DNA from: Candidatus Eiseniibacteriota bacterium
GTDB taxonomy: Bacteria > Eisenbacteria > RBG-16-71-46 > JABDJR01 > JAWXBZ01
DNA length: 25,123 nt
Reading direction: 5' to 3'
Assembly (NCBI GenBank): GCA_034440375.1
Contig: JAWXBZ010000162.1
Location: 1 to 25,123, forward strand
Position numbers and translations under genes: made by a program. The notes under the pieces were generated by a model, which was not told where the DNA came from, did not search any database, and saw only the letters and a list, made by a program, of their open reading frames with translations. The first letter of the stretch is position 1; the number at the start of each line of letters is the position of its first letter. Below are positions 1 to 25,123 of this stretch, piece after piece.

Positions 1-1
1 C

Positions 2-1018
2 GGCGCCGCGGCGCCGTTGTTGACCAGGAAGGACTTCGTTACCGATCAGGAAGTCCGCTGGTGCCCGGGCTGTGGTGACTACGCGATCCTGAATGCCGTA
101 CAACAAGTATTTCCGAAGCTCGGCATCCCGCGCGAGAAGTTTGTGTTCATCGCCGGGATAGGCTGTTCGAGTCGCTTTCCGTATTACATGAACACGTACG
201 GCTTCCACACCATCCACGGCCGGGCGCCGGCCGTGGCCACCGGCGTCAAGCTCGCCAACCCCGACCTGTCGGTGTGGGTGGCCACCGGTGATGGCGATGC
301 CCTCTCGATCGGTGGCAATCACCTTATCCACGCGCTGCGCCGAAATGTCGACATCAAGATCCTGATGTTCAACAACCGTATTTACGGCCTGACCAAGGGG
401 CAGTATTCACCCACTTCTGAAGTCGGCAAGAAGACCAAGTCGACGCCCTACGGTTCGGTGGATGCCCCGATGAACCCCATTTCACTGGCGCTCGGCGCCG
501 AGGCGTCGTTCGTGGCGCGATCGGTTGACGTGTACGCCCAGCATCTCCAGGACGTCCTGATCCAGGCGGCCAACCACAAGGGCTCCGCCTTCATCGAGAT
601 CCTGCAGAACTGCAACATCTTCAACGATGGGGCCTGGGAAGAGGTGGCCGACAAGGGGGTGCGGGACGATCGAAATGTGGACCTGCGTCATGGGCAGCCG
701 ATCATCTTCGGCAAGGCCCGGGACAAGGGGTTTGTACTTTCCGGATTCGATATCAAGGTGGTCACGATCGGAGAAGACGGCATCACCGACAGGGACCTCC
801 TGGTTCATGACGCGTCGGATCCGCAGGGGCGGCTGGCCTGGATTCTGTCGCGGCTCACCTGGCCGGATTATCCGGTGCCTATCGGGGTGTTCCGGGCCAC
901 GGAGCGGCCGACGTTCGAGCGGGCGATGCATGAGCAGCTGGTTCGGGCAAAGGCCGACAAGGGGGCGGGGAGCCTCGAAAAACTGCTGTCCGGCGGGGAA
1001 ACCTGGGTGGTGGGGTAG
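2..1018 (+). CDS. korB: 2-oxoacid:ferredoxin oxidoreductase beta subunit (TPP-binding); true start probably upstream of the window
   Basis: N-terminal WCPGCGD, GIGCSSR, HTIHGRA, TPP-binding GDGDALSIGGNH...NNRIYGLTKGQYSPT, and EILQNCNIFN. The frame is open back to position 2. Substrate (2-oxoglutarate or other) is not determinable. Confidence 0.93.
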   Translation, partial: GAAAPLLTRKDFVTDQEVRWCPGCGDYAILNAVQQVFPKLGIPREKFVFIAGIGCSSRFPYYMNTYGFHTIHGRAPAVATGVKLANPDLSVWVATGDGDALSIGGNHLIHALRRNVDIKILMFNNRIYGLTKGQYSPTSEVGKKTKSTPYGSVDAPMNPISLALGAEASFVARSVDVYAQHLQDVLIQAANHKGSAFIEILQNCNIFNDGAWEEVADKGVRDDRNVDLRHGQPIIFGKARDKGFVLSGFDIKVVTIGEDGITDRDLLVHDASDPQGRLAWILSRLTWPDYPVPIGVFRATERPTFERAMHEQLVRAKADKGAGSLEKLLSGGETWVVG

Positions 1019-1026
1019 GAACGGAT

Positions 1027-1073
1027 AAAAAAAGGCGGGAGGTCGGCGGGCTGCGTTCGCCAACCTCCCGACC
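1027..1073 (-). terminator. Intrinsic terminator on the minus strand
   Basis: Minus strand reads GGTCGGGAGGTTGGCG-aacgcagcc-CGCCGACCTCCCGCC followed by T7 (A7 at 1027-1033 on +). The T-tract orientation and a G-U pair that would be a C-A mismatch on + both favour the minus strand. Confidence 0.8.
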
Positions 1074-1275
1074 GACGGTCCTGGACGAATCCAGGAACGC
1101 GCTTGGGGTCAGGGGTCACCTTTGCAGGATTTCTGCCCCTGAATGCTGCAGGGAGGGTTCGCTCGGGCCATCAACCCGGCTTGCCCTCCCTACCTCGCAC
1201 AATCTGAACTCTCGGATACTCTCTCGGTTTGTCATCAGCAGGTGTGTCTACCCACTGGCGACAAAGAGAGATTAG
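1027..1275 (-). ncRNA. Candidate structured small RNA, family not recognised
   Basis: Five consecutive hairpins (1219-1270, 1148-1193, 1109-1142, 1079-1096, 1034-1073). On the minus strand they show GCAA and UUCG tetraloops, several G-U pairs and a terminal U-tract. No credible ORF. The 5' end is approximate. Confidence 0.6.
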
Positions 1276-1286
1276 TCCCGGAATAT

Positions 1287-1342
1287 GTAAATGTCGCACC
1301 CGTAATGGTAAAGAGTTGTCAACGCTGTAACCGACTTGTAAA
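1287..1342. promoter_or_regulatory. Phased GTAAA-like direct repeats, possible OmpR/CpxR-family binding array
   Basis: GTAAA 1287, GTAAA 1308, GTCAA 1318, GTAAC 1327, GTAAA 1338 (spacings 21, 10, 9, 11 bp) in an AT-rich patch directly upstream of an OmpR-family two-component operon. Confidence 0.4.
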
Positions 1343-1376
1343 CAGGCGCTGCCCGACCTACACAATCCCTTATCAT

Positions 1377-1385
1377 TGTTATACT
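1377..1385 (+). promoter_or_regulatory. Putative extended -10 promoter for the kinase/regulator operon
   Basis: TG-t-TATACT, about 40 bp upstream of the ATG at 1426. Confidence 0.45.
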
Positions 1386-1425
1386 TAAGTAGTTGTCGCC
1401 CAGACTACTCCCGATCGAGGCCCCA

Positions 1426-3210
1426 ATGCCCCAGCAAAGCCCAAGATGGCGTCGGCACGGCCTCTGGCTGGCTTTCCTGGCTGTTCTCGCGCCGCTTGGC
1501 ATCTTGCTGTTTCTGCAGTACCGAACGCTTCGGAGGCTCCAGGACGTCTCCCAGACGGCCCAGGCAGCGGTGTTTGACAACTACCTCGGGGCCATCGTCT
1601 CGGAGATCCGCTATTTCTACCTCACACGGGCCGAGACGGTCCTGAATGTCTCCTCGTCAGCCCTGGCCGCCCAGAACCTTGAGGAGATCCGGCGGGGGTG
1701 GCAACGGGCCGACCTGAACGGCGTGAAGCGGCTCTACCTCCTCACTGATGCCGCTCCGACAAACCAGCAACTCCTCATATTTGACCCCGTGGAGCAAGAT
1801 TTCACCACGGCCGTCGACTTGCGCGAATCGCAGTCGATTCTGCGGGGCGCCACGCTCTGGGTTACCGGCGTCTCGACCAGCGGCGACCAGAAGGATTCCC
1901 CCCGTCTTCGGGTGGACGAGCGGGACACCGATTTTCGCCAGATCATGAAGCCGATCCTCGATGACGAGGGGCAGGCCATCGGCATGGCCGGCATGGTCCT
2001 CGACGAGGATTACGTGAAAAGGGCCCTGCTACCCATGGCGATCCAGAACGCCCTGCCGACCTACTTTCAGGACGCCAGTCGGAACGACATCATGCTGCGG
2101 ATCCGGGATCTCGACGACCGGATCATCATGGGGACACGCCGGACGGACGTGGCGGGGCCGCCGATTCGACTCTCCTTTCCTTTTGTCTTTCGGGACTGGA
2201 CCCTCGAGATCCAGGGCGCCACACCGGCCCCGGCGCAGCTCCTTCAGGCCAATTTCGCCCTCTGGATCACGCTGTCGCTGCTCGTGGCGGGGGTCCTGGC
2301 CGTGGCCATCGCGCTGGCGTTGTCGGCGGCGGCCCGGACGATGCAGCTTTCCGAGATGAAAACGGACTTTGTGTCGAACGTCTCACATGAGTTACGCACG
2401 CCGGTGGCCTCGATCCGCGTCTTTGGCGAACTCCTTCGAGGGGGTCGGGTCCAATCGATGGAGAAGGTCCGGGAATATGGCGCGGCCATTGAATCTGAAA
2501 GCCGACGACTTTCTGATCTGATCGACAACGTCCTGGACTTTGCCCGCATCGAATCCGGCCAGAAGACCTATCGGCCAGTTTCGGCCGACTTGACGCCTCT
2601 CGTGGGCACCGTTCTCGATGCCTTCCGGGGCCGTCTGCACAACTCCGGGCACGATGTGGTGGTGGAAATGCCCCACGGACCGCTGCCGGCCGTGGACATC
2701 GATGCGGACGCCTTCGGATTGGCGTTGAACAATTTGCTCGATAATGCCGTCAAGTACTCAGGCGATTCCCGGAGGGTCTTTTTGCGCCTGCTTTCCAGTC
2801 CCGGTTCCGTCATCATTGAAGTTGAGGATGAGGGCATCGGGATCCCCGAAGAGGAGCAGGCCAAGATTTTCGAAAGATTTCACCGGGTGGGGACGGGTTC
2901 GGTGCACGACGTCAAGGGGAGCGGGCTTGGCCTTGCCATCGTGCAACACATCATGAAGGCTCACCATGGAAGGGTTGTGGTCGACAGCAAACCGGGACGG
3001 GGCAGCATCTTTCGCCTTCACTTCCCGGTTGCCCGAACACACCCTGCCACCGGGGCGAACACGGAAACCATGACCGCCCGCCGTGCCTCGGTGACTGAAG
3101 TTGACCACCAGATGACTGAAGTTGACCATCAGGTGACTGAAGTTGACCACCAGATGACTGAAGTCGACCGGTCGATGAGTGAGCCCGACCCCCGGGTGGG
3201 AAGAGGATGA
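1426..3210 (+). CDS. Membrane sensor histidine kinase (two TM segments, extracytoplasmic sensor, HisKA, HATPase_c)
   Basis: H-box [13 protein letters not shown]-box [11 protein letters not shown]1 VEDEGIGI, F-box IFERFHR, G2 GSGLGLAIV; two hydrophobic stretches; GAGG at 1417-1420 before ATG 1426 (the ORF track starts at 1393). Confidence 0.95.
3091..3174 (+). repeat. In-frame 21-bp tandem repeat, 4 copies, encoding (V/M)TEVDHQ
   Basis: gtgactgaagttgaccaccag / atgactgaagttgaccatcag / gtgactgaagttgaccaccag / atgactgaagtcgaccggtcg. Confidence 0.95.
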
Positions 3211-3218
3211 GGATCGCC

Positions 3219-3899
3219 ATGCCCCGTGTACTGATTGTCGAAGATGATGCCTCGATGGCCGTCGCTCTGAAAGACGGTTTCGAGTATGAAGGTTATGCTG
3301 TCACCGTGGCCAAGGACGGCGCAGCCGGCCTCCGGCTCGCGAGCGAAGCCACACCCGACCTCATGATCCTGGACGTCATGTTGCCCAAGATGAGCGGGCT
3401 CGACGTCTGCCGTCAGATCCGCTCCGACGGCCACAAGCTGCCGATCATCATGCTCACCTCGCGCGGGCAGGAAATCGACAAGGTGCTGGGGTTGAAACTC
3501 GGTGCGGATGACTACATCACCAAGCCGTTCGGCTTCCTCGAACTCATGGCCCGGGTCGAGGCCCTGCTTCGTCGCAGCAACGGGCGCAACGATGCCGCGG
3601 AGTCCTACCAGTTCGGCAACGTATCGGTGAACTTTCGGAAGAGCGAGGTGCAGAAGAACGGCGAGTCCGTGGATCTGTCGCCCCGCGAGTTCCGGCTGCT
3701 CAAGTTCCTGATCGAGCATCGCGGCGAGGTGATCAGCCGTGACCAGCTCATGGAAAGCGTCTGGGACTACGAGAACGCGCCATTGACCCGCACGGTCGAC
3801 ATGCACATGGCCAAGCTCCGCCGGAAGATCGAGGAGCGGCCGAATGAGCCGGCCTGGCTCGTGACGGTGCACCGGGTGGGGTACAAGTTTACCGGTTAG
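3219..3899 (+). CDS. OmpR/PhoB-family DNA-binding response regulator
   Basis: VLIVEDD, phosphoacceptor [25 protein letters not shown], winged-helix end [15 protein letters not shown]...VHRVGYKF. Alternative start at 3207 overlaps the kinase stop. Confidence 0.96.
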
Positions 3900-5149
3900 C
3901 GAACGACGATCGTCTTCGCTCTTGGCTTTGCCGGTACAACCGAATCCATGTCTTCATCGGAGTTCTCGGCGGCCTTCCACTTGAGGCCGTTGCCGCTCCA
4001 GCGCGCACGGACGCCACGCATGTCGACATGAACAAAGGGGCCATGGTTCCCCTCGGAGTTGTATACGCCGAGGCCCCCCGGACGGCCGGCGTATTCCTCG
4101 CGCCGCCAGAGTTCCTCGATCCACGCCGCCAGGGTGATGGCGTCCTTGCCGTTCAGAACCCCGTCCTGATTGAGGTCGTCCATGACCTGGTCGCCGTTGG
4201 AATCGACGATGATGTCGGCCGCATCGCCGAACTGATGCCGGGACAACTGGACGTTTCCGAGCGATCGATTGTAGTGGGGCGTCCGATAGCCGCTCATGAT
4301 GAGAATTGGGCGGCCGGGAGCTTTTGGCGCAACGGACACGCCAGGCGTGATGCCGACCAGTTGGATGGTGGCGCCGGCCGGCTCGGTGCGGGAGCAACGG
4401 AAGCCTTCCAGCTCGACGCGGTCGACGATGGCTTCGAGGAACGCGAGCAGCTCCGGTTTCAGAGCGACATATCGGTCGCCGGCACCATGCTGCTTGCAGG
4501 CGAAGTCCTGAAGAAAGAAGCGCGGTGACACCTTGATCGGCTGGGCCGCGAGCTTTGGCAACTTGAGGAAGCCGGGCGGCGGCGTGTAGTCGGCGGTGGC
4601 GGCATCCTTCTTCGCACCGGATTTCGGGGGGTAGCGGCCGATCCGATAGCCGCCGAGCACACCATCGGCGAGGGACGCGAAGGGCGCCATGACCTGGACC
4701 TCGATCCGGGCGGCCTCGTTCCACCCCTCGGTCGTGGCGGTTCGGAGAATCAGGATCGATCCGCCCACGGCCCCAGGCGCCTTCCAGACAACATTCGAAC
4801 CGGCGGGCAGGACGGCGCCCATTTGCCCGCTCGTGGCTGCGCGTGACTTGACGCTCGATGGCAGAACGAAGCGGCCATCACCCGACCAGCGAAATGCGGC
4901 ACCGCCGGGAACGCGAGTTGACAGCGTGATGGTCTGGCCGGGCAGAACGAAGAGGGTATAGCCCTGGCGCCAGGCGGGAAGGTCGACGATGCGAATGGAC
5001 AGGTCCTCGCTCGGCGACGCCGTGATTCGGGGGTGGTGATCCGCAGTCGATAGATTGGCAGTCTCGGGCGACATCGCCCGAACCAGCGAGGGGGTGGTGG
5101 TTGCAAGGGCAAAAACCATCAGGTACCGGGCAAGCTGCTTTGCTCTCAT
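3896..5149 (-). CDS. Exported peptidase M15A / DUF882 (YcbK/MepK-like) Zn peptidoglycan peptidase with long N-terminal extension
   Basis: [20 protein letters not shown] (H-x6-D) and GLGVY...FVHVDMRG (HxD) motifs; signal-peptide-like start [25 protein letters not shown] at 5149. Confidence 0.85.
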
Positions 5150-5333
5150 GGGCTCCAATACGTTGAGTTGAAGGTCGTTAGGAGGGCGGCCGGAACGAGA
5201 GTGCTGGCGCTGCAGCTGCCAGCGGACATAAGACAACTGCGAGAGTACGCTGTTCCCAATGAGATCGGCTACCTTTAAGTTTGTCTGAAGTCGGTGCTAC
5301 CAAACAAATGAAAAGGGGTTAAACTCGTCTCCC

Positions 5334-7052
5334 ATGCGCAACTCCCTTAGAATCGCTCTAATTGCCTCTGCGATAACAAGTTGGGTCTATTCACCTGCAT
5401 GGTCCGGGGTCGATCTGGTGGGGCGGGTGGCCCCGGAGCGGCTGGATCAGGCTGAATTGGCCCGGCTTCTGACGCCCGGGCCGCCTTCTGCCGCCCATGC
5501 GGACCTCCTGAAACCGGAGTGGACGGCAGAAGCCTACCGCCGCCATGACCATCGACCGATTTTTGTCGGATCGGCTGCCGGCCTGGCCCGCGCGGATGAC
5601 CTGTTGGCGGCCCTGCGGGAGGTGTCGTCGGAGGGGCTGGCCCCCGCCCGGTACCGCCCCGAACCGCTCGAAGCTGCGATTGCCGCCATTCCGAAAACGC
5701 CGAACAACTGGTGGGAGCGCCTGACGACGATGGGGCAGTCCGCCGGAACGGCGAGGGCCCTGGCCGATGTCGACCGGCTCCTGACCGATCGATATCTGGC
5801 ACTGGCCGCCGATCGCCGCGGCCTCACCGACAGGGACAGCGCCCGGGTCGATTCGTTGATCGGGCTCCTCGCAGCCCCGCCGCCGCCTCCGATCGGCATC
5901 TGGGCACCCGCCCATCCTCAATATAAGCGGTTGATGGACGCCCTGGCCCTGTACCGGAAGCTGGCTGGCGCCGGCGGGTGGCCGACCATCGATGCCGGCG
6001 GAAAACTCCAGAAGGGTGATCGCGACTCGCGAGTCGGGCAAATCCGGGCCCGGCTCGATGCCGAGGACCGACTCCTGCGACAGTTCGGCGGAATCTCGAG
6101 CGATAGCCTGGCCAGTTTCGCCGTGGCTGAACCGGAACTGTTTGACGCCGGACTCAAGAAACGGCTCGCCGATTTTCAAATTTCCCACGCACTGGAAGGT
6201 GACGGGGTGGCCGGCAAGGGGACGGTGGTGGAGATGAACATCACTGCCGGGGAGCGTGTGCGCCAGATCGAACGGACGCTGGAACGATGGCGGCATGGTC
6301 CAGGCGACGCCCCCGAACATCGCGTTGAAGTGGTGATCCCCGGCATGTGGCTCGAGCTTTACGAGGATGGGAATCCGGTGCTGACGCTGAAGACCGTGGT
6401 CGGCTCCGGTCGCGAATCAGCGGCCTGGAAAGGAAAGACCTCCGTGGCCGAAACGCCCGAGCTGATCGACATGATCGAGCGAATCGAAGTCAACCCGAAG
6501 TGGCACATCCCCGAGATCATCATCCGGACCGAGCTCCTGTCGAAGGAGAAGAAGTCGCCGGGTTTTCTCGACAAGGGTGGGTACGAGTGGTACCAGCCGG
6601 GAACCGGCAAGTTCGGACCAGCTTCGGAACTGCCCGACTCCGTCTGGGGGGGGAAGAAACGACTCTTCCTGCGTCAGCGTTCCGGTGATGCCAATGCTCT
6701 CGGCAAGATGAAATTTCTCTTCCCGAATCCCTTTGCTGTGTACCTGCACGACACGCCCGACAAGAAGTACTTCAAGCGGACGCGACGGGCGTTCAGCCAC
6801 GGTTGTGTGCGGGTGGAGAATCCGTCCGAACTGGCCCAGAGGCTCATCGCGTCTACGGAGACAAAACCACCGAAGACTCTTTCGGAAATGCTGAGGAGCT
6901 CCAAACTTCACACCGTGACCATGACACCCCACGTGCCGATTCACCTCCTGTATCGGACCACCTGGGTTCAGGCGGATGGCCGGGTTCGTTTCCTGAATGA
7001 TCTGTACGGCTGGGATGCCTCTTTCGATTCGCTGAGCGCCGAACGACGATGA
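5334..7052 (+). CDS. Murein L,D-transpeptidase, YcbB/LdtD-like (scaffold, PG-binding and YkuD domains)
   Basis: Signal peptide; HPQYKRL, GGWPTI...LQKGD, FQ-x-x-HAL-x-x-DG PG-binding motif; NALGKMKFLFPN, VYLHDTP and catalytic FSHGCVRV. Confidence 0.92.
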   Translation: MRNSLRIALIASAITSWVYSPAWSGVDLVGRVAPERLDQAELARLLTPGPPSAAHADLLKPEWTAEAYRRHDHRPIFVGSAAGLARADDLLAALREVSSEGLAPARYRPEPLEAAIAAIPKTPNNWWERLTTMGQSAGTARALADVDRLLTDRYLALAADRRGLTDRDSARVDSLIGLLAAPPPPPIGIWAPAHPQYKRLMDALALYRKLAGAGGWPTIDAGGKLQKGDRDSRVGQIRARLDAEDRLLRQFGGISSDSLASFAVAEPELFDAGLKKRLADFQISHALEGDGVAGKGTVVEMNITAGERVRQIERTLERWRHGPGDAPEHRVEVVIPGMWLELYEDGNPVLTLKTVVGSGRESAAWKGKTSVAETPELIDMIERIEVNPKWHIPEIIIRTELLSKEKKSPGFLDKGGYEWYQPGTGKFGPASELPDSVWGGKKRLFLRQRSGDANALGKMKFLFPNPFAVYLHDTPDKKYFKRTRRAFSHGCVRVENPSELAQRLIASTETKPPKTLSEMLRSSKLHTVTMTPHVPIHLLYRTTWVQADGRVRFLNDLYGWDASFDSLSAERR

Positions 7053-7080
7053 GCACCGGTCTGCCGGCCGCCTGGTCGAA

Positions 7081-7806
7081 ATGACCGACGGCCGCCGCCG
7101 CCGTTACGCCGCGCCGACGAGATTCACGAACCGTCGGCTGACCTCCGCCGAGCATCTCGATGACACCACACTCTCCGCGAACGACCGCGCTGCCAGCTAC
7201 CGTGACCTGGAGCGGTTCGACCGCTGGCCCTTCCAGTACGGGCCACTCGAAGCGGGTGTGTTGAGGCTTCTGCGAGGGGCTGCCGTCCGCCCTGTTGAAA
7301 TCCTGGAGGTGGGCGCAGGGACGGGGCACACCGGGCGACGCCTGGCGATGTCGCTCCGGCGGCGGGGCATCGACGTGCGGTTGCATCTCACGGATCGCTG
7401 TCTCGAATTCCTTGAGTCGACAGCGGGAAACGATGAGCAGGTGAGCCGCATCGACTGGCTGACCGACCCGCTGCCGGCGGCCGATATCGTCGTGGCCAAC
7501 CTGGTCCTCCACCACTTCGAGACGCCGGTCGCGGTCACGGCGCTTTCGCGGGCCGCCCGTGCGGCGCGGATCGGCGGCGTGATCTACGATCTCAATCGAC
7601 ACGCGGTGGTTTTTCACTTCCTGCGGCTGACATTGCCGCTGGTCGCCACGAGTCCGATGACGCTGGCCGACGGACTGATCTCGGTGCAGCAGTCGTTCAC
7701 GCCGGCGGAGCTGGCCGAACTGGCACGGGCCGCGGGAATCGTGGCGCCCGAGGTGACGACGCACGGCCTCCTGCGCAACCGGCTTCTCTGGCGGAGTGCG
7801 GCCTGA
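7081..7806 (+). CDS. SAM-dependent methyltransferase of the type usually found beside type III PKS genes
   Basis: ILEVGAGTG motif I, DIVVANLVLHHF, IYDLNRH, DGLISVQQSFTPAEL, N-terminal EHLDD. Confidence 0.85.
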   Translation: MTDGRRRRYAAPTRFTNRRLTSAEHLDDTTLSANDRAASYRDLERFDRWPFQYGPLEAGVLRLLRGAAVRPVEILEVGAGTGHTGRRLAMSLRRRGIDVRLHLTDRCLEFLESTAGNDEQVSRIDWLTDPLPAADIVVANLVLHHFETPVAVTALSRAARAARIGGVIYDLNRHAVVFHFLRLTLPLVATSPMTLADGLISVQQSFTPAELAELARAAGIVAPEVTTHGLLRNRLLWRSAA

Positions 7807-7816
7807 TGGAGCGCAA

Positions 7817-8878
7817 ATGACTCGCTTCGATCTCATCGTCATCGGCGGCGGACCGGCCGGAAGCGCGGCCGCCATCGAGGCAGCGCGGCAGGGAATGCGC
7901 GTGGTTCTCATTGATCGGACGAAACCACCGATCCGAAGAGTCTGCGGCGAAGTCCTGTCTTTTGCGGGGTGCGAGCTGGCGGCGGAATTGAGCGGGATTG
8001 ATTGGTCGACGTCGCCGCGATTCGAGTGGGCGAGGTTCACGGATGCCACGCGTCCTGGCGAATCGGTCGGGTGGCGGCCGGTCCGACCGTCGCGCGGGAT
8101 TTCACGCACGCGCCTCGACGAGTCGCTGCTCGGTGCCGCGATCAAAGAAGGGGTCCAGGTGCGGCGTGGCACGCGGGCGCGAGGGTGGGATCGGACGTCG
8201 GCGGGGGAGCTTTGTGTCCCGCTCGGGGAGGAGGAGGCGATCGTGGCGCCGCGTCTCGTCCTGGCCATCGGGCGGCGGCCGGCGGCCGGCCCCGACAGCT
8301 GGATTGGATGGCGGGAGGCAACGCGGTGCCTTCCAGTTACCGGGGGTCCGGATCTCGAAATAGTCCTCGGTGAGGGCGAAAGCTACTTTGGGCGGGCTCG
8401 GATCGACGACGGAACGGTCACGACCACGCATCTGGCGCGACACGCTGAAAGCGTGACGCCCGGTTTTTCAGGATGCCTGGGGACCCCCCGATTTCACCTG
8501 GGGAGAGCCCGCGTCGAGTCGGCGCCAGGCATCTTCCACGTCGGCGATGCCATGGCCGCCTGGCCGCCGATCGTGGGGGATGGCATCACCGCGGCACTGG
8601 CCGGCGGCGCGCGACTCGGGCGGCGGCTGGCCGATCGGAATTTCGATGAACGCGGCTGGCGGCACGACTGGCAACGGCACCACGGGCGCGCGCTCCGATC
8701 GGCCATGGCGCTACATGCGATCCTGCTCCGCCCAGCATTGCGGCGTCCGCTCTGGCGGCTGGCTCGTGCCTGGGCGGGCCTGGCTCCGCTCCTCGAGGCC
8801 CAGGTGAAACTGGCGTCGCTCAGCCGTCCCGGTGTCCGTGCCGCCACCAAAGGCCGGTACATTCCGGCAGGGTCGTGA
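7817..8878 (+). CDS. FAD-dependent oxidoreductase (geranylgeranyl reductase/FixC-like)
   Basis: FDLIVIGGGPAGS Rossmann motif, RVCGE, ISRTRLDESL, VGDA...PIVGDGITAAL; GGAG before ATG 7817. Confidence 0.88.
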   Translation: MTRFDLIVIGGGPAGSAAAIEAARQGMRVVLIDRTKPPIRRVCGEVLSFAGCELAAELSGIDWSTSPRFEWARFTDATRPGESVGWRPVRPSRGISRTRLDESLLGAAIKEGVQVRRGTRARGWDRTSAGELCVPLGEEEAIVAPRLVLAIGRRPAAGPDSWIGWREATRCLPVTGGPDLEIVLGEGESYFGRARIDDGTVTTTHLARHAESVTPGFSGCLGTPRFHLGRARVESAPGIFHVGDAMAAWPPIVGDGITAALAGGARLGRRLADRNFDERGWRHDWQRHHGRALRSAMALHAILLRPALRRPLWRLARAWAGLAPLLEAQVKLASLSRPGVRAATKGRYIPAGS

Positions 8879-9524
8879 GGTTTTCGGCGGCCACCCGGTC
8901 GGCCAGCGTGTCGCCGAAGAAGAATCGGGAGAGCGATTCGGCTTCCTCGACCGAGGCGAATCGGTAGTCGGTGCGGATCGAGGTGGCCTCGAAGCCCGCG
9001 GCGGTCAACGCGTCGTAGTAGGGAATGAGGCGAGCCGGTGGGGCCGGTGATGTGACACCGGTGCCAAGTGTCTCGATGATCAGGATCGTGCCGTTCGTTC
9101 GAAGCATCGCGTTCCAGCGCGCCAGGAGAAAATCGAGGCGTTCCGGCTCGAACTCCGGCCGGCAGACATCGTAGGCGATGCTCCAACCGGACAGGATCAG
9201 GTCAGCGCTCCCCGGGGGCACCGAGGCCGTGCGGTGATCGGCCACGTGCAGCGCCACCCGGTCGATGGTCCCCTCCGCCGCCAGTCGGTCGTGTGCGGCG
9301 TCGAGCATCGCGGCCGCGGCGTCGAAGGCGACGATCCGCCGGGCACAGGAAGCAAGGAGTCGGGTGAGCCGTCCGGTGCCGGCGCCGAGTTCGACGATGT
9401 CGAGGCCATCCGCCGGCCTTATCTTCTCCATGGCCACCGAAAGGTTTCCCTCCCAATCTTCGCGGGAGATGAGCCTGTCGTAGCGATCGGCCTCCGATTG
9501 ATAGATCGCATCATGGTCGGGCAT
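8820..9524 (-). CDS. Class I SAM-dependent methyltransferase
   Basis: IVELGAGTGRLT motif I, VAFD, ADLILSGWS; its start overlaps the end of the upstream peptidase. Confidence 0.88.
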   Translation of the reverse strand: MPDHDAIYQSEADRYDRLISREDWEGNLSVAMEKIRPADGLDIVELGAGTGRLTRLLASCARRIVAFDAAAAMLDAAHDRLAAEGTIDRVALHVADHRTASVPPGSADLILSGWSIAYDVCRPEFEPERLDFLLARWNAMLRTNGTILIIETLGTGVTSPAPPARLIPYYDALTAAGFEATSIRTDYRFASVEEAESLSRFFFGDTLADRVAAENLTTLPECTGLWWRHGHRDG

Positions 9525-11472
9525 GCGTCGAATTTCCTTTCAGGTGACGCTCAAACCATTGCCACTGTCGCTCCATGTAATCGACCTGGTGCCTTCGTTC
9601 GTTGAAGCCGTGCGGCTCGCGCGGGTAGATGCGGAACTCAACGGGCGTGCCCTGGTCGGTGAGGGCCGCGAATAACTCACGTGACTGCGCCAGCGGCACA
9701 CGGATGTCGTCCTGGCCGTGCACGATCAGGACCGGTTCCCGTACCCCCGCCACAAAGGTGATCGGCGAGCGGTCGAGATAGCGCCGGGCATCGCCCCACG
9801 GCGGGCCACCCAGATACTCCTCCTGCCAGTACGGGGAGAGATCATCCTCGACATAGCCGGAAAGAAAGTTCATCGGCCCGGCTCCAACCACCGCACAGCG
9901 ATAGCGATCGCTCCGGGCCACGCTCCAGGCCGCCAGAAAGCCGCCGTACGAGAATCCGTCGATGGCCAGTCGCGAAGGGTCCGCCAGGCCCGCCGCGACC
10001 AGTGAGTCGACGCCGGCATCGATGTCGCGCCAGTCGCCGCCGCCCAGGTCCCGCCGGTTCAGCGCGTTGAATTCCTCGCCGTAGCCGGTCGAGCCACGCG
10101 GATTCGGCAGGAACACGGCGTAGCCCCGCTCGGCCAGGTAGCGCGCCGGGTTGTGGCAATCGGCATAGAAGCCGAGCGCCCATTGCCACGACGGTCCACC
10201 ATGCGGCATGACCACCATCGGGCACGGGCGCGGCGTGGCTGCCGGCGGCTCGAAGAGGATTCCCTCGATCTTTCTGCCGTCGAACGAGGTCCAGGTGGTG
10301 ACGATCGGCGGCGCCCACATTCGTTCGGCCAACTGCGGATTCAGGATGCTGAGCCGGCGCGGTTCGCGCTCCCCCGGGAGGAGCGAGTAGACATCGCTGG
10401 GTCCGTCCAGTCCGCCGGAAAGCCAGGTGAGCGTACCCGCCCCGTTCATGGAGAAATCGACGTCCAGTTCGGTCCAGCATTCCGCGAGGCGGGTAACACG
10501 CCGGGTGCGCGGGTCCACCCTTGCCAGGAAGGAACGAACACCGGCCAGTGCCATGACGACGAGGCCGCCCCCCTCGGTCCAGGCGACCTGGGAGAAGGTT
10601 TCGGTCTGTTCGGGGGGAGTCAGTCGAATCGGTATTCCGGCTTTTCCGTCAGTCACCGGAACGACATGCAGGATCGGGTAGCTGTAATCGGACGCCGGGA
10701 GGGCATAGACGGCCAGTGAATCGCTTCCGGGGTTCCAGGCGAGGTTGTTGGTTGGATCCCAGCGGCCGGGTACCGGCGACCAGCGATTGTCAATGAGGTC
10801 GAGAACTGCCAGCCGGCCCCGCCGCCACTCGCCAAACGGGCCGGGTCGGGTGAACAGGACCGCCAGCCGCTTGCTGTCGGGTGACCAGGCAAACTTCCAT
10901 ACATTGGCCGTGTCCGGGGAGATGGTCGTCGTTGTCGGGTCATCGATTCGCCGCAGACGAAGCCGGCTGCCGGCGGGACGGGCGGCGGCATCGATCGGGT
11001 CGCCACCTGTGGATCGTGACCCCGGCACCAGGTAAACGAGTTGCTCGCCGTCCGGCGCAACGGCCATGTCGACGACGCCCCTCGCTTCGCCGGTCAGCGG
11101 CCGACTCTCTCGCTCGGCCACCGCGATGATCTGGACTTGTCGGGCCGCCGTGTCCTTCAGAGCGCTGAGAAAGAGCAGGTGCCTCCCGTCCGGTGTCCAC
11201 CTCGGGCGGTCGGCACTCCGGCCGCCGGCGGTCAGGGGGTGCGGGCGGACACCGCCCGACGTGGGGGCCAGAACGATCTGTCGCAGCGTCGGGTCGATGC
11301 TGTCGGCCAGCACGAAAGCAACCTGCGATCCGTCCGGCGCAATGCGTGGTTCGTACGCCTGCGCGAGGTGGACCAGTTGATGGGCGGACGCAGGAGTGAA
11401 TTCCGCACTCCGCGCATCAGCGATGGAGAGGAGCAGGAACAGCAGGGTGGCCGGGACTCGCGGGATCGACAT
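9511..11472 (-). CDS. Secreted S9 (prolyl oligopeptidase/acylaminoacyl peptidase) family peptidase
   Basis: PD40-like propeller repeats (APDG, WTPDG, WSPDS), HGGP, NPRGSTGYG, catalytic GFSYGG, QDDIRV and EPHGF; signal peptide from ATG 11472 (the ORF track extends to 11499). Confidence 0.93.
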   Translation of the reverse strand: MSIPRVPATLLFLLLSIADARSAEFTPASAHQLVHLAQAYEPRIAPDGSQVAFVLADSIDPTLRQIVLAPTSGGVRPHPLTAGGRSADRPRWTPDGRHLLFLSALKDTAARQVQIIAVAERESRPLTGEARGVVDMAVAPDGEQLVYLVPGSRSTGGDPIDAAARPAGSRLRLRRIDDPTTTTISPDTANVWKFAWSPDSKRLAVLFTRPGPFGEWRRGRLAVLDLIDNRWSPVPGRWDPTNNLAWNPGSDSLAVYALPASDYSYPILHVVPVTDGKAGIPIRLTPPEQTETFSQVAWTEGGGLVVMALAGVRSFLARVDPRTRRVTRLAECWTELDVDFSMNGAGTLTWLSGGLDGPSDVYSLLPGEREPRRLSILNPQLAERMWAPPIVTTWTSFDGRKIEGILFEPPAATPRPCPMVVMPHGGPSWQWALGFYADCHNPARYLAERGYAVFLPNPRGSTGYGEEFNALNRRDLGGGDWRDIDAGVDSLVAAGLADPSRLAIDGFSYGGFLAAWSVARSDRYRCAVVGAGPMNFLSGYVEDDLSPYWQEEYLGGPPWGDARRYLDRSPITFVAGVREPVLIVHGQDDIRVPLAQSRELFAALTDQGTPVEFRIYPREPHGFNERRHQVDYMERQWQWFERHLKGNSTHARP

Positions 11473-11520
11473 GACGGGCGGCATTATAGGCGGACACACG
11501 ATGTGACACTATATCCCCTG

Positions 11521-12168
11521 ATGAAAGATCCTCTCGTTGCCATTCTCCAGGGGGGCGTTCAGCGCCCCGGCTCCACGGCCGCCGAAGTAGCCACCATCGT
11601 GGCCGGTGATGCCGTCGCCATCGAACGGTTGGCTGGTCTGCTCGAAAACGCCGATCCCCGGGTGCGCGGCGGGGCCGCCGACGGCCTGGCGGCTCTTTCC
11701 GAGCGGGATCCCGCCGCCCTGGTGCCGCATGTCGAGGCGCTGGCTCATGCCCTGGCCCGAGAGGAGACGCAGACCCGGGTCGGCGCCCAACGAGCCCTGG
11801 CCGCCGTGGCGGAAGTGGCACCGACGGCACTCGAGGACGAGTTCGATCAGATTCGGCTGGGGGCTTTTGATCCGGCCAACAACGACCTGAGGCGGTGGGC
11901 CGCGATGGCCATCGGTCACTATGGAGCCGGCGATGACGTGCGGGGACGACGGGCTTTCCCCCACCTGGCCGAGGCAATCCGGCGGTTTCACGACCACCGC
12001 CGGCCGTCCGATCTCCTTTTCGGCGTGCTGCTCCTGGCCCGTGCCGAAACCAGCGACTGGCTGAAGAACGAAATATGGAAGTCCGCGCGCCGGCACGAAG
12101 CTCATCCGGATCCGGCCGTCCGGGAAAAGGTCGCCGAGATCGGTCGCCTGGTCCATCCGGTGTCATGA
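11521..12168 (+). CDS. HEAT/ARM-repeat protein
   Basis: Repeated D-P-x-V-R-x-x-A-A-x-x-L-type helices (DPRVRGGAADGL, TQTRVGAQRAL, NDLRRWAAMAI, DPAVREKVAE). The 5' part of the ORF-track call (11041-11520) is antisense to the S9 gene. Confidence 0.7.
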   Translation: MKDPLVAILQGGVQRPGSTAAEVATIVAGDAVAIERLAGLLENADPRVRGGAADGLAALSERDPAALVPHVEALAHALAREETQTRVGAQRALAAVAEVAPTALEDEFDQIRLGAFDPANNDLRRWAAMAIGHYGAGDDVRGRRAFPHLAEAIRRFHDHRRPSDLLFGVLLLARAETSDWLKNEIWKSARRHEAHPDPAVREKVAEIGRLVHPVS

Positions 12169-12392
12169 CGTTCCGCCGTGCCTGCCTGGCTCTCCTGCTG
12201 GTCGGGGCGGCCGTTGGTGCGGGCATGGGATGGCAATCAAGCATCGGGCGAGCCCGGCCAACGGCAACCGGTGCCGACGACATCCCGCCGCAATATTCCC
12301 ACGAGGCAATCATCGATTCCCTGTTCCAGGGAGGAGGATGCCGCGTGGTGCACCCGGGCGGAGGGGACCACCCCGACATGGGCTACCGCTAG
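12165..12392 (+). CDS. Small exported or membrane-anchored hypothetical protein (75 aa)
   Basis: ATGA overlap with the HEAT gene stop; basic plus hydrophobic N-terminus MTFRRACLALLLVGAAVGAGMGW. Confidence 0.55.
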   Translation: MTFRRACLALLLVGAAVGAGMGWQSSIGRARPTATGADDIPPQYSHEAIIDSLFQGGGCRVVHPGGGDHPDMGYR

Positions 12393-12414
12393 CGGCTCGA
12401 GGCCACCGGCCGGA

Positions 12415-12443
12415 TTCCATTTCCTAAGGCTATAGACTATTAT
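12415..12443 (+). promoter_or_regulatory. Putative sigma70-type promoter of the copper-radical oxidase gene
   Basis: TTCCAT-N17-TATTAT in an AT-rich patch about 60 bp upstream of GGAG/ATG 12502. Confidence 0.35.
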
Positions 12444-12501
12444 AGAATCCAATTTGGGCGGCCTTGGAAATTCTCATGGTCATCCGATCCATGGAGATGG
12501 C

Positions 12502-15333
12502 ATGAATTCGCGGACGTTCCTCGTCGTCGCCACTCTGGTGCTGGCCTTGATGCCGCCCCCCCTCCGGGCGGCTCCGCCTCCCGTGCCGAATCCGGTCTAC
12601 GCGGCCACCGGCTACTGGGAGGCGCCCTACGATTGGGTGACAACCGGGGCGCATGTCAGCCTTCTCCCGGGCACCGATTCGCACAGCCAGCTACTCTACT
12701 GGTATGACGGCACGACGGCCCGCGTCTGGAAGTGGAATCCAGGCGACGACCTCCACCCCGCGTCGCCGATCTTCCATCGCCCCTGTCCATCCACCGACAT
12801 TCATTGCGCGGGGATCTCGCTTCTGGCGACCGGGTGCGTTCTGTTGACTGGAGGCAACGATTACGGGCCGAACGGTCTCGACCACATCAACCTGTGGGAT
12901 CCATCCAGCCTGGGCTGGATCAATCAATCGAGCACGCTGATCGAGCCGCGCTGGTACCCGACCCAGACGACGCTGGCCGATGGACGGATCCTCGTCACTT
13001 CCGGAATCGTTTATCGTCAGATGGTGGCCTTCGGCGGCGCCGACGATGCCACGGTGCACGATGATCTGGCTCTCGCCGGACTCCGGGGCCTCGCGACCGA
13101 CGAATGGGTGCCGGCCGCCGCGCCCGGCCCACGACCCCCGCCGCGTGACGGGCACGTGGCTGTGTTTGATCGCTCGGTCACCACGAACTTTCCAGGCACC
13201 GGGTATTCGTACCTTCAACGCGTCGTCGTCTTCGGCGGGGCGGACGCGGGCGGCTCGGTACTCGGCGACGTCTGGGCGCTGACGCGCACCGAACTCTCGG
13301 ACTGGCGCTGGTCGATGCTGTCACCCGAGCCCGATCCCGTACACGGCTTTCCGGCGTCGCGCCGTGATCATCTGGCCGCCTACGATGGGCCCGATTCGAG
13401 CCTCGTCATCTTCGGCGGGAGGGACGGCGCCGGGCTGGCCCTGGGCGATGCCTGGAAGCTCTTCCTTCGGCGCGGCGCCCAGGGGAGGTGGTCGCGGCTC
13501 GCGCCGGCCGGGGGCGATATGACACTGCCGCGCTGGCTCGGTGCCGGCGCGTTCGATGCCTCCGGCCGCAGGCTGTTCGTATTCGGCGGGAGGGGCGACG
13601 GCGGCCTGCGAGCCGACGTCTGGCAACTGACGACGAACGCCTCACCCGCCTGGACGAAGCTCAATCCCTCGGGAACAGCACCGACCCCGCGTGAAGGAGC
13701 CGTGGCGGTATACGATGTCCCGGGGAATCGTCTCGTTATTTTCGGGGGACGGGCCGCGGGTCAGCTCCAATCGGACGCGCTGGGCGTGACGGTGGGGGGC
13801 AGCCCGGCCTGGAGCGCCATCACCTCAACGGCCGACCCAGTGGCCGGTCGGCCGTCCGCGCGCTGGCGGGCGTCCGCGGTGTACGACGACGAGCAGCGCC
13901 GCCTCGTCCTCTTCGGCGGCGATTCGACGCTGGCCGTGGGCTCGGGAGCCGCGGGCGATCTCTGGCATCTCGATTTTCGCGGTACGCCCGCCTGGAAGCG
14001 ACACCAGTCCGCCGGCCCCAATGGACCCCGGGCGGGCCACACGGCGGTGCTCGACCCCCGCCTGATCCATTCGGTCCTGCCGGAAATCGTCGATCCGATC
14101 ACCCTGGTCTCCACGCCGATCCCGACGGCCAGGCGATGGCAGAGCATTTATCCAGCCATGTTCCTGCTTCCGAGCGGCCGCCTGATCGACGCCGCGCCGG
14201 AATTCCAGACTCTCCTGCTCGATCTGGGAAGCGGTACATGGGTAACGCCGTCCTGGGCCATCAGCGGCGCGCTCGCCTTCAGTGCCGTCATGTACCACCC
14301 GGGTCGTATCCTGGCTTGCGGTGGAACCGGTAGCGCCGGCACCACGGCCGGGCGTTGGATCGATCTGTCGGTGAGCGAGACATCGACCGCCTGGCAACCG
14401 GTGACGGGGCTCGTTGCGAGGACCACACACAATCTGGTCGTCGTGCCCCACGGGGATGTTTACGTGATGGGCGGGGTGGGCTTGCGAAACCTCATGTCGA
14501 CGGCCGTCCGTCGTCCCCAGCGCTGGATACCGGGTACGGGATCCTTCGGCGACACGACGGAGCTGGCTCCCGACCCGGCGGTCCGCGACTACCACTCGAG
14601 CGTGGCGCTCCTGCCGGATGGGCGCATCCTTTCCTGCGGCGGAGACTTGAAGTCGACGCCGACCGACCGGAACAAGTACACCGCCACGATCTTCTGGCCC
14701 CCCTATCTCTTCGATGACGCCGGCGGGCTGGCGCCGCGGCCGGTCATGGCGAATGTACCGCCGTTACTCGGCTACGCTCATTCCTTCGCCGTGGAGTGTC
14801 CGCAGGCGGCGTCGATCGCGGTCATGACGCTCATCCGACCGGCCGCGACAACGCATGGCTTCGACCAGGAACAGCGCTATGTTCCGCTTTCCTTCTCCCA
14901 GTCGGGGCCCGGGATGCTCAACATAACCACTCCGCCAAGCCCCAACCACGCACCCCCGGGCTGGTATCTCCTGTTCGCGGTGGATGCCGACTCCGTGCCC
15001 TCGGTGGCCCAGTGGGTGCGGCTCGATGCGTCCGTCTCAGGTATTTTGGAGCCCGGGCGCCCCATGGTCCTCTCGGTGGCGCCGAATCCGGCACGCGGTT
15101 CGGTCGCTCTGACCTTCACGATGGCCGAGCCCGGCCCGCTCGACATCCGGATATTCGATGCCGCCGGCCGAATGACCCGGCACCTGTACGGGGGGATGCG
15201 CCCCGGCGGCCGCCAGAGCCTGACCTGGGATTTCCTGGATGACGCCGGCCGGTCGGTGGCTACCGGCATCTACTTCGCGCGGATCGAGTGTCCGGCAGGG
15301 TCGACGTCCGCCCGAATCGTCCGGGTGCGATAA
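12502..15333 (+). CDS. Secreted copper-radical oxidase (galactose/glyoxal oxidase, AA5-like) with inserted Kelch propeller, DUF1929 domain and FlgD-Ig-like C-terminal domain
   Basis: Signal peptide; DIHCAG (Cys codon 12805), RWYPT (Tyr 12955), RDYHS (Tyr/His 14590-14595), TTHGF (His 14854) match the galactose oxidase Cys-Tyr cofactor and Cu ligands; APPGWYLLF; terminal APNP...IFDAAGR...WD...GIYF. Confidence 0.88.
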   Translation: MNSRTFLVVATLVLALMPPPLRAAPPPVPNPVYAATGYWEAPYDWVTTGAHVSLLPGTDSHSQLLYWYDGTTARVWKWNPGDDLHPASPIFHRPCPSTDIHCAGISLLATGCVLLTGGNDYGPNGLDHINLWDPSSLGWINQSSTLIEPRWYPTQTTLADGRILVTSGIVYRQMVAFGGADDATVHDDLALAGLRGLATDEWVPAAAPGPRPPPRDGHVAVFDRSVTTNFPGTGYSYLQRVVVFGGADAGGSVLGDVWALTRTELSDWRWSMLSPEPDPVHGFPASRRDHLAAYDGPDSSLVIFGGRDGAGLALGDAWKLFLRRGAQGRWSRLAPAGGDMTLPRWLGAGAFDASGRRLFVFGGRGDGGLRADVWQLTTNASPAWTKLNPSGTAPTPREGAVAVYDVPGNRLVIFGGRAAGQLQSDALGVTVGGSPAWSAITSTADPVAGRPSARWRASAVYDDEQRRLVLFGGDSTLAVGSGAAGDLWHLDFRGTPAWKRHQSAGPNGPRAGHTAVLDPRLIHSVLPEIVDPITLVSTPIPTARRWQSIYPAMFLLPSGRLIDAAPEFQTLLLDLGSGTWVTPSWAISGALAFSAVMYHPGRILACGGTGSAGTTAGRWIDLSVSETSTAWQPVTGLVARTTHNLVVVPHGDVYVMGGVGLRNLMSTAVRRPQRWIPGTGSFGDTTELAPDPAVRDYHSSVALLPDGRILSCGGDLKSTPTDRNKYTATIFWPPYLFDDAGGLAPRPVMANVPPLLGYAHSFAVECPQAASIAVMTLIRPAATTHGFDQEQRYVPLSFSQSGPGMLNITTPPSPNHAPPGWYLLFAVDADSVPSVAQWVRLDASVSGILEPGRPMVLSVAPNPARGSVALTFTMAEPGPLDIRIFDAAGRMTRHLYGGMRPGGRQSLTWDFLDDAGRSVATGIYFARIECPAGSTSARIVRVR

Positions 15334-15459
15334 ACAACACGATTCCCTCGATCGGGTTCTCCGCCAGGCGACGGAGGCGATTGATCCGGCCGGCATGGGC
15401 ATCCGGCCCGGGCGTCCCGTCGGGCCCGTTTGTCTCCCTTGGCGTCGGGCGCCAACGGA

Positions 15460-16668
15460 CTAACCCCGCTGTTCGATCGGACCGACTTTTCGCTCGCGGG
15501 CTCCGTCGTAGAGCTGCTTCGGGCGGAAGATCTTGTTCTTCTTCGAATCGACCTGTTCCAGGTAGTGGGCCAGCCAGCCGGCCACGCGGCTCATGGCGAA
15601 GAGCGGCGTGTACAGATCGACCGGGATGCCCATCTTCTGGTAGACGATGCCGGAATAGAAATCGACGTTGGGAAATTTCTGCTCGCGGAGCGTCGGCGCG
15701 GCGCCGAACTTGGGATGCGTGGCAAGGTATTCCTCGAGCTTGATGGCCGTGTCGTACAGCGGCGTCCGGCCCAGCTTCTTGAAGACGGTTTCGTTCATTT
15801 CCTGGAGGATGACGGCGCGCGGATCCTTGACCCGGTATTCGCGATGGCCGATGCCCCAGATGGTTTCCTTTGCCGCCAGTGCCGACTGGACCCACGCCTC
15901 CACGTTGTCCGCCGAGCCGATCTTGGCCAGCATGTCGAGGACCCGTTCGTTGGCGCCGCCATGCAATGGACCGCGCAGCGTGGCAATGGCCGCCGTGACG
16001 ACGCTGTACGGATCCGACAGCGAGGACGCCGTGACCCGCGTGGCAAACGTCGAGGCGTTCATTTCGTGCTCGGCGTGGAGCACCATGCCGGCGTCGAAGA
16101 CCTTGACCAGGTCCGGGTCGGAGTCATGGCCGTCGAGCATGTACAGGAAATTGGCCGAGTGATCGAGATCGGCCCGTGGCGCGATCGGGTCAAGACCCTG
16201 GCGCACCCGGTGCCACGCCGCCACCATCGTCGGCAGCTTGGCGATGAGTCGGACGGCCGCCTCGTACCGGTACTGATGGACATGCGGATCGCCCTGGGCG
16301 TGGAACGGGATATTGGAGAAGTACATGCCCGTGGCTGCCGTGGCCACCTCGAGCGCCAGCATCGGGTGACCGCCCACCGGCAATGCCTTGAAGACCTCGA
16401 TGAGGGCCGGCTGCAGCGCGCGATGATCCTTGAGCGATTTCTGAAAGACATCGAGCTGCGCGGTCGTCGGCAGATCGCCGTTCAGGAGGAGATAGGCCGT
16501 CTCCTCGTAGGTGCAATGATGGGCCAGGTCATCGATCAGGTAGCCGCGGTATTCGAGGACGCCAATATCGCCGTCCAGGTAACAGACACTGGAGATGGCC
16601 GCCGGCACTTTTTCAAGGCCGGGCCGGTACGGAATTTCCTGCTTGTCCTCGACGGTTTCCACGATCAC
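15460..16668 (-). CDS. gltA: Citrate synthase (short, ~400 aa type; methylcitrate synthase not excluded)
   Basis: LEYRGY, LHAEHEMNASTF, GPLHGGAN, GIGHREY-x-x-x-DPR, PNVDFYSG, SRVAGWLAH; GTG start preceded by GAGG. Confidence 0.93.
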   Translation of the reverse strand: MIVETVEDKQEIPYRPGLEKVPAAISSVCYLDGDIGVLEYRGYLIDDLAHHCTYEETAYLLLNGDLPTTAQLDVFQKSLKDHRALQPALIEVFKALPVGGHPMLALEVATAATGMYFSNIPFHAQGDPHVHQYRYEAAVRLIAKLPTMVAAWHRVRQGLDPIAPRADLDHSANFLYMLDGHDSDPDLVKVFDAGMVLHAEHEMNASTFATRVTASSLSDPYSVVTAAIATLRGPLHGGANERVLDMLAKIGSADNVEAWVQSALAAKETIWGIGHREYRVKDPRAVILQEMNETVFKKLGRTPLYDTAIKLEEYLATHPKFGAAPTLREQKFPNVDFYSGIVYQKMGIPVDLYTPLFAMSRVAGWLAHYLEQVDSKKNKIFRPKQLYDGARERKVGPIEQRG

Positions 16669-16947
16669 ACCTCGGGCGGAACGACGCGACCCTCCCGGGC
16701 CGCAACGGCTTTCACGGCATTAACGCGAGTTAGGAGAATAGCCCCGCGCTGGGCGGCGATCAATGGGCGAGAACATACGGAGTACGGGGCCTTACCGGCT
16801 GCGTAGCTCTGCTGAAACAGTCGCCAAAGTCCGGTGCTGGATCGACCAGGTAGTGCTTGACATGAAAGTCATGCCGGTTCAGTATTTTTCTCGACCATGC
16901 GGGATCCGAGCCGTCCCGCCCCTCAATCGCTACAGGAGGTCAGGAGC

Positions 16948-17868
16948 ATGCCCCGCCGGCTGCATCGGGTTCGCTCGTACGCCCAACACGTCGGACCGTC
17001 GGCCAGCGCGAATCCTCTGGTCAAGAACTGCGTGCTCCAAGGTGCCAATGCCTCCGGATCTCGCGGCATGTACGTCGAGCGAAACGTGACCGCGCTCGGC
17101 AACCACATCCACGACTTCAACGGCACCAACGGCCGCGGCATCCACTTCACGCTGTCGGACACGACGGTGACGCCCCTGGTGAACAATCCGGCGTCGCCGG
17201 ACACCAACCACACGATCATCACGAACTGCAAGATCGGCATCTTTTCCGATCACTTCTCCCGACCCAAGATCCGCGGGACGCGGATCAAGTCCTGCGGAAC
17301 GGCCATCCGGGTGGGGGCCATGGCCACCGCCGACATCGGCATCATCATGCCGCCCGGCGAGAGCAATGGAACCTGCGACGTGACCGGCGGCACCTACTTC
17401 GTCTACGTTGACATGCGGCTGGACACCGTTCCGGATGTGCTGGCCTACAACAACTGGTGGGGCACCAGTTCCAGTGCGGCGATCGCGGCCAAGATGATCG
17501 GGGAGGTCTTCTGGGATCCGTTCCTGACCCAGGATCCTTTCATAAGCCTGGCAAGGCGTTGGGGCGTCGAGGATGCCACGAACGGCCCCTCAAGGACCGT
17601 ACGCGTCGTTCCCAACCCGATGCGCTCCGGGGCTCGGCTGATCGCATCCTTGGAAGCGGCCGACGCCTCGGTCCGCTACCGTGTCTTCGACGTGGCCGGA
17701 CGGTTGATCAGAACGAGTGACGCGATGCCTTCCGACACAGTGGCTGCCGAGTGGGAGTGGGATGGCCGGGATGCCGCCGGGCGTCGAGTCCGAATCGGCA
17801 ATTATTTCGTGCAGCTTTCCGGCAGGTCCGGCGTCCTGGCCACGGGCCGGGCGATGGTGAGCGAGTGA
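16948..17868 (+). CDS. Right-handed beta-helix segment plus FlgD-Ig-like C-terminal domain; looks internally deleted
   Basis: Strong SD (AGGAGG/AGGAG) before ATG 16948; beta-helix-type repeats (VKNCVLQ, GNHIHD, IITNCKIGI, IKSCGTAI); AYNNWWG; terminal VPNP...VFDVAGR...WDGRD...GNYF; no hydrophobic signal h-region. Confidence 0.72.
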   Translation: MPRRLHRVRSYAQHVGPSASANPLVKNCVLQGANASGSRGMYVERNVTALGNHIHDFNGTNGRGIHFTLSDTTVTPLVNNPASPDTNHTIITNCKIGIFSDHFSRPKIRGTRIKSCGTAIRVGAMATADIGIIMPPGESNGTCDVTGGTYFVYVDMRLDTVPDVLAYNNWWGTSSSAAIAAKMIGEVFWDPFLTQDPFISLARRWGVEDATNGPSRTVRVVPNPMRSGARLIASLEAADASVRYRVFDVAGRLIRTSDAMPSDTVAAEWEWDGRDAAGRRVRIGNYFVQLSGRSGVLATGRAMVSE

Positions 17869-17878
17869 GGAGGGAGAC

Positions 17879-18394
17879 ATGAAGCTGCTGGTTGCGTTGA
17901 CACTCGGGCTGGTTCTGCTCGCGCCTCGTGACCTCTGCGCCTCGGCTATCGAGTGCCCGGTTGCCTCGGCCCAGGGCCGGAACGGCCCGGATGGCCGTGA
18001 GTTCATTCTGACGTTTCAGATCCCCGTGGGCCTTTCCGGTGGCGACATCGCAGGTGGGTTTCTACTGTTCGAGGGTGGTTTTCCCGATGGCATCGGTGTC
18101 TCGGCGGAAGTGATGAGCACCCCAACACCCGCAGCCGGAGCCCTTGAGGTGGCAACCTTGGTCGATGGTGTGCGAAATGGAACGATTGCCGTCGCGGAGT
18201 CCGTCGATGGCGCGTTCGAGTGTGGCTTCAAAGAAGTCGCATTCACCTCGATGGTCGATGGACAGGCGATAGAGATCCTGGTCCGCCCACTTTCACAGAG
18301 CCGGACACCGACCGCGGGAGTAGAACCTTACCTGGCTACGGCCCGACTCGTCCTGATATGCACCGATGAACCCGGAGCTCAGATCACCCGATGA
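17879..18394 (+). CDS. Secreted hypothetical protein (171 aa)
   Basis: GAGGAGG SD; clear signal peptide MKLLVALTLGLVLLAPRDLCA. Confidence 0.75.
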   Translation: MKLLVALTLGLVLLAPRDLCASAIECPVASAQGRNGPDGREFILTFQIPVGLSGGDIAGGFLLFEGGFPDGIGVSAEVMSTPTPAAGALEVATLVDGVRNGTIAVAESVDGAFECGFKEVAFTSMVDGQAIEILVRPLSQSRTPTAGVEPYLATARLVLICTDEPGAQITR

Positions 18395-18446
18395 CACCCT
18401 TCGCAGGCAGGTCTTGATGGATAACGTCGTGCACCGGACGCGGACC

Positions 18447-20921
18447 ATGCTTGGGCGGTGCCAAGTGAGACTTGCGGGCACTTTGTCGTTCCCACTTCTC
18501 TACCTGTTGCTTGTCGCAGCGGCTCCAAGAGCCGGCGAGCCGATAATCAGCTTTGGGCCCGAGGCCGCCATGCCCGGCGAGATCTTCAGCTATGGAGAGT
18601 ACCGCCACAAGCTCGAACACTCGCCCCAGGTGGTGTTTGACGGTGATCGTGGTATCGCCGTGTGGCATCTGGTGACCGGTGGTGCGGATGCCAACTGGGC
18701 ATACACTATGAATGGTGGTGCGACCTGGAACCGAGGAACCCAGCTCGATGGCATCGACCCCCACGACCAGTTTCACGGACCGCCTACGATCGTGGCAGAC
18801 GGCGACGGGCGTTTTCGCCTCGTTGCCCTCTACTTCATGGATTCTGTTTTCAGAACCCCTGATCGATACATCGGACCCTTGGCTTTTGTCCCAATCCGCC
18901 TCGAGGAGGATCAGGCGACAAACGGCCCTTGGCAATCCATTCCATATCAAGAGGGCACTTGGGCCACACAGTTACTTCGATCGGAGAGACTACCGGGTTC
19001 AGGTGATGTGGTCATGACTTACACCTATGTAACGGACTCGCCTGCGGGCCACTTGAATACCCAGGTGTTCTTCGCCTCCCTCCGGGATTCCGTGTGGAAT
19101 CAACCGATCGCCATTAGCAACCTTGCGTCTCAAGGTGGTCGGCCTTTGGCTGGACCGGACGGAGAATTGTACGTCGTCTGGAAGGATGTCGTCGCGGCCA
19201 AGATGGTGCTCCGCCGCTCAGACGATGGCGGCAGAAGTTTCGGACCCGAAATCGTGATTGGCGACGTCTACGACAATGAAACCAAAGTCCCGGGAAACTA
19301 TAGCTCAGAAGACGCCCTCTATCTACCGACCGACTATTGTGAACCGGCCACCTTGAACTTCCCCTCCGTCGCGATTGACAAGAGTCGTGGCCCCAATCGC
19401 GGAACGCTCTACGCCGTCTGGACTGACAGGCTTACGGGTGTGATCGATCCGGCAACGCGCGTTGTCTCGGAGGTTGAGCCAAACAACGTGAGTGCACAGG
19501 CCACGCCGATCGATGTTGGCGTTGATATTACCGGAAGGCATGTCTTTTCGGAGAGCGGTGGTGGTGATGGGGCGGATCTGTTCGCGTTCGTGGGAGCGGC
19601 CGGAACAACCATTTGGATTGACGGAATGGTCACGGGAGGTGGGGGGCCGTACCCCAAGTTTGGTGCGCCGATTGCTGTCTCCGGCTGCTTCGATGGCTCA
19701 GGCTCACACAAATTCACCGCCGACAAATCGTTCGGAATAAGCCGTGAACAACAACAGCCGCCCTTGGTTTTCACGATGCCTTCCGATGGGCGATACGAGT
19801 TGTCAATTGGGAGTCGATACGAGAGCTATAGCTACCGAATGAGGGTGCGTCGATTGAATCCAGGTCAAGGGTCAGTTGCCCGGGACAGTCGTGACGTCGT
19901 ACTGCTGGCCTCGCGTGACGGCGGGAAGACGTGGTCGCCAAAGGTGCTCGTCAATGATGATCCGCCCCTGTTCGACAATTATCTTCCAGAGGTGGAGGTT
20001 GACGATCTAGGCGTCGTTCACGTGACGTGGTTCGATCGCCGTAACGATCGGGCCTGCGGCGTCGATTACGATGTATTCTGGACCTGTTCTCTCGACGGTG
20101 GCCGAAGTTTTCTCGCGTCACGCCAAGTAAATGACTCGACTAATGTCGTCGGGAAGCCGATCCTCAATCGCCCCGGCGGGGAGACGTCGCCAAACTTCGG
20201 TCGCTTCCTTAATCTGTCGCCGGGCGGTTCCGGCGGAGGAATCTACGCCTCCTGGCCTCAGGCTGAGCCCCTGGTGACGTGGCAGGATCTCTACACAACC
20301 ACCGACCACGACATCCACGGCCGGCGCATCATCGTGACGCCCGATGTTGCTGTTGCGGAACTGCGGGCCATGGCGAACGCGTGGAACGTGCTCCTGGAGT
20401 GGCACGTGGCGGCGCCGGACTTTGTGTGGAAGTTTGAGATTCTGCGGGCCGGGGGGCCGGTTGGCGACCGCGTGGTCGTCGGTACTGTGGATGGGCAGTC
20501 GGGTACCGGCGGGATGTTCCGTTTCACGGATCCGGTTGGTGGAGCGGGCGGCGAATTCCAGTATCAGGTTCGGACGATCCTGACCGACGAGCGGGCTTTA
20601 ATGAGTAAACCATTGACGGTATCAGCGGCGGCGGTGCCGGCGGCGCCGGTGGTGAGGCCGGTGGCGCCGAATCCGTCAGGAAGCCCGGTTGACTTCGTGA
20701 TCGACTCACCGGCGTTTAATGACGCGACGGTTTGCGTGTTTGATGCCCGGGGAGCGGAGGTTCGCGTGCTTCATCGGGGACCGTTGGTGGTTGGAACGAG
20801 CCGGTTTACCTGGGATGGCCGGAACGGCGTGGGTAATCCAGTTCCATCCGGCATCTACTTTGCCACTGTCATCACCGGGGAGACTCGCCATTCCCGTAAG
20901 TTTGTTCGTGTGACAGATTGA
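18447..20921 (+). CDS. Secreted BNR/Asp-box (sialidase-fold) propeller protein with inserted PPC-like domain, FN3-like domain and FlgD-Ig-like C-terminal domain
   Basis: Asp boxes TMNGGATW, SDDGGRSF, SRDGGKTW, SLDGGRSF; EVEPNN...DLFAF...GRYEL module; terminal APNP...VFDARG...WDGRN...SGIYF. Start uncertain (18417 or 18447). Confidence 0.82.
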   Translation: MLGRCQVRLAGTLSFPLLYLLLVAAAPRAGEPIISFGPEAAMPGEIFSYGEYRHKLEHSPQVVFDGDRGIAVWHLVTGGADANWAYTMNGGATWNRGTQLDGIDPHDQFHGPPTIVADGDGRFRLVALYFMDSVFRTPDRYIGPLAFVPIRLEEDQATNGPWQSIPYQEGTWATQLLRSERLPGSGDVVMTYTYVTDSPAGHLNTQVFFASLRDSVWNQPIAISNLASQGGRPLAGPDGELYVVWKDVVAAKMVLRRSDDGGRSFGPEIVIGDVYDNETKVPGNYSSEDALYLPTDYCEPATLNFPSVAIDKSRGPNRGTLYAVWTDRLTGVIDPATRVVSEVEPNNVSAQATPIDVGVDITGRHVFSESGGGDGADLFAFVGAAGTTIWIDGMVTGGGGPYPKFGAPIAVSGCFDGSGSHKFTADKSFGISREQQQPPLVFTMPSDGRYELSIGSRYESYSYRMRVRRLNPGQGSVARDSRDVVLLASRDGGKTWSPKVLVNDDPPLFDNYLPEVEVDDLGVVHVTWFDRRNDRACGVDYDVFWTCSLDGGRSFLASRQVNDSTNVVGKPILNRPGGETSPNFGRFLNLSPGGSGGGIYASWPQAEPLVTWQDLYTTTDHDIHGRRIIVTPDVAVAELRAMANAWNVLLEWHVAAPDFVWKFEILRAGGPVGDRVVVGTVDGQSGTGGMFRFTDPVGGAGGEFQYQVRTILTDERALMSKPLTVSAAAVPAAPVVRPVAPNPSGSPVDFVIDSPAFNDATVCVFDARGAEVRVLHRGPLVVGTSRFTWDGRNGVGNPVPSGIYFATVITGETRHSRKFVRVTD

Positions 20922-20957
20922 GCATTCGGGCCTCATCCCGCGCCTCCGCGGAGTTTG

Positions 20958-21497
20958 TCAGGTGGTGCCCCTTGGCTTGCCCGGAGCCGGCGGGGAGGCC
21001 GGGGGCACTTCCTCGATCCGGGCCGTTGAATCCGTCTTCTTGATGGACCCCGCGCCGGCGCCCGACTTGATCATTTCGGCCACGTCGATATCGAAGTTCG
21101 ATTTCAGGAATTCCGCCATGGCCGCCATGCCGCCCCCCACATTGCCGACGAAGCGGTTGACGCCGGAGGCCAGCGGTTCCGCGAAGGCCCGGGCAATGTC
21201 CGGCAACCGCTCCACAACCATCTGCATCATGGCCGCCTCGCCGTAGGTTTTCAGGGCTTCGGCCTTCTTCATCATGGCTTCGGCTTCCGCCATCCCACGG
21301 GCCCGGATGGCGTCGGCCTCGGCCTGGCCGACCGTGCGGATGCGCTGGGATTCGGCCTCGGCGATCTGGGAAATCTTGGCGGCTTCACCGGTCCCCTGGA
21401 ATTCCAGCTCGCGGGAGGCCGCCTCGGCCAGCGCGACGCGACGTTGCTTTTCGCCCTCGGCGTGTAGGATCTGGGCGTTCTTTTCCCCCTCGGCCGG
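20958..21497 (-). pseudogene. C-terminal remnant of a flotillin (FloT/YuaG-like) gene
   Basis: The frame opens right after a TAA (21498-21500) with no start codon: PAEGEKNAQILHAEGEK...GQAEADAIRARGMAEAEAMMKKAEALKTYGEAA...LPDIARAFAEPL, the flotillin coiled-coil/C-terminal signature. The TM and SPFH domains are absent. Confidence 0.8.
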
Positions 21498-21513
21498 TTA
21501 GTCGCACGGCCGG

Positions 21514-21522
21514 TGATATAGT
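21514..21522 (+). promoter_or_regulatory. Putative extended -10 promoter for the DUF1028-trxB unit
   Basis: TG-a-TATAGT about 50 bp upstream of GGAG/ATG 21574. Confidence 0.4.
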
Positions 21523-21573
21523 TCCCCGGCCTGCCGCCGAAGGGTTGTTGTCCCACGACCGGAGAAATGCCCG

Positions 21574-22551
21574 ATGACTCGAACAATTGCCGCCGCCCTG
21601 CTCGGAAGCCTGTGCCTGTCGCCATCGGCCGCCTTTTCCGCCAAACCAATTGCCACCTTTTCGATCGTGGCCTGGGATTCGACCACCGGTGATCTTGGCG
21701 TCGCGGTGCAATCCAAGTTCTTCGCCGTCGGCGCGGTCGTCCCGTGGGCCAGGGCGGGTGTGGGCGCCGTGGCCACCCAGTCCTTCGGCAATACCACGTT
21801 CGGGCCGCGCGGACTGGAGATGCTGGCCGCCGGCCGCTCTCCGGGAGAAACCATGGAGGCGCTCCTGTCCGATGACGCCGGCCGGGCCCAACGGCAGGTC
21901 GGCATCGTCGACGCAGCCGGCCGTGCCGCGAGCTTCACCGGCGAGGGATGCATGGCGTGGGCCGGTGGCAAGGAAGGGGTTCACTACGCCGCGCAGGGAA
22001 ATATCCTGGCCGGTCCGGAGGTCGTGGCTGCCATGTCCCGTGCCTTCGAATCAACCGGCGGACTTCTCGGCGATCGATTGCTGGCCGCCCTCGATGCCGG
22101 ACAGGCGGCCGGCGGCGACAGCCGTGGCATGCAATCGGCCGCGCTCCTGGTTGTGCGCGACAAGGGTGGGTACGGCGGTTTCAACGACCGCTGGTGCGAT
22201 CTGCGAGTGGATGATGCCCCAAATCCTTTCGTTGAACTCCGGCGTCTATACAACCTGTGGAAGCCGAATGCGCTGATCCAGGAGGGGTACAAGGCGTGCG
22301 AGGCCGCCCAGTGGGACAAGGCTTTCGGCTTCGGCCGGGAGGCGCTGGTACTGGACAGTTCCTCGGGCGATCCGCAGTACCATCTCGGTTGCTACTATTC
22401 GAAGGCCGGGCGCGGGGCCGAGGCACTGGTTTGGCTGGCAGAGGCCGTGGCGCTCGATTCCGGTCACGGAAAGACGGCGGCAGGTGACAGCGACTATGCG
22501 CCGCTCCGCGACAATCCCGAATTCAAGAAACTGACCGGTACAGGAGATTAG
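21574..22551 (+). CDS. DUF1028 (Ntn-hydrolase-like) protein with signal peptide and C-terminal TPR
   Basis: TFSIVAWD...LGVAVQSKFFAVGAVVPW, RQVGIVD, QGNILAG, GGDSRGMQSAALLV, DLRVDD; C-terminal YHLGCYYS...AL-x-WL-x-x-AV TPR-like helix pair. Confidence 0.9.
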   Translation: MTRTIAAALLGSLCLSPSAAFSAKPIATFSIVAWDSTTGDLGVAVQSKFFAVGAVVPWARAGVGAVATQSFGNTTFGPRGLEMLAAGRSPGETMEALLSDDAGRAQRQVGIVDAAGRAASFTGEGCMAWAGGKEGVHYAAQGNILAGPEVVAAMSRAFESTGGLLGDRLLAALDAGQAAGGDSRGMQSAALLVVRDKGGYGGFNDRWCDLRVDDAPNPFVELRRLYNLWKPNALIQEGYKACEAAQWDKAFGFGREALVLDSSSGDPQYHLGCYYSKAGRGAEALVWLAEAVALDSGHGKTAAGDSDYAPLRDNPEFKKLTGTGD

Positions 22552-23493
22552 ATGCCGTCCAAGCTTGTCATCATCGGTTCCGGACCCGCGGCTCACACCG
22601 CGGCCATCTACGCCGCGCGGGCCTCGCTCACGCCCCTTCTCTTCGAGGGATTCATGGCCGGTGGCGTGGCGGCGGGGGGGCAGCTCACCACCACCACCGA
22701 GGTCGAAAACTACCCGGGCTTCCCCGAAGGGATCGACGGCAGCCATCTGATGGACCAGATGAGGAAACAGTCGCTCCGATTCGGGACGCAGATCCTGACG
22801 GAGACGGTGACGCGCGTGGATCTATCGAAACGCCCTTTCACGATCGTGACAGACGAACGCGAAGTGCCGGCTGATGCTGTCATCGTGGCTACCGGTGCCA
22901 CGGCGAAGCGTCTCAATGTGCCAGGCGAAGCGAAGCTCTGGCAGAACGGCATCTCCGCCTGCGCCGTCTGCGACGGCGCCCTCCCCATCTTTCGCAACAA
23001 GGTGCTGGCCGTCATCGGCGGCGGCGATACCGCCTGCGAGGAAGCCAGCCACCTCGCCAAGTTCGGGAGCGAAGTGCTGCTGATTCATCGCCGGGACGAA
23101 CTCCGTGCCTCGAAGATCATGCAGAAGAGGGTGTTCGACAATCCCAAAATCAAGCTGATCTGGGACACCACCCTCGAATCGGCGCATGGCGACGATCTGC
23201 TGCAATCGCTCACGCTTCGAAATCTCAAGACCGGCGAGGTCAGCACGATCGAAGTGGGCGGACTTTTCTACGCCATCGGCCACATCCCCAACACGGCGTT
23301 CCTGGCCGGTCAGCTGGCGCTGCACGCCAACGGCTATGTGATGACGACCCCCGGAACGACCGAAACGAACGTCCCCGGTGTCTTCGCCGCCGGTGATGTC
23401 CAGGATCACCGATACCGTCAGGCCGTCACGGCGGCCGGCTCGGGGTGTATGGCGGCACTCGAGGCGGAGGCCTGGCTGGCGGAAGAGGGGTAG
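22552..23493 (+). CDS. trxB: Thioredoxin-disulfide reductase
   Basis: [24 protein letters not shown], redox [49 protein letters not shown]. Confidence 0.97.
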
Positions 23494-23511
23494 GGGAGCA
23501 AACCCCTGCCC
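23488..23511. terminator. GC-rich hairpin between convergent stop codons
   Basis: GGGTAGGGG-agcaaa-CCCCTGCCC spans the trxB stop and abuts the opposite gene's stop; no U-tract. Confidence 0.4.
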
Positions 23512-25123
23512 TACCGGAAGTTCGTCACCATCACTGCGTCCTGGGCTACGTCGCCGTAGACGAAGATGATGCGGCGGCCGTCGGGGGTCCAGCGGGCACT
23601 GAAGAGGTCCCCGGTCAGGAAGTGGGTGAGGCGAATCGGGTCGCCGCCGTCCATATCGACCAGCCAGAGGTTGCGGACATCCCCCTCGTAGCGGGTGATG
23701 GCGAGGCGCCGGCCATCAGGCGACAGGTTGTAGTCGGCGACCCGGCCGTCGGTGAAGCTTGTGAGCGGTGTGGTTGCCCCGGTGCGGATGTCGAAGCGGA
23801 AGACATTCGTCGCCGGATCGCTCCGGTCGATGAAAGCCAGGGTGTTGCTGTCCAGGATCCAGTCGACGTTCACCGCGCTGATCGGTAGTTCCGGCATGGA
23901 GACCAGGGATCCATCGTCCATTCGGCGCACAGTGTTTCGAATCCCCATGCTGGCTCCCACGCCACGGAACGCCCGGTAGACGAAGAGGCGGCCATCCGGC
24001 GAGATGTCGGCGCTGGGCCCGGCGCTGTCCTCGGTGAGCGTTTTCGGATCGCCGCCGTCCGCATTGATGCGGATGAGGCTCCGCACCCGGCCCCAGTTGC
24101 ACATGAGGATGGTGCGGCCGTCGGGAGAGACCTCGCACAGGATCTCGGTGGAACCCGTTCCGATTCGCCGGCGATTGGTTCCGTCCGCGTCGAATCGCCA
24201 GATCGAACTCGTGATTTTCCCATCCGACCGGTCAAAGCGCTGGACGAACCACGCCCCGGGCCGGCACAGGAAATAGAGGTCGTCGGCCAGGTCGTCACGG
24301 AACGATCGGGGCGCGGTGCCGTCCGGCGCGATGGCCGACAGGAACAGTCGCTCGTCGCCGGCGGCCTGGTAGACGACCGTCCCGTCGGCGAGCAACTGGA
24401 ATTCGTCGCCGACCGCGTTGTCGCTGCCCGAGGTGAACGTCAGTTGCCTGGACGGCGTGGCCGGCGCGTCCGGATCCAGGCTCCAGAGGTTGGAGGTGAT
24501 CGAGACCCGGAGTGCCGCGACCTGGCGGCCATCGGCCGACGCGCTGACGTCCGAGTACTGGTCCATCCCGGCCACGAGGCGGCGTGACTTGCCGTCGCCG
24601 ATCGATACGACATGCATGGAGTAGCGGACGGAACCGGCGTTGATGAGGCCGGCGACGACCATTTCCCGGTTACCGGGCAACCAGACCATCCGGGCCTCCC
24701 TCGGGTCGGTCACCGCGAATTGCGGGACGCGCCGCACCTTCCCCGATGCGACGTCGACCAGGGCGATCCCGTAATCCGAATCCGCCTGGCCGGTGGAGTG
24801 AATGATGGCCATCAGCTTCCCATCCGGACTCCACTCCGGTTCCAGGTTTACCTGCTCCGGTTCAGCAAAGCGGATGAGGCGGCGCGCCTGACCGGTGGCG
24901 ATGTTCAGGATCTGGATCTCGGCAGCCTGCTCATTTGGCAGTCCCCGCCCGAAGGCCAGTTCCGTTCCGTCGGGACTGAAGGAAACCTGCGAGTCGACAT
25001 CGTAGATGAGCTTCGTGGCCTGGCCCCCGAGCGACGGAATGCGGTACAGGCCCCGAAACCCCGGGTGCTCGGGGTCCGGCGCCAGGTAGAAGAGGTAGTC
25101 CCCGTCGGGGGAGAAGCAGAAGC
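23511..25123 (-). CDS. TolB-like/PD40 beta-propeller protein, 5'-truncated by the window edge
   Basis: Read by hand, the frame stays open from the right edge (FSPDGDYLFY...LYRIPSLGGQATKLIYDVDSQVSFSPDG...WSPDGKLMA) through the ORF-track call; many SPDG repeats. The N-terminal domain (often a Ser/Thr kinase or winged helix in such proteins) is not visible. Confidence 0.88.
   Translation of the reverse strand, partial: FCFSPDGDYLFYLAPDPEHPGFRGLYRIPSLGGQATKLIYDVDSQVSFSPDGTELAFGRGLPNEQAAEIQILNIATGQARRLIRFAEPEQVNLEPEWSPDGKLMAIIHSTGQADSDYGIALVDVASGKVRRVPQFAVTDPREARMVWLPGNREMVVAGLINAGSVRYSMHVVSIGDGKSRRLVAGMDQYSDVSASADGRQVAALRVSITSNLWSLDPDAPATPSRQLTFTSGSDNAVGDEFQLLADGTVVYQAAGDERLFLSAIAPDGTAPRSFRDDLADDLYFLCRPGAWFVQRFDRSDGKITSSIWRFDADGTNRRRIGTGSTEILCEVSPDGRTILMCNWGRVRSLIRINADGGDPKTLTEDSAGPSADISPDGRLFVYRAFRGVGASMGIRNTVRRMDDGSLVSMPELPISAVNVDWILDSNTLAFIDRSDPATNVFRFDIRTGATTPLTSFTDGRVADYNLSPDGRRLAITRYEGDVRNLWLVDMDGGDPIRLTHFLTGDLFSARWTPDGRRIIFVYGDVAQDAVMVTNFR

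Follow-up and report, generated by a model that had tools for sequence, protein, structure and literature searches.

What is encoded between the korB-like gene and the sensor kinase gene at the beginning of this Eisenbacteria contig, where five back-to-back hairpins lie between two genes that both read on the plus strand? A sequence-only reading of the window (the whole 25,123-nt stretch of DNA that was analysed) had proposed a free-standing, possibly undescribed small RNA on the minus strand, with its own terminator. All five hairpins and the U7 tract are present at 1027-1275, each in the sequence as that reading listed it. Its claim that the stems fill the korB-kinase gap holds for 1027-1275 but not for 1276-1425, which is a conserved divergent promoter region. 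The proposal itself is supported by the lack of a match in Rfam, the single copy, a homologue, a promoter and a terminator. Judged by these sequence comparisons, minus-strand positions 1262 to ~1028 are most likely an undescribed, single-copy structured sRNA gene of ~235 nt. The predicted RNA, read along the minus strand, opens with a hairpin at its 5' end, continues with an A/G-rich unpaired linker and three more hairpins, and closes with an intrinsic terminator. The features of the region are listed here; L059, a metagenome relative, and X19, a variant contig, are introduced below.

2..1018, plus strand: korB-like gene, TPP-binding subunit of a 2-oxoacid:ferredoxin oxidoreductase (Pfam TPP_enzyme_C, 1.9e-33); convergent with the RNA
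1027..1033, minus strand: U7 tract, predicted 3' end of the RNA (from the sequence; U8 at the equivalent site of L059)
1034..1073, minus strand: hairpin 5, predicted intrinsic terminator, 13+2 bp with a 9-nt loop (-30.2 kcal/mol, z -5.3)
1075..1101, minus strand: hairpin 4, with a UUCG loop (-13.6 kcal/mol)
1109..1142, minus strand: hairpin 3, 9-bp outer stem and variable apex (-14.5 kcal/mol; outer stem invariant)
1148..1193, minus strand: hairpin 2, two-tier stem (-31.3 kcal/mol, z -5.9)
1194..1230, minus strand: linker, unpaired and A/G-rich (from alignments and folds)
1231..1262, minus strand: hairpin 1, inner part, 5'-terminal (-13.7 kcal/mol; start predicted near G1262 from the position of the -10 element)
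1269..1274, minus strand: putative -10 element of the RNA promoter, TAATCT (the proximal box is 11 nt upstream; unchanged in L059 and in X19)
1286..1342, minus strand: five phased direct repeats, presumed response-regulator boxes and presumed common to both divergent promoters
1377..1385, plus strand: putative extended -10 (TGnTATACT) of the kinase operon promoter (conserved in L059)
1426..3210, plus strand: sensor kinase (Pfam HisKA, HATPase_c); divergent from the RNA
3207..3899, plus strand: OmpR/PhoB-family response regulator (Pfam Response_reg, Trans_reg_C)

Eight nucleotides separate the korB stop codon from the U-tract. In the window, korB is without a terminator of its own (1019-1026), and korB read-through transcripts would be wholly antisense to the RNA. 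In L059, 83 extra nucleotides follow korB (2550-2632 of that locus) and include its own plus-strand terminator hairpin. For the kinase and the regulator, no NCBIfam equivalog scored above its own cut-off. An assignment to the Cpx system was rejected, as the regulator reached 183.9 bits against the CpxR equivalog cut-off of 341; it is a generic member of the OmpR/PhoB family. At the C-terminus of the kinase (window positions 3130-3200, plus strand) there are approximately four tandem copies of a TEVDHQM/V-like heptapeptide, which are absent from L059.

The hairpin cluster is real and well past chance expectation. The minus strand of 1020-1285 folds at -128.3 kcal/mol (z -7.6), a stability reached by 0 of 200 shuffles, and the same strand of L059 folds at -126.1 kcal/mol (z -5.2); folds started at the predicted transcription start gave z-scores of -5.5 and -5.3. 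The plus strand yielded -121.0 kcal/mol (z -5.0) in the window and -112.8 kcal/mol (z -2.3) in L059. The earlier claim that the non-Watson-Crick positions are G-U on the minus strand and C-A on the plus strand was borne out by a 67-pair consensus of the window and L059 (RNAalifold). This consensus contains six G-U pairs in the window and four in L059; all ten of these wobble pairs can form on the minus strand only, and the plus-strand mirror gives A-C mismatches and zero G-U pairs.

A GC-rich stem-loop followed by a U run, the pattern of an intrinsic terminator, is found on the minus strand. The stem of this hairpin 5 is unchanged in L059, where 38 of its 40 columns are identical. On the plus strand the same hairpin folds at -30.6 kcal/mol, and no U run follows 3' of any hairpin on that strand of the window sequence. 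A promoter and terminator consensus scan of positions 900-1500 made no calls. For the terminator, this is because its loop is 9 nt long and the scan accepts a maximum of 8; the promoter part of the scan uses thresholds that leave out promoters with a weak -35 element.

The earlier claim that the element belongs to no known RNA family agrees with our search of the whole 25-kb window with the 4227 models of Rfam 15, which gave 0 matches at gathering scores. A permissive search of 950-1450 returned three matches with E values of 1.5-7.1 and 14-20 bits, compared with gathering scores of 60-100. The best of these sub-threshold matches, Atu_C6/EcpR1 (RF02500; 19.9 bits vs 60, E 1.5), was set aside as a chance-level match between GC-rich hairpins, hairpins 4 and 5 aligning loosely with its model. 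6S RNA (RF00013), which usually has one main copy per genome, was also rejected: the 6S RNA of this genome sits on another contig (G000:C180:3200-3385, minus strand, 53 bits, above the cut-off), and the contig of the window (C162) had no match. A second 6S-like match of 30.4 bits, below the threshold, lies at G000:C85:37792-37914 (plus strand). CsrB/RsmZ-type sponges are marked by GGA motifs that recur in hairpin loops and by CsrA/RsmA as a partner; here, GGA occurs inside stems only, and CsrA (PF02599) was not found in the genome, which is 93.7% complete. Hfq-dependent sRNAs of the enterobacterial type occur where Hfq is present and have an intrinsic terminator with a U tail; Hfq (PF17209) was likewise not found in the 93.7% complete genome. 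The check for dispersed copies showed the element to be single-copy and not REP/MITE-like. In its own assembly (264 contigs, 3.96 Mb), one copy was found by blastn and one by the covariance model, and the remaining seven blastn matches were 15-26 nt long with E > 0.9.

A homologue was obtained by a metagenome scan with the kinase protein. Two of the 80 loci kept exceeded 40% identity: L058, which is the window's own sequence, and L059, in which the kinase is 67% identical. L059 has the same order of korB, opposite-strand RNA, promoter region and kinase, and 287 of 366 positions over the RNA and promoter are identical to those of the window (E 4e-81). The collection of homologous regions thus yielded a syntenic site at which the stems are retained. 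The X19 contig is a third, closer variant that spans 1068-1393; within 1068-1262 it has seven substitutions, of which five change the apical loop of hairpin 3 and two fall in pairs of hairpin 1. As for the other runs, two 151-nt contigs from X11 are identical to the window, X14 covers 1309-1393 only, and run X8 gave no contig for the region. The 22 runs listed for the stretch included no RNA run. The match to the window ends after 1393 in both the X14 and X19 contigs.

All 67 consensus pairs are kept in L059, with two compensatory changes (hairpins 1 and 4) and four one-sided changes via G-U. In hairpin 1, the changes are A-U to G-C, G-U to G-C, C-G to U-G and U-G to U-A; hairpin 4 has one compensatory change (U-A to G-C) and one change of G-U to G-C; and the 17 pairs of hairpin 2 are invariant. 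X19 differs in hairpin 1 at 1234 (G-U to G-C) and 1260 (C-G to U-G), and pairing survives these changes on the minus strand only. Relative to the window fold, L059 lacks three pairs of hairpin 1, one pair of hairpin 4 and the hairpin 3 apical stem. The outer stem of hairpin 3, as first described, is kept, but the apical CCU(GCAA)AGG stem drawn above it is absent from both L059 and X19; this apex carries a 2-nt indel in L059 and five substitutions plus one insertion in X19. In the linker, the run AACCGAGAG is retained in the window and L059. The window linker also contains, at 1205-1230 (minus strand), a tandem duplication of 12 nt (two copies of CCGAGAG and five further bases) that is absent from L059.

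Between the window and L059, 126 of 134 paired columns (94%) and 54 of 105 unpaired columns are identical, a contrast inflated by the fact that these same two sequences supplied the consensus structure. For comparison, identity at four-fold degenerate sites is 0.48 over 166 sites of korB and 0.51 over 221 sites of the kinase gene. Even allowing for the built-in bias, the alignment indicates that the stems are clearly much more conserved than neutral sites, which counts against a decaying remnant. The unpaired columns diverge at approximately the neutral rate, which argues against a long conserved seed. The covariation check, with two full sequences and one partial variant, was not significant: 120 of 500 shuffles matched the observed level.

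Within the intergenic region, conservation is highest in the promoter part, upstream of the stems. The boxes read TTTACA (1286-1291), TTTACC (1307-1312), TTGACA (1317-1322), GTTACA (1326-1331) and TTTACA (1337-1342) on the minus strand and are GTAAA-like on the plus strand. Their spacing is 9-11 bp, with one empty turn before the proximal TTTACA. X19 is unchanged in the boxes and in the hexamer, and the only base that it changes within the array is the inter-box base 1333. The 11-nt spacer (1275-1285) varies in L059 and X19, the latter differing at four spacer positions. A four-unit version of the box array has one match in its own genome and is hence unique. Elsewhere in the genome, at G000:C14 ~15796-15830 (plus strand), there are three TTTACA motifs at 10-nt spacing, to which this regulator or one related to it may also bind.

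Promoters activated by OmpR/PhoB-type regulators have direct repeats spaced ~10-11 bp apart, with the proximal repeat ~10 bp upstream of the -10 element and replacing the -35 element. Repeat phasing, an 11-nt distance and a candidate -10 element are all seen here, and all are conserved in sequence. The survey of related promoters comprised 37 sequences: 35 kinase-family loci (L152-L186), the window and L059. Orthologues of the kinase sensor domain are found in G001, of the same family, and in G028 and G034 (L182), of another family of the class. Two proximal boxes were detected in 28 of the 37 sequences, and 26 of these 28 have TAnnn[T/A] 10-12 nt downstream of the boxes (background 1.8%). The complete arrangement of box array, 11-nt spacer, TAnnn[T/A] hexamer and a purine seven bases past the hexamer is found in the window, L059, G001, G034 and G028. 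Because of the spacing in related promoters and the invariance in X19, we place the -10 element at 1274-1269 and the transcription start, which is likely on this comparison, near G1262. Another placement, with TGCGACATT or TACATA as the -10 element and a start near 1278-1283, was dropped since related promoters put the -10 element at 10-12 nt (26/28). It should be noted that a start at ~1262 would make the outer CUCUC/GAGAG promoter DNA, so that the RNA would open with a 5'-terminal hairpin. Of the first stem as originally drawn, the inner part stands, but the outer CUCUC/GAGAG (with UU/AA), whose pairs never vary, is probably upstream of the start; the 5' end of the element probably shifts from 1275 to ~1262. 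Binding of the boxes by the neighbouring regulator is assumed, from adjacency alone.

On the other side of the divergent region, the ATG of the L059 kinase (2986) is located 5 nt past the -10 hexamer, and this sequence arrangement suggests that the kinase mRNA is leaderless in L059. In the window, the aligned kinase start is the ATG at 1426, and a TTG at 1393 adjoins the predicted transcription start.

What do relatives encode in place of the RNA? The divergent gene in G001, G028 and G034 codes for a secreted protein of ~165 aa with a PDZ domain (Pfam PDZ_2, 3e-13). In 25 of the 35 loci, tblastn detected a PDZ gene that precedes the kinase and is divergent from it; the ten loci without a match include L153 and L183, which have nearly no upstream sequence. 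In the window and L059, the RNA occupies the slot of this divergent PDZ gene. With the query used, no small PDZ orthologue was found in the window's own genome, where PDZ domains occur in larger frames only (best E 5.7e-6), and a tblastn search with two PDZ proteins found no trace of the gene in the RNA regions (best E 0.18).

The same promoter architecture is found across Eisenbacteria and Acidobacteriota, always divergent from an OmpR-type two-component operon. The module represented by L152-L186, which consists of the kinase, the OmpR-type regulator, the TTTAC boxes and the divergent small PDZ protein, was observed in MAGs of Acidobacteriota (Thermoanaerobaculia and others) and Eisenbacteria. 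Its leaders are long (~100-250 nt). We know of no description of a kinase/regulator/box-array/PDZ module. The output slot of the module is variable across loci. In L165, L166 and L175, as well as upstream of the PDZ gene in L161, L168, L173 and L174, the promoter drives a lipoprotein-like ORF of 83-109 aa that has a signal peptide with a Cys and a C-terminal CxxC-like motif; the PDZ gene comes next in some loci. In the Acidobacteriota MAGs L163 (~1360 to 1285, minus strand) and L186, the box-array promoter is followed by a ~72-nt terminated transcript, and there is no PDZ gene. These predicted transcripts end in a stem-loop plus U7 (L163) or U5 (L186), and they may be a second RNA output of the module, independent of the first. 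The 8-mer AACCGAGA is common to the L163/L186 RNA and the window linker, which could be chance.

The origin and distribution of the RNA were examined with a covariance model, R1, built from the two full sequences (window and L059). Among the 35 kinase loci, its sole match was the leader of G001: R1 matches the 5' UTR of the G001 PDZ gene at the position of hairpin 2, with 18.2 bits and an E value of 0.0011 over 39 kb. When the model was rerun over 741 bases, the E value was 2e-05, and the two-tier pairs survive base changes. An alignment of seven leaders gave no consensus structure. By this sequence likeness, at least hairpin 2 appears to descend from the leader of a lost PDZ gene. R1 found no match in 150 other genomes of the class, and blastn of the RNA against 40 relatives gave short, chance-level matches only (best E 0.001, 45 nt). 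The relatives' loci L029-L049 carry other genes on the downstream side of korB and no counterpart of the RNA (L040 being without downstream sequence), and an exact 22-mer across the junction of hairpins 2 and 3 had 0 matches in the genome contig collection. Within the searches made, the RNA seems confined to one genus-level lineage. As it was found neither in the nearest genus (G001) nor in the 150 other genomes of the class, it would be young.

The best explanation overall, in which we place moderate confidence, is a regulator-driven, terminated RNA of ~235 nt that would replace the PDZ output and act as a riboregulator in trans. The phosphorylated OmpR-family regulator of the adjacent operon would bind the five TTTAC-type boxes (1286-1342), and the proximal box, 11 nt upstream of TAATCT, would substitute for a -35 element. 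The regulator would activate transcription from near G1262, and transcription would end at hairpin 5 and U7, 8 nt short of korB. The RNA would be the main transcriptional output of the sensor system in this genus, replacing the secreted PDZ protein. It would act in trans, either by base pairing via short unpaired conserved elements, which we favour, or, less likely, as a protein-binding scaffold, and it would function without Hfq or CsrA. Candidate contacts are the invariant loop of hairpin 1 (AGACAC), the linker run AACCGAGAG and the CAGCAUU lying between hairpins 2 and 3. In a crude duplex search with the linker, none of 3895 candidate translation start regions was an outlier (best -39.7; mean -20.4, sd 4.0).

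Some of these observations would also be expected if the RNA were an orphaned leader and terminator, which we consider rather unlikely. The PDZ gene would have been lost, the remaining transcript would act only in cis by stopping an antisense run into korB, and the promoter would have persisted since its boxes also serve the kinase operon. The likeness of hairpin 2 to the G001 PDZ leader, the end of the RNA 8 nt from the korB stop codon, the target scan without an outlier, the near-neutral divergence of the unpaired parts and the restriction to one genus-level lineage are all consistent with such a remnant. However, a terminator alone would suffice for that role, yet the paired columns of hairpins 1-4 are 94% identical, compared with ~50% at neutral sites, and show compensatory changes. 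Moreover, in L059 the distance between the RNA and korB is 83 nt, and korB in that locus is followed by a terminator of its own.

Conservation concentrated in the stems (126/134 paired vs 54/105 unpaired columns) could instead reflect a protein-binding or decoy RNA, whose conserved stems would titrate a protein, possibly a factor acting on the hairpin of the PDZ leader. The length and multi-hairpin form of the RNA fit this idea, as does the presence of hairpin 2 in the cis-acting G001 leader. We regard it as unlikely, however: there is no repeated loop motif, GGA is found within stems only, CsrA and Hfq were not found and there is no candidate partner, and the stem bias is partly a product of how the structure was derived.

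It is very unlikely that the hairpins are a plus-strand feature, namely the folded 3' UTR or termination region of korAB mRNA. The plus strand does fold well (-121.0 kcal/mol, z -5.0), its terminator hairpin is equally stable (-30.6 kcal/mol), and korB of the window is without its own terminator, but six window pairs and four L059 pairs become A-C mismatches on that strand, no hairpin is followed by a U run, and the promoter and U-tract are readable on the minus strand only. In L059, the plus-strand fold is weak (z -2.3) and korB terminates upstream of the element.

A small protein-coding mRNA is highly improbable. The window contains an ATG-started frame of 39 codons on the minus strand (1116-1235), but its ATG is missing in L059, where the frame ends differ and there are 2-nt and 1-nt indels, and no ribosome-binding site was seen upstream. 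None of the small ORFs in the element is conserved between the window and L059, and the longer minus-strand frames are without Pfam matches. A dispersed REP/MITE-like repeat or a chance cluster of GC-rich hairpins, which the GC-rich genome and its ubiquitous chance-level, short stem-like matches might suggest, is scarcely credible given that blastn and the covariance model each find the element once in the 3.96-Mb assembly, that it is conserved at the syntenic L059 site and that 0 of 200 shuffles fold as well.

The favoured reading, a regulator-driven riboregulator in the PDZ slot, has analogues among known systems. CpxQ is a short, Hfq-dependent RNA. In cpxRA of Escherichia coli and Salmonella, a strongly regulator-dependent divergent promoter yields a transcript that gives both a small periplasmic protein and a regulatory RNA, CpxQ originating from the 3' UTR of a coding mRNA (PMC4817254). 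With its OmpR-family operon divergent from a regulator-type promoter that has an RNA output, cpxP/CpxQ is the closest analogue in logic, and the resemblance is one of logic only. Unlike CpxQ, the window RNA is ~235 nt long, has its own predicted start and no ORF, and would act in a genome where Hfq was not found; unlike cpxP, the ancestral protein is a PDZ protein, and no sequence similarity was found.

MicF and OmrA/OmrB are OmpR-dependent sRNAs, and OxyS/oxyR, GcvB/gcvA and SgrS/sgrR are pairs in which the sRNA gene is divergent from its own regulator. The predicted gene resembles MicF, OmrA/OmrB, OxyS, GcvB and SgrS in being free-standing, with its own predicted promoter, an intrinsic terminator and presumed regulator sites in a divergent intergenic region; unlike them, it has no Rfam match, and the window RNA is longer and more structured. 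SreA and SreB are riboswitch-derived sRNAs and an example of sRNAs that derive from mRNA leaders or from what is left of lost genes. The resemblance of hairpin 2 to part of the PDZ gene's 5' UTR in the sister genus is a likeness to this type, but here, unlike SreA/SreB-type sRNAs, the coding part is wholly gone and three further conserved hairpins follow.

The unusual feature of this locus is an RNA in a slot where relatives carry a protein gene, and none of the catalogued families matches it. Eisenbacteria are, to our knowledge, a phylum without cultured members and with no known sRNA biology; our literature search for Eisenbacteria found no paper with noncoding RNA or sRNA terms in the title or abstract. 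The locus provides a concrete, bounded sRNA candidate for this phylum, with a predicted promoter, start and terminator and a clear evolutionary context. We suggest only tentatively that, in one Eisenbacteria lineage, an RNA effector built from the leader of a lost gene could have replaced the PDZ effector and its output/feedback role. Such a swap from protein to RNA at the output slot of the module may have occurred more than once (L163, L186). The kinase/regulator/box-array/PDZ module spans two phyla, and this locus makes two ideas testable: the birth of an sRNA from an mRNA leader after gene loss, and the substitution of an RNA for a protein as a sensor system's output.

Follow-up and report, generated by a model that had tools for sequence, protein, structure and literature searches.

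As industrial biocatalysts, copper-radical oxidases are cofactor-free, and it is the loops around the copper that set their specificity. What would such an enzyme look like if one of these loops carried an entire second propeller? The window studied here (the whole stretch of 25,123 nucleotides of DNA that we analyzed) appears to code for a protein of this kind, which we call the nested oxidase, and we have set it beside the copper-radical oxidases described in PMC11611005, PMC11022532, PMC11267884, PMC13094651, and PMC12951238. GlxA of Streptomyces lividans (4UNM) shares with it a bacterial extracellular fold, the same first-shell residues, and a Trp directly before the cofactor Tyr; in PMC11611005, GlxA is also reported to have a domain inserted within its propeller that shields the copper. 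The galactose oxidases (GO) of Fusarium (1GOF, AA5_2) and Pseudarthrobacter (9G43) share its seven-blade propeller, E-set domain, and C/Y/Y/H/H set of cofactor and ligand residues, and the Fusarium aldehyde oxidase FgrAldOx (9N3U, AA5_1) has the same fold and a W-Y second shell. The nearest relatives of the host part are insert-less bacterial AA5-like proteins (from Gemmatimonadota, Acidobacteriota, Actinomycetota, and others), none of which, to our knowledge, has been characterized. The inserted part has counterparts of its own in KLHDC2/LZTR1-type Kelch domains and in Kelch-only secreted proteins of Ca. Eisenbacteria, which have the same repeat, the same six-blade ring, and 28-44% identity over the matched stretch; these stand alone, mostly as proteins of about 12 repeats or as eukaryotic adaptors, whereas here the ring is nested in an enzyme.

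The gene (P0001) has a GGAG at 12493-12496, upstream of its ATG, and its product is likely a secreted copper-radical oxidase with, as modeled, a second propeller in a loop of the catalytic face. Its parts are as follows.

12502..15333, + strand: whole gene of the nested copper-radical oxidase, 943 aa (open reading frame)
12502..12570, + strand: likely signal peptide, aa 1-23 (sequence by eye; most relatives have similar hydrophobic N-termini)
12607..13005, + strand: opening portion of the oxidase's seven-blade propeller, aa 36-168, as far as strand b of the blade with the Tyr (Pfam, phmmer, model, family profile)
12802..12807, + strand: H101 and cofactor C102, equivalent to GO Cys228 (alignment; C102 codon at 12805)
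12952..12957, + strand: W151-Y152, the likely stacking Trp of GlxA type and the cofactor Tyr, equivalent to GO Tyr272 (alignment; Y152 at 12955)
13006..14079, + strand: insert of 358 aa (169-526), a short two-stranded stalk and a six-blade Kelch ring (Pfam, model)
13015-14061, + strand: Kelch ring within the insert, about aa 172-520 (model)
13285..13287, + strand: R262, an underside Arg of blade 2 and candidate interface or substrate residue (Arg in 77/103 members)
14080..14706, + strand: remainder of the oxidase propeller, aa 527-735 (phmmer, model, family profile)
14590..14595, + strand: axial ligand Y697 and H698, equivalent to GO Tyr495/His496 (alignment; Y697 at 14590, H698 at 14593)
14737..15021, + strand: galactose-oxidase E-set domain, aa 746-840, with H785 at 14854, equivalent to GO His581 (Pfam, phmmer)
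15076..15321, + strand: T9SS type A sorting domain/FlgD-Ig-like tail, aa 859-940 (TIGR04183; PF13860 below cut-off)

The original prediction, made from the letters of this DNA, was of a copper-radical oxidase with a Kelch propeller in its active-site loop, and it foresaw a domain match split around Kelch repeats. Pfam gives exactly that: Glyoxal_oxid_N (PF07250, 97-169) lies before the insert, a KLHDC2-type Kelch match (PF24681, 171 bits) inside it, and the GO E-set domain (PF09118, 746-840) after it, the two oxidase matches both over cut-off, with FlgD-Ig (PF13860, 868-925) below cut-off in the tail. A phmmer search against the PDB likewise splits galactose oxidase in two (query 97-168 to GO 224-289 and query 590-841 to GO 382-638), and a family profile carries the latter piece back to GO residue 294, so that the insert takes the place of GO ~289-293, the Trp290 loop, and no more. 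The predicted stretch of about 350 aa with six FGG strands proves to be 358 residues long (flanked by G168 and P527), in place of a loop of about 10 in bacterial relatives, and its FGG motifs stand at aa 177, 244, 304, 361, 414, and 471.

An AlphaFold2 model of aa 24-845, built from 53 sequences, is confident (pLDDT 93.9, pTM 0.91). Taken with both flanks together (model 9-820), it superposes on 1gof with Z 44.2 (2.1 Å over 436 residues), on GlxA with Z 45.6 (2.4 Å over 443 residues), on the Pseudarthrobacter enzyme with Z 46.6, and on FgrAldOx with Z 40.2 (23% structural identity). The insert by itself (model 145-498) matches the six-blade Kelch rings of Keap1 and SAKe6 with Z 37 (1.7-2.1 Å over 281-288 residues). 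A second model, for a family member of 31% identity in a different subclade, repeats the picture (pLDDT 93.1, pTM 0.91, Z 46.2 against 1gof, Z 34-35 against Kelch). The proposed superpositions on galactose oxidase and GlxA thus came out nested (Z 44.2 and 45.6) and not tandem, and the split homology and two nested models together rule out tandem domains or a gene fusion. We regard the nested architecture of this 943-aa protein as nearly certain. A rough calculation puts the pTM expected for independent rings at ~0.6, and the value of 0.91 therefore suggests that the orientation of the insert is defined in both models, with the linker placed on the catalytic face of the oxidase; the backbone match across both flanks implies that the ligand side chains would meet at one site. 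No solved structure with a double-propeller architecture appears among the PDB matches listed.

In sequence and predicted fold, then, the nested protein is a copper-radical oxidase, and we class it neither as GlxA nor as an AA5_2 galactose oxidase. The insert of GlxA (aa 143-260, about 118 aa, a third the size) precedes Tyr289, according to PMC11022532, whereas here, only 50 residues lead from C102 to Y152, and the 358-aa insert with its Kelch ring follows Tyr152. Against the GlxA equivalog NF052501, the nested oxidase scores 133.8 bits, and the cut-off is 800. GlxA is anchored in the membrane and coupled to cslA; the nested oxidase instead has a T9SS-type tail, with no cellulose synthase among the neighbors scanned. 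It differs from the galactose oxidases in having no N-terminal CBM32, in the replacement of the Trp290 loop, and in having W546 at the position of Arg330, and from FgrAldOx, which is fungal and has WSC domains and no inserted propeller.

How is a ring of six blades fitted into a loop of ten residues? The insert opens with RQMVAFGG and closes with AVLDPR, and its start and end both correspond to the a-b turn in the Kelch-only consensus DPVRDRMVVFGG; by the usual convention, this turn belongs to the underside of the ring in Kelch domains. We take the closure of the Keap1 Kelch domain, with its adjacent termini, as the pattern. Keap1 aligns almost end to end (285/288 residues to model 145-495, Z 37.1), which bears out, at the level of the model, the idea of a closed six-blade ring with adjacent termini and makes the junction look like an ordinary Kelch closure without any special permutation. 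In the model, long strands run at aa 169-177 and 514-523, and they suggest a two-stranded stalk, the arms of which are nearly constant in length across 103 homologous proteins, at 9 residues (9-10) and 15 residues (14-25). With the junction at the a-b turn, strand topology makes it likely that the underside of the insert is turned toward the enzyme and the usual binding face outward.

The surface of the insert gives fewer hints. Its mean pairwise identity is only 30%, compared with 38% for the host, what is conserved lies mostly at repeat-consensus positions, and across the 103 members, we found no conserved surface or pocket besides those residues and R262. This Arg, on the underside of blade 2, is present in 77/103 members, as against 0.5% of 2263 Kelch-only repeats, and the equivalent position holds Arg in blade 3 of 12/103 members and blade 5 of 20/103. 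Mutual-information covariation (103 rows, effective 85) was dominated by invariant columns and gave no information on the interface. A complex prediction with the insert and the two host halves as separate chains scored 0.00 and gave no contacts; we weigh it neither way.

The cofactor and ligand residues are where they had been placed: C102, Y152, Y697/H698, and H785 align with the galactose-oxidase-type positions, and all five are intact in 84/103 nested members. The metal ligands are altered in the other 19/103, and the changes recur as specific metal-binding residues (Glu, Asp). The cofactor Cys is Glu in 11/103 members, where the Tyr is Glu, Ala, or Ser; the axial Tyr is changed in 7/103 (to Asp in 5, Asn in 1, and His in 1); and a single member of the 103 has lost two ligand residues. 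We think that the nested oxidase is probably an active enzyme. The His before the cofactor Cys had also been remarked on, and H101 is indeed there, but it is a minor trait: nested members have Phe at this position in 83/103 cases and His in only 9/103, and His occurs also in 3/82 insert-less relatives, which makes it a subclade trait and rules it out as a family hallmark.

Has the insertion cost the enzyme its stacking Trp? The insert does sit in the loop that holds Trp290 in galactose oxidase, as the original prediction had it, but the stacking residue need not be lost with that loop. In GlxA (W288-Y289) and FgrAldOx (W509-Y510), a Trp beside the cofactor Tyr takes the role of Trp290, according to PMC13094651 and PMC11611005, and by analogy, the second-shell Trp here is likely W151, directly before Y152, so that the insert would cost no Trp290. 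Position 151 is Trp in 80/103 nested members and W/Y/F in 98/103; the W-Y pair is present in 82/82 insert-less relatives, and all five ligands with W-Y in 81-82/82. A W151-Y152 second shell would make the chemistry more likely GlxA- or aldehyde-oxidase-like than galactose-oxidase-like. Among the insert-less relatives with a measurable loop, it is 10-11 residues long in 56/62 and has no aromatic residue in 45/62; with the Trp beside the cofactor Tyr and the loop of the plain relatives mostly without an aromatic, this loop was likely free to take an insertion. The position aligned with Trp290 is V170 (Arg is the most frequent residue in the family), and one residue later, at the base of the stalk, comes Y171 (Y/F/H/W in 81/103), which may be a second-shell residue. 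The position of the galactose-binding Arg330, which aligns to W546, is Arg in 4/53 members and mostly hydrophobic in the family.

Relatives were gathered by searching proteins three times, scanning genome contigs, and searching the phylum, and the database survey that had been proposed for this architecture yielded a nested family of 122 rows and 103 distinct proteins, whose median identity to the query is 34%. The loops have a bimodal length distribution, with 76 plain proteins at 2-26 residues and 93 nested proteins at 353-457, which together with the 103 distinct homologues indicates that the insert is neither chance nor an assembly chimera, the latter being ruled out by the homologues. When trees are built from the host part only, a single branch divides the nested from the plain proteins, both by FastTree (84 and 75 rows, support 100) and by quick IQ-TREE (24 and 35 rows, SH-aLRT 100), and every member of the nested clade in both trees has the insert. 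Both trees are unrooted and are made without fungal and GlxA rows, from rows picked by similarity to the query, so they are consistent with a single origin of the nested family and are not proof of it. Seven insert-less proteins of the same phylum group among other phyla in these trees, and the insert-less oxidase of this genome, P0121, is ruled out as the parent, as it groups with Gemmatimonadota proteins.

The nested family is probably confined to one uncultured bacterial phylum, likely Ca. Eisenbacteria. In the genome-contig scan (at least 80 loci), every nested locus with a named phylum belongs to it, and all complete proteins assigned to another named phylum are plain among the matches listed. 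Within the phylum, a match that covers the insert and its two flanks occurs in at least 32/151 genomes (at least 57 matches), and at least 14 of them have more than one nested copy, up to four; with four candidates scored per genome, these counts are lower bounds. Loci that were cut out proved nested in 29/30 cases, and one locus has an internal stop. The matches fall in 4/17 families, mostly f3 (26/60), with none in f5, f9, f13, or f2 among the matches listed. As to origin, we infer that a six-repeat unit of the lineage's own Kelch-only secreted proteins was inserted once, in frame, into an acceptor hairpin that in this lineage would have been without the stacking Trp.

The tail of the nested oxidase passes TIGR04183 narrowly (24.6 bits vs a cut-off of 23). 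Genes for SprA, PorV, and a C25 peptidase, all over cut-off, are present in the genome, that for the peptidase just upstream of a PorV gene, and 134 ORFs of the genome end in a T9SS-type tail; together, these sequences point to export of the oxidase by Sec and a T9SS-like system. Relatives have a beta-helix, fn3, or no added domain before the tail, and such terminal add-ons vary freely. Crude clustering of ORFs at 17 loci found no shared operon: an unannotated secreted family adjoins the gene in 6/17, usually divergently upstream, and BNR-repeat proteins in 5/17. Neither a cellulose synthase (cslA) nor a peroxidase is found by Pfam among the 14 neighbors in the window and 20 selected neighbors of relatives. 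A GlxA-like operon, likewise, was not seen in the 17 loci (20 neighbors scanned against Pfam), and no constant partner gene or operon that might hint at a substrate appears among the neighbors scanned.

What, then, might the second propeller do? Our best explanation, to which we give a probability of about 0.5, is that this is a secreted GlxA-type oxidase in which the modeled Kelch ring restricts, as a rigid wall or part-lid, what reaches the copper, with an outer face that would hold the enzyme on a larger target. The protein would leave the cell by Sec and then, to judge by its tail and genome, by a T9SS-like system. By what is known of copper-radical oxidases, the copper would be bound by Y152 (cross-linked to C102), Y697, H698, and H785; W151 would stack on the cofactor; and a small alcohol or aldehyde group would undergo two-electron oxidation with release of H2O2. 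The ring, on its short stalk of fixed length, would serve as this wall, or part-lid, of the copper site, its underside (blades 1-2, R262) toward the enzyme, as strand topology suggests, and its outward face would be a platform keeping the enzyme on a larger target. The inserted domain of GlxA, reported in PMC11611005 to shield the copper, is a precedent for a lid. An untwisted stalk would put the center of the ring outward of the active site, which counts against a wall or lid. That the insert shapes access to the copper at all is slightly better than an even bet. We offer only as a speculation, and a rather improbable one, that the ring is a substrate-selecting lid that has shifted copper-radical chemistry to a new substrate class (a surface glycan or protein-bound group), with new metal sites beneath it in some members (Glu/Glu/Tyr/His/His without a radical or Asp for the axial Tyr), which would make the family a phylum-specific radiation with an undescribed chemistry.

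Another reading is that the oxidase is active and the insert a mere targeting or anchoring module beside an open site, like the CBM32, WSC, and PAN modules of fungal enzymes. Topology does suggest that the usual Kelch binding face is directed outward, residues at the putative top-face positions differ widely among the 103 members, and these same organisms attach the Kelch type of the insert to many secreted proteins. Appended binding modules are common among these oxidases, and deletion of a WSC module left activity unchanged, according to PMC11611005. A pure tether, however, would need neither insertion into a loop nor stalks of fixed length, and the blade-specific R262 and the retention of the insert in 103/103 members suggest contact with the host, while terminal add-ons vary freely; we hold this reading to be doubtful, if a real possibility. 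Could the insert dock a protein partner instead, either the one-electron activator by which the radical is regenerated or a protein or glycoprotein substrate oxidized at the cell surface? Its closest solved folds are peptide-binding Kelch domains, the adjoining secreted family could supply such a partner, and PMC12951238 describes these enzymes as needing an activator that, in modeling, docks around the active site. Yet the insert has no conserved pocket in the 103 members, the neighbors scanned include no peroxidase or constant partner, and the secreted-family neighbor is missing at the window's own locus, all of which leaves this reading unlikely.

There is also the prospect that the family is mainly a noncatalytic surface scaffold or metal-binding protein whose oxidase site is decaying family-wide. 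The members in which the cofactor Cys has become Glu and its Tyr is lost (11/103), those with a changed axial Tyr (7/103), and the presence of up to four paralogues per genome all lend this some color, but the five residues are kept in 84/103 proteins at a median identity to the query of 34%, the nested oxidase of the window retains all five, and the substitutions recur as metal-binding Glu/Asp, unlike random loss. We consider such decay quite improbable.

The nested Kelch oxidase is real, conserved, and apparently undescribed. The original prediction knew of no characterized enzyme with this architecture, and the literature searched, in which few subscription papers were covered and a passing mention is possible, holds no description of one. 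The enzyme carries a whole 358-residue domain in a single copper-side loop, which marks that loop as a tolerant site for engineering, and its family offers about 100 candidate enzymes. Members with natural Cys to Glu, Tyr to Glu, and axial Tyr to Asp changes allow the part played by each ligand to be tested on a single scaffold. The family is also a clear case of a propeller inside a propeller, the likely donor family being present in these very genomes, and for the biology of an uncultured phylum, it points to an oxidative extracellular chemistry and a T9SS-like route of export.

Genes for SprA, PorV and a PorU-like C25 peptidase are present in the genome to which the window belongs (assembly G000), with type IX secretion system (T9SS) components at C34:46383-47600 and C196:27637-30818 (contigs of that assembly), and a T9SS-like tail terminates 134 of its ORFs; no paper turned up in our literature search on type IX secretion in Eisenbacteria. 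Within the window, three successive ORFs (16897-20921, +) probably encode secreted proteins; they are listed here with two further features.

3111-3190 (+): peptide repeat TEVDHQM/V, at the end of histidine kinase ORF 1393-3210
11509-12156 (-): 214-aa ORF, divergent from the oxidase gene
16897-17868 (+): beta-helix protein with FlgD-like tail
17879-18394 (+): 171-aa protein, unannotated
18366-20921 (+): BNR-repeat protein with T9SS-type tail

Pfam and NCBIfam scans of the 214-aa ORF gave no match; by eye, it resembles helical repeats. The repeat at the C-terminus of the histidine kinase is short and tandem, in about four copies.

Relatives of the window's BNR-repeat protein lie near nested oxidases at four other loci. 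A different companion adjoins the nested oxidase in 6 of the 17 neighborhoods compared: a repeat protein, secreted, some 650-800 aa long and ending in a T9SS tail. Its gene is usually upstream and divergent (L128:5675-7681, -; also at loci L125, L126, L129, L009 and L052); a Pfam scan of five copies gave no match.

The same assembly also encodes an oxidase that has no insert (locus L001:2417-4195, -, on contig C195). Because this protein clusters with Gemmatimonadota proteins in trees, and because its contig ranks ninth lowest in tetranucleotide likeness among 64 contigs of similar size, it is either a transfer or the product of a misbinned contig.

Some nested homologues (at loci L006, L007, L010 and L091) are split in their assemblies by a frameshift or stop, which is either sequencing error or the mark of a pseudogene, and in one member, P0006, the inserted ring has itself gained an extra ~50 residues, placed in its last c-d loop. 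Seven members lack the axial Tyr but have an unchanged Cys-Tyr pair; at the axial position five carry Asp (P0264, P0266, L052, L064, L129), one Asn (L100) and one His (P0237). In 11 of the 103 distinct nested proteins (P0156, P0280, P0284-P0286, P0325, L112; P0205, P0268, P0270, P0273), the cofactor Cys has become Glu and the cofactor Tyr has become Glu, Ala or Ser. The axial Tyr is still present in them, as are the histidines, save in one row that has no last His position. Loss of the cofactor pair with these other ligands kept suggests a metal site of a non-radical type in these 11 members.
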